Assembly: GCA_963725665.1 (NCBI GenBank)
Contig: CAVRZA010000011.1
Location: 64,001-128,000, forward strand
From: an uncultured Actinomycetes bacterium
Lineage (GTDB): Bacteria > Actinomycetota > Thermoleophilia > UBA2241
Length of the DNA: 64,000 nucleotides
Direction of reading: 5' to 3'
The notes beneath the pieces are model-generated. The model did not search any database and was not told the DNA's origin. It worked only from the letters and a program-made list of their open reading frames with translations. Of the stretch, positions 1 to 64,000 are shown piece by piece. The position numbers and the translations under genes were made by a program. Numbering within the stretch: position 1 is the stretch's first letter; every line of letters begins with the position of its first letter.

Positions 1-2
1 GG

Positions 3-716
3 GTGCTGGTGCACATCGTCTCGGCACGCATCGCAAGGCTCGTGCCCGATACGCGTCGCCTGCGCCTCGCCAGTCTTGTCGGGGGGGCGACGCTCGGCGT
101 ACTTGCCGCGCTCCTCCCCGTCTGGCTGGCCACGGGCCTGCTCCTGCTCGTCCCCTCCTCGGCGGCGCCGCTTGCGCGCGCCGCCCATCAGTCATCGACC
201 GCGAAGCTGATGGGCGCCTGGACTCCGTCGTGGCCCCAGGGCGTGCTCGCCTACGTCGGCAAGGTGGCGGTCGGGCCGCAGCAGGACCAGCTCGTTTACG
301 AGCTGCAGCATCTCTTCTCCAACGGTCCCCGGCTGATGCAGGAGCAAGAAGCACAGATGCTCGACCTCTTGAACCAGACGCGCCGCCAGTTCGGCCTGCC
401 GCCGCTGCGCCTGGACCCCAAGCTGCGTCTCGCGGCGCGCGCTCACTCGGCCGACATGGCCACGAACAACTACTTCGAGCACGACTCACCGCGGTTCGGC
501 ACGCCGGTGCAGCGCATGCAGGTCGCGGGGGTGCGCACGGGTTACTACGGCGAGAACATTGCCTTCGCACTCGACGCGGCACTGGCGGAGACCGCGTTCA
601 TGCACTCCCCCGGGCACCGCGCCAACATCCTCGATCCCGACTACACCCGCGTAGGCATCGGCGCGGTCACCGACGGTCTCATGGTGATGTTCACGCAGGA
701 CTTCGCCGGCACCTGA
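3..716 (+). CDS. CAP/SCP-domain (YkwD-like) protein with N-terminal membrane region (CvpA-like); 5'-partial
   Basis: AARAHSADM..YFEH, GENIA, HSPGHRANIL, IGA..TQDF CAP motifs; hydrophobic N-terminus; ORF runs off the window start. Confidence 0.8.
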   Translation: MLVHIVSARIARLVPDTRRLRLASLVGGATLGVLAALLPVWLATGLLLLVPSSAAPLARAAHQSSTAKLMGAWTPSWPQGVLAYVGKVAVGPQQDQLVYELQHLFSNGPRLMQEQEAQMLDLLNQTRRQFGLPPLRLDPKLRLAARAHSADMATNNYFEHDSPRFGTPVQRMQVAGVRTGYYGENIAFALDAALAETAFMHSPGHRANILDPDYTRVGIGAVTDGLMVMFTQDFAGT

Positions 717-749
717 CGGCCGGCGGCCGGAGCGATAGGATGGGGCGGC

Positions 750-1895
750 GTGCCAACCGACCACTTCCCGAGCGATGCGGCCGGCAGGATGACGGCACGA
801 AACGAGGGCAGGAGCACCAGGCAGACTGTGAGCCCCGATGCATATGAGCGCCTGGCAGCCACGCTCGACGGCCTCGCCAACGGCTTTCCGCGCACCGAGT
901 CGAACGTCGAGCGGCGCATCTTGCGCTCAGTGTTCACGCCCGACGAAGCCGAGGTGGTGGCGGCGCTCACGGGGCGACCCGCCGCCGCCGAAGAGATTGC
1001 CCGCCGGGCCGGCCTGGAACAGCCTGCAGTGACGGCGACGCTCGAGCGCCTGGCGGAGCGAGGCGTGATCTGGACCGGCTCAGCCAAGGACGGGACGGGC
1101 TACCGGCTGGCGCCGTTCGTCGTCGGCTTTTTCGAGTCCCACCTGCTCCAGACGCGCGACCCCGAGTTCGCGCGCCTCGTGGAGGAGTACATGACCGGCG
1201 GCGGGGCCCTGGGCATCATGAGCGCCCAACCGGCCATCCACCGCGTCGTCCCCGCGAGAGGGGCAACCGAGACCGAATGGGTGCTGCCCTACGACGACGT
1301 GCGCGCCATCCTCGAGACGGCGACCTCGTTCCGCCTCGAGGAGTGCGTCTGCCGCATCCAGCAGGACGAGCTGGACGCCAGGCGCTGCGACTTTCCTCTC
1401 GAGACGTGCCTCTGGTTCTCCTTCACCGAGAGCGGCGACCGGGAGGGCGCCATCTCACGCGAGCAGGCCCTCGCGGCGCTCGATGAGGCCGAGCGCATCG
1501 GCCTCGTGCACACCGTGAGCAACGTGGCGTCGGGCATCGGCTACGTGTGCAACTGCTGCGGCTGCTGCTGCGGCCTGCTGCGCGGCATCAACGACTGGGG
1601 CATCGAGCACTCCGTGGCGCAGGCCAACTACTACGCCGAGATAGACCCCGAGGCGTGCACGGCCTGCGGCACGTGCGAGGAGCGCTGTCAGGTCGCGGCC
1701 ATCGCCGAGCGGGACGACGGCGTGCGGGTCGTCCGCAGGGAGCGTTGCATCGGCTGTGGCCTCTGCGTCACCGCCTGCCCTCCCGAGGCAGCCCGCCTGA
1801 GGCGCAAGGCGGAGGACGAGATCGTTACCCCGCCGGCTACGTTCGGCACATGGGAGCGCCGCCGCCTGCGGGCTCGGAGCGCCGGTACGACGTAG
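750..1895 (+). CDS. 4Fe-4S dicluster-domain protein with N-terminal HTH-like region
   Basis: CTACGTCEERC and CIGCGLCVTACP ferredoxin motifs, plus CVCR and CNCCGCCCG; start uncertain (750/789). Confidence 0.8.
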   Translation: MPTDHFPSDAAGRMTARNEGRSTRQTVSPDAYERLAATLDGLANGFPRTESNVERRILRSVFTPDEAEVVAALTGRPAAAEEIARRAGLEQPAVTATLERLAERGVIWTGSAKDGTGYRLAPFVVGFFESHLLQTRDPEFARLVEEYMTGGGALGIMSAQPAIHRVVPARGATETEWVLPYDDVRAILETATSFRLEECVCRIQQDELDARRCDFPLETCLWFSFTESGDREGAISREQALAALDEAERIGLVHTVSNVASGIGYVCNCCGCCCGLLRGINDWGIEHSVAQANYYAEIDPEACTACGTCEERCQVAAIAERDDGVRVVRRERCIGCGLCVTACPPEAARLRRKAEDEIVTPPATFGTWERRRLRARSAGTT

Positions 1896-1979
1896 CGCCG
1901 GTCATCACGGCGCCGCTCTCGCGGCGCCGGCGCTCGCCCCCGAAGCGCAACGAGGCCACCTGGTGCTATCGTTGCCGCT

Positions 1980-3572
1980 GTGCACGACGATGCCCTCATC
2001 CTCGCCCTCGACCAGGGCACGACGAGCTCCCGCACCTTGCTCATCGACCGGCGCGGGTCGGCGCTGGCGAGCGCGCAGCGCGAGGTTGCGCCGCACTTCC
2101 CGCGCCCGGGGTGGGTGGAGCAGGACCCGCTCGAGATCTGGCGGTCGCAGGCCGGGACGGCGCGCGAGGTGCTCGCACAGGCGGGCACCGATCCGCGCCG
2201 TCTCACGATCGCCATCGCCAACCAACGCGAGACGACCATCGTCTGGGAGCGCGCGACCTCGCGCCCCGTGGCGCCGGCGATAGTCTGGCAGGACAGGCGC
2301 ACCGCCGCCGACTGCGAGCGCCTGCGGGACGAAGGACGTGAGGAGCTCTTCACGGCCAAGACCGGGCTCGTCTTGGACCCCTACTTCTCGGGCACCAAGC
2401 TGCGTTGGATCCTGCGGAACGCGCCGGGCGCGCTCGAGCGCGCCCGGCGCGGCGAGCTCGCCTTCGGCACCGTCGAGAGCTGGCTCACCTGGCTTCTCAG
2501 CGGAGGACGCGTGCACGTGACCGACGCCACGAACGCCTCGCGCACCCTGCTCTACGACCTCGACGCGGGCGACTGGGACGACGAGCTGCTGGAGCTGCTC
2601 GAGATCCCTCGCGCCGTCCTCCCGCGGGTCGTCGACTCGAGCGGGGTCGTGGGCGAGACCGTACCCGGATGGGGACCGGCCGAATGGCACGAGACGGCGC
2701 CCGCGGCGGGACCGGCCGACCCGCGCGACCCCGGGCTTCCGGGCGGCCTGCCGATCGCCGGCCTCGCCGGCGACCAGCAGGCCGCTTTGTTCGGCCAGGC
2801 CTGCCTCAAAGAGGGCATGGCCAAGGTGACCTACGGCACCGGCTGCTTTCTCCTCGCCCACACCGGCGGCCGCCGCGTCGCCTCGCGCGAGCGTCTGCTT
2901 ACGACCGTCGCCTGCCAGCGCGGCGGCCGGCGCACCTACGCGCTCGAGGGCAGCGTCTTCGTCGGCGGCGCCGTCGTGCAGTGGCTGCGCGACGGGCTCC
3001 ACCTGGGCGCCTCGTCAAAGGAGGTCGCCGGGCTTGCCGCCACCGCCGAATCGAACGAGGGCGTCTGCTTCGTGCCCGCCCTCGCCGGCCTGGGAGCACC
3101 CTACTGGGACCCGGAGGCGCGCGGCGCCATTCTCGGCCTGACGCGCGGCTCGACCGCCGCGCACATCGCGCGCGCCGCCCTCGAAGGCATCGCCTTCCAG
3201 GTCGCCGACCTCGTGGCCTGCGCCGAGAGCGATATGGGCAGGCGCTTGTCAGAGGTGCGCGTCGACGGCGGGGCGAGCGCCAACGACCAGCTTATGCAGT
3301 TCCAGGCCGACGTGCTCGGCGTGCCGGTGGTGCGGCCGGTCGTCCTGGAGTCGACCGCCCTCGGCGCCGCCTACCTGGCCGGCCTCACGGTCGGCCTTTG
3401 GCGCGACGAGGACGACGTGGCCGCCCTCTGGCGGGCACAGCGCCGCTTCGAGCCCCGCGACGGCATCGACCGTGAGGCCCTCCTCGCTTCGTGGCACAAA
3501 GCCGTCGAGGCGACCCGCGCCTTCGGCTCCGGGGCGGGCGAAGCCGCGGAGCCTCCCGGAGGCGCCGCATGA
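1980..3572 (+). CDS. glpK: Glycerol kinase
   Basis: [50 protein letters not shown] motifs; TGcTATCGT -10 box 7 nt before GTG. Confidence 0.95.
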
Positions 3573-3597
3573 GGCAGAACCACGACGAGGAGAGGAC

Positions 3598-4356
3598 GTG
3601 GACGAGGCCAAGGCGGTGATCGCTAAGGAGCTCGTCGGCGGCGTCGTCTTCGACATGGACGGCGTCGTGACGCAGACGGCTACCGTGCACGCGCGGGCCT
3701 GGAAGCGCCTCTTCGACAGCTACCTGCGCGAGCACGCCCAGCGCACCGGCGAGCCCTTCGTCCCCTTCGACAGCGACGGCGACTACCGCCTCTACGTCGA
3801 CGGCAAGGCGCGCTACGACGGCGTGCACAGCTTCCTGCGCTCCCGCGGCATCTCCCTGCCTCCAGGACGGCCGAGCGATCCCCCCCAAGCCGAGACGGAG
3901 TGCGGGCTCGGCAACCGCAAGAACTCGCTCTTTCTCAAGGAGGTCGAGGAGCACGGCGTGCAGCCGTACGAGACCACGGTCGCGCTCATCCGGCGACTCA
4001 AGGAGGCCGCCATCGCGACCGCCGTCATCTCGGCGAGCGAGAACACGACCCAGGTGCTAGAGGCCGCCGGGGTGCGCGACCTCTTCGAGGCCCAGGTCGA
4101 CGGGCTGGTCGCCCGCGAGCTGGGCCTCCCCGGCAAGCCCGATCCGGCGGTGTTCATCGAGGCGGCGCGGCGCATCGGCGTTACGCCGGCTCAGGCGGCG
4201 GTCGTCGAGGACGCCCTCGCCGGCGTCGAGGCTGGGCGCCGCGGCGACTTCGCGCTCGTCATCGGCGTCGACCGCACCGGGCATGCCGGTGCCCTCAAGG
4301 AGCACGGCGCCGACGTGGTGGTGCAGGACCTCTCAGAGGTGGAGGTCCGAGCCTGA
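3598..4356 (+). CDS. Beta-phosphoglucomutase-family HAD hydrolase
   Basis: FDMDGVVT, GKPDPAVF, VEDALAGVEAG; GAGGAGAGG SD before GTG 3598. Confidence 0.85.
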   Translation: MDEAKAVIAKELVGGVVFDMDGVVTQTATVHARAWKRLFDSYLREHAQRTGEPFVPFDSDGDYRLYVDGKARYDGVHSFLRSRGISLPPGRPSDPPQAETECGLGNRKNSLFLKEVEEHGVQPYETTVALIRRLKEAAIATAVISASENTTQVLEAAGVRDLFEAQVDGLVARELGLPGKPDPAVFIEAARRIGVTPAQAAVVEDALAGVEAGRRGDFALVIGVDRTGHAGALKEHGADVVVQDLSEVEVRA

Positions 4357-4363
4357 CGGGGCA

Positions 4364-6238
4364 CTAGAGCAACGCCACCCAGATCGTGACGACGCTGCCC
4401 TCCCTGGCCTTCGTCCCCGCCGCCGGCTCCTGATCGACGACCGTCCCGGGGACCTCCCCGAAGGCGATGGCCGTCTTCGTGCTCACGCTGAAACCGGCAT
4501 CCTGGAGATCAGCCTTGGCGCTGCCGTACGACGAACCGACGACGTCGGGGACGAGCTTCTTCGGCATGCCGGTGCTCACCCAATACGCGACGGTGTCGCC
4601 CCGCGCGACCGTGGCATCGACAGACGGTCGCTGCCTGTAGACCAGTCCGGCCGCGACGCGCCGCGATGCGCCATGGTTGCGTTGCGACACGAGGTCGTAG
4701 CGCGCCAGCAGCGCCTCGACCTGGTCCGGCGACTGGCCGGTGAGGTCGGGCAGCTTCACGTGCACCGGCCCCGTGCGGATCCAGAGATGCACCTTGCCGC
4801 CGTCGGCGAGGCCGCTGCCGGCGGCCGGAGTCTGGCGCACCACGTACCCGTCCGCGTACTTGTCGGAGAAGGCGTCGTGCAGGGCAACGGTGAAGCCATC
4901 ACTCTTCACGGCGCTCACCGCCGCCTTCTGGGTCTGACCCACCACGCGCGGCACCGTGGCGAGAGGGTTGAAGAAGGTACGGTAGAGGACAAAGCCGCCG
5001 AAGGCGAGCGCCGCCAGAAGCATGACCACGATGAGGGTGGTCACGCGGCGCCGGCGGCGCGCGGCGCGGAGCGCGGCCGGTGTGCCGACGACGCGCGTCG
5101 GCGCCGCGTCCGGCGCCGCCGCGCCGGTGCGAGCGAGCTCCGCGACAGCCACGGTCGCCTGCTCGCCTCCGAGGACTCTCGTCGGCTCCGCATGCGCGAC
5201 CCGCGTGGGCTGCTCATCCACGACCCGAGTGGGCTCGGCCGCGACGACCCGCGTGGGCTGCGCGCCGAGCGCCTCGCGCGGAGGCGCCTCAGAGGCGATC
5301 GCCGGCGCCGCCGCGGCGGCGCGTGCCGCCGCAGCGCCGGTGATCGCCCCGCCGCCGTCGCCGCTCGCCGCTCCCGCTATGGCGCCGGACCAGGCTGCCG
5401 ATCGCTGCAGGCGCCGCAGGTCGGCGGCGAACTGCGCCGCGGTCTGGTAGCGCTCATCCGGGCGTTTGGCGAGAGCCTTGAGCGTGATGCGGTCGAGCTC
5501 CGGCGGAGCGCCCGGCGCCAGCGCAGCCGGGCCGGGCGGCATCTCGTTCGCGTGCTTTAGCGCGAGGGCGACGTCGTTGTCGGCCGTGAACGGCAGCCTA
5601 CCGGTGAGCATCTCGTAGAGGATCACCCCCAGAGAGTAGAGATCTGTGCGCTCGTCGGTCGGCTCGCCCCGCGCCTGTTCCGGCGAGACGTACTGCACCG
5701 TCCCCATGCGCACACCGGTCGTCGTGAGCCCCGACGTCCCGACGCGGGCGATGCCGAAGTCGGCGATCTTCACCACGCCGGTCACGTCGATGAGGACGTT
5801 CTGCGCCGTGACATCGCGGTGCACGACGTGCCGCTCGTGAGCGAACTGCAGGCCAGCGAGCACCTGCAGGGCGATCCCCACGGCGTCCTGCGGCTCGAGC
5901 CCGCCGCTGCGCCGCACGCGCTCCTTGAGCGTCTCGCCGCGCACGTACTCCATGACGATGAACGACACGTCTTCCGAGGCGCCGCGATCGTAGACAGCGA
6001 CGATGTTGGGGTGGCCCAGCGCGGCGGCTGCCTGCGCCTCGCGCCGGAACCGTTCGACGAACTGCTCGTCGCCGGCGAGTTGTGGACGCAGCACCTTGAC
6101 GGCTACGAGACGGGCGAGGGCGTCGTCCTCGGCCAGGAAGACCTCGGCCATGCCGCCGCCGCCCAGGGAGCGCAGCACGCGGTAACGCTCGGCCAGCAGC
6201 GCACCGGGAGCGACATGGGGACTCAGGTCAGCGGGCAT
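4364..6238 (-). CDS. pknB: PknB/PrkC-type Ser/Thr kinase with TM helix and three PASTA repeats
   Basis: GGGGMAEV, VAVK, HRD, DFGIA, SPEQARG; TM segment; VPRVVG/LPDLTG/VPDVVG PASTA starts. Confidence 0.9.
   Translation of the reverse strand: MPADLSPHVAPGALLAERYRVLRSLGGGGMAEVFLAEDDALARLVAVKVLRPQLAGDEQFVERFRREAQAAAALGHPNIVAVYDRGASEDVSFIVMEYVRGETLKERVRRSGGLEPQDAVGIALQVLAGLQFAHERHVVHRDVTAQNVLIDVTGVVKIADFGIARVGTSGLTTTGVRMGTVQYVSPEQARGEPTDERTDLYSLGVILYEMLTGRLPFTADNDVALALKHANEMPPGPAALAPGAPPELDRITLKALAKRPDERYQTAAQFAADLRRLQRSAAWSGAIAGAASGDGGGAITGAAAARAAAAAPAIASEAPPREALGAQPTRVVAAEPTRVVDEQPTRVAHAEPTRVLGGEQATVAVAELARTGAAAPDAAPTRVVGTPAALRAARRRRRVTTLIVVMLLAALAFGGFVLYRTFFNPLATVPRVVGQTQKAAVSAVKSDGFTVALHDAFSDKYADGYVVRQTPAAGSGLADGGKVHLWIRTGPVHVKLPDLTGQSPDQVEALLARYDLVSQRNHGASRRVAAGLVYRQRPSVDATVARGDTVAYWVSTGMPKKLVPDVVGSSYGSAKADLQDAGFSVSTKTAIAFGEVPGTVVDQEPAAGTKAREGSVVTIWVALL
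5168..5263 (-). repeat. 4 x 24-bp in-frame tandem repeat (x[E/Q]PTRVxx) in the kinase juxtamembrane linker
   Basis: AQPTRVVA-AEPTRVVD-EQPTRVAH-AEPTRVLG; a further APTRVV copy lies nearer the TM helix. Confidence 0.85.
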
Positions 6239-6460
6239 CTCTCATCATCGGCGGGCTCCTCTGGCGATCCCGTCACGCGCGTCCGGCGCGCACGCCGCCC
6301 GCGGCCCTTCGAGCACTAGTGTACGGGATGGTAGCGCAAGCCGGGACTACGGCAAGAGTTAGACTGGCTCAGCCGGGCGTCCTCATCGACGGCTGAGAGC
6401 CCCGGCCGCCCTAAAGCCCGGCACGAGCCTGTCGGCCCCGCCCAGGGGTGCTAGAGTCGC

Positions 6461-7315
6461 ATGGTGGACGATCGCTCCGGCCTTCAGCACCCCTATCGGG
6501 AGCCCGTGGTGTTTGCGCCCTCGGACTTCGCCGCCCACCTGGCCTCGCGCGGCCTGCTGCCCACCCTGCCCGTACCCGAGGCCGTCATCCTCTGTTACCA
6601 GCGCTCGCTCGTGCGCGACGCGCAGGCAGACCGCGGCGCGCTCCCCGCCGGCGGCGCCTCCTCGGCCCTCTACGTGCTGCCCGAGGGCGGCCCCGCGATC
6701 ACGTCCGGCTACGGGATCGGCTCCCCGGCTGCGGCAAGCACAATGGAAGAATTGATCGCGCTCGGATGCCGCCGGTTCGTCTCCATCGGCATCGCTGGGT
6801 GCCTCCAGCGAGACATGGCCGTCGGCGACCTGGTGCTGTGCACCTCGGCCGTGTGCGACGAAGGAACCTCGCCCAGGTATGGCGAGACCGACCGTGAGCT
6901 GCGGCCGTCGCCGCCGCTCACGCGGCGGCTCGCGGCCGCACTCGAAGCGGTCGCCAGTCCGGCCGAGACAAGGGTGAAAGGACCCGACGCCACACCAGTA
7001 GCCGTGGGCCTACCGCCGGCCGATGCGCCGTTACGTCCGCGCCTCTTCCGCGGCCCCACCTGGACGGTCGACGCCGTCTATCGTGAGACGGTCGAGGCGG
7101 CGCGCGCTCTGCAGGCTCAAGGCGTGCTCACCGTCGAGATGGAGGCCTCCGCGCTCTTCACCGTCGCCGCGTACCGCAACGTCGAGGTCGCCGCCGCCTT
7201 CACGGTGAGCGATTCGCTCGCCGACCTCATCTGGGCGCCCGACTTCGACAACCCCGCGATAGGCCGCGGGCTCGAACTGCTCCTCGAGGCAGCCGAGACG
7301 GCTCTGCGGGAGTGA
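6461..7315 (+). CDS. Nucleoside phosphorylase (PNP/UDP family)
   Basis: GIGSP, SIGIAG, DEGTS, WTVDAVYRET, VEMEASA, VSD motifs; TGcTAGAGT -10 box just upstream. Confidence 0.85.
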   Translation: MVDDRSGLQHPYREPVVFAPSDFAAHLASRGLLPTLPVPEAVILCYQRSLVRDAQADRGALPAGGASSALYVLPEGGPAITSGYGIGSPAAASTMEELIALGCRRFVSIGIAGCLQRDMAVGDLVLCTSAVCDEGTSPRYGETDRELRPSPPLTRRLAAALEAVASPAETRVKGPDATPVAVGLPPADAPLRPRLFRGPTWTVDAVYRETVEAARALQAQGVLTVEMEASALFTVAAYRNVEVAAAFTVSDSLADLIWAPDFDNPAIGRGLELLLEAAETALRE

Positions 7316-7420
7316 GTCGCGGCCTCGCCGCTGCAGACGCCCCAGGAACCGCGACCTCGGCGCAATTGGCCGACTGGGGACCGGCGCGCGGCGCGGCGAC
7401 AACGGCATAGAACTGTGACC

Positions 7421-7570
7421 CGACGGGTACAGAACCGTCGCGGTGTAGCAGCACCGAAGACTGCGTGACCACAAGCGGCACGAGTCCGTACTGGGAGCGT
7501 GGAGGCCCGAAAGGGTAGTCGGAAGGACCTGTCAAAAGCAGGCGGCCGGCCTAGGCGCTACTGCACCGCC
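7421..7570. ncRNA. Candidate structured non-coding RNA (family not recognised)
   Basis: Between convergent genes; 16-bp closing stem 7440-7455/7554-7569, inner helix GACTGC/GTAGTC, CCC-GAAA-GGG and CCTG..CAGG hairpins, 5' hairpin CGACGG/CCGTCG. Confidence 0.35.
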
Positions 7571-7634
7571 TTCTCATACCCTCTCGCGCAGATCCTCTCG
7601 CAGGTGGCCTCTCGGCCGGCTAAGACCCACGCCC

Positions 7635-8166
7635 TTACCGTCGCACCATGAGCCGCCGGGCGGCCGCCGTCAGCCCGTCGACACTGAGCTCGTACATGGG
7701 GAAGACCTTGCGGATCTCGGCGATCGTGCGCCGCCCGTAGGCGTATTTCCATTCCTTCTCCGGCAGCGTGTTCAGCCAGACGGAGTGCTCGAAGTGTCGC
7801 TACAGCCGGCGCAGCCACTCGATCCCGGGCTCCTCGTTGCCGTAGCCCCACCAGATGATGCCGTGCGGCTGCAGCAGCTCCGTGGGCGCCATCTCCGCGT
7901 CGCCGACCACGATCAGCTTGTAGTCGCCGGCAAGATCGTTGAGCACCTTCTTCGTCGAGGCGGCGCGGTCGAGGCTGCAGCGCTCGTCGAGGTAGAGGAA
8001 GTCGTACACGCAGTTGTGGAAGTAGAAGAGGCGCAGGTCCTTGAAGTGCGTCGACTTGTTCACGAATGAGGTCGGGAGCCGCGATGTAGTCGTCGGTCCC
8101 GGCGTACACGCTCGCCGCCTGTGCGGCGCGCGGCAGGCCGTCTTACGCTCGTGGGGTGTCGTTCAT
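7635..8166 (-). pseudogene. Decayed remnant: MoxR-like ATPase N-terminus joined to the C-terminus of a vWA (CoxE-like) partner
   Basis: YAGTDDYIAAPDL (MoxR-like start) switches frame into HFKDLRLFYFHNCVYD..GDAEMAP..HSVWLN; in-frame TAA in the 5' part and TAG at 7800-7802. Confidence 0.7.
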
Positions 8167-8303
8167 GCGGGGCTCAGCCTATCCATGTACCGGCCGGATA
8201 GTGTAGCGGACCGCCCGCGGTTGGGCCCTCCCGGCCCTTCACAGCACCGTTTTGTAGGGACGAGAATGGAGATAGTAGCTGGAGCCCACGCGAGGGGGAT
8301 GAC

Positions 8304-8777
8304 ATGAGGCCACCGACGGCAGACCTCAACATCGAGTCGACGCTGCGCCATTGCGATCTCCTGGAACCGCTGAGCGACGCCCAGATCGGCGAGCTGACGT
8401 CGTTAGCGACGCTCCGGGCACTGGAGGAGGGCGAGAAACTCTTTGGCCAGAACGAAGAAGCGAGCGACCTGTGCGTCGTCGAGAGCGGCCGCCTCGCAGT
8501 GCGCCTGGCCGCGCCCGGAGGACACGTGATCGAGGTGTTCGACGCCGGGCAGTACCGGCTGTCGGGCTGGTCGGCCCTGGTCGCACCGCACATGTACATC
8601 GCCGACGCGACCGCATTGGAGTACACGACGGTGCTCCTCGTCCCGGCGAGTCAGGCCGAGGAGGTCTTCCTCAAGGAGCCCGAGCGCGGCTACGAGGTGA
8701 TGAAGAAGCTCGCCGCCACGATCTCGATGCGCCTGCGCGACATCAAGGAGCAGCTCATCGAGCTCCTCGAGAAGTAG
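8304..8777 (+). CDS. Stand-alone cyclic-nucleotide-binding domain protein
   Basis: LF.Q.E.A..L.VVESG.L, GWSALV, ADATALE; no HTH. Confidence 0.8.
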   Translation: MRPPTADLNIESTLRHCDLLEPLSDAQIGELTSLATLRALEEGEKLFGQNEEASDLCVVESGRLAVRLAAPGGHVIEVFDAGQYRLSGWSALVAPHMYIADATALEYTTVLLVPASQAEEVFLKEPERGYEVMKKLAATISMRLRDIKEQLIELLEK

Positions 8778-8925
8778 ACGACTGTGCGCGGCAGGGACGA
8801 CCGGTCGGTCGTCCCCGCACAGTCCACCCGGCCCATCCTCAGTGGGGCCCAGGATCATGCCGCCACAGCATGATGCCTGCGGCCGCGTGCTACGATTCGC
8901 GCCACGCTACCGCGTAGCGGCTACC

Positions 8926-11019
8926 ATGCGTCCCGCCTTCACAGAGCCGGTCGACCTCTACCGTGCGGCGCGCCGCCTCGGGCGACGCCCAGCACTGTTG
9001 GAGTCGCTCGGGCCCTCGGTGCCCTACGGCCGCCTGACCCTGCTGGGCACGCGCTGCGTGCGCGCGCTCGAGGTCTGGCACGGCGCGTTGTACGCCGACG
9101 GCCGCCGAGTCGGCGAGGCGCTCGAGGTGCTCGAGCGCCTCTCTGAGCGGCTCCGGAGTCGCGAGCAGCTCTTCCCGGCCTGGATCGGCTTCTTCGCCTA
9201 CGAGTTCGCCGGCCGCCTCGGGCTGCCGGCGGCGCAGCCGCTCGACGGGCTGCCCGAGGCGGCCTTCCGCCTCTACTCGGAGGGCTACGCCTGGATCGAC
9301 GGCGAGCCCGTGGCGGAGCCCGCCGGCGACGAGGAGCTCCGCCGCACGCTCGCTGTCGACGGCCGCGCTAGGCTGGCCGTCGACGGCCGCGCTACGCTGG
9401 CCGCCGACGGCCGCGCGCCCCTCCCCCCTCTGCCGCCCGTCGAGCTCGAGAGCGACTACCCGGCCGACGAGTTCATCGCCGGCGTGGACGACGTGCAGGA
9501 GCGCATCAGGGAGGGCTGGGTCTATCAGGTCAACCTCTCGCACCGCTTCCACTTCGCCGCTCGTTCGCTCGACCCGCTAGCCTGCTACGAGCGCCTGCGC
9601 GAGGCCAACCCGAGCCCCTTCATGGGGATCGTCGAAGGCGGCGGGCCCGCAGGCGCAGACGAGGCTTGCGGGGCTGCCCGAGACGACTGGGCCGTCGTCT
9701 CGGGCAGCCCCGAGCGGCTCTTCAACGTCGTCGACGGCGTCATGACGGCGCGGCCGATCGCGGGCACCCGCCCGCGCGGAGCCGCGCCCGACGAGGACGA
9801 AGCCTTCGAGGCGGAGCTGCGCGCCAGCCGCAAGGAGCAGGCCGAGCACGTGATGCTCGTCGACTTAGTGCGCAACGACCTCTCACGCGTCTGCGAAGCC
9901 GGCACGGTCGAGGTGAGCGAGGCCTTCACCGTCGAGCGCTACAGCCACGTGATGCACCTCGTCTCCGAGGTCAAGGGGCGCACCCGGGCCAGCTTCTCCG
10001 ACTGCGTGACGGCCGTCTTCCCCGGAGGCACAATCACCGGCGCGCCCAAGGAGAGCGTCATGCGCGAGATCGCGCGTCTCGAGCCGGTCTCCCGCGGCGC
10101 CTACACCGGCTCCCTGGGCTACGTCTCGGGGGCCGGTTGCGACTTCAACATCCTCATCCGCAGCTTCACCTTCGCCGGTGGTGTGGGCTACGTCTCGGGC
10201 GGCGGCGGCGACGTCATCGAGAGCGACGCCGCCGAGGAGTACCTCGAGACGCGACACAAGGTAGAGGCGCTGCTGCACGTGCTCGGGCGCGGGCGCGGGG
10301 GGCGCGAGCCGGCGCTGCCGGTCGTCGTGCGCTCCTGGCGCCCCCCGCGGCCGCGCGCCGCTTACGATGCCCACGTCCTCTTCGTCGAGTGCCACGACTC
10401 GTTCAGCTACAACATCGTCAACTACTTGCGCATGCTCGGCGCGCAGGTCACAGTGGTCGACCACGAGGAGGACCCGGCGCGCCACCTCGGAGTGCCGGCG
10501 AACGTAGAACTCGCAGCCGCGCGCGCGGCGACGTGCCCGGAGCATGTGCCCGGGTCGCCTGGGCCCGGTCCGACCCACGTCGTCATCGGCCCCGGCCCTG
10601 GCGACCCCCACACCTCAGGCCGTGTCCTCGACTGGCTCGCGGCCGTACTCGCCGAACGCATGCCCTTCCTCGGCGTCTGCCTCGGACACCAGGCGCTCGG
10701 CGTCGCCCTCGGGGCGGCCCTCGAACGAGCGCCCCGGCCCATCCACGGCGAGGACCATCCCGTGCGGCACGACGCCATCGGGATCTTCGCCGGACTTCCC
10801 GACCCGGCGCCGTTCACGCGCTACCACTCCCTGCACCTCGTCGACCTGCCGCCCGAGCTCGCCGCACGCGCGTACACGCCCGACGGGGTGTTGATGGCCG
10901 TCGAGCACCTGCGGCTGCCTGCCTGGGGCGTGCAGTTCCACCCCGAGAGCATGCTGAGCCCCTACGGCCTCGACCTGCTGGCGAACTTCCTCGAGCTGCG
11001 CGGTGAGAGGCCGGCGTGA
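8926..11019 (+). CDS. Fused chorismate-utilising synthase + glutamine amidotransferase (TrpE(G)/PabBA-like)
   Basis: LLES, YQVNLS, SPERL, PIAGT, EHVMLVDL.RNDL, PGGTITGAPK; C-terminal DSFSYN, GPGPG, GVCLGHQ, RYHS, QFHPES. Confidence 0.85.
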   Translation: MRPAFTEPVDLYRAARRLGRRPALLESLGPSVPYGRLTLLGTRCVRALEVWHGALYADGRRVGEALEVLERLSERLRSREQLFPAWIGFFAYEFAGRLGLPAAQPLDGLPEAAFRLYSEGYAWIDGEPVAEPAGDEELRRTLAVDGRARLAVDGRATLAADGRAPLPPLPPVELESDYPADEFIAGVDDVQERIREGWVYQVNLSHRFHFAARSLDPLACYERLREANPSPFMGIVEGGGPAGADEACGAARDDWAVVSGSPERLFNVVDGVMTARPIAGTRPRGAAPDEDEAFEAELRASRKEQAEHVMLVDLVRNDLSRVCEAGTVEVSEAFTVERYSHVMHLVSEVKGRTRASFSDCVTAVFPGGTITGAPKESVMREIARLEPVSRGAYTGSLGYVSGAGCDFNILIRSFTFAGGVGYVSGGGGDVIESDAAEEYLETRHKVEALLHVLGRGRGGREPALPVVVRSWRPPRPRAAYDAHVLFVECHDSFSYNIVNYLRMLGAQVTVVDHEEDPARHLGVPANVELAAARAATCPEHVPGSPGPGPTHVVIGPGPGDPHTSGRVLDWLAAVLAERMPFLGVCLGHQALGVALGAALERAPRPIHGEDHPVRHDAIGIFAGLPDPAPFTRYHSLHLVDLPPELAARAYTPDGVLMAVEHLRLPAWGVQFHPESMLSPYGLDLLANFLELRGERPA
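9346..9417 (+). repeat. 3 x 24-bp in-frame tandem repeat (xLAxDGRA)
   Basis: acgctcgctgtcgacggccgcgct / aggctggccgtcgacggccgcgct / acgctggccgccgacggccgcgcg. Confidence 0.85.
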
Positions 11020-11714
11020 AGAGGCGCGTCGTCCTCCTCACCCTCCTTTTGGGCGCCCCGTTCGCCCTCTTCCTCGCTCTCGCCGAGGACGTCGCCGAAC
11101 AGCAGGTGTTCGCCTGGGACACGGACATCCTGCGCTGGGCCGCCGATCACCGCACGCCTTCCTTGGACCGGCTCATGCAGGTGATCACCGACCTGGGCGC
11201 GACGCTCACGCTCACCGGGGCGGCCCTCGCACTCACGGCACTTCTCCTCTTCAAGCGCCTGCACCGGGAGGCGCTGTTCGTCGTCCTCTCCGTTGGTGGG
11301 GCGGCCGTCCTGAACGTGCTGCTCAAGCAGTTGTTTCAGCGTCCGCGGCCCGACATCGTCACCCCGGTCGTCAGTGCACACGGCTTCGCCTTTCCCAGCG
11401 GGCACACGATGAGCTCGATGGCTCTCGCCTGCGCCGTGACGCTCCTCTGCTGGCGCGCTCGCTGGCGCTACCGCTGGCCGGTCTCGGCGGGGGCGCTCGC
11501 CTTCGCCTTGCTCGTCGGCGCCTCGCGCGTCTACCTTGGCGTCCACTATCCCTCCGACGTGCTCGCCGGCTGGCTCGTCTCGCTCGACCTTGTGGGCGTC
11601 GTCTACCTACTCCTCTTTCACGTCGGTCAGGCAGAACGTCCTGCAGGAGAGCGAACCACCGCTTTCGAACCACTAGCTACGACCCCGGGAGGAGACCATG
11701 GCGACCAAGCTTGA
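11016..11714 (+). CDS. PAP2-family membrane phosphatase
   Basis: K..F.RPRP, FPSGH, SRVYLGVHYPSDV. Confidence 0.9.
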   Translation: MKRRVVLLTLLLGAPFALFLALAEDVAEQQVFAWDTDILRWAADHRTPSLDRLMQVITDLGATLTLTGAALALTALLLFKRLHREALFVVLSVGGAAVLNVLLKQLFQRPRPDIVTPVVSAHGFAFPSGHTMSSMALACAVTLLCWRARWRYRWPVSAGALAFALLVGASRVYLGVHYPSDVLAGWLVSLDLVGVVYLLLFHVGQAERPAGERTTAFEPLATTPGGDHGDQA

Positions 11715-12333
11715 CCTGAGCAAGCAGTTCAAGGAGCTCTACTTCCCGCCCAAGACGCCCGTGCTCGTCGAGGTGCCGCCGCTCGACTTCCTCGTCGTCG
11801 ACGGTCGCGGGCATCCCGAGGGCGGTTCATTTCAGGAGGCGCTGCAGGCCCTCTACAGCGCCGCCTACACGCTCAAGTTCTCAGTCAAAGGCAGCGACCC
11901 GGCGCTCGACTGGAAGGTCATGCCTCTCGAGGCGCTGTGGTGGGTCGAGGGGGTCGAGCACCTCGGCCTGCAGGCCGTCGACGAGAGCCGTAAGGAGGAC
12001 TGGGAATGGCGGGCCATGATCGCCCAGCCCGACTACATCACGGCCGCGATGCTCGACGGCGCCCGTGAGGAGCTCAAACGCAAGAAGAAGGACGCGCCGC
12101 GCTTGGCCGACGTGCATCTGCAGCGCATCGACGAAGGTCGCTGCGCTCAGGTCATGCACATCGGCCCCTACGACGCCGAACGCCCGACGATCGAGGCCCT
12201 GCACGCCTTCATCGAGGAGCAGGGCATGCGCGTCGCCGGACGCCACCACGAAATCTACCTCGGCGACCCGCGCCGGACGACGCCGGAGAAGCTGCGCACG
12301 GTCATCAGGTATGCGGTCGCGCCAGCCGACTAA
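11698..12333 (+). CDS. GyrI-like small-molecule-binding domain protein
   Basis: PLEALWW, W..MI.QP, HIGPYD.E, HHEIYLGDPR; GGAGGAG SD. Confidence 0.85.
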   Translation: MATKLDLSKQFKELYFPPKTPVLVEVPPLDFLVVDGRGHPEGGSFQEALQALYSAAYTLKFSVKGSDPALDWKVMPLEALWWVEGVEHLGLQAVDESRKEDWEWRAMIAQPDYITAAMLDGAREELKRKKKDAPRLADVHLQRIDEGRCAQVMHIGPYDAERPTIEALHAFIEEQGMRVAGRHHEIYLGDPRRTTPEKLRTVIRYAVAPAD

Positions 12334-12483
12334 GAAGCGCAGCACGCGTCATTCGACGAGCATGGGCCAGCCCCGGGCGAGAAGGGGCGAACGTCGGTCG
12401 GTCAAGCCCGCGGGCGACTCCTCCGACGATACCCTCTATAATCGGTGTCCGCGCACAGCGGAACGGCAATACCCCGGAGGAGC

Positions 12484-13416
12484 ATGGGGACGCACCCTGC
12501 CAGACACGAAGCCCACCACGCAGGCCATCTGCTTGCCGTAGCGTTGCTGGTGTCGGCAACGCTTTGCCTGTCGTTGCTGGTGTTCGCCGGCAGCGCGCTG
12601 GCGGCGCCTTCGGCCTCGCAGATCGACGCCTACTTCTTCTCCAAGGGCTCGCCGCTGAGCGGCAGCGGGCAGGCGTTCTACGAGGCCGGCAGGGCGTACG
12701 GGATCGATCCGGCCTTCCTCGTCGCCATCACCGGCGCCGAGAGCAGCTTCGGCGCGCTCCTCTACCACTCGGGGACCGAATACGCGACCTACAACGCCTG
12801 GAACTGGTTCTACGCCGACCCGCGCTACGCGAGTGACTTCGCCTCCTGGAGCGACGGGGTGATACGGGTGGCGCAGGGTCTGTCGGGGACCCTCTACTAC
12901 GGCGCCGGTCGCTACGGGGTGCTCGACATCGCGCCCGTCTACTGCCCCGAAGGCACGCAGGATTGGATCAACAACGTCACCTTCTTCATGCTAGAGCTCG
13001 GGGCCAATCCGTCGGACACGCGCTGGTCTGGGACGGGCGCGGCGGCGTCCGGCGCCGCCGCGCCCGTCCCAGACCTGCCGACGCTGGCCCTCGACGGCAA
13101 GGTGCTCGTCGACGCGCCACGTTACTCGGACGGAGTGCTGCGCGCCACGTTCGCCGTGCGTAACGTGGGCAAACAGGCCGGAGGCTGGGAGTCGGTCACG
13201 CTGGTGCTACGGCGACAAGGCAGCAAGCGCGAGGTCAACGTCGGTCCGGCGACGGCGCTCATCCTCGCCGCCGACACGGGGACGACCTACGCCGTGACGA
13301 GCAGCTTCCCGTCGGCGGGCACGTGGAGGGGCACCATCTGGGTCAAGAGCGGAGGCCGCTGGTGGGTCCTCGCCACGGACCCGGCCTTCGAGGTCACCGT
13401 CGCCGCACGCGGCTAG
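12484..13416 (+). CDS. Secreted lysozyme-like/glucosaminidase-domain protein with C-terminal beta-rich domain
   Basis: Signal peptide (..SALA); SPLSG.G..F..AG..YGIDP.FLVAI..AESSFG, YNAWNW; TATAAT and GGAGGAG upstream. Confidence 0.65.
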   Translation: MGTHPARHEAHHAGHLLAVALLVSATLCLSLLVFAGSALAAPSASQIDAYFFSKGSPLSGSGQAFYEAGRAYGIDPAFLVAITGAESSFGALLYHSGTEYATYNAWNWFYADPRYASDFASWSDGVIRVAQGLSGTLYYGAGRYGVLDIAPVYCPEGTQDWINNVTFFMLELGANPSDTRWSGTGAAASGAAAPVPDLPTLALDGKVLVDAPRYSDGVLRATFAVRNVGKQAGGWESVTLVLRRQGSKREVNVGPATALILAADTGTTYAVTSSFPSAGTWRGTIWVKSGGRWWVLATDPAFEVTVAARG

Positions 13417-13476
13417 CACCATCCGCCAGGCGAGCGACTCGCCGCGCTCGGCCTCCGGCGGTCGCCGCGGCGAGCT

Positions 13477-13719
13477 TCAGGAACCCTGGTGGGTCGAGTC
13501 GCGCAGCAGCCGCTCGGTGAGCTGCTTGTGCTCCTCGGGTGTGAGCGATCCCAGTACGGTGCTGAAGGTCCCGTTCACCATGCGCTCGGCGAAGTTGACG
13601 CGTTCGGCCGGCGTCATGCGCTGGAGCATGACCTCCAGGGTGTGCGTCAAGACCTGTTCGACCTCGGCGGGGTGCATGGTGCGCGCGGCCGTACCGGCGA
13701 TGTTCTTCAACAGCGACAT
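13477..13719 (-). CDS. Hypothetical small helical protein (80 aa)
   Basis: AAGGA SD, GC3-biased codons, repeated (M/L)TP.E helix starts. Confidence 0.6.
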   Translation of the reverse strand: MSLLKNIAGTAARTMHPAEVEQVLTHTLEVMLQRMTPAERVNFAERMVNGTFSTVLGSLTPEEHKQLTERLLRDSTHQGS

Positions 13720-13774
13720 CTCGTCCTTATCTTCGTCGTTGCGACGCCCGCGCCTGCACCGCTAGGCTGTGAGC

Positions 13775-14500
13775 ATGCTCACCGCAGTCACCTTCGACCT
13801 CTGGGACACGCTGGTGACCGACCGCGATCTCCTCGATCGGATGGCCCTGCGGGCCACGCGTCTGCGCGACGTGCTGGCGCCGCTTGGAGTGTACCCCGGC
13901 GACGAAGAGCTAGAGCGCGCGTTCGGGGAGTCGTGGAGGAACTTTGACCGCGTCTGGACGAGCGAGCACCGCACGCCGAGCACGGCCGAGTCGACCGACG
14001 TCGTGCTCGCCGAGCTCGGCGTCGACGCCTCGGCGGCCACAAGGGCGACGATAACGCGCGTGATGGAGGACCTCGTCATCGAGGTGCCGCCGGTGCCGGT
14101 CGAGGGCGCCGCCGAGGTGCTCGCCGAGCTCGGGGGTAGCTACCGCATCGGTCTGGTGTCCGACACCGGGCTGTCGCCGGGGCGCGCCCTGCGCTGCGTG
14201 CTCGAAAGCCTTGGGCTCCTCAAACACTTCACGTTCCTCTACTTCTCCGACGAGGGGGGCATGAGCAAGCCCGACCCGCGGGTCTTCGCCCTCGTGCTCG
14301 AGAGGCTCGGCGCACGGCCGCCGCAAGCCGCCCACGTCGGCGACATCCTGCGCACCGACATCGTGGGCGCCCAGCAGGCGGGCATGCACGCCGTCCACTT
14401 CGTCGGCGTGAACGCCAGCGACGCCGGCTGGTCGACCGCCGACCGGGTGATAGAACGCCTAAGCGAACTGCCGCGGGCGCTCGCCGAACTGCCGCAGTGA
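13775..14500 (+). CDS. HAD-superfamily hydrolase
   Basis: FDLWDTL, VSDT, KPDPRVF, HVGD..TDIVGA; TAGGCT -10 box 6 nt before ATG. Confidence 0.85.
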   Translation: MLTAVTFDLWDTLVTDRDLLDRMALRATRLRDVLAPLGVYPGDEELERAFGESWRNFDRVWTSEHRTPSTAESTDVVLAELGVDASAATRATITRVMEDLVIEVPPVPVEGAAEVLAELGGSYRIGLVSDTGLSPGRALRCVLESLGLLKHFTFLYFSDEGGMSKPDPRVFALVLERLGARPPQAAHVGDILRTDIVGAQQAGMHAVHFVGVNASDAGWSTADRVIERLSELPRALAELPQ

Positions 14501-14507
14501 GAGCGAC

Positions 14508-15116
14508 GTGCCGGAGGCGCACACCGGGATGAACGACCAGACGGCCAATGCGCGGGCGGGGAGGACCGACCAGACGGTCGGGACTCTTCTCGCGCCTTGG
14601 ATCGCCCGCGCCGCCGACCTGGGCGCCGAGGCGCGGCGCATCGATCCGTGCGTGGTGGCGACGGCCGAATGGGTGCGCATGAAGTGCCGCTACGGCTGCC
14701 CCGACTACGGTACGAGCTTTGCCTGCCCGCCCTCCTCGCCCACACCCTCGGAGACGCGGCGGCTGCTCGACGAGTACGCGGCGGCTCTGCTGCTGCGCGT
14801 CGCCGTCGATCCCGGCGGCGACGCGGCCGAGCAGAGCCGCCGCCTCTCTCGCATCGCCCTCACGCTCGAACGCGAGCTCTTCCTCGACGGCTTCTACCAG
14901 GCCTTCGCAATCATCGCCGGCGGCTTCTGCACGCCCTGTGACACGCGGGAGTGTCTTGCGGCCGGGCGTTGTCTGTACCCCGACCATGCCCGGCCCTCGA
15001 TCGCCGCCAGCGGCATCGACGTGTTCGCCACGTCCGCGGCCGCCGGCTGGCCCCTGCGCATCGTGCGCGACGGCGACGATCCCTACCGCCTCTTCGCCCT
15101 CGTCCTCGTCCGGTGA
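14508..15116 (+). CDS. DUF2284-like predicted metal-binding protein (copy 1)
   Basis: WVRMKCRYGC, CPP, LERELF, CTPC..C, ARPS..A.GIDVF.T. Confidence 0.8.
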   Translation: MPEAHTGMNDQTANARAGRTDQTVGTLLAPWIARAADLGAEARRIDPCVVATAEWVRMKCRYGCPDYGTSFACPPSSPTPSETRRLLDEYAAALLLRVAVDPGGDAAEQSRRLSRIALTLERELFLDGFYQAFAIIAGGFCTPCDTRECLAAGRCLYPDHARPSIAASGIDVFATSAAAGWPLRIVRDGDDPYRLFALVLVR

Positions 15117-15135
15117 GCGAGCAAAGGAGTCCCCG

Positions 15136-15765
15136 ATGGCAGTGAGCGACGCTTCAGTTCCAGAGGCCTCCGGACTTCCGCCGGCCACAGCGTCCTCGAC
15201 GCCCCCCACGGCTTCCCCGCCCTCCGAGGCCCCCGACCTCGGACCCTGGATCGACCGCGCCCTGGCGCTCGGGTGCGATCGGGCCCAGGTCATCGACCCG
15301 AAGAACGTGGTCGTCGCGCACTGGGTACGCATGAAGTGCCTGTACGGCTGCGACGAGCCAGGCGTCTACAGGACGTGTCCTCCCGACGGGGCGCCGGCCC
15401 TCGACGACACACGCCGTGTGCTGCAGGAGTTCGGGCGGGCGATCCTCGTGGGCGTCGGCCCGATCGTCGGCGATGAGCGCTCCGCGCCCGAGTCGCGACG
15501 GCTCAACAGCGCCGCGGTGGCGCTCGAGCGCGAGCTCTTCCTCGCCGGGTTCCACAAGGCGTGGACCATGGGCTCCGGGCCCTGCGACATCTGCGCCGCG
15601 TGCTCGCAGGGCGAGCCCTGCCCGACCCCGGAGCTTGCCCGTCCCTCGATGGAGGGCTGCGGCGTCGACGTCTTCACGACCGTTCGCAAGGCCGGCTGGG
15701 AGATCGACGTCGTCAAGACGCGCGAGGATCAGTTCCGCTTCTTCGCCCTCGTCTTGGTCGACTAA
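15136..15765 (+). CDS. DUF2284-like predicted metal-binding protein (copy 2)
   Basis: WVRMKCLYGC, CPP, LERELF, CDICAAC, ARPSMEGCGVDVFTT; AAGGAG SD. Confidence 0.8.
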   Translation: MAVSDASVPEASGLPPATASSTPPTASPPSEAPDLGPWIDRALALGCDRAQVIDPKNVVVAHWVRMKCLYGCDEPGVYRTCPPDGAPALDDTRRVLQEFGRAILVGVGPIVGDERSAPESRRLNSAAVALERELFLAGFHKAWTMGSGPCDICAACSQGEPCPTPELARPSMEGCGVDVFTTVRKAGWEIDVVKTREDQFRFFALVLVD

Positions 15766-15813
15766 CGACGGCAACCGAAGCTGCGACGCGCAGCACGTGA
15801 GGAGGACTGACTG

Positions 15814-16365
15814 GTGATCGAGGCGCTGCTGGTCGACTGGGGCGGGACACTGATGGCGGACCTGCCCGGCCACGACGACCTGCCGATGGCCCAGTGGCCG
15901 CGGGTCGAGAAGATGCCCCGCGCGGACGAGGCGCTGTCTCGCGTGAAGGAGCGACTGCCCGTCTACGTGGCCTCGAACACCGATCTCTCCGACGGACCCC
16001 TGGTGCTCGCCGCCCTCGAGCGCGTCGGCCTCGCCGATCTGATCGACGGCGTGTTCGCCTCGCTCGACCTCGGCGTCGCCAAACCCGAGGCCGCGTTCTT
16101 CGACGCCGTGCTCGACACGCTCGGCCTGCTCCCCAACCAGGCCGTCATGGTCGGCGACACCTACGAGAACGACATCGTCGGCGCCAAACATGTCGGCCTG
16201 TGGTCGGTCTGGTACAACCCCGGCGGCGACGGCTGCCCGGTGAGCGAGCCCCTGCACGACGTCGAGATCGCCGACCTGCGGGAGCTGCCGGCGGCGATCG
16301 ACGAGGTCGCGGGGCTCGCCGAGCGCATGAGCCCGCGGCCCTGGCGCAGGCTGCTGCGCGAGTAG
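15814..16365 (+). CDS. HAD-superfamily hydrolase
   Basis: VDWGGTL, ASNT, KPEAAFF, MVGD..ENDIVGA. Confidence 0.85.
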   Translation: MIEALLVDWGGTLMADLPGHDDLPMAQWPRVEKMPRADEALSRVKERLPVYVASNTDLSDGPLVLAALERVGLADLIDGVFASLDLGVAKPEAAFFDAVLDTLGLLPNQAVMVGDTYENDIVGAKHVGLWSVWYNPGGDGCPVSEPLHDVEIADLRELPAAIDEVAGLAERMSPRPWRRLLRE

Positions 16366-16380
16366 GCAGGCGGGCGAGCG

Positions 16381-17844
16381 CTAGTCGATGAAGGCGGCCG
16401 CGGTCGCCAGGCGGCCGGCCGCCTCGTCGCGGCCCAGCACGACGAGCGACTCGAAGAGACCCGGCGTGACGCTCTGGCCGCTCATCCCCAGCCTGAGCGC
16501 GGCGAAGACCGCCTTGGGCTTCACGCCGAGCTGTTCGGGCAGCGCGCGCACCGCGGCCTCGACGTGCTCGACGTCGAACGGCTCGACCTGCGCCAGCGCC
16601 ACCGCGGCGCTCTCGAGGGTCTGTTTCGCCGAGGCCGTCGAGGCCAGCCGTGCGCGCGCCTCGTCCGAGAAGGCAAGCGGCCGGAAGAAGAACCCGGCGA
16701 TGCCTGGGAACTGCGAGAGCAGCTCGATCTTCTCCTGCACCAGGGGCGCGAGCTCTTGCACGAGATGGCGGTCCTCGTCGCCGGGCACTCCGTCCTCGAA
16801 GAAGCCGGTGCGCGCCAGATAGGCGAGCAACGCCTCGGCCAACGCTTCGGGCCGCATCTCGCGGATGAAGCGTCCGTTCATCCAGCGCAGCTTCTCGGGA
16901 TCGAAGATGGTAGCGCTCGTGTTGAGCCGCTCGAGGTCGAAGTGCGCCACGAGGTCGTCTGGCGTCCAGGCGATCATCGTCTCGTCGAACTCTGAGCTCA
17001 GAAGAACCAGGTAGTTGCGCACCACCTCGGGCAGCAGGCCCTCGGCGGTGAGCTCCTCGACCGTGGTCGCGCCGTGGCGCTTGGAGAGCTTCTTGCGGTC
17101 GGTGCCGAAGAGCAGCGGGATGTGCAGGAAGCGCGGCGCCGGCTCGCCGAGCGCCTCGTAGATGAGGACCTGCTTCGGCGTGTTCGAGAGATGATCGTCG
17201 CCGCGGATCACGTGGCTGATGGCCATGGTGACGTCGTCGATCACGACGGCGAAGTTGTAGGTGAAGGTGCCGTCGCTGCGGCGGACGATGAAGTCGCCGA
17301 TCGTCTCGTTGGCGAACTCGACCGGCGCCCGCAGCATGTCGTCGACCGCGGTCACGCCGGGCGGCACCCGGAAGCGCGTGGCCGCCGGCTCGCCGGCGGC
17401 CACGCGCTTCTCGACCTCGTCGATCGACAGGCCGCGGCAGCGTCCGCTGTAGACCCAGGCGCGCTTCTCGGCGACGGCGGTCGCACGCTCGGCCTCGAGC
17501 TCCTGCGGCGTGCAGAAGCAGGTGTAGGCGCGGCCACTCTCCTCGAGGCGGCGCAGGTAGTCCTCATAGAGCGACTGGCGCTGCGTCTGCCGGTAGGGCC
17601 CGTAGGGTCCTCCGACGTCGGGCCCCTCGTCCCAGTCGAGCCCCAGCTCGTGCAGCGAGTCGACGATCTGCCGGATGGCCTCGTCGGTCGAGCGAGTCGG
17701 GTCGGTGTCCTCGATGCGCAGCACGAAGTCGCCCTGATGGCGGCGGGCGTAGATCCAGTTGTAGAGGGCCGTGCGCGCGCCGCCCAGGTGCAAGAAGCCG
17801 GTCGGGGAGGGCGCGAAGCGGACGCGGACGCGTTCTGGGGTCAT
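16381..17844 (-). CDS. gltX: Glutamate--tRNA ligase
   Basis: RFAPSPTG.LHLGG, LRIEDTD, HVIRGDDH, KLSKR, C-terminal anticodon domain; TATCAT -10 box 6 nt before ATG. Confidence 0.95.
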   Translation of the reverse strand: MTPERVRVRFAPSPTGFLHLGGARTALYNWIYARRHQGDFVLRIEDTDPTRSTDEAIRQIVDSLHELGLDWDEGPDVGGPYGPYRQTQRQSLYEDYLRRLEESGRAYTCFCTPQELEAERATAVAEKRAWVYSGRCRGLSIDEVEKRVAAGEPAATRFRVPPGVTAVDDMLRAPVEFANETIGDFIVRRSDGTFTYNFAVVIDDVTMAISHVIRGDDHLSNTPKQVLIYEALGEPAPRFLHIPLLFGTDRKKLSKRHGATTVEELTAEGLLPEVVRNYLVLLSSEFDETMIAWTPDDLVAHFDLERLNTSATIFDPEKLRWMNGRFIREMRPEALAEALLAYLARTGFFEDGVPGDEDRHLVQELAPLVQEKIELLSQFPGIAGFFFRPLAFSDEARARLASTASAKQTLESAAVALAQVEPFDVEHVEAAVRALPEQLGVKPKAVFAALRLGMSGQSVTPGLFESLVVLGRDEAAGRLATAAAFID

Positions 17845-17929
17845 GGGCCTATGATACCCCGCCGGCGAGCGGCGGCGACGCTCGCGACCCAGGCGACGAT
17901 CGCGCTCGGGGCACGCAGCGGAGCCCGAC

Positions 17930-20311
17930 TCAGGACACGGTGAAGCGGCTGACGGCAGCGGTCCCGACGAGATTGCTGGCGTCACCCGGGTAGCGCGCCC
18001 GGAGCAGGATGCGCCCGCGGTGCGTGGCGCGGTAGACGAGCGAGAAGCGCGACGAGGCGTCGATGCGGCGCCAACTGACGGTGCGCCACGTCGCTCCCGA
18101 GTCGCGCGACTCCTGCAGTGCGATGAGTGCCCGCGGCTTGGCCGGACGCACCACGCCCCAGACGCGCATCGCGCTGCCCACGCGGATCGGCGAGACCCCG
18201 CGACGCGCGGTGACGGCGACGCGCACGGCGACGGTCACCTCCTCCGACGTTGCCGGCCCGGCGAACTGCCCCGCGCCGGCGAACGTGGCCACGTAGCGCC
18301 GGTTGTGGCTGGGCGTGACGTTCTTGCGCACGCTCCCCTCGGCGCCCGTGGTCAGCGTGCTCGTCGTGCCACCGATGCGCGCGAAGCTGATCCGCGGCAG
18401 GAGGGGCACGGGAAAGGTGCCGGTGAGGTCGGTCGCCACGCTGAGGACGGTCAAGGCGGCGGACGAGCCGTACTTCACGACGTTGCGATCGGCCGACAGC
18501 CGCAGCGCGACCGCGGTCTGGCCCGCCCAGACGTCACGCGCGAGCGTGGCGGCGTTCCCGGTCGTCGCCTGGAGCTCGAGCAGGTGATGCCCGTTCGCGA
18601 GCGGCCCCGCCGACAGGGTGAAGGGCTCAAGCGGCTCATCGAACGCGTGGTCTGCGTCTGTCGCCGTCGCCGGCGACCAGGCGCCGCCGTCGACGCGGTA
18701 CAGCACGTCGTGGGGCACGTAGACGCTGATGTCGTGGCTGAACGCCTGCAGAGGCGGCTTGCCGCCCCGCGGCCACGGGTTCTCGCGCACCGTGCCGGCC
18801 GCGCTCAGCGTGCCGTCGTCGGCCACAGTGGGCTGAGGGAGGGTGAAGCTGGGGAGCGTGTCGACGACGTTGGGGATGCCGTCTTGGTCTGCATCGCGCC
18901 ACCCGACCTGACCTCGCGTCGAGGGACAGACGTCGCGGTCGAGGTAGGCGATGATGCCGACATCCCCGCCGCGCATGATGCAGGGGAGGGGGGCTCGGCC
19001 GAATGAGTTCTCGGCATTGGCGTTGCGCACCCAGAGGTAGCCCGAGTGGAGATCGCTCCCGCTGGGGTAGCCGCTGCTGGGCGGCATGTAGTACTCGTCG
19101 AGAGCGCCGAAGACGTGGCCCATCTCGTGCGCCATCACGCTGTCGAAGTAGGTCGGCCCATAGTGGTCGTTGTCGTATGTCAGGACCATGTAGGGGCCGA
19201 AGAGGTCGTAGGTGTAGGCGAAGAACCCGTCGGTGAACTCGCCGTTGGAGTCACGGAGACTGTCGACGACGTAGACCGTGAACGCCCAGTCGGTCGCGTT
19301 GGCGCGCCGCACCGCGTCGCCGTAGGCCGTCTCGGGCGGCGGCGAGTCGCCCGGAAAGCCGAGGAAGGTCATGACGGCGCGCCGCCAGACGTCGTCGTTC
19401 GCGGCGCTTTGCGCGATGGGCTCGGACGGCACCGAGACCGTCTGCGGCGCGCCGAGCGTGCCCGCCGGCGGGATCACGAACGTGAGCCCAGAGCTGAGCG
19501 GCGGGTCGGTCGGCCATTCGTACGTCGCCCACCAGGCGAGGGCGAGGTCGATCTTGCCCAGGAGGAACGTCCGGCGGTCGCCGGGGTTGCGTGGATCGTC
19601 GGCGGTCCAGTCCTCGGTGCCGGCGACCCCGGTGCTCTGGGTAAAGATCACGCTGACGGTGACCGAGCCGTCGGCGTACGCCGCGAGCTCGGTCGGACTC
19701 GGTAGCTGACCGAGCAGCGGCGCCGCCCCGGGCAGCAGCGCCGGTGATGCGGTGGCCCCGGGCGTGGCCGCCGAGCCGCCCACGACCGACGGCGGCGGCG
19801 GCTCCTTGAGATCGTTGCCGCCGCCGAGGGCGGCGGGATCGACTGCCGGTAGCACACCGACGGGGCCCTGCGCTTGTTCGCGCAACGCCTGGATGAGCCG
19901 TAGGGCGCGGCGCAGTTGGCGCGAAGCGCCCTGGGGCGGCGACGCGCCTGCGCGCAGCACGGCGAAGCCGACGGCGCGCAGGCGCGTCGCCGCCGCGCTA
20001 CTCAGGTGCGCGACCGCGACGTCGGGCGGGTAGAGCAGGCGCCCGCGCGCGCCGTGCGCGGAGAGCAGCGCCTGCAGCGCATCGGCGTCGGCCGTGGCGC
20101 CCAGGGGCGCGACGACCACGGCATCAAGGGCGGGAGTGCCTTGGGGGCCGGAGACTGTCGGCGCACTGGCCGGCCTGGCGCTGCTGGCGGCGGCCGTCGC
20201 GGGGACGGCCGCCGCCAGCAGCGCCAGGCCGGCCAGTGCCAGCAGGACCCTCGGCGACGCGCGGCGACGCGCGGGCAGCGGTCGCTGGGGCTCGTACGAA
20301 AAAGGGCTCAA
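17930..20311 (-). CDS. Secreted zinc metalloprotease (HExxH) with C-terminal beta-sandwich domains
   Basis: Signal peptide, AHEMGHVFGALDEY, CIM Met-turn-like motif; start uncertain (TTG 20311 after TACAAT; ORF open to 20455). Confidence 0.7.
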   Translation of the reverse strand: MSPFSYEPQRPLPARRRASPRVLLALAGLALLAAAVPATAAASSARPASAPTVSGPQGTPALDAVVVAPLGATADADALQALLSAHGARGRLLYPPDVAVAHLSSAAATRLRAVGFAVLRAGASPPQGASRQLRRALRLIQALREQAQGPVGVLPAVDPAALGGGNDLKEPPPPSVVGGSAATPGATASPALLPGAAPLLGQLPSPTELAAYADGSVTVSVIFTQSTGVAGTEDWTADDPRNPGDRRTFLLGKIDLALAWWATYEWPTDPPLSSGLTFVIPPAGTLGAPQTVSVPSEPIAQSAANDDVWRRAVMTFLGFPGDSPPPETAYGDAVRRANATDWAFTVYVVDSLRDSNGEFTDGFFAYTYDLFGPYMVLTYDNDHYGPTYFDSVMAHEMGHVFGALDEYYMPPSSGYPSGSDLHSGYLWVRNANAENSFGRAPLPCIMRGGDVGIIAYLDRDVCPSTRGQVGWRDADQDGIPNVVDTLPSFTLPQPTVADDGTLSAAGTVRENPWPRGGKPPLQAFSHDISVYVPHDVLYRVDGGAWSPATATDADHAFDEPLEPFTLSAGPLANGHHLLELQATTGNAATLARDVWAGQTAVALRLSADRNVVKYGSSAALTVLSVATDLTGTFPVPLLPRISFARIGGTTSTLTTGAEGSVRKNVTPSHNRRYVATFAGAGQFAGPATSEEVTVAVRVAVTARRGVSPIRVGSAMRVWGVVRPAKPRALIALQESRDSGATWRTVSWRRIDASSRFSLVYRATHRGRILLRARYPGDASNLVGTAAVSRFTVS

Positions 20312-20366
20312 CTCGCCTACGATTGTAGGGCGAGGCCGGGCGGCGCGCAAACGGCGCGCCGCCCGC

Positions 20367-22379
20367 TCAGCGTGCCCGCGGCGCCGTCGCCACGCGGTCC
20401 TTACCCAGGCGCTTGGCCTCATCGAGCGCCTCTTCGACGCCACGCAGCAGACCACTCTTGTCGCTGGCGTCCGCCGGGTAGCTCGCGAGCCCGACAGAGA
20501 CGCTCAACTCACGCTCCGCGCCGGCAAGGGCGAGCCGCAGCCGCTCGGCCACATCGCGTGATGCCGTCGGCGGCACGTCGACGAGGATCACCGCGAACTC
20601 CTCGCCTCCGTAGCGGGCGCAGATGTCACCGGGGCGCAGCGCGTCGAGCAGACGCTGGGCGAGCTGGTGCAGCAGCTCATCGCCCCGGGCGTGGCCAAGG
20701 CGCTGGTTCAGGACGCTGAAGTCGTCGATGTCGAGGAGCAGCAGCGAGAGCGGCCGCGTCTCCTCCACCGCGTGCCGCAGCTCGCGCTCGAGCCGATCTT
20801 GGAAGGCTCCGTGGTTGTAGAGGCCGGTCAATTCGTCGGTGATCGCCAGCACCCGCCACGTCGAGGCGACGACGTCGCGGTCGCCCATGAGGGCGTTGAA
20901 GACGCGCCACGCCGGTTCGTGGCCGCCTTCGTCGCCCAGGGCGGGGATGTCGACGTTGAGCACGGCTACAGCCTCGCCGCGAGCGTTGCGGATGGCCGCC
21001 ATGCCACAGAGCCAGATGCCCCACTGGTTCACATGGAGGGCGTTCTCCTCTCCCTTGAAGCGCCCTTCGACCAGGTCGGCCTCGCCCAGACGGCTGCGCC
21101 ACACCGCCGTGAGCAGCGGCGAGTCGAGCTCGTACATGTAGGGGTCACCGATGTGCGCGCGTCGCTCTTCATCCTCTTCCGCGTCGAGCACGAACCGGGC
21201 GCAGTCGTCGCGCAGGACGGCGGTGGAGATGCAGGCTACCTCGGGGTGCGCGTCGCGCACGCGGCGCAGCGTGGCCACCATCTCGTGATAGGTCTCGGTA
21301 TCCTCATGGGAGCGCGCCGCGAGGCGATCGTGCTCGTCGCCGTCGATCAACGCCGCCGCCTCGACCGCGATCTCGCGCGCCCGCTCGCGGGCGGCGCGCA
21401 TGCGCTCGAGGATCTCGACGAACGGACCGACCAGCGCGGGATCGAACTCGGGACCCGCTCCCTCGCGCAGCTCGCGCAGCGCGGCGCTGTACGTGAGCGC
21501 CTTGGCGTAGGGCCGCGAGTACGACATGGCATCGTAGGAATCGGCGATGTGCAGGATGCGCGCCAGCAGCGAGACCTCCTCGCCGCGCAAGCCGTCGGGA
21601 TACCCGCTGCCGTCCCACGCCTCGTGGTGGTGGCGCACGGCGCTCAGCACCTCGCGCGAGAAGAGCGGCGAGACGATGCGGGCGCTGATGTCGGCGTGTC
21701 GCTGCATCAGCGCCCGCTCCTCGTCGTTGAGGCGGCCGCGCTTCTGCAGGATGCGGTCGGTGATGCCGATCTTGCCGATGTCATGCAGGTAGCAGGCCTT
21801 CTCCAACTCTCTGGTGAGGCCCTCGTCCACCCCCAGCTCGCGGCAGAGGAAGGTCGCGTAGGCGGCGACGCGCGAGGCGTGGCCGTGGGTGTAGGCGTCT
21901 TTGGCGTTGAGCGCCGAGGCGAGGGTGCAGAGGCTGTTCAAGTGGACCTGGCGCAGCTCGTCGACGCGCTTCGCGTTCTCGATGGCCGCCACCGCCTGAT
22001 CGGCCATCGCCTGCGCGAGGCCCATCTCGTCGTCGCCGACGATGCGTTCCTCGGCCGTGTCGCTGAGCTCGATGCGGCCCACCTGCCGACCGGCGTAGGT
22101 CATCGGCACCGCCAGGGTCACACCGCCGCCGTCGCGACCAAAGGGCTCGCGGCAGTCGTGGTCGGCAAGCACGCGGAGCTCTCCGGTCGCCTCGTCGCAC
22201 TCATAGATCGCGCATGATGGGAAGTCGAGGACGCGGGCCATGGTCTCGGCCACCGACGCCAGGACCGTGTCGAGATCCTCCCCCTGCGTGACCGCGCGCG
22301 CGACCGCGAACAGCCCGTCGAGCTGCCGCTCGGCCGCCGGTAGCACGCCACCGGCCTGGGAGTTTCGATGGTCAAGCAT
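20367..22379 (-). CDS. GAF + HD-GYP + sensor-like + GGDEF hybrid c-di-GMP enzyme
   Basis: HDIGK, HHEAWDGSGYPDGL, ADSYDAM; D.LTGL.N, RPGD I-site, RYGGEEF. Confidence 0.9.
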   Translation of the reverse strand: MLDHRNSQAGGVLPAAERQLDGLFAVARAVTQGEDLDTVLASVAETMARVLDFPSCAIYECDEATGELRVLADHDCREPFGRDGGGVTLAVPMTYAGRQVGRIELSDTAEERIVGDDEMGLAQAMADQAVAAIENAKRVDELRQVHLNSLCTLASALNAKDAYTHGHASRVAAYATFLCRELGVDEGLTRELEKACYLHDIGKIGITDRILQKRGRLNDEERALMQRHADISARIVSPLFSREVLSAVRHHHEAWDGSGYPDGLRGEEVSLLARILHIADSYDAMSYSRPYAKALTYSAALRELREGAGPEFDPALVGPFVEILERMRAARERAREIAVEAAALIDGDEHDRLAARSHEDTETYHEMVATLRRVRDAHPEVACISTAVLRDDCARFVLDAEEDEERRAHIGDPYMYELDSPLLTAVWRSRLGEADLVEGRFKGEENALHVNQWGIWLCGMAAIRNARGEAVAVLNVDIPALGDEGGHEPAWRVFNALMGDRDVVASTWRVLAITDELTGLYNHGAFQDRLERELRHAVEETRPLSLLLLDIDDFSVLNQRLGHARGDELLHQLAQRLLDALRPGDICARYGGEEFAVILVDVPPTASRDVAERLRLALAGAERELSVSVGLASYPADASDKSGLLRGVEEALDEAKRLGKDRVATAPRAR

Positions 22380-22653
22380 GGCTGTCGTTCCCCGGAGTCG
22401 CCTTCCGCTGCCTCGCGCGGTCGCCGCCCGCCTCGTGTCCGCGGGCGAGGTCGCTGCGAGCGTACGACTGGATTCGACGTCGCTATACCGGAACCCCCCT
22501 CGTCGGCCACGAGACTGTCGGACGCGGCCTCGCGCAGGGGCGCTCGCGGGGCCCCTGCAGGCCCTTTCCTGCGTGGTATACTTCCGCGTCTATGGCCAGC
22601 CCCAACCGCCGTTCCGCCCCTCCGGCGAGCCGCCGGATCCCTGGGAGACCGTG

Positions 22654-23565
22654 ATGGGTCTGCGCTGTGTCGTGCTCGTCAAGCAGGTGCCCGATACCAA
22701 GAACGTGACCGGCGAGGCGATGAAGGAGGACGGCACCGTCAACCGCGCCGCTCTGCCGGCCGTCTTCAACCCCGAGGACCTCAACGCGCTCGAGGAGGCG
22801 CTGCGCCTGAAGGATCGCTTCGGCGGCCGCGTAAGCGTGATCACCATGGGTCCGCCGGCCGCCGTCGAGGTGCTGCGCGAGTCTCTCTACCGCGGCGCCG
22901 ACGAGGTCGTGCTGCTCACCGACCGCGCATTCGCCGGCGCCGACACCCTGGCGACGAGTTACACGCTCGCTCTCGCCGTCAAGAAGCTGGGCGACGTCGA
23001 CCTGGTGCTCTGCGGCCGGCAGGCGATCGACGGCGACACGGCACAGGTCGGGCCGCAGACGGCCGAGAAGCTCGGCCTGCCGCAAGTGACCGGCGTGACG
23101 CGCATCGACGCCGTCGATCCCGAGGGGGGTAGCATCACCGTGACGCGCGCCGTCGAGGGCGGCAGCGAGACGCTGCGCAGCCCGCTTCCGGCGCTCCTCA
23201 CCGTGACCTCCGAGGCCAACGAACCACGCCCACCGAGCGTGAAGCTGGTGATGACCTACAAGGACGTGGCCGCCGAAGCGCTGCCCGACTACGACGACAG
23301 CTACCTCGATCCCGAGAGCGACGAGGCGGAGGTATGCATCATCGATCGCAACGGGCGGCCGGTGTGTCGCGCCAAGGTCGTGCAATGGGACCACGACGCC
23401 ATCGGCGCCGACCGTGAGCTCGTGGGCCTGCGCGGCTCGCCGACACGCGTGAAGAAGGTCGACAGCGTCGTGCTGGCCCAGGGCGAGACGCGCCTGGTCG
23501 ACGCCGGCGAGGAGAGCATCGCCGCGCTCGTGCACGAGCTCATCGAGGAGCACATCCTTGGCTGA
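22654..23565 (+). CDS. etfB: Electron transfer flavoprotein beta subunit
   Basis: KQVPDT, NP.D..ALE.A, DRAFAGADTLATS, GRQAIDGDTAQVGP. Confidence 0.9.
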   Translation: MGLRCVVLVKQVPDTKNVTGEAMKEDGTVNRAALPAVFNPEDLNALEEALRLKDRFGGRVSVITMGPPAAVEVLRESLYRGADEVVLLTDRAFAGADTLATSYTLALAVKKLGDVDLVLCGRQAIDGDTAQVGPQTAEKLGLPQVTGVTRIDAVDPEGGSITVTRAVEGGSETLRSPLPALLTVTSEANEPRPPSVKLVMTYKDVAAEALPDYDDSYLDPESDEAEVCIIDRNGRPVCRAKVVQWDHDAIGADRELVGLRGSPTRVKKVDSVVLAQGETRLVDAGEESIAALVHELIEEHILG

Positions 23566-24697
23566 GATAGGACCGGCTGCCGGCGGCGACGTCTGGGTCT
23601 TTGTCGAGGTCGCCGGCGGCCGCGCCGCCGAGGTCTCACTGGAGCTGCTGGGCAGGGCGCGCGAGCTCGCCGACCGCCTCGGCGTGCGCGTCGCCGCCGT
23701 CGTCGCCGGCGCCGAGGCCGAGACCGGCGAGCTCGCGCGCGGCCTACCCGACTACGGCGCCGACGTCGTCTTCCACTGCGCGGCCGACGAGCTCTCCTCG
23801 TACGCCGCGCAGCCTTACACACGTCTGCTGGTCGACCTCATCCGCCGTCACACCCCGCAGATCGTCCTCTACGGCGCGACGACCACGGGACGCGACCTCG
23901 CCCCGCGCATCGCCTCCGCCCTGCGTACAGGCCTCACTGCCGACTGCACCGACCTGCGCATCGGCGACCACGAGACGCGCGAGCGCGACTACCGGGACAT
24001 CCTGCTGCAGATCAGGCCCGCCTTCGGCGGCAACATCATCGCCACCATCGTCTCGCCCGATCACCGGCCCCAGATGGCCACCGTCCGCGAGGGCGTCTTC
24101 GTCTTGCCCGAGGCCCGGCAGGGCCGGCAAGGCGAGATCGTCAGGATCGAGCTCGGCCGCGAGGGCCGCGGCGTGGAGACCGACGGGGGGGCGCTCGCCG
24201 CCGAGGCCGTGACCGACGACCCGGGGCCGTCCACCGCCGCGCGCGTCGAACCGCCCGTCCTGGTCCGGGACGAGGACTTCGTTGTGGAGCTCCTGGCGCG
24301 CACGACCGAGGAGCGGCGCATCGACCTCAAGGGCGCCCAGGTCGTGGTCTCCGGCGGCGTAGGGGTCGGCTCGGCCGAGGGCTTCGCCCTGATCACCGAG
24401 CTCGCACAGACCCTGGGCGGCGTCGTCGGCGCGTCGCGCGCCGCGGTCGACGCCGGCTACATCGGACGCGAGCACCAGGTCGGGCAGACCGGCACCACGG
24501 TGCGCCCCAAGCTCTACATCGCCGCCGGCATCTCGGGTTCGGTCCAGCACCGGGCCGGCATGGACGGGTCGGCGCGCATCCTGGCCATCAACAGCGACTC
24601 CTCGGCGCCCATCTTCGCGGTCGCCCACTACGGCATCGTCGGCGACCTGCACGAGGTCATCCCCCGCTTGATCAAGGCCTATCGGAGCAAGGCGTGA
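23558..24697 (+). CDS. etfA: Electron transfer flavoprotein alpha subunit
   Basis: [38 protein letters not shown]. Confidence 0.9.
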
Positions 24698-26430
24698 GCA
24701 ACTACTTCAGCGACAACGAGGACCTGCTCCTACAGCTCGAGCACCTCGACCTGGCGCGCATCGTGCGCCTACGCGAGGACGACTTCCGCGAGAGGCAGGA
24801 CTTCACCTACGCGCCCCGCGACCACGAGGACGCGCTCGACGGCTACCGCCGTGCGCTGGAGATCGTCGGCGACATCGCCGGCGAGTTCGTGGCGCCACGC
24901 GCCGAAGATGTCGACCGCGTCGGCAGCACGCTCATTGACGGTGACGTCTGCTACGCGCCGGGCATCGGCGAGGCCCTCACCCGCCTCGCGCAGGCCGACC
25001 TCATGGGCATCACGCTGCCACGCCGCTACGGCGGGCTCAACTTCCCGGTGGCTGTCGCCACGATGATCGTCGAGATCGTCTCGCGCGCTGACGCGGCCCT
25101 GATGAACGTCTTCGGCCTGCAGGACATCGCCGACACGATCAACAAGTTCGGCTCCGAGGAGCTCAAGGAGGCCTACCTGCCGCGTTTCGCCAGCGGCGAG
25201 GTCACGGGCTCCATGGCGCTCACCGAACCCGAGGCCGGCTCCGACCTGCAGAACGTGCAGCTCAAGGCGAGCGAGCAGCCCGACGGCACGTGGCGCCTGA
25301 ACGGCGTGAAACGCTTCATCACCAACGGCTGCGGCCAGGTCTCGCTCGTGCTGGCGCGCAGCGAGGAAGGCTCGACCGACGCCCGCGGCCTGTCGCTGTT
25401 CCTCTACGAGCGCGACGAGCACATGCGCATCCGCCGCCTCGAGGACAAGCTGGGCATCCACGGTTCGCCGACCTGCGAGCTGCAGTTCACCGACGCGCCG
25501 GCGTTGCTCGTCGGCGAGCGCCGCAGGGGGCTCACCACGTACGTGATGAGCCTCATGAACGGCGCTCGCCTGGCCATCGCGGCGCAGGCGCAGGGCATCG
25601 CCGAGGCCGCCTGCCGCGCGGCCGAGAAGTACGCCGGGGAGCGCGTGCAGTTCGGCGCCCCGATCAAGCGGATCCCCGCCGTCGCGGCCATGCTGGCCGA
25701 CATGCGCGTCGCTCTCGAGGCCTCTCGCGCCGTCCTCTACGAAGCGGCGCGCATCGTCGACCTCAAGGAGGCTATCGAGCGCCGGGTCGAGCTGCTCGCC
25801 TCCGGCGAGCTCGACCCGGCGCTCCCCGACGAGCTCAAGGAGCTGCGCGCCGAGCTCAAGCGCTACAACCGCCTCGCCGGCCTTTACACCCCGCTCGTCA
25901 AGGCGCACTGCACCGAGGTCGCCAACCGCATCGCCTACGACTCGCTACAGGTGCACGGCGGCTCGGGCTACATGCGCGACTTCGCCGTCGAGCGCCACCT
26001 GCGCGACGCGCGCATCACGACCATCTACGAAGGCACGACGCAACTGCAGGTCGTGGCGGCCATCGGTCCCACACTCTCGGGAACGTTGGCCGAGCAGCTC
26101 GAGCGCTATGACGGCGGCAACTACGCGGCCACGCCGGAACTGCTCGAGCGCGTGCGCAAGGCGCGCGCCGACCTCGAGTGGGCCATCGAGCGCGTGCGGG
26201 CGGTCGACGACCCCCACTTCCGCGACCTCCACGCGCGCCGGCTGGTGGAGATGGCGACCGACGTCGTATGCAGCTATCTGCTCCTGCGCGACGCGCAGGC
26301 CGGCCCGCGCAAGCTCCTCGTGGCGCGCCACTTCGTCGCGGCAATGGCCCCTCGCGTCGCCGCCGCGGCGCAAGCGGTGGTCGAGAGCAGTCCCGAGAGT
26401 CTCGACACACTGGGAGTCATCGCCGACTAG
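24694..26430 (+). CDS. Acyl-CoA dehydrogenase (long form)
   Basis: ALTEPEAGSD, G.KRFITNG, KLGIHGSPT, QVHGGSGY, IYEGTTQLQ. Confidence 0.9.
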   Translation: MSNYFSDNEDLLLQLEHLDLARIVRLREDDFRERQDFTYAPRDHEDALDGYRRALEIVGDIAGEFVAPRAEDVDRVGSTLIDGDVCYAPGIGEALTRLAQADLMGITLPRRYGGLNFPVAVATMIVEIVSRADAALMNVFGLQDIADTINKFGSEELKEAYLPRFASGEVTGSMALTEPEAGSDLQNVQLKASEQPDGTWRLNGVKRFITNGCGQVSLVLARSEEGSTDARGLSLFLYERDEHMRIRRLEDKLGIHGSPTCELQFTDAPALLVGERRRGLTTYVMSLMNGARLAIAAQAQGIAEAACRAAEKYAGERVQFGAPIKRIPAVAAMLADMRVALEASRAVLYEAARIVDLKEAIERRVELLASGELDPALPDELKELRAELKRYNRLAGLYTPLVKAHCTEVANRIAYDSLQVHGGSGYMRDFAVERHLRDARITTIYEGTTQLQVVAAIGPTLSGTLAEQLERYDGGNYAATPELLERVRKARADLEWAIERVRAVDDPHFRDLHARRLVEMATDVVCSYLLLRDAQAGPRKLLVARHFVAAMAPRVAAAAQAVVESSPESLDTLGVIAD

Positions 26431-26506
26431 AGCGACCGCCGCGGCGCGGCCGCGGTGGACAGCGCCGGCCGCGTCGCCGCACCTGCGGTCGCAGGCTGTG
26501 TCCTCC

Positions 26507-27547
26507 CTACCCGCCGCGGTACACGACGACTCGGTTCTTGCCCGCCCGTTTGGCGCTCTTCAGAGCGTCGCGGGCGACGGCGATCAGATCGTCCGGCTCC
26601 TCGGCGTCCTCGGGCAGACCGGCCACGCCGAGGCTCACAGTGATCCTGCCGATCGGCTCGTCGTTCTCGTCGCGGACGACGGCCTCCTCTATAGCCCCGC
26701 GGACGCGCTCAGCCACGACGAGCACGCCGGCGCCGCGCGAGCTGGTGTGCGGGAGCAGCAGCGCGAACTCCTGCCCATCTAGCCGCGAGGCGATGTCGAC
26801 CCCGCGACGGATGCCGCCGCGCAGAAGGCGCCCGACGCTGCGCAAGGCACGGTCCCCGGCGCGGCGGCCGTGCGCTTTGTTGAACTGCCGCAGGTCGTCG
26901 ACGTCGACGACGACAACGGCCAGTCCGCCCCGGTAGCGCCTGACGCGCGTCGCCTCGCTCGCGAGCCTGTCCTCGAAGAAGCGCCGCGTGTGCAGGCCCG
27001 TGAGGGGATCGCTGTCGGCCTGCCGCTCGAGAGTGCGGACGAGGCGCGCGTTCTCGACCGCTGCCGCGGTCTGGTTGGTAAGGATCTGCAACAACTCGAC
27101 GTCGTCGTCGCTGATGGGATCGCCGTGCTCGCGGCTGACGTCGATGCAGCCCAGCGACCTGCCCTTGAACACGATCGGCAGCACCAGCCGGCCCCGTGCG
27201 CCGTCGCTGCGCGCGCCGCTGACCGTAGCGCGTGTGTCGAAGGCCTCGCGCACGAGCCTGTCGGGCGACGATCTCTCGATGACCTCGGGCGGCTCGGCCT
27301 CGTCGGTCACGTCGGGAAGGACGCAGACGAAGGTCCCGTCCTCCTGAAGCAGATGGACCTCTACGGAACAGCCGGCGCCGTCGAAGATGCCGGCGATCCC
27401 CGCCTTCACTGTCCCTATGCTCTGCGCGAGGTTGTGCGAGGCGGTGATCGCGCGGCTCGACCGCAGCAGGGCGAGAAGCCGTCGATCAAGCACCTCCTCG
27501 CGGGGCTCCCCGCGCGTATCGTTCGGTGTCGGCCCGTCGTCAGTCAT
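26507..27547 (-). CDS. GAF + degenerate GGDEF-domain protein
   Basis: GGDEF fold motifs but active site reads RLDGQEF; RGVD I-site retained. Confidence 0.85.
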   Translation of the reverse strand: MTDDGPTPNDTRGEPREEVLDRRLLALLRSSRAITASHNLAQSIGTVKAGIAGIFDGAGCSVEVHLLQEDGTFVCVLPDVTDEAEPPEVIERSSPDRLVREAFDTRATVSGARSDGARGRLVLPIVFKGRSLGCIDVSREHGDPISDDDVELLQILTNQTAAAVENARLVRTLERQADSDPLTGLHTRRFFEDRLASEATRVRRYRGGLAVVVVDVDDLRQFNKAHGRRAGDRALRSVGRLLRGGIRRGVDIASRLDGQEFALLLPHTSSRGAGVLVVAERVRGAIEEAVVRDENDEPIGRITVSLGVAGLPEDAEEPDDLIAVARDALKSAKRAGKNRVVVYRGG

Positions 27548-27551
27548 TGAC

Positions 27552-29663
27552 CTAGCCGAAGATCTCGATGCGGTTCTTGCCGAGGCGTTTGGCGAGGTAG
27601 AGCGCCTTGTCGGCGGCGCGCACGAGGCCCTCGGCGTCGGGGGCATTGTCGGGGAAGGTCGCGGCGCCGATGCTCACGGTGATGCTCACCCCTCGCTCCT
27701 CGGCGTCGTCCCCGAACAGTGTCTTCGCCACGTGCGCGCGGATGCGCTCCCCGACCAGCTCGGCGGCCCCGTCCTCGTCCTCCACGCAAACAGAGACCTG
27801 GCGCTGCAGCCGGTCGCCCACGACCTGCGCGCCGGCGATCGGCGTGCTCGGCAGGATGACGGCGAACTCCTCTCCGCCGTAGCGCGCCACGACGTCGATC
27901 TGGCGCCGCAACTGGCGCTGCAGGATGTCGGCGATCTCGCGCAGCACCTGGTCACCCGCGAGGTGGCCGTACGCGTCGTTGAAGGACTTGAAGTCGTCGA
28001 GATCGAGCATGAGGAGCGACAACGGCGCGCCGTATCGCTTCGACTTCGCTACCTCCTCCTCGAGCCGCTCGTAGAAGTAGCGGTGGTTGTGCAGCCCGGT
28101 GAGACCGTCGGTGATGGCCTGCAGCTTGAGGGTCCTATAGAGGCGTCCGTTCTGGAGCGCCACGGCGGCCTGGTTGGCGAGGACCTGGACTAGCTCGACC
28201 TCGTCCTCGGCGAAGCGCCGCGCGCCGGCGTCGACTGCCTCGATGTACCCCTCCAGCCTGCCGCCGATCAGCAGCGGGACGGCGATGCACCCGCTGGCCC
28301 CGCCGGCTCCCTGCCTCGCCGCAGCCGCTCGCAGGGCATCATCTACGACCGCGCGCCGCGGCAGCACCGCGGCGCGCGGTCGGCGTTCGCTCTCCTCCAG
28401 CAGCGCGAGGCGGAAGGGCAGGAACTGATCGCCGGCATCCCGCAGGCGCACGTCCACGGTACACGCCTTGCCCGACAGCATGCCGGCGACCGCACCCTCC
28501 AGCAGTTCGAGGATCTCGCGCGGCTCGAGCGAGGAGGTCATGGTGCGGCTCGCCTCGAGCAGCCCGACCAAGCGGCGGCTGCGTGTCTCCTCCCGCCGGT
28601 AGAGCTTGGCGTTCTGGATGGCGGCCGCCGCCTGTTCGCCGAGGCCGGAGGCTAGCGCCGCCTCCTCCTCGGTGAAGTGACGTTCGGCCTTAGTCTCGAA
28701 CAGTGCCAAGAGGCCGACCGGCTCAGTGTGGAAGACGAGTGGGACGTTGAGGCAGGTCTGGTAATGGCGCTTCTCCATGAACGCCCGTGTGTCGGAAGCC
28801 AGGCCGGCATCCCCGATCGTCTCTTCGGCGACCGTTCCCTTCTCAATGATCGCGCGATCGGCCGGGTGTTCGTCGAGCGGGTACACCGTGCCGATGTCGT
28901 CACGCTCCATCGTGGGCTCGCGGCTGAAGAAGGAGCGATAGACGAGGGCGTCCGCCTCGGCGTCGTACTCGTAGATCACGCACTCGTCAGACTGGAGAGC
29001 CTCTCCTGTCGTCCGCGCGACCACCTCAAGCACATGCTCGAGAACGACCGTGGAACTCATGGCGAGGCTGCACTCGAGGAGGGAGGCGAGGTGCCGGTTG
29101 CGCTCCTGCTGCTCGGTGTAGAGGCGCGCGTTGTTGATGGCGATCGCCGCCGGCACGGCGAGGTCGGCGAGAAGCTCCTTCTCCTCAGGTGTGAAGCGGT
29201 GCACGCAGCGGCGTTCGAGTAGGCTCAGCACCCCAATCACCTCGTCGCCGAAGACCAGCGGCGCCTCGAGCGCGCTCTTCTCGCCCCAGCGCTGCATGGC
29301 GGCGCGCTCTTCCGGAGCGATGGCCGGGTCGTCCACGTGCGTCTCGAGCATGCGGCGGGCCTTCACGATCGTCAGGTAGTCGCGCCGCTCGTCGAGATCG
29401 ATGACAGCCCCGGTCTCCTCGGCGTCCTCGCCGCTGATCTCGCGGGCCCAGTAGCCGACCCCGGTCAGCGTGTTCTCACGCGCGTCGTAGACTAGGATGT
29501 GACAGCCCCAGACGCCCATGGCCTCGGCGATCCGCCGCGCGATCAGTGCCAGCACCTCTTCCAGCACCAGAGAGGACGCCAGGGCCGCGCTGATCTGGGC
29601 CACGATGGGCTTCAGGTCGCGGCGCCGCGGATGCGTTAGGGCCTCAGCTGTACGTCTCGACAC
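27552..29663 (-). CDS. Multi-GAF diguanylate cyclase
   Basis: Three GAF-like repeats, DGLTGLHN, DLDDFK..ND..GH, RYGGEEF. Confidence 0.9.
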   Translation of the reverse strand: MSRRTAEALTHPRRRDLKPIVAQISAALASSLVLEEVLALIARRIAEAMGVWGCHILVYDARENTLTGVGYWAREISGEDAEETGAVIDLDERRDYLTIVKARRMLETHVDDPAIAPEERAAMQRWGEKSALEAPLVFGDEVIGVLSLLERRCVHRFTPEEKELLADLAVPAAIAINNARLYTEQQERNRHLASLLECSLAMSSTVVLEHVLEVVARTTGEALQSDECVIYEYDAEADALVYRSFFSREPTMERDDIGTVYPLDEHPADRAIIEKGTVAEETIGDAGLASDTRAFMEKRHYQTCLNVPLVFHTEPVGLLALFETKAERHFTEEEAALASGLGEQAAAAIQNAKLYRREETRSRRLVGLLEASRTMTSSLEPREILELLEGAVAGMLSGKACTVDVRLRDAGDQFLPFRLALLEESERRPRAAVLPRRAVVDDALRAAAARQGAGGASGCIAVPLLIGGRLEGYIEAVDAGARRFAEDEVELVQVLANQAAVALQNGRLYRTLKLQAITDGLTGLHNHRYFYERLEEEVAKSKRYGAPLSLLMLDLDDFKSFNDAYGHLAGDQVLREIADILQRQLRRQIDVVARYGGEEFAVILPSTPIAGAQVVGDRLQRQVSVCVEDEDGAAELVGERIRAHVAKTLFGDDAEERGVSITVSIGAATFPDNAPDAEGLVRAADKALYLAKRLGKNRIEIFG

Positions 29664-31818
29664 GGTTCTTGCCCATCCTCTTCGCGAGATAGAGCGCCTT
29701 GTCGGCGCAGTCCACGAGCCCCTCCGCGTCGCGGCAATGGTCGGGGAAGCTGGCGATGCCGATACTGACGGTCATGTGCGCATGACGCTGCCCGCCTCGG
29801 CCCTCGAAGCGCGCAGTGGCGATGCTCTTGCGTATGCGCTCCCCCACGGCGTCGGCCGTGTCCTCGGAGGGAGGGGCGACGCCGCCGTGCGCGGCCGGTC
29901 CGCCGCCGTCTCCTCCTCGGCCGTCGCCGCCCTCAACGGCCGCCGCAGCGGCGTCGCACGCCTCCACGAGGTGCTGCCGCAGGCGCTTCGCCGCCGCCTG
30001 AGCCCCGCTCATCGGCGTGTTAGGCAGGATCACGGCGAACTCCTCGCCCCCATAGCGCGCCGGCAGGTCGACCAGGTTGCGCACCTGGTGGCGCAGGATG
30101 TCGGCCACCTCGCACAGCACCCGGTCGCCGGCCGGGTGCCCGAAGGTGTCGTTGAAGCGCTTGAAGTCGTCGAGGTCGAGCATGAGGAGCGAGAGCGGTA
30201 CGTCGTAGCGCTTCGCGGTCGCCACCTCCTCCTCGAGCCGCTTGTAGAAGTGGCGGTGGTTGTACAGGCGGGTGAGCCCGTCGGTGATCGCCTGTTGCTC
30301 GATGCGGTCGTACAGGCGCGCGTTCTCGAGCGCGACGGCCGCCTGGTTGGCCACGATCTGCACCAGCTCGAGCTCGTCGTTGCCCAGCTCGCGACCCGGC
30401 GGGATAGCGGCCTCGACGTACCCCTCGGCGGCGCCCCTGAGCACGAGCGGCACCACGACGCGGGTGACCTCCTCATCGCCCGTCTGTACCGCCGTGAGGG
30501 CGGCGAGGGCGCGCTCCGCCGCTGGGCCCGGGGGCGCGAGAGCGCCCTCGCCGCCCTCCTCGCTCGCCGCGCCTAGCAGCAGGCCGAACGGGACGTAGAC
30601 GCCGTCGTCGCCACGCAGGCGCACCTCGGCGGTGACGCCCTCGCCGCCCAACAGGTCCGCGATCTCCGCGCTCAGGCGCTCGAGCACCGTCTGCAGCTTG
30701 AGCGAGGCCGCGACCGAACGGCTCGCATCCAGCAGGTCGACGAGCCTCTTGTTGCGCAGTTCCTCGCGCTGGAACAGCTTCGCGTTGGCGATGGCGACGG
30801 CCGCTTGCTCGCCGAGGCTACGAGCCAGCTCGACCTCGGCGTCCGTGAAGCGCCGCTCGTACGTGGTCTCGACCAGCTCGATCATGCCCACGGGGCGGCT
30901 GTCGAGGAAGAAGGGCACCGTGAGCGTGCACTTCTGCCCGTACTTCAGCATCACCGCCCGGGCGGCGGGATCCGTCGCCGGGTCGCTCACGGTCTCCTGT
31001 ACGGGCTCTCCCGTCGCGATGACGCGACGGTTGGTGGGCCACTCGTCGAGCACGAACTCGCGCCCCAGAGCCGGACACCCCTCCTCCTCTGGTCGGGCGG
31101 CCGAATAGCCGCCGACCCGCCTGATCACTCCGCGTCTCTGGTCGTGCTCGTAGATCGACACTTCCTGTGCGCTGAAGGCCTCAGCCGCCTTGCCCGCGAC
31201 CAACTGCAGCACGTCCTCGAGGACCACCGTGGAGGTGATCGCCTTGCTCGAGTCGAGCAGCGAGGCGAGGAACCTCGTCTGCTCCTGCTGTCGGAGGAAC
31301 ATACGAGCGTTGTGGATGGCGATGGCCGCCGGCACGGCGAGCTCGCGCAGAAGCTCTTTCTCCTCGTCGGTGAACCGCCGCACGCGTCGTTTCTCGACCA
31401 GCACGAGGCAGCCGATGACCCCGTCGCGAAAGCGCAGGGGAACGCACAGCGTGCTGAGCTCGCCCCAGCGCTCCATGAGCGCCCTGTCCGCGGCGTCGAC
31501 GTCGGGATCGTCGAGGTGGTCTTCTGTGAGCCGGCCTTCGTGCAGCACGGCGCTGTAGCTCGGCCGCCCCACCAGGTCCACGACCGTGCCGATCCACTCC
31601 TCGTCGTCCTTCGTCGGCTCGAGCACCCAGGCCGCCTTCGCGGTCAGGGTGTTCCGCTCCGCCGAGTACTCGTAGAGATCGCACTCCCACACGTCGAGCG
31701 CCTCACCGATGCCCTGCGCGACCCGTGCCAGGACGTCCTCGAGCACCAGGCTCGAAGTGACCATCGCGCCGACCTCATTGAGGATGTCGTAGTGATCCTT
31801 GTCGACTGTGCCAGGCGT
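29644..31818 (-). CDS. Multi-GAF diguanylate cyclase (start uncertain)
   Basis: Paralog of 27552-29663; RYGGEEF; ORF open to GTG 31971, strong SD precedes in-frame ACG at 31818. Confidence 0.85.
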   Translation of the reverse strand, partial: TPGTVDKDHYDILNEVGAMVTSSLVLEDVLARVAQGIGEALDVWECDLYEYSAERNTLTAKAAWVLEPTKDDEEWIGTVVDLVGRPSYSAVLHEGRLTEDHLDDPDVDAADRALMERWGELSTLCVPLRFRDGVIGCLVLVEKRRVRRFTDEEKELLRELAVPAAIAIHNARMFLRQQEQTRFLASLLDSSKAITSTVVLEDVLQLVAGKAAEAFSAQEVSIYEHDQRRGVIRRVGGYSAARPEEEGCPALGREFVLDEWPTNRRVIATGEPVQETVSDPATDPAARAVMLKYGQKCTLTVPFFLDSRPVGMIELVETTYERRFTDAEVELARSLGEQAAVAIANAKLFQREELRNKRLVDLLDASRSVAASLKLQTVLERLSAEIADLLGGEGVTAEVRLRGDDGVYVPFGLLLGAASEEGGEGALAPPGPAAERALAALTAVQTGDEEVTRVVVPLVLRGAAEGYVEAAIPPGRELGNDELELVQIVANQAAVALENARLYDRIEQQAITDGLTRLYNHRHFYKRLEEEVATAKRYDVPLSLLMLDLDDFKRFNDTFGHPAGDRVLCEVADILRHQVRNLVDLPARYGGEEFAVILPNTPMSGAQAAAKRLRQHLVEACDAAAAAVEGGDGRGGDGGGPAAHGGVAPPSEDTADAVGERIRKSIATARFEGRGGQRHAHMTVSIGIASFPDHCRDAEGLVDCADKALYLAKRMGKNRVETYS

Positions 31819-31865
31819 CTCGACCCCTCCTTCCGGCCGCCGCGCCGTGCCGTCCCTTCCGTCGT

Positions 31866-33059
31866 TCAGCGGAACGACTCCACCCTGTTCTTGCCGAGCC
31901 GCTTGGCCAGGTAGAGCGCCTTGTCGGCGGCCGCCACCAGGCCCTCTCCGTCGTCTGCGTCCCCCGGCCACGTCGCCACTCCGACGCTGATCGTCACCCG
32001 CATCGGACGGCCTCCCGGTCTGCTTGCGAAGGCCGCACTCTCGACGTAACGGCGTATGCGCTCTCCGACCAGCCTGGCGACATCGGCGCCCCGGGCCGTG
32101 GCGTCCCGCGGAGCGGCGGGGGTCTCCCGCGCGCCGGCCGGCGAGGCTTCTCGAGAGGGTCCGTCACCGGGGTCGATCCCGTGGCGAGTGACGACCTTGC
32201 GCGCGCGACGGCCGCCGCCGGCCGGCGCGCAGACCGTGGGCGTATTGGGAAGCAGGATGGCGAACTCCTCACCGCCGTAGCGGGCGGCGAGGTCCACGTC
32301 GCGGCGGACCTCCTGCAGGAGGACCCGGCTGATCTCGCACAGCACCTCATCTCCGATGGGGCGGCCGTGGCGGTCGTTCAGCAGCTTGAAGTCGTCGAGG
32401 TCGAGCATGAGGAGCGAGAGGGGGATGCGGTAGCGCACGGAGCGTCTGAACTCCTGGCGCAGGCGCTCGTAGAAGTAGCGGCAGTTGTAGAGTCCGGTGA
32501 GGTCGTCGGTGATGGCCTGGCGCTCGATCCTCTCATGAAGGCGAGCGTTCTCGAGAGCCACCGCCGCCTGGGTCGCCAGGATCCACACCAGCTCGATCTC
32601 GTCGGCGCCCAGCTCGGCGCCGTCGCGGCAGCGGATGTCGATGAAACCGCCCGACTCGCTCTCGCGCGCGATAGGTGCGACTACGCGCGCCGATCGCCCG
32701 CGGCGGCGCTGCACTGGGAGGCGGGCCGAGGTCGCCTCGCGCGCCAGCGCGTCGGCCTCGGCCCGCCTCCCCGACCGTCGCGTGCGGCGCCCCGTGGCGC
32801 GGACGACGCTGAAGCCGCCCTCACCGTCGGGTATCCACACCTCGACGCTGCTCGCGCGGCCGCACAGGAGGCCCCTGGCCTCGACCGCCACGCGCGCGGC
32901 CACGTCACCGACCTCGATCTCCGCGGCGATGCCTCGGCTCGCGGCGAGCAGGGAATCCAAACGTTGCCCGACAGCGGCGCCGACCTCCTCGACGGCGAGT
33001 GTCGAGGCGGCCGCGGCGGCGGTCTCCCGGAGGTTGTCCCGATCGGTTGTCTTCGCCAT
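31866..33059 (-). CDS. GAF-like + GGDEF diguanylate cyclase
   Basis: DDLTGLYN, DLDDFK, RDVD I-site, RYGGEEF, ADKALY.AK..GKNRV. Confidence 0.85.
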   Translation of the reverse strand: MAKTTDRDNLRETAAAAASTLAVEEVGAAVGQRLDSLLAASRGIAAEIEVGDVAARVAVEARGLLCGRASSVEVWIPDGEGGFSVVRATGRRTRRSGRRAEADALAREATSARLPVQRRRGRSARVVAPIARESESGGFIDIRCRDGAELGADEIELVWILATQAAVALENARLHERIERQAITDDLTGLYNCRYFYERLRQEFRRSVRYRIPLSLLMLDLDDFKLLNDRHGRPIGDEVLCEISRVLLQEVRRDVDLAARYGGEEFAILLPNTPTVCAPAGGGRRARKVVTRHGIDPGDGPSREASPAGARETPAAPRDATARGADVARLVGERIRRYVESAAFASRPGGRPMRVTISVGVATWPGDADDGEGLVAAADKALYLAKRLGKNRVESFR

Positions 33060-33218
33060 TGGCGGGCCCCGCGGTCGTGAAGCGGGTCTCTCCGGGTCCG
33101 TATCGGCTGCCCGGAGGCGCTGCTGTAGCCTTTCCAGGGGACGCAACGGGCGTTCCGGCGCCGGCGGAGCTAAAGTCGGGCGCCGTCGGCGCCGATAACC
33201 GACCTGGTACCCCCTTTG

Positions 33219-33273
33219 GGGGCGAGGCTCGCCGGGCCGCCTGACAAGGCGTCTCGGCGAGCCTCGCCCCTTT
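33219..33273. promoter_or_regulatory. Long GC-rich hairpin in the divergent intergenic region upstream of the DGC cluster
   Basis: Perfect 16-bp IR GGGGCGAGGCTCGCCG/CGGCGAGCCTCGCCCC plus inner CGCCT/AGGCG; TTT follows on the + strand. Confidence 0.5.
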
Positions 33274-33382
33274 CCTGCATCCACTTATTCGTAGCTCCGC
33301 TTGTCAACGCCGCGCGCTGGCGGGCCTTCCCGGCTTCTGCTACATTCGTCGTTGTGATGGGGAGGGGGCTCTAGGAGGGTTC

Positions 33383-33577
33383 ATGATCTACTCGGTGGTT
33401 CCTCAGGAGCTCGGCGACGACGTCTACGAGCGCCTCGTCGAGCACTACAAGGACAACCCGAACGTGATGGTCATCCGGGAGCGGCGCCAAGGGGAGCGCC
33501 GCAAGGGTCCCAGCACGGGCGGCGAACGCCGGCAGCGCGACCGCCGGCGGCAGCGGCCGGGCACCTTCGATCTGTGA
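33383..33577 (+). CDS. Small protein with repeated [D/E]RR motifs
   Basis: AGGAGG SD; VIRERRQGERRK..GERRQRDRRR. Confidence 0.75.
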   Translation: MIYSVVPQELGDDVYERLVEHYKDNPNVMVIRERRQGERRKGPSTGGERRQRDRRRQRPGTFDL

Positions 33578-34062
33578 CGCCAAGCGATCCTGAGGCGCGC
33601 CGACCCGCAGATACGCGCGTCGCGCTCTCGCAACTCATGCAGCCCGCCGACGCTAACTTCATGGGCGTGATCCACGGCGGCATCGTGATGAAGCTCATCG
33701 ACGAGGCGGCCGGCACCTGCGCCTACCGCTTCGCGCGCACGCGCGTCGTCACGGCGGCCATCGACCGCATCGACTTCCACTACCCGGTGCACATCGGCAA
33801 TCTCGTCACGCTCAAGGCGACCGTGAACCACGCCGGACGCACCTCGATGGAGGTCGGTGTGCGCGTCGAGGCGGAGGACCTCGACAGCGGCCGCGTCACG
33901 CACACCAACAGCGCCTACCTGGTCTTCGTGGCCCTCGACGAGGACGGACACCCCACCCCGGTGTCGCGCCTCGTCCCCGAGACCGACGAGGAAAGGCGCC
34001 GCTGGGCCGAGGCCGAGGCGCGTCGCGACGCTCGGCAGCGGCTGCGCGAGCCGGCCGACTAG
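33574..34062 (+). CDS. Acyl-CoA thioesterase (hotdog fold)
   Basis: DAN..G.IHGG..MK.ID, VVTA.ID, GRTSMEVGV, FVALD. Confidence 0.9.
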   Translation: MTPSDPEARRPADTRVALSQLMQPADANFMGVIHGGIVMKLIDEAAGTCAYRFARTRVVTAAIDRIDFHYPVHIGNLVTLKATVNHAGRTSMEVGVRVEAEDLDSGRVTHTNSAYLVFVALDEDGHPTPVSRLVPETDEERRRWAEAEARRDARQRLREPAD

Positions 34063-34126
34063 GCCGGGCGATCGCCCGCCGCTCGGGTGGACCTTCGCCT
34101 TGCGGGCATCGTCGCCGGGACGGCCG

Positions 34127-34963
34127 TCACGCCGTCAGCGGTGCAGGCCCGACCCCGGCGGACGCCTGCGGAGCGACGCCTTCGAGACGCAGCAGCTCGG
34201 CGAGCGCCGCCTGCGCCACGTCGAGTTGCTCGGGACTCGGGTCGCGCGTCGTGAAGAGCTTCTGGACCTGGACGCCGGGCGTGCGCAGAAGGCCGGCCAG
34301 CGGGTGCCCCTGGTGGCGGGCCATCCAGGCGAAGACCTCGACGGCCGAGCCGATGCTCACCAGCCCAGCGACGAGCACCGCCAGGGGATTCTTCTCTTTG
34401 CCGAGGCGCGCGAGGACCATGTTGCCCAGCGTGCTTGTCACGAGCAGCGGGCCGACCAGGTTGGAGCCGCAGCGCGCGTGCTCCTTGCTCGCCTCGTCGG
34501 CGGCGATGCCGGCCTCGTAGCCGCCCACGCTCATGTGCTCGGCGCCGTGCATGCGCGACAACTCGGAGTCGCGGATGGCGAGCAGCGCCGGCCCCAGGGT
34601 GAGGGCGGCGACGGCCAGCTCGCGCAGGAGCGGCGAACCCTTGCCGCTCCTGCGCAAGAGCAGCGTCGCCGCCGCGCTGCCCGCCGTCGCCGCGAGCAGC
34701 CGGGGATCCTCCTGGGGGAGCACCGGGAGCCCCATCTCGCGGCGCAGACTCGGCAAGACGGCGGCGGCTTCGCCCAGGCGCATCACCCCGCGGGCGACGG
34801 GCACGTGTGCCAGCATCCTGCTCCCGGGAGGGTGGTTCCTGAGCCCCGAACGAACGCGCAGCGTCCCGTCGGGCAGGCGTACCGCCGCCGCCCAGTGACG
34901 CTCGCTCTGCAGAAGGACGCCGTCTCGCAGCGCCATGCCGCCCAGGACGAGATCAGCCTGCAT
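34127..34963 (-). CDS. DUF1385 (YqhQ-like) membrane protein
   Basis: GG.A...GV, P..RG, HGAEH, H.RCGS, PG..VQ..TT.DP. Confidence 0.8.
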   Translation of the reverse strand: MQADLVLGGMALRDGVLLQSERHWAAAVRLPDGTLRVRSGLRNHPPGSRMLAHVPVARGVMRLGEAAAVLPSLRREMGLPVLPQEDPRLLAATAGSAAATLLLRRSGKGSPLLRELAVAALTLGPALLAIRDSELSRMHGAEHMSVGGYEAGIAADEASKEHARCGSNLVGPLLVTSTLGNMVLARLGKEKNPLAVLVAGLVSIGSAVEVFAWMARHQGHPLAGLLRTPGVQVQKLFTTRDPSPEQLDVAQAALAELLRLEGVAPQASAGVGPAPLTA

Positions 34964-35115
34964 GCCGTCCTCTTCTTCTTTCAACGTCTCGTCTCCTCGT
35001 GTTGACGGGCCTTCGCGCCTTGGCCCATTATGCCCGCAAAGTAGTCGATCACCGCGGCCGGCGCGCAACTCCCGCCCAGCGCTGCGGCGGACGCGCTCTG
35101 CGAAAGGGGCTCGAC

Positions 35116-35334
35116 GTGTGCAGCTTTCCCCATATCGCCGAACGGGCGCAGCACTTGAGCGCCCTCACGGCACCGCTGGCGGCCGAGGAGGCGGTCGAGC
35201 TCCTTTGCAGCGACTGCCCCTTCTACCATCCCGACCGCGAAGAGCAGCTCGAATGCGGCAGCTTTCTCATCCTCAAGCGGCTGCTCGAGCGCGGGGCGCT
35301 CACGCCGGCGCAGATCGTCGCCGCGTGCCGCTGA
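35116..35334 (+). CDS. Small Cys-containing protein upstream of the radical SAM gene
   Basis: AAAGGGG SD + GTG; CSDCPFY....E.LECG motif; ends 31 nt before the rSAM start. Confidence 0.7.
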   Translation: MCSFPHIAERAQHLSALTAPLAAEEAVELLCSDCPFYHPDREEQLECGSFLILKRLLERGALTPAQIVAACR

Positions 35335-35365
35335 CGCGCCCGGGTACCCCGCCGCGCTCAACGAC

Positions 35366-36571
35366 GTGGACTCCAGCGCGACCATCCCACCGGCGCCCGA
35401 TCCGACCGTCTACCTCTCTCCCGACGCGTCGCTGAAGCGGCTCGAGGCGCCGTACCTCTACCACCGCGGCAAGGACGACCTCTACGAGCTGACTGCAGAG
35501 GCGTTCGCGTTCATCGAGCGCCATCGCGGCCGCCTCCCCTCACGAGAGACCGAGCCGGAGTTCCTCGCGACCTGCCTCGACGAGGATCTCCTTACGTGGC
35601 GCGAGCCGTCCTCCGGGCCGGAGCTTCGGGTGGCATCGGGAGAGCGACCGTCGCTGCGCTACCTGCTGGTGCACCTCACGGGTCGCTGCAACCTGCGCTG
35701 CGCGCACTGCTACGCCTCGGAAGCTGGGGAGGACGACCTGCCCTTCGATGCCGTATGGCACGCGTTCGCGGAGTTCGAGGAGGGCGGCGGCCTGCGGCTC
35801 CTGCTCTCCGGAGGGGAACCTCTGCTCCATCCGGACTTCTCGCGCATCGACGAGTTGCTGCCCGGCCTGAACGTGCGCACCGTGCTGCTTACCAACGGCA
35901 CCCTCCTCACCTCAGCCCGCGCGCGGCGCCTGCACGTGCATGAGGTGCAGGTCAGCCTCGACGGCATGGAGGAGAGCCACGACGCGCTGCGTGGTCCCGG
36001 GTCCTTCGCCCGCGCACGACGGGGCCTCGAGGCGGCCCGCGAGGCCGGTCTGCAGATCAGCGTCGCCTCGACGGTGAACGCTCTCAACCTGCGCGACTTC
36101 GACCGTCTCGCGGCTCTCGTCGAGGCCCTCGACGTCTGGCAGTGGACGATCGATGTGCCGTGTTCGGCCGGACGCATGGCGCAGCGGCCGCGACTCGAGG
36201 CGCCACCGGCCGAAGCGGCCAAGGTCCTCGAGCGCGGCTTCGCCTCGGGCACGCACGGAGACACGTTCGACTACCTCTGCGGCGCCCACCTCGCCGCGAT
36301 CATGCCCGACGGTAGGGTCGGCAAGTGCGGGCTTCTTCCCGATGAAGGAGGCGGACGCCTCGACGACGGCCTCGCGGTCGCGTGGCGACGCATACCCCAC
36401 CGCACGACCGGCTCGCTCGGGGAGATCTGTCGCTCGTGCCGCATCCTCGAGGACTGCCACGGCGGCTGCCGCTTCAGGGCTGGAGGCGCCCAATCACTTG
36501 CACCCGACGTCATACAGTGCTATCGGTATGGAGTCCTGGAAGCAACCGGGAGGAGGTGGTGCCGTTCATGA
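35366..36571 (+). CDS. Radical SAM/SPASM-domain protein, putative peptide maturase
   Basis: CNLRCAHC, SGGEPLLHP, QVSLDG..H..RG; SPASM C..C..CRSC.....CHGGCR..C; ~80-aa RRE-like N-terminus. Confidence 0.9.
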   Translation: MDSSATIPPAPDPTVYLSPDASLKRLEAPYLYHRGKDDLYELTAEAFAFIERHRGRLPSRETEPEFLATCLDEDLLTWREPSSGPELRVASGERPSLRYLLVHLTGRCNLRCAHCYASEAGEDDLPFDAVWHAFAEFEEGGGLRLLLSGGEPLLHPDFSRIDELLPGLNVRTVLLTNGTLLTSARARRLHVHEVQVSLDGMEESHDALRGPGSFARARRGLEAAREAGLQISVASTVNALNLRDFDRLAALVEALDVWQWTIDVPCSAGRMAQRPRLEAPPAEAAKVLERGFASGTHGDTFDYLCGAHLAAIMPDGRVGKCGLLPDEGGGRLDDGLAVAWRRIPHRTTGSLGEICRSCRILEDCHGGCRFRAGGAQSLAPDVIQCYRYGVLEATGRRWCRS

Positions 36572-36633
36572 AGATCAAGAAGGTGGCCCGAGGAAAGGCG
36601 GCGCTGCACTGCAAGTGCAGCTCGAGCTGCTGA
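36568..36633 (+). CDS. Putative RiPP precursor peptide MKIKKVARGKAALHCKCSSSC (21 aa)
   Basis: AGGAGGTG SD at 36551-36558, ATGA overlap with the rSAM stop, basic leader + Cys/Ser core, terminator downstream. Confidence 0.75.
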   Translation: MKIKKVARGKAALHCKCSSSC

Positions 36634-36675
36634 ACCAGCTCTGAACGGAAGCCGCTTCCTCACAGGCGACTTTCG

Positions 36676-36715
36676 AGGGGCGGGGGTGTGCGGACAAGGC
36701 ACCCCCGCCCCTTTT
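36676..36715 (+). terminator. Intrinsic terminator of the rSAM-peptide cassette
   Basis: AGGGGCGGGGGTG..CACCCCCGCCCCT 13-bp stem ending in a TTTT run. Confidence 0.8.
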
Positions 36716-36898
36716 GTCTCGTGTCGAGCGCCCACTGCTGGTGTCGCTGGTTCGGCAAGGCGCCGGATTGCGAACCGCGCGCGTCTCGGCGCGGCCGGCG
36801 CGCTGCCGAGGCGTCGGCCCGCGCCGACACGCGCGCCGACGCATGAGGCGCCGAGTGGCGATAGGATGACCGCGACGATCAACGAGAAGGGGGAGACG

Positions 36899-37195
36899 AT
36901 GGGCACGTTCGACAAGTACCTCGACAAGGCCGGCAGCATGGCCAGCGGGCTCGCCGGTCAGGCCGAGAAGACCGGCCGTGTGGCTCAGGCGCAAATCAAG
37001 CTGCGCTCGCTGCAGGGTGAGGCCAAGGACGCCAACGCCGAGCTTGGCGCGCTCGTGGCCGGACTCGTCGAGCGTGGCGAGCTCTCGCACCCGGAGCTAG
37101 AGTCGGCGCTCGACAAGGCCCGGGCCGCCGCAGCGGTCGTGCGCGAGAAGGAGGAGGAGATCGCGCGCCTCAAGGCGGAAGGTAAGTCGGACTAG
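36899..37195 (+). CDS. Hypothetical coiled-coil protein
   Basis: AAGGGGGAG SD; helical AELG..V pattern. Confidence 0.7.
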   Translation: MGTFDKYLDKAGSMASGLAGQAEKTGRVAQAQIKLRSLQGEAKDANAELGALVAGLVERGELSHPELESALDKARAAAAVVREKEEEIARLKAEGKSD

Positions 37196-37254
37196 CACAC
37201 ACGCCGTTTGGCGTCCGACGCGTCTGCTACGCTGGCGGCGAGCAAAGGAGACCC

Positions 37255-38385
37255 GTGCATCCCACCGAGCAGGCGCTCACCAAGGCGCCGTCAGACTACG
37301 CCGCGAAGCTCGCCGAGAACGAGCCGTTCGACTCCTACTTCGTGTGCCTGCAGCCCGAGCGCGGCGCCAAGAGATCCGGCGAGCCCTTCCTGCGCATGGG
37401 CCTGCGCGACGCCTCCGGCGACGTCAAGGCGATCTGGTGGCAGCCGACCACCGAGGCGCTCGAGGGCCTGCGCCACGGCGATGTCGTCAAGGTGCGCGCC
37501 GCCTTCAGCGCAACTGGCCAGTACGGGCCGCAGGTCAAGATCGAGCGCCTGCGCGTGCTCGAACCCGGCGAGTACGATCCCGCCTGCCTGATCCCCGTCT
37601 CGCCGATCGACCCCGACGAGCTCAGCGACCGACTGCGGTCTCTCGTCGAGTCGGTCGCCGATCACAGCCTGCGAGCACTGCTCGAGCGTGCGCTCGACCC
37701 CGAGCGCGAGCCCGGGGCCACCTTCGTCGTCGCTCCGGCGGCGGTGCGCAACCACCACGCCTACCGCCACGGTCTGCTCGAGCACTCCGTCGTCGTAGCC
37801 GAGGTCGCGGCCACGGTGACGGCCAGCTTCCCCGGCATCGACCGCGACCTCGTCGTCGCCGGCGCCCTGCTGCACGACATCGGCAAGACGCTCACCTACT
37901 CCTGCGATCCCCTGGCGCCGGGCTTCACCGACGTCGGGCGCCTGCACGGCGAGATCGTCATCGGGCATGACCTCGTGCGCGATCTCATCGCCGAGATCCC
38001 CGCGTTCAAGCCCGAGCTCTCGGCGCGGCTGCGCCACGTGATCGTGTCCCATCACGGCGAACGCGAGAAGGGCAGCCCCGTAGTCCCCATGACTCGCGAG
38101 GCGATCATCGTCCACTTCTGCGACGACATGACGGCCCGCATCTCCGCCTGCGACGACGCCGAGCGCGCCAGCACGCGTGACGCCCGCTGGTCCGGCTTCA
38201 ACAAGATGCTCGACGCCTTCGTCTACATCGGCGAACGTAACGGCGAGTCCACAGACGACGAGGTCGATGGCGAGGCTACCGATCCGTCGTCCAACGGCGG
38301 CGCGGCGGGCGGCGGGTTCACCAGCGACCGGGCGGCGACAGAGCGAGAGCGTGCCGAGTCCGACGACGGACCCGAACTGTTGTGA
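37255..38385 (+). CDS. yhaM: YhaM/Cbf1-family 3'-5' exoribonuclease (OB + HD)
   Basis: L.D.SG...A..W OB fold; PAA..NHHAY..GLLEH, LLHDIGK, SHHG..E.GSP. Confidence 0.85.
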   Translation: MHPTEQALTKAPSDYAAKLAENEPFDSYFVCLQPERGAKRSGEPFLRMGLRDASGDVKAIWWQPTTEALEGLRHGDVVKVRAAFSATGQYGPQVKIERLRVLEPGEYDPACLIPVSPIDPDELSDRLRSLVESVADHSLRALLERALDPEREPGATFVVAPAAVRNHHAYRHGLLEHSVVVAEVAATVTASFPGIDRDLVVAGALLHDIGKTLTYSCDPLAPGFTDVGRLHGEIVIGHDLVRDLIAEIPAFKPELSARLRHVIVSHHGEREKGSPVVPMTREAIIVHFCDDMTARISACDDAERASTRDARWSGFNKMLDAFVYIGERNGESTDDEVDGEATDPSSNGGAAGGGFTSDRAATERERAESDDGPELL

Positions 38386-38474
38386 TCCTCAAGTTCGTCT
38401 TAGCCGTCGTGTTCATCCTGCTCGCGTGGCGCCTCTGGCGCTCCTACACGCGCATGCAGCCGCCGCGCCGCTGA
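38382..38474 (+). CDS. Putative 30-aa single-TM small protein MILKFVLAVVFILLAWRLWRSYTRMQPPRR
   Basis: GTGA overlap with the yhaM stop; hydrophobic helix + basic tail. Confidence 0.5.
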   Translation: MILKFVLAVVFILLAWRLWRSYTRMQPPRR

Positions 38475-38493
38475 TACGGCAAGCAGCCGGCTG

Positions 38494-38937
38494 TCACCCC
38501 CAGATCGCCCGCGCGTCCGCAAGCACGCGCGCCGCGTGTCCCTTCGCCTTGACTTTGTCGTAGACCTTGCGCACGGTGCCGTCGGCGTCGATCAAGAAGG
38601 TCGAGCGCTTCGCGCTGCCCACCAGACCGCCGACCTCGAAGGCCCGCGTGACCTCGCGATCGGGGTCACTTACGAGCGGAAAGCCCAAGCCGTACTTGCC
38701 GGCGAAGCGCTCGTTGGCGGCCGGCTTGTCGACGCTGGCTCCCACCACCTGCAAGCCCAACGCCGCGAACTCGCCCAGGAGGCCGTTGAACTCAACGGCT
38801 TCCGTCGTTCACCCCGGGGTGGAGGCCTTGGGGTAGAAGTAGAGCACCGTCGGCTTGCCGGGCGCCCCCAGGTCGATGATCGTGCCGTCGTAGGCGGCTG
38901 CCCTCACCGAAGGCGCCTTGTCCCCAGCCTGTATCAC
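38494..38937 (-). CDS. bcp: Selenocysteine-containing BCP/PrxQ peroxiredoxin (copy 1; U43)
   Basis: GGAGGAGG SD; YFYPKASTPG-UGA(38811-38809)-TTEA continues in frame into GASVD..FPLVSD..RSTFLID; SECIS-like hairpin. Confidence 0.9.
38778..38803 (-). promoter_or_regulatory. SECIS-like hairpin of bcp copy 1
   Basis: GGA-A-GCCGUUG-AGUU-CAACGGC-C-UCC; loop begins 16 nt after UGA. Confidence 0.75.
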
Positions 38938-39058
38938 GGTCGCCTCCTCCAGACCCGCTGATCGCCCACGCGGCCGCCACCACCGCACCGGCCCGCCTCC
39001 TGATGTGAAGTCGGGGTGCGCGGCGCGCCCCGCGCCCGTCGGCACGCCAATCCTACCG

Positions 39059-39532
39059 CTAGAAGCCGGTCTCCTCGTTGGGGACCGGCCACTCCCAGAT
39101 CTCGCGCACCGTCTCGAGCACGGCCGACGCGTGACCGCCCGGGTCGACGTCGGTCCAGACGTGCTGAACGACACCCTCGCCCAGCAAGAAGGTCGTCCGT
39201 CTCGCCTTTCCCCCCGGCTCCTTCAGGACTCCGAAGACCTCGCTCAGGCGCCGCTCGGAGTCGCAGACGAGGGTCATGTTGAGGCCGTACAGCTTCGCGA
39301 AGGCGCGGTTGACCGCGGGGGTGTCCACGCTCGCGCCGATGACCGCCACGTCGAGCGCCGCGTACTGGTCGAGGAGGCCGTTGAACTCAACGGCTTCCTT
39401 CGTTCAGCCGGACGTGGAGGCCTCGGGATAGAAGAAGAGGACCGCCTTGCGGGCGAAGGAGCCGAGGTCGAGCACCCCTCCGTCGCAGGTCGAAGCCCGC
39501 ACCGCCGGGATCCTGTCACCCGCCTCGATCAC
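39059..39532 (-). CDS. bcp: Selenocysteine-containing BCP/PrxQ peroxiredoxin (copy 2; U43)
   Basis: GAGGAGG SD; FFYPEASTSG-UGA(39406-39404)-TKEA continues into GASVD..RTTFLL..GHA; same hairpin. Confidence 0.9.
39372..39399 (-). promoter_or_regulatory. SECIS-like hairpin of bcp copy 2
   Basis: AGGA-A-GCCGUUG-AGUU-CAACGGC-C-UCCU; 27 nt identical to copy 1. Confidence 0.75.
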
Positions 39533-39552
39533 GTCGACCTCCTCTCACGGGG

Positions 39553-39900
39553 TCAGGCAGGGCGCGGCACGCCGGGGTCGCGCGGTTCGCCGAGAGCATC
39601 GTCGCGAAACGAGCCGCAAGCGCACTGACCGGACACCAGTCGCGGACCCCTCACGCTGAAGGCGCCACGCGCGTCGTCGTAGTCGAACTCGGCGTCACCG
39701 AAAAGCTCGGCGCTCGCCTCGTCGACGACCACCAAGGTGCCCTCACTCTCGCTCACAATGTCCCCGGGCTGCGTCGTGTCGACGAACTCAAGCACGTAGC
39801 GCAGCCCGGCGCAGCACGACGACACGCGCAGCATCTCGCCGTCGGCGTCGCTCCTCATCTCACGCAGCCGGCCGGCGGCGCGCTGCGTCAACGAGATCAT
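39553..39900 (-). CDS. HesB/IscA-family Fe-S carrier protein
   Basis: ISLT..AA, SCCAGLRY, D......G..VVVD..S, CACG.SF-like C-terminus; GAGGAG SD. Confidence 0.8.
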   Translation of the reverse strand: MISLTQRAAGRLREMRSDADGEMLRVSSCCAGLRYVLEFVDTTQPGDIVSESEGTLVVVDEASAELFGDAEFDYDDARGAFSVRGPRLVSGQCACGSFRDDALGEPRDPGVPRPA

Positions 39901-40067
39901 CGCTCTCCTCCGTCGCAGATGACGACCCCGGTCACCGCGCCGGCGTCGCGACCGGGCGCGCGGGCCGTCTGCCGTGCCTATTGCCAGGGCGGCGCCGATC
40001 GAAACGGCCGCCCCGAGAACCGAGAGTAGACTGACAGTCGGCGTCCGGCCCGACAGAGGAGCGACCC

Positions 40068-40268
40068 ATGCGAGTGCGTATCGACTACGACCGTTGCACG
40101 GGCGTGGCGGCCTGCGAGCAGGTCTGTCCGGAGGTGTTCCAGATCCGCGACGACGGCTTGGCCGAGGTCGTCGATGCCGAGCCCCACGAGACACTCTGGG
40201 AGTGCGTGCACCGCGCTCAGGAGGCCTGCCCCGAAGAGGCCATCCTCATCGAGGAAGACGGGGCGTAA
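40068..40268 (+). CDS. Monocluster ferredoxin (probably 3Fe-4S)
   Basis: CTGVAACEQVCPEVF...ACPEEAI; second ligand is non-Cys. Confidence 0.85.
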   Translation: MRVRIDYDRCTGVAACEQVCPEVFQIRDDGLAEVVDAEPHETLWECVHRAQEACPEEAILIEEDGA

Positions 40269-40288
40269 GCTCGGGCGGCTGCGAGCGC

Positions 40289-40633
40289 CTACACCATCTC
40301 ACCGTCACCCGGCACCGGAGGCGCGGAGACGACGACGAAGGTGACCGGTCCGGCGCCGACGTTGGAGAGCTGACGCACGGCCCCTGCCGGCACGGCGAAC
40401 GCATCGCGCTCGCCCAGCTTGTGGATGGCGCCATCGACCTCGATCTCGGCGTCCCCCGCCAGCACGAGGTAGAGCTCCTCCTGTTCGCGGTGGCGGTGGC
40501 GCCGCATCTGGGCTCCTTCGGCGAGCGACCACACGTTGGCGCGCAGGTTGCGCGCTCCGAGCTCCTCGGTGAGGCGCTTCACGTGCACCTGTTCGGACAC
40601 GGTGTCGACGGGCACGGCGCGAACGGCCTTCAT
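40289..40633 (-). CDS. Cupin-domain protein
   Basis: HRH..QEELYLVL.G, VPAG.VR.L.N. Confidence 0.8.
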   Translation of the reverse strand: MKAVRAVPVDTVSEQVHVKRLTEELGARNLRANVWSLAEGAQMRRHRHREQEELYLVLAGDAEIEVDGAIHKLGERDAFAVPAGAVRQLSNVGAGPVTFVVVSAPPVPGDGEMV

Positions 40634-40674
40634 GGGACTCCTTTGCCGAAAGGGACGGGACCCGACGCAGCGCT

Positions 40675-41310
40675 CTAGCGGGCGCTCTTCTCGAGGATCT
40701 CGACCGGCAGCGAGCAGCGCTCCTTGAAGCGCCTCGCATCAGCAGCCGAACCGACGATGTCGCCGTAGTGCATCGGGATCACGAGCTTGGCCTTGACCCT
40801 GTCGCACGCCTGCGCCGCCTCGTCCGCCGTCATCACGTAGGTGCCGCTCACGGGAAGCAACGCGACGTCCACCTCGATGTCGCTCATCTCGGGGATCACA
40901 TCGGTATCGCCGGCGTGGTAGACGCGCCTGCCGTCGAGCTCCACGATGTAGCCGACCTTGCCGTCGGCCTTGGGGTGGAACACCTGGCCCGGCCCGCGGA
41001 ACTTGTCAGTGTTGTAGGCCGGCACGGCGTGCACCGTCACGCCGCCGACCTCGATCGTCTGCCCGGGTGCGATCGTGCGCGTCTCACCGGCTACCTGCGA
41101 GGTCACCTCTTGGGGTCCCACGACGACGGTGTCCGGCTTGCGCAGCCGCCCGATGTCGTCGTTGCTCAAGTGGTCGAAGTGGTCGTGGGTCACGAGGATG
41201 ACATCCGCCGGCAGCGCGCCGGCAGCGAGCTTCCAGGGGTCGACGTACACGGTCTGCGAGCCTTCGAGGCGGAAGGAGTCGTGCCCCAACCAGGCGATGT
41301 TCTCGACCAT
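40675..41310 (-). CDS. MBL-fold metallo-hydrolase
   Basis: WLGHDSF, THDHFDH, YHAGDT, PMHYG. Confidence 0.9.
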   Translation of the reverse strand: MVENIAWLGHDSFRLEGSQTVYVDPWKLAAGALPADVILVTHDHFDHLSNDDIGRLRKPDTVVVGPQEVTSQVAGETRTIAPGQTIEVGGVTVHAVPAYNTDKFRGPGQVFHPKADGKVGYIVELDGRRVYHAGDTDVIPEMSDIEVDVALLPVSGTYVMTADEAAQACDRVKAKLVIPMHYGDIVGSAADARRFKERCSLPVEILEKSAR

Positions 41311-41403
41311 CTGGCCTCCGTTTCACGGGTGCGGCAAGAAGAGGCGCCGCGGCCTCGCGGCGCTCATGCGCCGCCGGGCCGCGGCGCCCGTTGCCCCGCC
41401 GCT

Positions 41404-41601
41404 CTAGACCGGCTTTACTTCGACGGCCTGCGGGCCCTTGCGGCCCTGGCCGATCTCGAACTCGACGCGCTCGGCGTCATGCAGGCTGGTCACACCCTCG
41501 GCTAGCCCGGTGACGTGGACGAAGATGTCCTCGCCCTCGTCCTGCTTGATGAAGCCGTAGCCCTTCTCCGTCGAGAACCACTTGACTGTTCCTTGAGGCA
41601 C
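41404..41601 (-). CDS. csp: Cold-shock protein
   Basis: GTVKWFSTEKGYGFI, DIFVH, GRKGPQA; GAGGAGGAG SD. Confidence 0.95.
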   Translation of the reverse strand: MPQGTVKWFSTEKGYGFIKQDEGEDIFVHVTGLAEGVTSLHDAERVEFEIGQGRKGPQAVEVKPV

Positions 41602-41832
41602 CGCTCCTCCTCGCTGCCTGAAGTGCCTTGACCGACGTTGTTGGGCGACGGTGTGCACTTCGCCCCCGCCACCCGGGGGCGCTTTGTCGTGAAGCGCGCC
41701 GTACTGCGGCACGTGCGACATACTCTACCCGTAAGCGCGGCGACCGCGAACCTTCGCCGATGGCGCCGCCCGCACGGCGATGCCTCGCGACGAGACGGAC
41801 ACGAACGGTGACGTCGGACCGCGGGGGGACCG

Positions 41833-42441
41833 CTACGAAGCGGTCGCGCCGCGCGTCACGGCGAAGATGGCGATGCGCGCCATGAGGTTGGGCAGGTGCT
41901 GGCTCGGCGCCGTGCGCTCGAACGAGCGCAAGAAGATCTCGCGCTCGACTTGCAGCCCCTCGTCGTGGCAGAGGGCGCGGAAGTCACGCACGGTGCAGAG
42001 GTGGATGTTCGGGGTGTCGTGCCACTGGTAGGGGAGCTCCCTGCTGACCGGCATCCTGCCACTGAGCAGGAGCTGCCCGCGCAGAGACCAGTGCGCGAAG
42101 TTGGGCATGCTCACCACCGCCAGCCGGCCCGCGCGGGCCATCTCGCGCACCACGAACCGCGGCCGGCGTAGCTGCTGCACGCTGAAGCTGAGGATGACCA
42201 CGTCGAACGAGCCGTCCTCGTAGTCGGCAAGCCCCTCGTCGAGGTCGCCGTGAAAGACCGAAAGTCCGCGCGCCACACAGGCACGCACAGCCTCCTGCGA
42301 GATGTCGACGCCGGAGCCGCGCACGTGCTTCTCGTGGATCAGCTTGTCGAGCAGCTCCCCGTCGCCGCAGCCCAGGTCGAGCACCGTCGTGCCGTCGGGC
42401 ACGAGGTCCTCGATGATCTGGTAGTCGACGCGCTGCGCCAC
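41833..42441 (-). CDS. metW: Methionine biosynthesis protein MetW
   Basis: VLDLGCGDG, PNFAHW, LPYQWHDTPNIHLCTV.DF; downstream of metX. Confidence 0.9.
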   Translation of the reverse strand: MAQRVDYQIIEDLVPDGTTVLDLGCGDGELLDKLIHEKHVRGSGVDISQEAVRACVARGLSVFHGDLDEGLADYEDGSFDVVILSFSVQQLRRPRFVVREMARAGRLAVVSMPNFAHWSLRGQLLLSGRMPVSRELPYQWHDTPNIHLCTVRDFRALCHDEGLQVEREIFLRSFERTAPSQHLPNLMARIAIFAVTRGATAS

Positions 42442-43691
42442 TACGACTCGCCGCCCGGAGCAGCCGGCCCGGTCTCGACGCCGGCACGCGGCTGCACGCG
42501 CATCGAGCGCGACCCGCTGTCGAGGAAGGCGGCGATGATGCCCTCCATCTTCTCGCGCTCGAGCAAGAAGGCGTCGTGGCCGTAGTGCGACTCGACCTCG
42601 TAGTAGCTCACGTGCTTGTGCGTCGCGCGCAGGGCGCTGACGATCTCCTTGAGCTGATACGGCGGATGCAGCCAGTCGCTCGAGAAGGCCATCACCAGGA
42701 AGCGCGCGGTCGCGTCGCGGAAGACGTCGACCAGGCTACGTTGGCCGTTGGTCAGGTCGAAGTAGTCGATGGCCCTGGTGATGTAGAGGTAGGCGTTGGC
42801 GTCGAAGCGTCCCGTGAACGAGACGCCCTGGTGACGCAGGTAGCTCTCGACCTCGAAGTCGGCCGAGAAGCTGAAGGAGTAGTCCTCGATGTCACGCAGA
42901 CGGCGGCCGAACTTCTCGCGCATCGCCTCGTCGGAGAGATAGGTGATGTGCCCCAGCATGCGCGCCACGGCCAGCCCCTTGGCCGGCGACTTCTTGCCGT
43001 AGTAGTGGCCGCCACGCCAGTTGGGATCGGCCATGATCGCTTGCCGGCCGACCTCGTTGAAGGCGATGGCCTGCGTGGACTGGCGCGCCGCGCACGCCAC
43101 GGGGATGGCGAGGTGCACGCGGCTGGGGTGGGCGACCGCCAACTGCAATACTTGCATGCCGCCCATGGAGCCGCCGACGGCGGCCAGTAGCTTGCCGATG
43201 CCCAGGTGGTCGAGTAGCAGCACCTGCGCGTCCATCATATCGGCGATCGTGATCATCGGGAAGCCCGTGCCGTACGGCCGCCCGGTCTGCGGGTCGATCG
43301 ACGCCGGACCCGTAGAACCGCTGCAGCCGCCGAGGACGTTCGCGCAGACGACGAAGTACTTCTCGGTGTCGAGCGCCTTGCCGGGACCGATGAGCATGTC
43401 CCACCATCCGGCGCGCTTGTCGTTGGCGCTGTGGCGGCCGGCGACGTGGGCGTCACCCGAGAGCGCGTGACAGACCAGGACGGCGTTGTCGCGCGCCTCA
43501 CTCAGCGTGCCGTACGTCTCATAGGCGAGCGTGAAGGGGCCGAGCCGCCGGCCGCTCTCGAGCAGCAGGGGCGCGGCCGGCGGCTCGGCCAGCGTCACCT
43601 TGCGCGTGCGCGTGACGCCGGCGGAGCCGGTATCGCTGTCCGTGCCGATGGGCACGTCACCGATCTGCTTGTCGATGGCCTTGCCGTCCAT
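42441..43691 (-). CDS. metX: Homoserine O-acetyltransferase
   Basis: CHALSGD, GWWD, GGSMGG, FDAN.Y, SDWL, GHDAFLLE. Confidence 0.92.
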   Translation of the reverse strand: MDGKAIDKQIGDVPIGTDSDTGSAGVTRTRKVTLAEPPAAPLLLESGRRLGPFTLAYETYGTLSEARDNAVLVCHALSGDAHVAGRHSANDKRAGWWDMLIGPGKALDTEKYFVVCANVLGGCSGSTGPASIDPQTGRPYGTGFPMITIADMMDAQVLLLDHLGIGKLLAAVGGSMGGMQVLQLAVAHPSRVHLAIPVACAARQSTQAIAFNEVGRQAIMADPNWRGGHYYGKKSPAKGLAVARMLGHITYLSDEAMREKFGRRLRDIEDYSFSFSADFEVESYLRHQGVSFTGRFDANAYLYITRAIDYFDLTNGQRSLVDVFRDATARFLVMAFSSDWLHPPYQLKEIVSALRATHKHVSYYEVESHYGHDAFLLEREKMEGIIAAFLDSGSRSMRVQPRAGVETGPAAPGGES

Positions 43692-43847
43692 GATGCCTCT
43701 CGGACCGCCCCTGTCGCGCTCCCCTCGCGCGGCCGCGCAGGTCACGAGTCACCGTTGAGCCTTGCGCAGACCGAGCAGATTGTACTCGCAACGACCGCGG
43801 CGGCGGTATCGACGATGCGGCGGCCTCGCCGTGTGAGGCCGCCGCCT

Positions 43848-45164
<1,317 letters not shown>

Positions 45165-45178
45165 CTAGTGAGCGGACG

Positions 45179-45601
45179 TCAGATGTAGTACATGGGCGAG
45201 GCCGCGGCGCGCGCCGCGGCCTCGCCCACGGACATGGTACATAGGACGTCCCAGGCCTCGCGGCGGACTCGGTCCCAGGCCGGCTGGATGATCCTGTCGG
45301 CCTCGACCCCGTTCCTCCCGAAGCCGCCGTTGAACGGCCCCTCGACGGCCTCGACGACGTCGGCGAACGTGATGTCGCCGGGGTCGCGGGTCAGCTCGTA
45401 GCCCCCCGTCCTGCCGCGCCGGCTCGTGACGATGCCCGCCTGGCGCAGGTCGTGCATGACCTGCTCCACGAACTTGCGCGGGATGTCGCCGAAGTCGGCG
45501 ATCTCGTGCGCGTGCACCGGCCTCGCACCGGATGCCAGCGCAAGACGCACGACCGCCTTGATGGCGTACTGCGTGCGCAACGAGGGGTCGAAGCTGCCCG
45601 T
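45179..45601 (-). CDS. Rrf2-family regulator (CymR-like, no Fe-S Cys triad)
   Basis: YAIKA...LA, IP.KF.EQ, S.RG..GGY.L; start TTG 45580 or SD-led ACG 45601. Confidence 0.85.
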   Translation of the reverse strand, partial: TGSFDPSLRTQYAIKAVVRLALASGARPVHAHEIADFGDIPRKFVEQVMHDLRQAGIVTSRRGRTGGYELTRDPGDITFADVVEAVEGPFNGGFGRNGVEADRIIQPAWDRVRREAWDVLCTMSVGEAAARAAASPMYYI

Positions 45602-45611
45602 TTTGTCCCCT

Positions 45612-45659
45612 TTCCTCTAGGAATGAGGTAACTTAGTTCCCCGAGGGGTCGCACGTCAA
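45612..45659 (-). promoter_or_regulatory. Sigma70-type promoter of rrf2-metY with downstream TTCCT-AG-AGGAA palindrome
   Basis: TTGACG-18 nt-TAAGTT on the minus strand; palindrome just upstream of the SD. Confidence 0.5.
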
Positions 45660-45817
45660 GCGGGTGCCGATGGTTTCGTGCCTGCCGCCGAGGCGGTCGT
45701 CAGGCGGCCTTGGCGGCGGATCAACGACGCCTCGCGCGAGACTGCGACGGTGTTGCGCGCGGTAGTATCGCGAAAGCGACGGCGAAGACGCCGTGTGAAC
45801 GATGACGAGGAGGCGGA

Positions 45818-46056
45818 ATGAGCCCGCTGCCGACGTCGGTGACGATTCCTTTCGTGTTCGGGAAGCCCGTCAACATCTGGCTGGGCATGGTCCTCGCCGT
45901 GCTGGCCGTGCTGGCCGTGCTGCAGGTGCTGCTCGGCACGCGTGTACTCAAGCTGCCCTTCGCGCTGCATAGGGTCAACGGGTTCGTGATCCTGCCATCG
46001 TGAGCGTGCACGGATTCATCGGCTACATGGTCTGGTTCCACGGCTGGGTCTATTGA
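45818..46056 (+). pseudogene. Small membrane protein with His-bearing TM helices, frameshifted near 45995
   Basis: GAGGAGG SD; ..LHRVNGFVIL then shifted frame IVSVHGFIGYMVWFHGWVY*. Confidence 0.55.
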
Positions 46057-46058
46057 CG

Positions 46059-46964
46059 ATGCTCTTGGAGGAGATCAGGGCAGCTCTGCAGCGCGAGCTG
46101 CCGGGGTTGCAGGACGACGAGCCTCTGGCTCAGTACTGCGCCTACGCCGTGGGCGGACCGGCGGAGCTGCTCTACAGGGCGACGACGACGGCGCGGCTGC
46201 GCCGCGCCGTCGTCGTCGCCCACGAACTCGCCGCGCCCCTCACGGTGCTCGGCCTGGGCACCAACGTGCTGATCAGCGAGCACGGCATCGGGGGCCTCGT
46301 CGTCCTCGCCCGTAACGGCGAGGCGGACCTCGACGGCGAGTTGCTGCACGTCGGCGCCGGCGCCTCCACCGTCGCCGTCATCACCGACCTCGCCGAACGG
46401 GGGCTGGCCGGCCTGGAGTTCGCCGGCAACATACCGGGGTCATTCGGGGGCGCCGTCGTCGGCAACGCCGGCGCCTACGGCCGCTCCGTCGCCGACGTTC
46501 TGGTGGAGTGCAGTTTGATCGAGGAGGGCCGCGAGAGTCGGGCGACCGCCGCGGATCTCGGCTTCGACTACCGAACGAGCGCTCTGAAGCGAGGGCGCCG
46601 GGCGATCGTGCTCGACGCTACCTTCGCCGTACGACAGGGGGAGCCCGGCGGCCTGCTCGCCGAGATAGCCCGTGACGCCGAGCTGCGGCGCGCCAAGCAC
46701 CCCCTCGAGTGGGCCTCCTGCGGCAGCTACTTCAAGAACCCCTCGCGCGAGGTGCCGGCCGCGCGGCTGATCGAGGAGGCCGGTCTCAAGGGCTTCACCG
46801 TCGGCCGGGCGCAGGTGAGCGAGAAGCACGCCAACTTCCTCGTCGCACTGCCCGGCGCCGTGGCGGGCGACATCCGCACGCTCGGCGAGGCCGTGAAGCA
46901 GCGCGTGTTCGAGCACTGCGGCGTCAACCTGGTCGAAGAGGTGACGCTGCTGGGGTTCGACTGA
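46059..46964 (+). CDS. murB: UDP-N-acetylenolpyruvoylglucosamine reductase
   Basis: VGGPA, G.GTN.L, GLEF..IPGS.GGA..GNAGAYG, YRTS, SCGSYFKNP, SEKHANF. Confidence 0.92.
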   Translation: MLLEEIRAALQRELPGLQDDEPLAQYCAYAVGGPAELLYRATTTARLRRAVVVAHELAAPLTVLGLGTNVLISEHGIGGLVVLARNGEADLDGELLHVGAGASTVAVITDLAERGLAGLEFAGNIPGSFGGAVVGNAGAYGRSVADVLVECSLIEEGRESRATAADLGFDYRTSALKRGRRAIVLDATFAVRQGEPGGLLAEIARDAELRRAKHPLEWASCGSYFKNPSREVPAARLIEEAGLKGFTVGRAQVSEKHANFLVALPGAVAGDIRTLGEAVKQRVFEHCGVNLVEEVTLLGFD

Positions 46965-47112
46965 GCCGGGCTATACTGACCCCCGGCGGCGCCGTGCCTC
47001 GCCATCGCCCGTTGTCGCTCATCTGGGGACGCGGCGAACCCCGGCGCCCCGGCCTGCGTCTCCCACCTCGGAGGACGAGATAGAGGAACTGCCCCCCGGC
47101 CTGCTGGAAAGG

Positions 47113-47619
47113 GTGCGCAAGGGCCAGCCCGAAGCGCGGGCAGAGCTCTTTCGCCGCTACGCGCCGCAGGCGCGCGAGATCCTCTTCCTCCAGGGCATGT
47201 GTGACGATCTGGACGACGCGGTGCAGGAGGTGTTCCTCAAGGTGTTCCGCGCGACGCTGCCGGTCGAAGAGCGGTTCTTGAGCTGGCTCTACACCGTCAT
47301 CCTCAACACGGGGCGCGACCTCGGGCGGCGGCGCAAGACCCGCCAGGGCCTCTTGCGCCGCCTCGAAGAGGTCGCGCCCGAGTCGGTCGCGACGCCGGCT
47401 TTCGAACCCACGCTCGGTGATCCCGCCATCAAGCAGGCACTGCGCGAGCTGCCGACGGAGTTCCGCGAGGCCGTCGCGCTGCGCTTCTACGCCGACCTGC
47501 CGCTCGAAGAGATCGCACGTTGCCAGGGCGTGCCGTTGGGTACAGTGAAGTCACGGTTGCACAGCGCGCTGTCGCGCTTGCGTACAGCGTTGCTCGAGAC
47601 AGGGGCGAGAAGTGGTTGA
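47113..47619 (+). CDS. ECF RNA polymerase sigma factor (true start may be upstream, e.g. ATA 47080)
   Basis: DAVQEVFLK, F.SWLY, EIA...GVPLGTVKSRLH. Confidence 0.88.
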   Translation: MRKGQPEARAELFRRYAPQAREILFLQGMCDDLDDAVQEVFLKVFRATLPVEERFLSWLYTVILNTGRDLGRRRKTRQGLLRRLEEVAPESVATPAFEPTLGDPAIKQALRELPTEFREAVALRFYADLPLEEIARCQGVPLGTVKSRLHSALSRLRTALLETGARSG

Positions 47620-48443
47620 GATCTCCGACGAACGCCTCATAGACCACGCTCTCGGGCTCGAGGACGATCCCGAGCTGGAGCAGGAGCTGGCGCGCTCTGG
47701 GGAGCTGCGCGAGCGGCTGCAGCTCCTCGAGGCCGACCTGCGCCAGATCGACACCGAGCTGCACGGCGTGCTGCCGGCCGTCGAAGAAGGCTGGGCGGAC
47801 CTCTCGCATGAGCGGTGGCGCCGACTCCAGCCCTTCCTCGAGCCGCCGGCGGCACGGCGGAGCCGCTCGCTGCGTTCGCGGCTCCTCGTGCCGGCCCTCG
47901 CGCTGCTCGTCGTGGCCGCGCTGCTCGTGGGCGTCTTTAACCTGCGCGACGTCGGCACGCAGAGCAGCCGCACGTCGGCCGGACGACAGTGCCGCCGCCC
48001 CCGAGGCGGCGGGCATCCCCTCGGCGTTGCAGAAGGCGGTCGGCGGGCTGGCGACCGGCTACCACCAGGTGGTCGTCGCGCAGGCCGGCGCTGTGCAGGA
48101 CGGCCGCCAGCCCTACGAGGTCGTGCGCGTCCTCAAAGGGCCGGCGCTGACGAGCTTGACGGTCGACCTCGGGAGCGCCACGGGGGTACCCGAGGGGAGC
48201 CTGCAGGTGGTGTACCTCGATCCACTGAGCTCACCGCCCGCGAAGGCCCAAGACGGACAGGCGACCCTGGGCACTGGCGGGGCGACCGGCGCGACCCCAG
48301 CCCCTTCCGGCCAGAACGGGGACTTCGGCGCGGGCGGCCAGCCGACGGTCGCGAGCCCTCAGGCCGCGACCGTCGACGGCAAGCCCGCCCTCGTGCAGCC
48401 CCTGCCCTCGGGAGTCGATCCCAACACGTTGAGTCTGCCCTAG
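47612..48443 (+). pseudogene. Putative membrane-anchored anti-sigma factor, frameshifted near 47980
   Basis: Overlaps the sigma stop; N-terminal helix + TM, coding continues in the 47808-48443 frame. Confidence 0.6.
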
Positions 48444-48446
48444 CAG

Positions 48447-49082
48447 ATGACGTCGGCCGGCTACTTCAGCGACACAAAGCCAGTCCTCCTTGAGCTCGTC
48501 GATCCCGCCGGCATGCGTGTGCTCGATGCCGGCTGCGGCGCCGGCGGCAACGGCGCCCTGATGAAGGGCGCCGGCGCCGCCGAGGTAGTCGGCATCGAGC
48601 TGCACCCGACCGCTGCGCAGCGGGCACGCGCCGTCTGCGATCGCGTGCTCGAGGGCGACCTGGCCGATCTCGATCTCGAGGCGCTCGGCCCGGCGTCCTT
48701 CGACCTCGTCCTGGCCATCGACGTCCTCGAGCATCTCCCGGCGCCTCAGGAAGTCCTTCAGCGACTCGTCGGCCTCCTCAGACCCGGCGGCCTCCTCGTC
48801 GCCTGCATCCCCAACGTGGCTCACGTCTGGGTGTTTGCCAACCTCCTCGCGCAGACTTGGCCGCAGAAGGACAGCGGCATCTTCGACCGCACGCACCTGC
48901 GTTTCTTCGCTCGCCGCGACATGGTCGCCCTGCTAGAAGGCGCCGGCCTCGAGGTCACCGCCGTGCGCCCCTACTTCACGCGCTACCGCTCCCTGGAGCT
49001 CCTTTCACTGATCGCCTCCCTGTACGTGTTCCGCAGCTTCTGGGCGCGGCAGTTCCTCCTCGTCGGGCGCAAGCCGGCGTAG
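48447..49082 (+). CDS. Class I SAM-dependent methyltransferase
   Basis: VLDAGCGAG, DVLEHL..P, IPNV.H, GIFDRTHLRFF. Confidence 0.85.
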   Translation: MTSAGYFSDTKPVLLELVDPAGMRVLDAGCGAGGNGALMKGAGAAEVVGIELHPTAAQRARAVCDRVLEGDLADLDLEALGPASFDLVLAIDVLEHLPAPQEVLQRLVGLLRPGGLLVACIPNVAHVWVFANLLAQTWPQKDSGIFDRTHLRFFARRDMVALLEGAGLEVTAVRPYFTRYRSLELLSLIASLYVFRSFWARQFLLVGRKPA

Positions 49083-49257
49083 GTCTCACCGGGCCGCGAG
49101 ACCACGCCGCTCAGGCGAAGCCGGATCGGCGCCGGACCCAGCCGACGTCGGCGCCGGACCGCGGTCCGTCTTCGACGCAGCGGGGTATACTACCGCCGCC
49201 GTACCTCCCGGCGCGGCAGTCATCGCCCGACCGTCAGGTCGCGAAGGGGGTCACCGA

Positions 49258-50022
49258 GTGGGACTGCTCGACGGGCGCAATGTGCTGATCATGGGCGTCG
49301 CGAACCAGCGCAGCATCGCCTGGGCGGTGGCCAAGGCGGTCCACCGAGAAGGCGGCAGGGTGGCGCTCACCTATCAGGCTGAGCGGCTCAAGCGCCGCCT
49401 TGCGGAGCTGGCGCAGGAGCTCGCCGACGTCCCCCTCATCGAATGCGACGTGCGCGCGGACAAGGCGATCCGCAGGGCGGTCGAGGAGCTGGCTGAAGCG
49501 ATGCCTGTGCTCGACGGCATCGTGCACAGCGTCGCCTACGCGCCCGCCGAAGACCTGCAGGGCAACTTCGTGGAGACGACTCGTCTGGGATTCGCCCAGG
49601 CCAACGACATCAGCGCCTACAGTCTCATCGCCGTGGCTCGCGAGGCGCACCGGCTTATGAGCCGCGGCGGTTCCGTCGTGACGATGACCTACCAGGGCTC
49701 CCGGCGGGTGATCCCCAACTACAACGTGATGGGACCGGCCAAGGCCTCGCTCGAGGCGAGCGTGCGCTACCTGGCCGCCGACCTGGGGCGGGTGGGCATC
49801 CGCGTGAACGCCGTCTCGGCGGGCCCGATCCACACCGTGGCGGCACGCAGCATCAAGGACTTCGGCACGATGCTCGACATGATGGAGAAGCACACGCCCT
49901 TGCGCCGCAACGTGACCGCCGACGAGGTCGCCGACGCCGCTGTCTTCCTGCTCAGCGACCTCTCACGCGCCGTGACCGGCGAGATCCTGCACGTCGACGC
50001 CGGGGCGCACGCGGTCACGTAG
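49258..50022 (+). CDS. fabI: Enoyl-ACP reductase
   Basis: GVANQRSIAW, DISAYSL, YNVMG.AKA.LE, SAGPI.T. Confidence 0.92.
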   Translation: MGLLDGRNVLIMGVANQRSIAWAVAKAVHREGGRVALTYQAERLKRRLAELAQELADVPLIECDVRADKAIRRAVEELAEAMPVLDGIVHSVAYAPAEDLQGNFVETTRLGFAQANDISAYSLIAVAREAHRLMSRGGSVVTMTYQGSRRVIPNYNVMGPAKASLEASVRYLAADLGRVGIRVNAVSAGPIHTVAARSIKDFGTMLDMMEKHTPLRRNVTADEVADAAVFLLSDLSRAVTGEILHVDAGAHAVT

Positions 50023-50104
50023 TCCGGTCGCTCGCCCTCCCGCGCCCGACGCAGCGCCGAGTGCGCCGAAGTGGTGCGACGCCGGCGCGTCGCAGTGTGC
50101 GCGC

Positions 50105-50449
50105 CTACTGCTGCACTGGCGGCGCCGGGGCGTCCCCGGGCGAACCCTCCCCGGGCGCCGCCGGAGCCTGCTCCGCTCGAGCAGCCGCCTGCTCCTCTTC
50201 GTAGATCTCCTGCGACTCGCGGATCATGCGGCGCATGCGCGGCGTAGCCTCATTGAGCCGCAGCGCCCACCACTCGTCGAGGGGCACCGACTTGAGCTCC
50301 TTGTACTTGAAGTAGAGGAGCACGACGATCACCGCCAGAACGATCTCAACGACAATCAGCGCGATGAGGCGCGTGCCCAGCGGCGGCGAGAGCGGTATCT
50401 GGCCGACGAGCGCCCACACAAGGGCGACGGACACGGCGAAGCCGCTCAT
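50105..50449 (-). CDS. Small membrane protein, last gene of the Rieske/cyt b operon
   Basis: TGATG overlap with the cyt c stop; hydrophobic helices + charged tail. Confidence 0.65.
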   Translation of the reverse strand: MSGFAVSVALVWALVGQIPLSPPLGTRLIALIVVEIVLAVIVVLLYFKYKELKSVPLDEWWALRLNEATPRMRRMIRESQEIYEEEQAAARAEQAPAAPGEGSPGDAPAPPVQQ

Positions 50450-51342
50450 CACGGGCTCCCCGAGGTCTCGGGCGACGGCGACGCGCCGGAGCTCGACGAC
50501 GAGCCGCCGACGAGCGGCAGGGTCGGCGCCGCCGGTGGCGCCGGCAGCTTCGCACCCTTGGGCCCGTCCTGGATGTAGGGCAGGATCCGCTTGACCTGCT
50601 GCGTGGAGAGGATCTGCCCCCAGGCCGGCATGAGCAGCTCGCCCTTGGCGCCGGGCTCCGTCACCGACCCGTTCATGATGAAGTCCACGAACTCCGCCAG
50701 CGTCGCGGTGTCGTCGGGGTTGCGCAAGAAGGGAACCTCCTTGTCGGCGCTGGCCGGGTTGGGCGCCGGGGGTGGGGTGGCGTTCGGCCCCACCTGACCG
50801 TGGCACCAGATGCAGGCGTAGGCGACGTAGATGTCCGATGCCTTCGCCACGTTCTGATCGACCTCGACACCGGTGTGCGGGAAGCCGGCCAGGATGTAGG
50901 CCGCGATGGCGTTCATCTGCGCGTCGTTGATGACTCCCTTCCACGACGGCATGTTGATGACGCCGGGCTTCTTCGAGACGACGCCGCCTTCCTGCAGCAC
51001 AGTCGTGATCTGCGCCGCGTTGGTGAACTTCTCATCCGCCTCGCGGTAGACGTTGTTGAGCGGCGGGATGGTGTCGTCGCCGCCCTTGTTCAGCCGGTTG
51101 GGGATACCGCCGACGCCATCGGGCGCGTGGCAGCGCACGCAGGCGAAGTCGATGTAGAGCTGGGCGCCGTCCTTGACCTGCTGGCTCACGGCGACAGTCC
51201 CTCCACCCGAGGCGCCGGGCGTCGGGCTCCCGCTGCCCGGCGCCTCGGGCGTAGCGAGGCTGGCGCAGCCGGCCACTCCCAGGGCGGCGACGGCGAGCGC
51301 GGCGACGAGCACGACTGCTCCCAGCAGCGACGGCGGTCTCAT
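50449..51342 (-). CDS. Diheme c-type cytochrome lipoprotein
   Basis: Lipobox VAGC; CVRCH..MPSW and CIWCH..MPAW; AAGGAGG SD. Confidence 0.88.
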   Translation of the reverse strand: MRPPSLLGAVVLVAALAVAALGVAGCASLATPEAPGSGSPTPGASGGGTVAVSQQVKDGAQLYIDFACVRCHAPDGVGGIPNRLNKGGDDTIPPLNNVYREADEKFTNAAQITTVLQEGGVVSKKPGVINMPSWKGVINDAQMNAIAAYILAGFPHTGVEVDQNVAKASDIYVAYACIWCHGQVGPNATPPPAPNPASADKEVPFLRNPDDTATLAEFVDFIMNGSVTEPGAKGELLMPAWGQILSTQQVKRILPYIQDGPKGAKLPAPPAAPTLPLVGGSSSSSGASPSPETSGSP

Positions 51343-51365
51343 GCGGGTCCTCCTTGTCTCGCCGC

Positions 51366-51815
51366 TCATGACGCCACCCACCCCCAGATCGTGAGCGCCA
51401 CCGTGGCGATGATCAGCACCAGGGCGATCGTGGTCGTGACCGGCTTGTGCAGGGGATTGCGCTCCCGGCTGCGGTCGACGAACGGCAACAGGATCATGGC
51501 GATCACGATCACCGCCGGCACGATGATGCCGACCTCTTCGGGCACGACTCTCAGGACTTGATAGAGGCTCAGGTAGTACCACTCGGGCTTTGTACTGGCC
51601 GGTGTCTCGAGGGGATTGGCAGGCGAGCCGAGCGCACTGGGCCATAGCAGCGCAAGGCCGCCCATGATGCCCAGGAAGAGAAACAGGATCATCACCTGCG
51701 AGGTGAACTCCTGCCAGAAGTACGGGATGAACTTCTCTCCCGGCTCGTGCTCGCGCTCCCAGTAGTAGCGGGAAGTGTGCTGCTGGCGGGGGCGACCGAC
51801 GATATCGGGCATCAC
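51366..51815 (-). CDS. petD: Cytochrome b6-type subunit IV (PetD-like)
   Basis: PANP..TP...KPEWY.L..YQ.LR, LPF.DR. Confidence 0.88.
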   Translation of the reverse strand: MMPDIVGRPRQQHTSRYYWEREHEPGEKFIPYFWQEFTSQVMILFLFLGIMGGLALLWPSALGSPANPLETPASTKPEWYYLSLYQVLRVVPEEVGIIVPAVIVIAMILLPFVDRSRERNPLHKPVTTTIALVLIIATVALTIWGWVAS

Positions 51816-52474
51816 AGCCTCCCCGAGATGCCGTGCCGGCGGATCATCCAGAAGTGCGCCCCGAGGAAGACGGCGATGAGGACCGGCAAGGCGAGCACGT
51901 GTAGCGTGTAGAAGCGGCCCAGGGTGGCGCCGCTGATGGTCTCACCGCCGCGCAGGGTGACAAGCAGGAAGTGCCCGATCAGCGGTGTCGAGCCGGCGAT
52001 GTCGGTGCCGACCCGCGTCGCCCAGTAGGAGCGTTGGTCCCAGGGCAGAAGGTATCCGGTGAAGCCGAAGCTCAGCGTGACGAGCAGCAGCACGACGCCG
52101 GCCACCCAGTTGAGCTCGCGGGGCCGCTTGTACGCCCCCGTGAAAAAGACTCGGAGCATGTGCACAAAGACGAGCAGCACCATGCCGCTGGCGGCCCACT
52201 TGTGGATCGACCGTATCCACCAGCCGAACTGCACCGTGGTGGAGATGTCGACCACGCTCTGGTAGGCGCCCGCCGGGGTCGGCTGGTAGTAAACGGCCAG
52301 CAGGATACCGGTCACGAGCAGGATCAGGAACAGGATGAAGGCGATCCCGCCGAAGCAGTAGATGTAGTTGGTAGCGTGGATGGGGACGATGCGGTTGTAC
52401 TGGTCCTCCATCAACTCCTCAGTGCCGACGCGGTTGTTCACCCAGTCGACGACCGATGACGCTCTACTAGCCAT
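51812..52474 (-). CDS. petB: Cytochrome b6-type N-terminal cytochrome b
   Basis: YCFGG, IRSIHKW, VHMLR, PRELNW, GFTGYLLPWDQ, LH..., AHF. Confidence 0.9.
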   Translation of the reverse strand: MASRASSVVDWVNNRVGTEELMEDQYNRIVPIHATNYIYCFGGIAFILFLILLVTGILLAVYYQPTPAGAYQSVVDISTTVQFGWWIRSIHKWAASGMVLLVFVHMLRVFFTGAYKRPRELNWVAGVVLLLVTLSFGFTGYLLPWDQRSYWATRVGTDIAGSTPLIGHFLLVTLRGGETISGATLGRFYTLHVLALPVLIAVFLGAHFWMIRRHGISGRL

Positions 52475-52532
52475 CCTCACCTCCTCCTAGTGGGGATCGT
52501 GGAGCAACGGCGTGGCGCGGAGGACAGGCCGA

Positions 52533-52997
52533 TCACAGGAACTGCCCCTTGTACCAGGCTGGGTAGGCTGCTTTCGTGAGGTCGACCCGCCCGACGATCA
52601 CCGACCCACCCTGCACGTTCGCCGGGTAGGGCGGCAGGGGGAGCGTCGCCGGCCCGTGCAGCACGGCGCCGGTGTCGGAGAAGACGCTCCCGTGGCAGGG
52701 GCAGTCGAGCTTCTGGCCGGTAGGGTGCACGACACAGCCCAGGTGCGGGCAGATGGCCGAATGGACAGCGACGGTGCCTCCCTGGTTGATCACCCACACC
52801 GGCCTGCCTTCGGCCTCGGCCATCGTGATCTGGCCCGCCGGGAACTGCGAGAGCGGGCCGATGTCCACCGCTTGTCCGATGGCCGCCGACACGGCCGGGG
52901 GCGGCTTGAGGAAGCGGATGATGGGATAGATGATGCCTCCCACCGCCACGGCTCCGACGATGCCGATCGCCCATGAGAGGAAGTTGCGTCTCGTCAC
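52533..52997 (-). CDS. petC: Rieske iron-sulfur subunit
   Basis: Tat motif TRRNFL, CPHLGC, CPCHGS; GGGGAGG SD. Confidence 0.92.
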   Translation of the reverse strand: MTRRNFLSWAIGIVGAVAVGGIIYPIIRFLKPPPAVSAAIGQAVDIGPLSQFPAGQITMAEAEGRPVWVINQGGTVAVHSAICPHLGCVVHPTGQKLDCPCHGSVFSDTGAVLHGPATLPLPPYPANVQGGSVIVGRVDLTKAAYPAWYKGQFL

Positions 52998-53182
52998 CCA
53001 GTACCTCCCCCTGCTCACGTCCCGAGCTCCGCGCGCAACTCCGCGCACCACTCGGTTTCGCGCATTACGATGGTGAAAAGGGGTGAGTGTCAACTGTTGC
53101 GGGTTTCGAGCGCGCCGTGGGGCGGCGAGACGCGAGTCTCGCCGCCCCGCGGCGCGCTGCAGCCCGGTGCTATCATCGCCGC

Positions 53183-53909
53183 GTGCTCGGGTACTACGCG
53201 AAGAACCTTGTGTCTGGCCTCACGCTGGCGGCGAACGAGCGCGTCGTCGTGCCCTCCTGGAGCACCATCAAGGTCCTGCTGGCCCTCGCCTTCTGGCGCG
53301 CGGTCGAAGAGGAGCGGCTCAGCGCCGGCTACCCCTACGCGTTCCAGCCCTGGCAGAGCGTCCGGCGGCAGCGGCGTCCTGCGTGGCTTCAGGCACGCGG
53401 CACGCATCACGCTCGCCGACCTCGCCCACCTTTCGCTGGTCGTGAGCGACAACGACGCCGCGAACATCCTGCTGGCCTTCGTCGGCCTCGAGCCGGTCAA
53501 CGACCTCGCCGCCGAGCTTGGGCTCCAGGACACGGCCGTGCGGCGGCGGATGATGGACGCGGCGGCCCGGGCGGAGGGACGCGACAACGTGACCAGTGCC
53601 CGCGACCTCGGCCTGCTGTTCGAGGAGCTCGAGCGTGGATCGGTCCTCAGCGAGCGCGTGCGGGCGCAGGTGAAGGCGTCACTCGCGGCGCAGGAGCACC
53701 GTGACGGCATCGCGCGCTACCTGCCTGCGGAGGCGACGTACCTGGGGAAGGTCGGCGACGACGCGCCGGAGGGACGCTGCGCGCACGACGCCGCGCTCGT
53801 TCTGACTCCCGAAGCGCGGCTGGTGATCGTCGTCATGGGCGACGGCATCGGCGGGTACGAGCCGGTCTCGCGGCTAGGTTCGACCTTGTACGGGGCGCTG
53901 CTGACCTGA
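53183..53909 (+). pseudogene. Class-A beta-lactamase-like serine hydrolase, frameshifted at ~53362
   Basis: STIK (SxxK) in one frame; GGSG, SDN and KVG in the next; a single extra C explains the break. Confidence 0.75.
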
Positions 53910-53930
53910 CTTGCGGCCTGACCCGGCCTC

Positions 53931-54950
53931 TCACAAGACCGCCGGCTCGACCCCGAGCCCCGGCGCCTCAGAGGCGCGCAGCACGTCGGCGTCGACCTCG
54001 ATGCCCTTGAACGGGTCGCGGGCCAGCAACAGCGCGCCGTCGAGGTCGACGTAGTCGGCGAGACCGGCGAGCTGCAGGCCGGCGGCGACGCCGAGGCTCG
54101 ACGAGACCATGCAGCCGAGGAGCACCTGGAGCCCGCGACCCCGCAGGGCCGAGATCAGGCCGAACGCCGAGGCGATGCCGCCGGCTTTGTCGAGCTTCAC
54201 CACGCCGCCGTCGTAAAGCTCGTAGATCTCATCGAGCTGCTCGAGGCCGAGCAGCGCTTCATCGGCGAAGATCGGTACTGAGGAACGGTCTCGCAGCCAG
54301 TCCTGGCCCTCGACGTCGGTGACTGGCAGCGGCTGCTCGACGAGCTCCGCGCCGAGGGCGGCCAGGGCCTCGAGAGTCCTGGCCGCCCGCTCGCGGTCCC
54401 AGCCCTCGTTGACGTCGTAGCGGAAGCGCTTCTCGGGGAGCGCTTCGGCCAGCCGTCGCGCCAGCTCGAAGTCGCCGTCAAAGCCCAACTTCACCTTGAG
54501 GACCTCGAACGGCATCGCCGCGCGCGCGTGAGCGATCATCGCTGCGGGCTCGTCGATGGCGATCGTGTACGACGTCGGCGCCTCGGGACGCTGCAGGCCG
54601 AGCAGCTCCCACACAGGCCGGCCGGCCTGCTTGCCCGCCAGGTCCCAGGCGGCGGCGGAGAGGGCGGCGCGCAGCGCCGGCAGCGCCGCCGCCTGCTCGG
54701 CGGCGAAGTCCTCGACGGCCGCGGGACCCTGCAGGCGCGCGACGACGCCGCCCACCTCTTTGAGGCGGGCGGCGTCGTCGCGCCGCGTCTCGCCGTAGCG
54801 CAGGTTCGGCGCGCCCTCGCCGCGACCCACGTTCCCCAGGTCGTCGAGAAGCTCTAGATAGAAGTTGCGGAAGAGCGTGTTCGTCCAGCGCGAGATGCCG
54901 AAGGGGGCGGCGGTCTCGAGATCGAGCAGCTTGTAGCGCAGCTTCGCCAA
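53931..54950 (-). CDS. Dipeptide epimerase (L-Ala-D/L-Glu epimerase, enolase superfamily)
   Basis: KVKLG, D.NEGW, EQP, DE, KL.K.GG, GCM.SS, DLDG. Confidence 0.85.
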
Positions 54951-55102
54951 GTCACCTCGGGGTTCGGGCAGAGCAGCGGACGCCTTCCCAATCCGCCCAG
55001 CGGTTTCGCGCATCCTAGCAGGCAGTACGCACTACACTTGCCATGCCGATGAGCGTATGTCTTATATACAGCGTCAACCATCCCAGAGCCTTGGGGGGAA
55101 GC

Positions 55103-56137
55103 ACGGCACAGCTCCTCACCGTCACCGACCTCTCGGTCGAGTTCGCCAGCCAGGAGGGGACCGTCCACGCGGTCGACCACGTGAGCTTCGCCTTGGACCA
55201 GGGCGAGCTCGTCGGTCTCGTGGGCGAGTCGGGCTGCGGCAAGAGCATCACCGCCCTCTCGATCCTCGGCCTCGTACGCATGATGAAGAACTCCACCACG
55301 ACCGGGGTGATCGACTTCGAGGGCAAGGACCTTGTCTCCCTCCCCGAGAGCGAGGTGCGCAAGGTGCGCGGCCGCGACATCTCGATGATCTTCCAGGACC
55401 CGGTGACGAGCCTCAACCCGGTGCTCTCCATCGAGCGCCAGATGACGGAGGGCATCGAGACCCACCTCGGCGTGAGCCACGGCGAGGCCGTCAAACGCTC
55501 GATCGAGATGCTCAAGCTGGTGGGCATTCCCAAGGCCGAGGAACGCATCCGCGACTACCCGCACCAGTTCTCGGGCGGCATGCGCCAGCGGGTGATGATC
55601 GCCATCGCCCTCTCCTGCAACCCCAAGCTCCTGCTCGCCGACGAGCCCACAACGGCCCTCGACGTGACCATCCAGGCGCAGATTCTCAGGCTGATGAAGC
55701 GCCTCTCGCGCGAGTACAACGCCGCCATCATCGTGATCACGCACGATCTCGGCGTCGTCGCCGGCATGTGCAAACGCATCCTGGTGATGTATGCGGGGCG
55801 CATCGTCGAAGAAGGTCCGGCCAAGCCGCTCTTCCATCACCCCTTCCACCCCTACACCGTGGGCCTCTTGCGCTCCGTGCCGCGACTCGACGAACCGCGC
55901 AGCGTGAAGCTGCAGTCGATCGAGGGCCTGCCGCCCGACCTCGCCCACCTGCCGCCCGGCTGCGCCTTCGCGCCGCGCTGCAGCTTCGCAACACGCGAGT
56001 GCTGGCAGGACGTGCCCGAGCTCTTCCCCGCCATGAACGACCGCCGCTCGGCCTGCTTCCACTTCGAGAAGCTCATGCAAGCCGAGCCCGCGCGTCGGGG
56101 CGCAGCTCTGGCGGCGGGAGAGGCGGAGACGGCGTGA
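55103..56137 (+). CDS. oppD: Peptide ABC transporter ATPase (OppD/DppD)
   Basis: [36 protein letters not shown]; start uncertain (55043/55091/ACG 55103). Confidence 0.9.
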
Positions 56138-57252
56138 GCGCGATGCAGAGCCCCACCGCCACGCCGGCGAGCGCGCCGGCCGGCAACGGCGACCTGGTCA
56201 CCGTCAAGGACCTGAAGGTCCACTTCCCCATCACCAGCGGCATCGTCTTCCAGCGCAAGGTGGGTGCCGTGCACGCGGTCGACGGCATCAGCCTGACCAT
56301 CAAGACGGGCGAGACGCTGGGCCTCGTTGGTGAGTCGGGCTGCGGCAAGTCGACCACCGGCAGGGCCATCCTGCGGCTCGAGCCGCTGACGGGCGGCCAC
56401 GTGCTCTACGAGGGCGCCGACCTGGCCGTGCTGCGCGGCGGCGCGCTGCGTCGCCAGCGCCGCCGCATGCAGATGATCTTCCAGGATCCCTACGCCTCGT
56501 TGAACTCGCGCATGACGGTGGGCGACATCGTCAGCGAGCCGCTGCTCGTGCACAAGCTCTGCCCACGCGGCGAGCGCGAGAAGCGCACCCGCGAGCTCCT
56601 CGAGCTGGTGGGCATCAACCCCAACACCTTAAACCGCTATCCGCACGAGTTCTCCGGCGGCCAGCGGCAACGCATCGGCATCGCCCGCGCCCTCGCCGTG
56701 GAGCCCAACTTCATCGTCTGCGACGAGCCCATCAGCGCCCTCGACGTCTCCATCCGAGCGCAGATCATCAACCTGCTGCAGCGTCTCCAGGGGGAGTTCG
56801 GGCTGACCTACCTGTTCATCGCCCACGATCTCTCCGTCGTGCGCCACATCTCCGACCGCGTGGCCGTCATGTACCTGGGACGCATCGTCGAGCTGGCCGA
56901 GAACTCGGTGCTCTACGAGACGCCCATGCACCCCTACACGCAGGCGCTCCTGAGCGCGGTGCCCATCCCCGACCCGGCGGCGGAGGAGATGCGCCGGCCA
57001 GTCGTGCTCAAGGGCGACGTGCCCAGCCCCGTGGACCCGCCCAAGGGCTGCCACTTCCACACCCGCTGCCCCGCCGTGCAGGAGGGGCTCTGCGACACCG
57101 AAGACCCGCCGCTCGTCGAGGTGCGGCCCGATCACTGGGCCGCCTGTCACCTGATCACCCCCGGCTACTTCCCTAACATCCGCACGGCCGAGAACATCGA
57201 ACCCGAGTTCGCCGGGCCGCCGACCGAGAACACCGAGGGAGGTGACGTCTGA
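56134..57252 (+). CDS. oppF: Peptide ABC transporter ATPase (OppF/DppF)
   Basis: [37 protein letters not shown]. Confidence 0.92.
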
Positions 57253-58289
57253 TGGCGGACGAGCTCTACGTCGACCCCAGCGAGGCTCGGGCGGCGGCGG
57301 CCGACTACGTCGTTGAAGACGTCCGCCCCCCCGCCGAGCTCGAGGACCTGGCCCAAGGCTGGTCGCCCGACGCGGCCATCATCGAACACCGCGGGACCTG
57401 GGAAGAGGTCTGGATCCGCTTCCGCCAGGACAAGTTCGCCGTCGCCGGCCTCGTGGTGATCGGCATCCTTGTGTTCGTCGCCATAACGGCGCCCTGGATC
57501 GCCCCGCACAACCCCACGACTCAGTACGACGAGGGCCTCACCATGAAAGGCATGCCGGTGGGCTCGTCGGCCAAGTTCTGGCTGGGCACCGACACACTCG
57601 GCCGCGACCTGCTCAGTCGCCTCATGTACGGCGCCCGCGTGTCGCTCGTCATCGGCATCATGGCCAACGGGCTCGCCCTCATCCTCGGCGTCATCTTCGG
57701 GCTGACGGCCGGCTTCTTCCGCGGCGCGACGGAGACGGCGATCATGCGCGCCACCGACGTGATGATGGCCTTCCCCATCTACCTGTTGGCGGTGGCGCTC
57801 GTCTCGGTCCTGAAACCGAGTCTCTGGATCCTCATCTTCGTCATCGGCTTCGTCTACTGGACGCCGATGACGCGCGTCATCCACGGCGAGGTCCTGTCCA
57901 TCAGGGAGAAGGAGTTCGTGGCGGCGGCGCGCCTGACCGGGTGCACCAACGTGCGCATCCTCTACCGTCACATCCTGCCGCACCTCGTGGCGCCGATCAT
58001 CGTCTACACGAGCCTCGGCATCGCGACGACGGTGCTCTTCGAGGCGACACTGAGCTACATCGGGCTCGGCGTGCAGCCGCCCACGCCGTCGTGGGGACAG
58101 ATGATCTCCGACGGCCAGAACTACTACCTCTCGGCACCCCACCTGGTCATCTATCCGGGTCTCTGCATCATGATCACCGTGCTCGCGTTCAACCTCGTGG
58201 GCGACGGGCTCCGGGACGCCTTCGACCCGCAGCAGAGGCGACAGGTAGGCGCGGCATGGCGGGGTGCACGTCGAGATGGGGTCACATGA
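57252..58289 (+). CDS. oppC: Peptide ABC transporter permease (OppC/DppC)
   Basis: LGTD.LGRD..SR..YGAR.SL, HILP, LS..GLG..PP.PSWG. Confidence 0.92.
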   Translation: MADELYVDPSEARAAAADYVVEDVRPPAELEDLAQGWSPDAAIIEHRGTWEEVWIRFRQDKFAVAGLVVIGILVFVAITAPWIAPHNPTTQYDEGLTMKGMPVGSSAKFWLGTDTLGRDLLSRLMYGARVSLVIGIMANGLALILGVIFGLTAGFFRGATETAIMRATDVMMAFPIYLLAVALVSVLKPSLWILIFVIGFVYWTPMTRVIHGEVLSIREKEFVAAARLTGCTNVRILYRHILPHLVAPIIVYTSLGIATTVLFEATLSYIGLGVQPPTPSWGQMISDGQNYYLSAPHLVIYPGLCIMITVLAFNLVGDGLRDAFDPQQRRQVGAAWRGARRDGVT

Positions 58290-58305
58290 AAAGGGGAGGG
58301 ACTCG

Positions 58306-59969
58306 ATGACGAGCAGGAGACTTCTCTGGCTGAGCGTGGCGCTGGTCGTGATCGCCGCGCTGGCGCTGGTGGCCGCCGGCTGCGGCACGACCAGCACCAG
58401 CACCGGCGGCGCGAGCCCGAGTGCCGCCGGCGGCGGCAGCCCCAAACAGGGCGGCACGCTGACCATCGGCTACCAGGGCGAGCCCACCGGGCTCGACCCG
58501 GCGATCGCCTACGAGAACGAGGCGTGGACCATCGAGAACATGATCTACAACGGCCTTGTCAAGTACGCCAGCGGCTCGGGCGAGGCGGGCACCAAGATCG
58601 TGCCCGACCTCGCCGAGGCCATGCCGACCATCTCGGCCGACGGCAAGACCTTCACCTTCAAGCTGCGGCAGGGCGTGAAGTTCCAGGCACCTGTGAGCCG
58701 CGAGGTGACGGCCGACGACTTCAAGTGGTCCTTCTATGCGCATGATGAGGCTCCCCAAGGCGCCCGCGACCTTCTTCTACGAGGGCATCGTGGGGGCGAA
58801 GGCCTACGAGAACCGCAAGGCCAGCGATGTGGCAGGCGTCAAGGTCCTCGACAACTACACGCTCGAGTTCGACCTCACGCAGCCCGATGCCACGTTCCTG
58901 AACAAGCTCGCGATGCCGTTCATGTACGTGCTCCCGAAGGAGTGGGTTGCGAAATGGGGTGACCACTTCAACCGCCACCCGCTGGGGACCGGCCAGTACA
59001 TCATGCAGAGCTGGTCGACCAGCAAGATGGTGCTTCCCAAGAATCCGGACTTCTTCGATCCCAGCATGCAGTACGCCGACCAGTGGGTCTGGGACTTCAC
59101 GCCGACGCCCACACGACAGGTACTCATGATCCAGCGTGGCTTGATCGACATCATGGGCAACCGCGTGGCGCCCGCCGATCTCGTGCGCGTCTCCAACGAC
59201 CCGCAGCTGAAGAACAACCTCGCCAGCGCACCCTACATCGCCCTCTACTACACCTTCTACAACGTGAAGTACAAGCCGTTCGACAACAAGCTTGTGCGAC
59301 AGGCCATCAACTACGCCATCAACCGCGAGAAGCTCGTGAAACTGCAGAGCGGGGCGGCCAGCGTCCTGAATCAGGTCTATCCCGAGGGCATGCCGGGTTA
59401 CGAGCCCAATGCGGACTACTACCCGTACGACCCGACCAAGGCCAAGGAGCTGCTCGCCCAAGCCGGCTTCCCCAACGGCTTCAAGACGACCTACTGGTGC
59501 CTCAACACCGACCCGGCGCCGAAGATCGCCCAGTCGATCACCAATGACCTGCAGGCCGTCGGCATCAAGGCGAACCTCAAGCTGATGGAGGAATCGGCCT
59601 ACTGGACCGCGACGGCGGCGCCGTCGACCGGCATCGCCATCGGCTACTCCGACTGGTACATGGACTTCCCCGACCCGTCGGACTGGATCGAACCCCTGTT
59701 CGCGAAGGCTTCCACGGAGCCCGGTGGGATGGATGCCGGCAACTGGTGGGATCCGCAGGTCGAGGCGCTGTCCAAGCAGGCGGCCGACGATGCCCGCCGG
59801 CACGCAGCGCACCCAGCTCTACACCCAGATGCAGCAGATCATCATGGAGCAGGCGGCCGTCGACCCGATGTACCAGCCGGTGGAGAACTACATGTTCTCG
59901 GACAACGTGGGCGGCTACTACATCCACCCGGTGTGGATCAACAACTATCTCGACTACTGGAGGAAGTAG
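58306..59969 (+). pseudogene. oppA: Peptide ABC substrate-binding lipoprotein (OppA/DppA) with two frameshifts (~58735, ~59785)
   Basis: Lipobox AAGC, LDPA, PDLAE, F.LR.GVKF; then GTG.Y, VRQA..YAINR, YDP.KAKELL; C-terminus in a third frame. Confidence 0.8.
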
Positions 59970-59977
59970 CGGCGTCG

Positions 59978-60010
59978 GGCGGGGCGGCGGCGGGACGCCG
60001 CCGCCCCGCC
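59978..60010 (+). terminator. GC hairpin after oppA (terminator or mRNA stabiliser)
   Basis: 15-bp perfect stem GGCGGGGCGGCGGCG/CGCCGCCGCCCCGCC, no U-tract. Confidence 0.55.
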
Positions 60011-60139
60011 AAAGCAGCCTCACGGCGCGCGACCGAGTGATGAGAACAGGCGAGGGACAGATGACAGGCAGCGGGCGGGCCGCCACACGCCGGCCCGCGG
60101 CGAGCGGAGCGCCGGCCGCGGGCCGGCCCGGGAGGCAGC

Positions 60140-61069
60140 ATGGGTAAGTACCTCGTCCGCCGGTTGCTCTGGATGGTGGTCGTGCTCTTCTTCGTCAGCC
60201 TGCTGACCTTCCTGCTTGCCTACGCCGTGCCGGCCGACCCGGCTAAGGCCGTCGCCGGCACGCATGCCACGCCCGAGGTGCTGGCGCGCATCCGACACGA
60301 CCTCGGTCTCGACAAGCCGATCTACACGCAGTACGGGCTCTACCTCTGGCACCTCGTGCACGGCAACTTCGGCTACTCCTTCCAGACCCAGCTGCCGGTC
60401 ATGTCGGCCATCCTGCAGCGGTTCCCGGCGACAGTCATGATCGCCCTCTTCGGCATCTTCTTCGAGCTGATCATTGGGATCCCCATCGGGATGGTCTCGG
60501 CCCTGAAGCAGTACAGCGTCCAGGACCGCACCTTCACCGTGGTGAGCCTCCTCGGCATCGCCGCGCCGGCGTTCTGGCTGGGCCTCATCATGCTGTACAT
60601 CTTCGCCTTCAAGATCCCCATCTTCCCGCTAGGTGGCTACGACGGCTGGCTGCACCCCATCTACGGCGTCCTGCCCGGCCTCGCCCTGGGCATCGGCGGC
60701 GCCGCCTGGTACTCGCGCATGCTGCGCTCGAGCATGCTCGACATCCTGAACGCCGACTACGTGCGCGCCGCGCGCGCCAAGGGCCTGCCCGAGCGCACCG
60801 TCGTGTGGCGCCACATCATGCGCAACGCCTGGTCGCCGATCGTCACCCTGCTGGGCATGGACTTCGGCTGGTTCCTCGGCGGTGTGCTCGTCATCGAGGT
60901 CGTCTTCGGCGTGCCCGGCATCGGCTGGCAGGCCTGGAACGCCATCCAGACGAGCGACATCCCGATGATCATGGGCACCGTGGTCTTCGCGGCCCTGCTG
61001 GTCGTGGTCTCGAACCTGGTCGTCGACATCGCCTACACCTGGCTCGACCCGCGTGTGAAGTACAGTTGA
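60140..61069 (+). CDS. oppB: Peptide ABC transporter permease (OppB/DppB)
   Basis: LGLDKP, FG.S, DYVR.ARAKG, E.VF..PG.G, DPRV. Confidence 0.92.
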   Translation: MGKYLVRRLLWMVVVLFFVSLLTFLLAYAVPADPAKAVAGTHATPEVLARIRHDLGLDKPIYTQYGLYLWHLVHGNFGYSFQTQLPVMSAILQRFPATVMIALFGIFFELIIGIPIGMVSALKQYSVQDRTFTVVSLLGIAAPAFWLGLIMLYIFAFKIPIFPLGGYDGWLHPIYGVLPGLALGIGGAAWYSRMLRSSMLDILNADYVRAARAKGLPERTVVWRHIMRNAWSPIVTLLGMDFGWFLGGVLVIEVVFGVPGIGWQAWNAIQTSDIPMIMGTVVFAALLVVVSNLVVDIAYTWLDPRVKYS

Positions 61070-61169
61070 GACGCGCCTGCCCGAGCCGCAGCCGGCGCGC
61101 CGCGTGGACATCGAGCCGAGGCCCGGCCGTCACGCGCGAGCGGATCGTCGCGCACTCCGTCTCGTAGAC

Positions 61170-61219
61170 GGGGGCGGGGGCGGTTAGGCCATTCTGGCCT
61201 AACCGCCCCCGCCCCCTTT
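61170..61219 (+). terminator. Intrinsic terminator after the opp operon
   Basis: Perfect 22-bp inverted repeat with TTC loop followed by TTT. Confidence 0.75.
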
Positions 61220-61586
61220 GCACGCGACTCGTACCACACGTACACTTACTGATCGTGGACTGCGGCACGGGGTACCCCGGCCCGCGTTGAGACCGGCTCG
61301 CCCGGCGACGCGGCTCCGAAGTGCTCCCGTCGCCGTCGAGACACCCCGATCCGCGAGCGCGACGCGCTCCTTTACACTGGGAGGTGGTACGCACACGTCG
61401 TCCCGCGGCCTCACAGAGGCCACGAGAGGCGACCGTGGTTGAGAGACGTGACGCAGAATGCACTACGATGTGCCTGCTCATGCCGCTTTCTCGCGCCCAG
61501 CGACCTCGTCTTCTGAAGTCGCGTGAGCGACGAGAAGCGGCCCGATCACGAGTTCGAAAGGAGACCCCCGCGCGGGGAGTGACATC

Positions 61587-63092
61587 ATGGCAGAGGTGAC
61601 CCAGACCAAGCAGTTCAACCTTCTCAAACCGCTCAAGGAAGACTACGGCACCATCAAGAACTACGTCGACGGCGAGTGGGTCGAGCCCAAGACCGACCGC
61701 TACCTCGACCTCCACAACCCGGCCGACGGCAAGGTCATCGGCAAGGTGCCGTTGAGCACTAAGGCCGAGACCGACAAGGCCATCAAGGCCGCCCACGACG
61801 CCTACTGGGACTGGCGCTCGACGCCGCCCATCGTGCGCGCGCGCTACATGTTCAAGATCAAGGGACTTCTCGACAAGTACCACGAGGAGATCGCCCGCAT
61901 CACCACGCAGGAGCACGGCAAGGCCATCGACGAGGCGCGCGGCGAGACGCTGCGGTCCATCGAGAACGTCGAGACGGCGGCCGGCATCACCAGTCTCATG
62001 ATGGGCTACAACCTCGAAGATGGCGCGGCCAAGAACATCGACGAGACGGTCGTGCGCCAGCCGCTGGGCGTGTTCGCCTGCGTGAGCCCCTTCAACTTCC
62101 CCGGCATGGTGCCGTTCTGGTTCTGGCCCTACGCGGTGGCCTCGGGCAACACGTTCGTCATCAAGGTCTCCGAGCAAACGCCGCTCACGCTCACGCGCAC
62201 CTTCGAGATCCTGCAGGACGCCGACCTGCCCGACGGCGTCCTCAACCTGGTGCACGGCGACAAGGAAGCCGTCGACGCCATCCTCGACAGCCCACTCGTC
62301 AAGGGCGTCACCTTCGTCGGCTCGACGCCCGTGGGCAAGTACATCTACGCCCGCTGCGGCGAGACCGGCAAGCGCTGCATCGCCCAGGCCGGCGCCAAGA
62401 ACTTCCTCACCGTGATGCCCGACGCCGAGATCGACCGCTCGACCGGCAACATGATGGCCAGCTTCTTCGGCTGCACCGGCCAGCGCTGCCTCGCCGGTGC
62501 CAACCTCATGGCCGTGGGCGACGTCTACGAGGAGCTCACGGCGAAGTTCGTCGCCGCGGCGGCTGCGCTGAAGGTCGGCCCCGGCCTTGACGAGTCGGTC
62601 AACATGGGTCCGATCATCTCGAAGAAGAGCCTCGAGCGCGTGCACAACTACATCGACATGGCCGTCAAGCAGGGCGCCGAGGTGCTCCTCGACGGGCGCG
62701 ACATCGTCGTGCCGGGCTTTGAGGGCGGCTACTACATCGGCCCGACGGTGCTCGACAAGGTGACGCCGGACATGACCCACGCCCAGGAGGAGATCTTCGG
62801 GCCGGTGGCGTCGATCATCCGCGTCAAGGACCTGGAGGAGTCAATCAAGATCACCAACGCCTCCCCCTTCGGCAACGCCGCCTCGATCTACACCACCAGC
62901 GGCCGTAGCGCGCGGCAGTTCTGGTACAAGGTGCAGACGGGCAACATCGGCGTGAACCTGGGCATCGCCGCCGCCATGGCCTACTTCCCGTTCGCCGGGC
63001 AGAAGGACTCTTTCTTCGGCACGATGCACGGCCAGGGCCAGGACGCGGTGAAGTTCTTCACCGACAGCAAGGTCGTCATCACGCGCTGGTAG
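61587..63092 (+). CDS. mmsA: CoA-acylating methylmalonate-semialdehyde dehydrogenase
   Basis: PFNFP.M.P.W, FVGSTPVG, GAKN, GQRC, EEIFGPV, GNAA.I.T, F.G.K.SFFG. Confidence 0.88.
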   Translation: MAEVTQTKQFNLLKPLKEDYGTIKNYVDGEWVEPKTDRYLDLHNPADGKVIGKVPLSTKAETDKAIKAAHDAYWDWRSTPPIVRARYMFKIKGLLDKYHEEIARITTQEHGKAIDEARGETLRSIENVETAAGITSLMMGYNLEDGAAKNIDETVVRQPLGVFACVSPFNFPGMVPFWFWPYAVASGNTFVIKVSEQTPLTLTRTFEILQDADLPDGVLNLVHGDKEAVDAILDSPLVKGVTFVGSTPVGKYIYARCGETGKRCIAQAGAKNFLTVMPDAEIDRSTGNMMASFFGCTGQRCLAGANLMAVGDVYEELTAKFVAAAAALKVGPGLDESVNMGPIISKKSLERVHNYIDMAVKQGAEVLLDGRDIVVPGFEGGYYIGPTVLDKVTPDMTHAQEEIFGPVASIIRVKDLEESIKITNASPFGNAASIYTTSGRSARQFWYKVQTGNIGVNLGIAAAMAYFPFAGQKDSFFGTMHGQGQDAVKFFTDSKVVITRW

Positions 63093-63126
63093 CGGCTCGG
63101 GCGACTGAAGAGACAAAGGAGACGAC

Positions 63127-63573
63127 GTGGCTCGCCAGTTCCCCGAGATCGTGGCCTACGGGTCCGCCTTTCGCTTCGCGCTCGAGGCCGAGTCGGCGTG
63201 CGCCGACTTCGCGGCCGCGGCCGGAGTGGTCGCGCCCGACGAGGCGTGGCGGGAGCGGCTCGAGATGCTCGTGTGTACCCACGACGATCGGGTGCAGAAG
63301 CTGACCGTCATCCGGCAAGAGGTCAACGAGATGATCCTCGAGCCGATCCACTCCCTAGACGGCGGCGACTACCTCGGGACGCTCGACGCCGAGGCGGCCA
63401 CGGGCTGGCCGGAGGTCGTCGAGCAGCTCATCCAGGCGGAGGAGGACACAGCCCGCTACCACGAGGATTTCGTGGCGGCGGCCGAAGACGTGCTGGCGGC
63501 CAGCGCGCGGGCCTTCAAGAAGGCCGCCAAGCAGGACCGCCAGGCGGCCGAGGAGTTGCGCGCGGCCCTCTAG
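63127..63573 (+). CDS. Ferritin-like/rubrerythrin-like four-helix protein
   Basis: FALEAE, H..R, EMILEPI, AEE...RY pattern; AAGGAG SD. Confidence 0.55.
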   Translation: MARQFPEIVAYGSAFRFALEAESACADFAAAAGVVAPDEAWRERLEMLVCTHDDRVQKLTVIRQEVNEMILEPIHSLDGGDYLGTLDAEAATGWPEVVEQLIQAEEDTARYHEDFVAAAEDVLAASARAFKKAAKQDRQAAEELRAAL

Positions 63574-63730
63574 ACCGAGCGCACTCGTAGGCCGCCTTGC
63601 GACGGGCGGCGCCGGGCGCTGAGGCGCCCGGCGCCGCCCGTCGCCACGGCAGCAGACAGAAGGGCGGCGCTCGGAGGCGCCGAACTCTCACAGGGAGACC
63701 GCTGCGGCCGATACCTTGAGTTGGCCGGCG

Positions 63731-63746
63731 TACTCGATATCGAGTA
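63731..63746. promoter_or_regulatory. Perfect 16-bp palindrome, candidate operator
   Basis: TACTCGATATCGAGTA, between TTGGCC and TAGGCT promoter-like hexamers. Confidence 0.45.
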
Positions 63747-63791
63747 GGCTCACGGCGGCAGCAGGCGTCACGCTCCAGTGAGGTGAGGACC

Positions 63792-64000
63792 ATGGACCCC
63801 AAGGACCTGTCCCGGCGAGACTTCCTCAAGCTGATCGGAGCGGCCTCCGCGGGCGCGGTCATCCTCGGCGGCGCCGGCCTCGACCTCGACGAGGCCGACG
63901 CCGCCTACCCCTACTACCTGACGGTCGCCAAGGGCGGCAACAGCGACGCCGCGGCCTGCACGCGCGCGGCGATCAAGGGCCTGGGCGGCATGGGCCGCTT
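63792..64000 (+). CDS. Tat-exported protein, DUF362-like (3'-partial)
   Basis: SRRDFLK twin-arginine motif; ends in AI..LGGM.R at the window edge, typical of DUF362 N-termini. Confidence 0.6.
   Translation, partial: MDPKDLSRRDFLKLIGAASAGAVILGGAGLDLDEADAAYPYYLTVAKGGNSDAAACTRAAIKGLGGMGR

Follow-up and report, generated by a model that had tools for sequence, protein, structure and literature searches.

We found that positions 35116 to 36633 (+) of the window, by which we mean the whole 64,000-nt stretch of DNA that was analyzed, encode a small Cys protein (72 aa), followed by a radical SAM/SPASM enzyme (401 aa) and then by an ORF of just 21 codons, MKIKKVARGKAALHCKCSSSC. We consider it probable that these genes form a three-gene, RiPP-type peptide-maturation operon in which the short peptide is matured by the enzyme in a leader-guided manner, perhaps with thioether crosslinks in its tail, and the trio, which recurs in hundreds of anaerobes among bacteria and archaea, is probably an undescribed peptide-modification system. 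Its parts are as follows; coordinates are positions within the window, and all of the parts lie on the + strand.

35002 to 35031, + strand: promoter-like site upstream of the cassette (TTGACG, 18-nt spacer, CATTAT), a consensus match only
35116 to 35334, + strand: 72-aa three-Cys helical protein (CSDCPFY...LECG), GTG at 35116, stop at 35332-35334
35366 to 36571, + strand: radical SAM/SPASM enzyme, 401 aa, assigned from PF04055, the invariant Cys set, and an AF2 model
35366 to 35650, + strand: RRE-like (putative leader-binding) domain, enzyme residues 1 to 95, from AF2 topology, SuiB alignment, and hhalign
35687 to 35710, + strand: CX3CX2C radical SAM cluster motif CNLRCAHC (C108, C112, C115), invariant in the alignment
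36278 to 36520, + strand: SPASM region with seven Cys, from the alignment, pattern C-x15-C (with G-x4-C) ... CxxCx5Cx3C ... C
36548 to 36559, + strand: Shine-Dalgarno sequence of the peptide gene, GGGAGGAGGTGG, inside the last codons of the enzyme, with AGGAGGTG at 36551-36558, 9 nt upstream of the ATG
36568 to 36633, + strand: gene for the putative 21-aa precursor peptide MKIKKVARGKAALHCKCSSSC, ATG at 36568, TGA at 36631-36633
36568 to 36609 and 36610 to 36630, + strand: basic putative leader and conserved core (CKCSSSC) of the peptide, respectively, from conservation across loci
36675 to 36719, + strand: intrinsic-terminator-like hairpin (GC-rich stem at about 36675-36713) plus UUUUGU, from folding versus shuffles

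An earlier note on this DNA had described three co-oriented ORFs closed by an intrinsic terminator, and we found every one of these elements in place. The terminator hairpin has a computed dG of -40.9 kcal/mol (z -5.47), was matched in stability by 0 of 200 shuffles, and is followed by a U-run; a simple consensus scan made no terminator call because the 9-nt loop falls outside the rule of that scan. One promoter-like site was found by consensus scan, compared to 0.0 expected from 50 shuffles. Scanning the window for Rfam families and tRNAs returned nothing near the cassette, and a sequencing-run search for the stretch listed no RNA run and DNA runs with a share of at most 0.15 each.

The TGA of the enzyme gene overlaps the ATG of the peptide gene (ATGA), and both this overlap and the near-perfect Shine-Dalgarno sequence in the 3' end of the enzyme gene are as the earlier note had them. 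That note had also observed that the peptide escaped ORF calling, and it is likewise unannotated in a collection of 15 billion proteins, from which the precursor peptide was absent in seven of seven exact look-ups. No NCBIfam family matched the peptide at E values up to 1.

To place the peptide in a wider setting, we compared 85 homologous enzyme loci. A peptide ORF of the form M-x-I-[KR]-K-V-x-K-...-C-K-C-x-x-S-C is adjacent in 65 of them, and these peptide-bearing loci come from Actinomycetota, Desulfobacterota, Nitrospirota, Chloroflexota, and Methanoperedens-type archaea. All 10 of the genomes without an adjacent copy that were tested encode the canonical peptide elsewhere, which bears out the expectation of a conserved small ORF accompanying homologous enzymes; in Methanoperedens-type genomes the peptide and enzyme genes lie apart, and up to three copies of the peptide are present. 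Of the 65 ORFs, 62 encode exactly 20 aa, so that the 21 aa counted earlier are right for this window but are a lineage variant of the family norm. Across 61 distinct peptide DNA sequences, I3, K5, C14, K15, C16, and C20 are invariant, while position 19 is Ser in 57, Cys in 3, and Ala in 1. The HCKCSSSC core that had been proposed is conserved as CKCxxSC, but its His is not. Methanoperedens-type archaea have one additional residue after the last Cys of the peptide, and a free C-terminal Cys is therefore not required. Among the homologues, synonymous codons vary, all three stop codons occur, and the loci span 33 to 71% GC; a GGAGG-type Shine-Dalgarno sequence (commonly GGAGGTG) lies within 20 nt upstream of most of the 65 ORFs, and the gap from enzyme to peptide is about 0 to 100 nt in most loci. 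Because it is conserved in other genomes, the peptide is, as judged from sequence, a real gene, far beyond chance.

The association with the enzyme was also seen at the level of whole genomes. The core pattern is matched once in the whole genome that contains this locus, at the peptide gene, and in 41 relatives it was found in 4 genomes, all of which have the orthologous enzyme and carry every match at its locus, with no match in the 36 relatives that lack the orthologous enzyme. The bare 24-nt pattern is not enriched (4 forward versus 5 reversed-control matches in the 41 genomes), and it is the position of the matches and the full-length peptide, rather than how often the pattern occurs, that carry the signal. 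One related genome (G002, 74% complete and probably the same genome as the one holding locus L021) has the enzyme, with the peptide and the small protein absent.

The enzyme matches PF04055 at 67.7 bits (cut-off, 29.5), and relatives of it occur in at least 448 species-level genomes of the scanned collection. Both the CNLRCAHC motif and the full set of SPASM Cys residues reported earlier (C305, C321, C355, C358, C364, C368, and C385) are invariant among 56 homologues, while Pfam SPASM (PF13186) had no match to the enzyme at E values up to 1. A seven-Cys SPASM region of this kind is found in CteB, in which an open cluster site binds a Cys of the substrate. The NCBIfam search placed the enzyme in no family at cut-off: the best score was for AhbD (95.6 versus 500), while StsB reached 80 versus 625, MftC 75.7 versus 265, and PqqE 59 versus 381, and the sactisynthase, PqqE, AhbD/NirJ, and anSME models are equally far from it at about 60 to 95 bits. 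The AF2 model of the enzyme (pLDDT 89.6) best matched peptide maturases, SkfB (Z 26.4) and SuiB (Z 25.0), and then anSME (23.4), CteB (22.8 to 23.0), and PqqE (20.8), and also ChlB. For its radical SAM core, superposition on anSME, viperin, and MoaA gave Z values of 19 to 23; the SPASM enzymes SkfB, SuiB, and anSME align with its C-terminal region; and its best PDB sequence match is SkfB (E 6.5e-23). In the ESM Atlas, all matches were to radical SAM clusters that are generic or unnamed.

The region before the radical SAM core is the part of the enzyme expected to bind the leader. The N-terminal extension that had been noted is present and covers about 95 residues. In the model, residues 14 to 72 have a strand-then-helix topology, with four strands followed by helices at 44 to 52 and 64 to 72, and residues 14 to 390 align with SuiB 1 to 439, with residue 14 falling on SuiB residue 1. 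This superposition on SuiB, the enzyme that acts on SuiA to give streptide, runs end to end through the RRE, radical SAM, and SPASM parts (Z 25.0, rmsd 4.0, 353 residues), at 16% identity. By hhalign, the domain aligned with PqqD at 34.7% (E 4e-4), a weak match with the middle helix missing, none of 10 N-domains matched Pfam PqqD at E values up to 10, and a genome-wide Pfam PqqD search did not match the enzyme locus. The RRE fold suggested earlier agrees with the topology and the SuiB alignment, whereas at the sequence level the domain appears only weakly PqqD-like.

The 72-aa protein is encoded in a frame that is open from 34999, with an AAAGGGG motif 6 nt before the GTG at 35116, and 9 of the 20 listed homologues are exactly 72 aa long. 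Residues C31, C34, F36, and C47 are invariant in its alignment. It lies within 3 kb of the enzyme in 66 to 67 of the 85 loci and was not found there in 18, and in 5 of the 85 (L055, L061, L064, L071, and L073) it is fused in tandem to the N terminus of the enzyme. The fusions seen in some lineages lead us to regard it as an accessory module of the enzyme, as the earlier note had supposed. Neither the protein nor its homologues contain a Pfam domain. The AF2 model is all-alpha (pLDDT 90.2) and had no Foldseek match in the PDB at E <= 0.001; a wide VIA-align search reached a best Z of 3.1, which assigns no fold and is not proof of a new one, and the small-protein profile matched nothing among PDB sequences below E 0.046. 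A complex prediction for the enzyme and the small protein gave a score of 0.00, against a threshold mark of 0.32, which counts neither way.

Two candidates were rejected during this analysis. The idea that the small protein supplies the missing RRE helix of the enzyme found no support (hhalign 1.2% against PqqD and 0.4% against the N-domain), and a 1225-aa match of the small-protein profile (P0231) is a CAP-repeat protein and a false positive. We also observed a 474-aa ORF (in L070 and P0221) that joins response-regulator, PAS, and truncated HisKA_3 regions to tandem Cys domains and is either a fusion or two genes in one frame.

The neighborhoods of the 85 loci contain no recurrent protease or exporter, in line with the absence of both beside this cassette, and no immunity gene recurs beside the peptide. 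The only recurrent neighbor is an ATP-grasp-like gene, located after the peptide in 18 of the 85 loci. Pfam, NCBIfam, and literature searches yielded no family or paper naming any of the three parts, consistent with the earlier view that the cassette matches no characterized family exactly, and a literature search for the Cys-tail motifs of the peptide found nothing relevant. A compendium of about 15,000 RiPP radical SAM proteins (PMC10288494) mentions neither the host taxa nor a Cys-tail family in its main text, though its supplements could list this clade.

The cassette shares with sactipeptide and ranthipeptide systems (SkfB/SkfA, CteB/SCIFF, and PapB) a SPASM radical SAM enzyme, a putative N-terminal peptide-binding domain, and a short Cys-rich precursor encoded alongside. 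It differs from them in that the NCBIfam models score below cut-off and the peptide matches none of these families, and in the size of the precursor, which has only 20 aa, divided into a leader of some 13 residues and a core of 7. This precursor is nearly invariant across phyla, while bacteriocin-type precursors are variable, and the cassette has no transporter, protease, or immunity gene but has an additional three-Cys helical partner with no known fold.

We infer from the arrangement and conservation of these parts that the 21-aa peptide (20 aa in nearly all relatives) is the substrate of the enzyme, a claim that we consider very likely to be correct. The basic N-terminal half of the peptide, M-x-I-K/R-K-V-x-K-K, would act as a very short leader that docks on the RRE-like N-domain, and the invariant C-terminal C-K-C-x-x-S-C would come to face the radical SAM site and the two auxiliary [4Fe-4S] clusters. 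Abstraction of an H atom would then allow formation of at least one Cys-derived thioether, of the sactionine or ranthionine type, within the 7-residue tail, giving a product that would be small, rigid, and still basic. The 72-aa protein would serve as an accessory module, probably one that binds metal or Fe-S, and would aid substrate handling or electron supply. Counting against this reading, RRE-dependent systems usually have leaders longer than the roughly 13 residues available here. A thioether is the likeliest modification, though we hold to it with somewhat less than even confidence; the Ser, Cys, and Ala found at position 19 are compatible with an alpha-carbon acceptor of the sactipeptide type, and nothing in the data tells a thioether from other radical chemistry.

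The same three components could instead carry out a non-thioether radical reaction on the tail, such as oxidation of Ser19 or Cys to a formylglycine-type aldehyde (as by anSME), a Lys15-centered crosslink, epimerization, or a thiooxazole-type heterocyclization, with a cofactor or metallophore like PQQ or mycofactocin as the product. We consider this unlikely, although several observations speak for it: K15 is invariant and S19 nearly so alongside the three invariant Cys residues, anSME and PqqE come close to the sactisynthases as structural matches, and the ATP-grasp-like gene suggests added tailoring in one clade. PqqA is also about as short and conserved as the peptide described here. More generally, as in the PQQ (PqqA/PqqD/PqqE) and mycofactocin (MftA/MftB/MftC) systems, the precursor is very short and highly conserved, the SPASM radical SAM enzyme has a small companion, the distribution is wide but patchy, and export genes are lacking, the nonrecurrence of exporter and protease again favoring such a product. 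However, the core consists of Cys, Lys, and Ser, with no aromatic residue and no Glu-Tyr or Val-Tyr pair as in the known peptide-derived cofactors, the PqqE and MftC models score far under their cut-offs, and downstream processing enzymes, including peptidases and oxidases, are not conserved across the 85 loci. The RRE-like part also lies within the enzyme here, and the companion is not PqqD-like. Streptide chemistry, a Lys-Trp C-C bond, differs in the same respect, since aromatic residues are absent from the core here. A seven-residue stretch with three Cys next to a seven-Cys SPASM domain is where thioethers usually form.

It is also conceivable, but quite improbable, that the peptide is no substrate and acts unmodified as a mini-metallothionein-like or cluster-binding peptide or as a regulatory partner, with the 72-aa protein or a small molecule as the true substrate. 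CxC-rich basic tails can bind metals unmodified, the peptide is unlinked and multicopy in Methanoperedens-type genomes, and the highest NCBIfam scores belong to the cofactor-modifying AhbD/AhbC/NirJ group. CrpC/CrpA of the anaerobe Methanococcus voltae is a precedent for a SPASM enzyme acting on a protein: according to PMC13692751 (2026), a radical SAM enzyme of the SPASM type, for which an RRE is predicted, forms thioethers there on a Cys-rich ribosomal substrate. That substrate is a large Cys-rich protein, the gene cluster is a different one, and the link considered here is the shared superfamily. Against a nonsubstrate role stand the translational coupling of the two genes (the Shine-Dalgarno sequence within the last codons of the enzyme, the ATGA overlap, and the short gaps elsewhere), the strict genome-level co-occurrence of peptide and enzyme, and the RRE-like N-domain of the enzyme, as in peptide maturases. 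Fusion of the 72-aa protein to the enzyme, seen in five loci, is what one expects of an accessory domain but seldom of a substrate. If the peptide were to prove no substrate, such a strictly coupled nonsubstrate peptide would itself be unusual. That the 21 codons are a chance open frame, as their shortness, their omission by gene callers, and the many spurious ORFs of high-GC DNA might suggest, is already refuted, on comparative sequence data, by an amino acid sequence conserved across phyla and two domains while synonymous codons vary, a fixed 20-aa length, a conserved Shine-Dalgarno sequence, and use of all three stop codons.

Returning to the peptide as a substrate for maturation, we infer that a physiological role of the product is somewhat likelier than an antibiotic one. 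A housekeeping product of anaerobes, such as a metal-binding, cofactor, or redox peptide, fits better because the peptide is near-invariant, usually single-copy, and without a recurrent protease, exporter, or immunity gene. The product may also be intracellular, as the earlier note proposed. A near-invariant 20-residue sequence shared from bacteria to archaea points to a conserved physiological product rather than to a fast-evolving antibiotic. More tentatively, and with considerable doubt, the peptide may give rise, in strict anaerobes, to an unrecognized molecule conserved across domains, either a peptide-derived cofactor or one that handles metal; the lineages include Syntrophia-type Desulfobacterota, Thermodesulfovibrionales-type Nitrospirota, Dehalococcoidia, Thermoleophilia-type Actinomycetota, and Methanoperedens. 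Such a molecule, if real, would have gone unnoticed because no gene caller picks up a precursor gene as short as this. With three small genes and a 7-residue core, the system is tractable; in it, the chemistry of a new SPASM clade could be assigned and the metal site of a new Cys3 domain defined. If the cofactor reading is true, the molecule would be the third of its kind after PQQ and mycofactocin, made with a new SPASM clade and a new three-Cys helical metal-binding domain. Most of the host lineages are uncultured anaerobes of sediments and the subsurface, with few dedicated cofactors or metal-handling molecules known from them.

The cassette forms a compact unit on the + strand between positions 35002 and 36719 of the window, with the following features.

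35002-35031, + strand: promoter-like site TTGACG-18-CATTAT, the sole such site in the region in a consensus scan, against 0.0 expected in shuffles
GTG 35116 to stop 35332-35334, + strand: 72-aa ORF encoding the small three-Cys protein
35366-36571, + strand: radical SAM gene, 401 aa, after a 31-nt gap
36548-36559, + strand: Shine-Dalgarno (SD) sequence of the peptide gene, GGGAGGAGGTGG, within the last codons of the enzyme gene
36568-36633, + strand: 21-codon peptide ORF, product MKIKKVARGKAALHCKCSSSC, with its ATG overlapping the TGA of the enzyme gene (ATGA)
~36675-36713, + strand: terminator-like GC-rich stem, then UUUUGU (-40.9 kcal/mol, z -5.5, 0 of 200 shuffles as stable)

All of the elements described in the earlier note (three ORFs closed by a terminator, an SD sequence in the 3' end of the enzyme gene, and an ATGA overlap) are present, with every detail correct, and the cassette is a translationally coupled operon. 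The 3' stem was not flagged by a consensus terminator scan because its loop is 9 nt. The small-protein frame is open from 34999 already, an AAAGGGG motif lies 6 nt 5' of GTG 35116, and 9 of the 20 homologues listed are exactly 72 aa, the length given by this start, with several starting at the same residue. The neighbors of the cassette are unrelated, with a divergent DUF1385 gene on the upstream side and, on the downstream side, an unassigned 108-aa ORF together with a gene for an HD/OB-fold protein. Ordinary context genes for a GGDEF diguanylate cyclase (31866-33284, - strand) and an AhpC/TSA peroxiredoxin fragment (38494-38760, - strand) flank the region. Elsewhere in the same genome, outside the window, we found a second RiPP-like pair (G000:C6:564158-566067), in which a PqqD-family ORF (58.9 bits) precedes another radical SAM gene by ~1.2 kb.

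We analyzed 85 loci, 80 from a scan in which each species was represented by a single genome and 5 from relatives of the window's genome. In 65 of these loci, a peptide ORF of the form M-x-I-[KR]-K-[V]-x-[KR]-...-C-K-C-x-x-S-C-stop is found within 3 kb, most commonly directly downstream of the enzyme gene, as expected from the earlier proposal of a conserved small ORF beside homologous enzymes. The peptide is exactly 20 aa long in 62 of the 65 resolved ORFs and 21 aa in the window and the relative G008; one archaeal copy is 27 aa, a length that depends on the chosen start codon. Most of the 65 ORFs are preceded within 20 nt by a GGAGG-type SD sequence, often GGAGGTG, and in many Desulfobacterota the C-terminal Lys-Gly-Gly codons of the enzyme double as this SD sequence. 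Across 61 distinct DNA sequences, with locus GC from 33% to 71% and all three stop codons in use, residues I3, K5, C14, K15, C16, and C20 are invariant, with both synonymous codons used for each, and S19 is present in 57. The last seven codons of these sequences show 4845 synonymous versus 2242 non-synonymous differences. By these sequence criteria the peptide ORF is a real conserved gene; the invariant residues, synonymous variation, SD sequence, and fixed length rule out a chance open frame. The gene had also been described as unannotated and outside known families, and this held: exact peptide sequences were absent from a 15-billion-protein collection in 7 of 7 look-ups, and the peptide matched no NCBIfam or Pfam model.

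To relate the peptide to the enzyme, we compared the window's genome with 40 relatives. A true enzyme orthologue (E ≤ 5e-92; next best match, 7e-26) occurs in 5 of the 41 genomes. A 24-nt core pattern of the peptide gene occurs in four, all with the orthologue and every match at that locus, and in none of the 36 genomes without it. A reversed control of the pattern matched five times in the 41 genomes, so the pattern taken alone is no rarer than chance, and the evidence therefore lies in the location of the matches and the full-length peptide rather than in their count. The peptide is strictly coupled to the SPASM radical SAM enzyme. Five Methanoperedens-type archaeal genomes without an adjacent peptide (G041-G045) contain one to three unlinked copies each (L106, L108, L110, L112, L113, L114, L118, and L121), in all of which CKCHSSC is followed by a single additional C-terminal residue (Ala in 5 of 8, Thr or Ile in the rest). 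Five further bacterial genomes without an adjacent peptide have one canonical copy each elsewhere, with no reversed-control match there. The exception is G002 (74% complete, probably the same genome as L021), in which the orthologous enzyme (58% identity; loci L002/L021) stands alone, and the peptide, its core pattern, and the small protein are absent from the locus and the whole assembly; this solitary enzyme gene may be decaying or may have been repurposed. Locus L048 contains a tandem cassette duplication, with identical peptides ~1.4 kb apart (1758-1820 and 3201-3263) and a second radical SAM paralogue between them.

Full-length homologues of the enzyme are many: at least 448 relatives were found in the one-genome-per-species scan, and the best 120 are 42 to 93% identical and mostly 380 to 400 aa long. 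The enzyme has the radical SAM motif cysteines (C108, C112, and C115) and seven invariant cysteines in a SPASM pattern (C305, C321, C355, C358, C364, C368, and C385). PF04055 is its sole Pfam match, the PF13186 (SPASM) model does not match, and all NCBIfam scores fall far short of their cut-offs (best, AhbD, 95.6 versus 500, and ScmE, 94 versus 400, followed by NirJ, StsB, MftC, and PqqE). Because of these scores, we assign the enzyme on sequence grounds to a SPASM clade of its own, for which there is no curated name.

The AF2 model of the enzyme is confident (pLDDT 89.6, pTM 0.90), and structure searches, which included Foldseek, returned peptide maturases as best matches (SkfB, Z 26.4; SuiB, Z 25.0; anSME, Z 23.4; CteB, Z 23.0; ChlB, Z 22.0), so that the predicted structure places it in the peptide-maturase fold class. 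Model residues 14-390 superpose on SuiB chain residues 1-439; the alignment starts at chain residue 1 and therefore covers the SuiB N-terminal peptide-binding domain. Residues 1-95 are modeled as four short strands, then helices 44-52 and 64-72. A profile of this domain matched PqqD domains of related genomes weakly but in a topologically sensible way (probability 34.7%, E 4e-4, middle PqqD helix deleted), and the Pfam PqqD model did not match. We therefore call the domain RRE-like (RiPP recognition element) and infer that it would bind the leader.

The small protein was found in 66 of the 85 loci by jackhmmer and in 67 with a profile on stop-to-stop frames. C31, C34, F36, and C47 are invariant, and L45 and E46 are nearly so. 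With three such cysteines, the protein may contain a metal or Fe-S site to which a fourth ligand or a partner would contribute. In 35 loci, a single-domain form is directly upstream and co-oriented, with the peptide downstream, and in 11 Nitrospirota loci a tandem duplicate is on the divergent strand. In five loci (L055, L061, L064, L071, and L073), the tandem duplicate is fused to the enzyme N-terminus and the peptide gene is upstream instead. The most telling sign that the small protein works as part of the enzyme, rather than being a substrate, is this fusion, which bears out the accessory role first proposed; the three-Cys domain is an accessory domain able to be fused to the enzyme. For the small protein, AF2 gives a confident model made up of helices (pLDDT 90.2), with no solved structure matched by Foldseek at E ≤ 0.001 and a best Z of 3.1 in a VIA wide search. 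Among 1.84 billion representatives, a profile search found only 171 clusters at E ≤ 0.001, at least one listed match being a false positive; most are 50 to 90 aa (single domain) or 110 to 145 aa (tandem). A 474-aa frame (L070:1367-2794, - strand; also L093 and protein P0221) joins a response-regulator receiver, PAS, and truncated HisKA_3 to tandem three-Cys domains, and is either a true sensor fusion or a pair of genes that share a frame.

Clustering of the ORFs across the 85 loci revealed no recurrent protease, exporter, or immunity gene, consistent with the earlier observation that neither a protease nor an exporter is adjacent in the window. Some loci contain additional radical SAM paralogues. 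The only recurrent extra gene, absent from the window, is ATP-grasp-like (28.5 bits on PF02655, cut-off 23.2) and lies directly 3' of the peptide in 18 of the 85 loci; in its clade, its product may introduce an additional modification. This gene (~304 aa; e.g., L023:4410-5324, and L038, directly after the enzyme) belongs to Syntrophia-type Desulfobacterota, and the N-terminus of its product resembles the C-terminal motif of TTL-type ligases. In L032, L033, and other Desulfobacterota, NifU/IscU-like (7 loci) and NifS-like cysteine desulfurase (5 loci) genes lie upstream on the opposite strand, which may be clade synteny with no functional link.

We propose that the basic N-terminal half of the peptide would serve as a minimal leader to which the RRE-like domain binds, with the CKCxxSC tail modified at the active site. 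In CteB, the seven-Cys SPASM has an open cluster site that a substrate Cys can occupy. Cys-derived thioether crosslinks would be the favored chemistry, tentatively and at a little under an even chance, because the peptide has three invariant cysteines in seven residues, the enzyme has a seven-Cys SPASM, and sactisynthases are its best matches; the small residues tolerated at peptide position 19 (Ser, Cys, or Ala) would suit an acceptor at an alpha carbon. Different radical reactions on the tail are also conceivable.

Sactipeptide/ranthipeptide and PQQ/mycofactocin systems share this working logic, but the cassette fails their curated family models, and no exact match to a characterized family emerged from NCBIfam. 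The small companion protein here is not PqqD-like. CrpC/CrpA of Methanococcus voltae (PMC13692751) is a recent analogue that acts on a protein substrate. A literature search that included passages of PMC10288494 found no description of this family, although supplementary tables might still list the enzyme clade. The enzyme class and logic are known; judged by the family models and literature searched, the precursor family and accessory domain are new, and the product is probably new. The product is more likely physiological (metal-binding, redox, or cofactor-like) than an antibiotic, given that the peptide is nearly invariant between two domains of life, that export genes are lacking, and that archaea have multiple unlinked copies.
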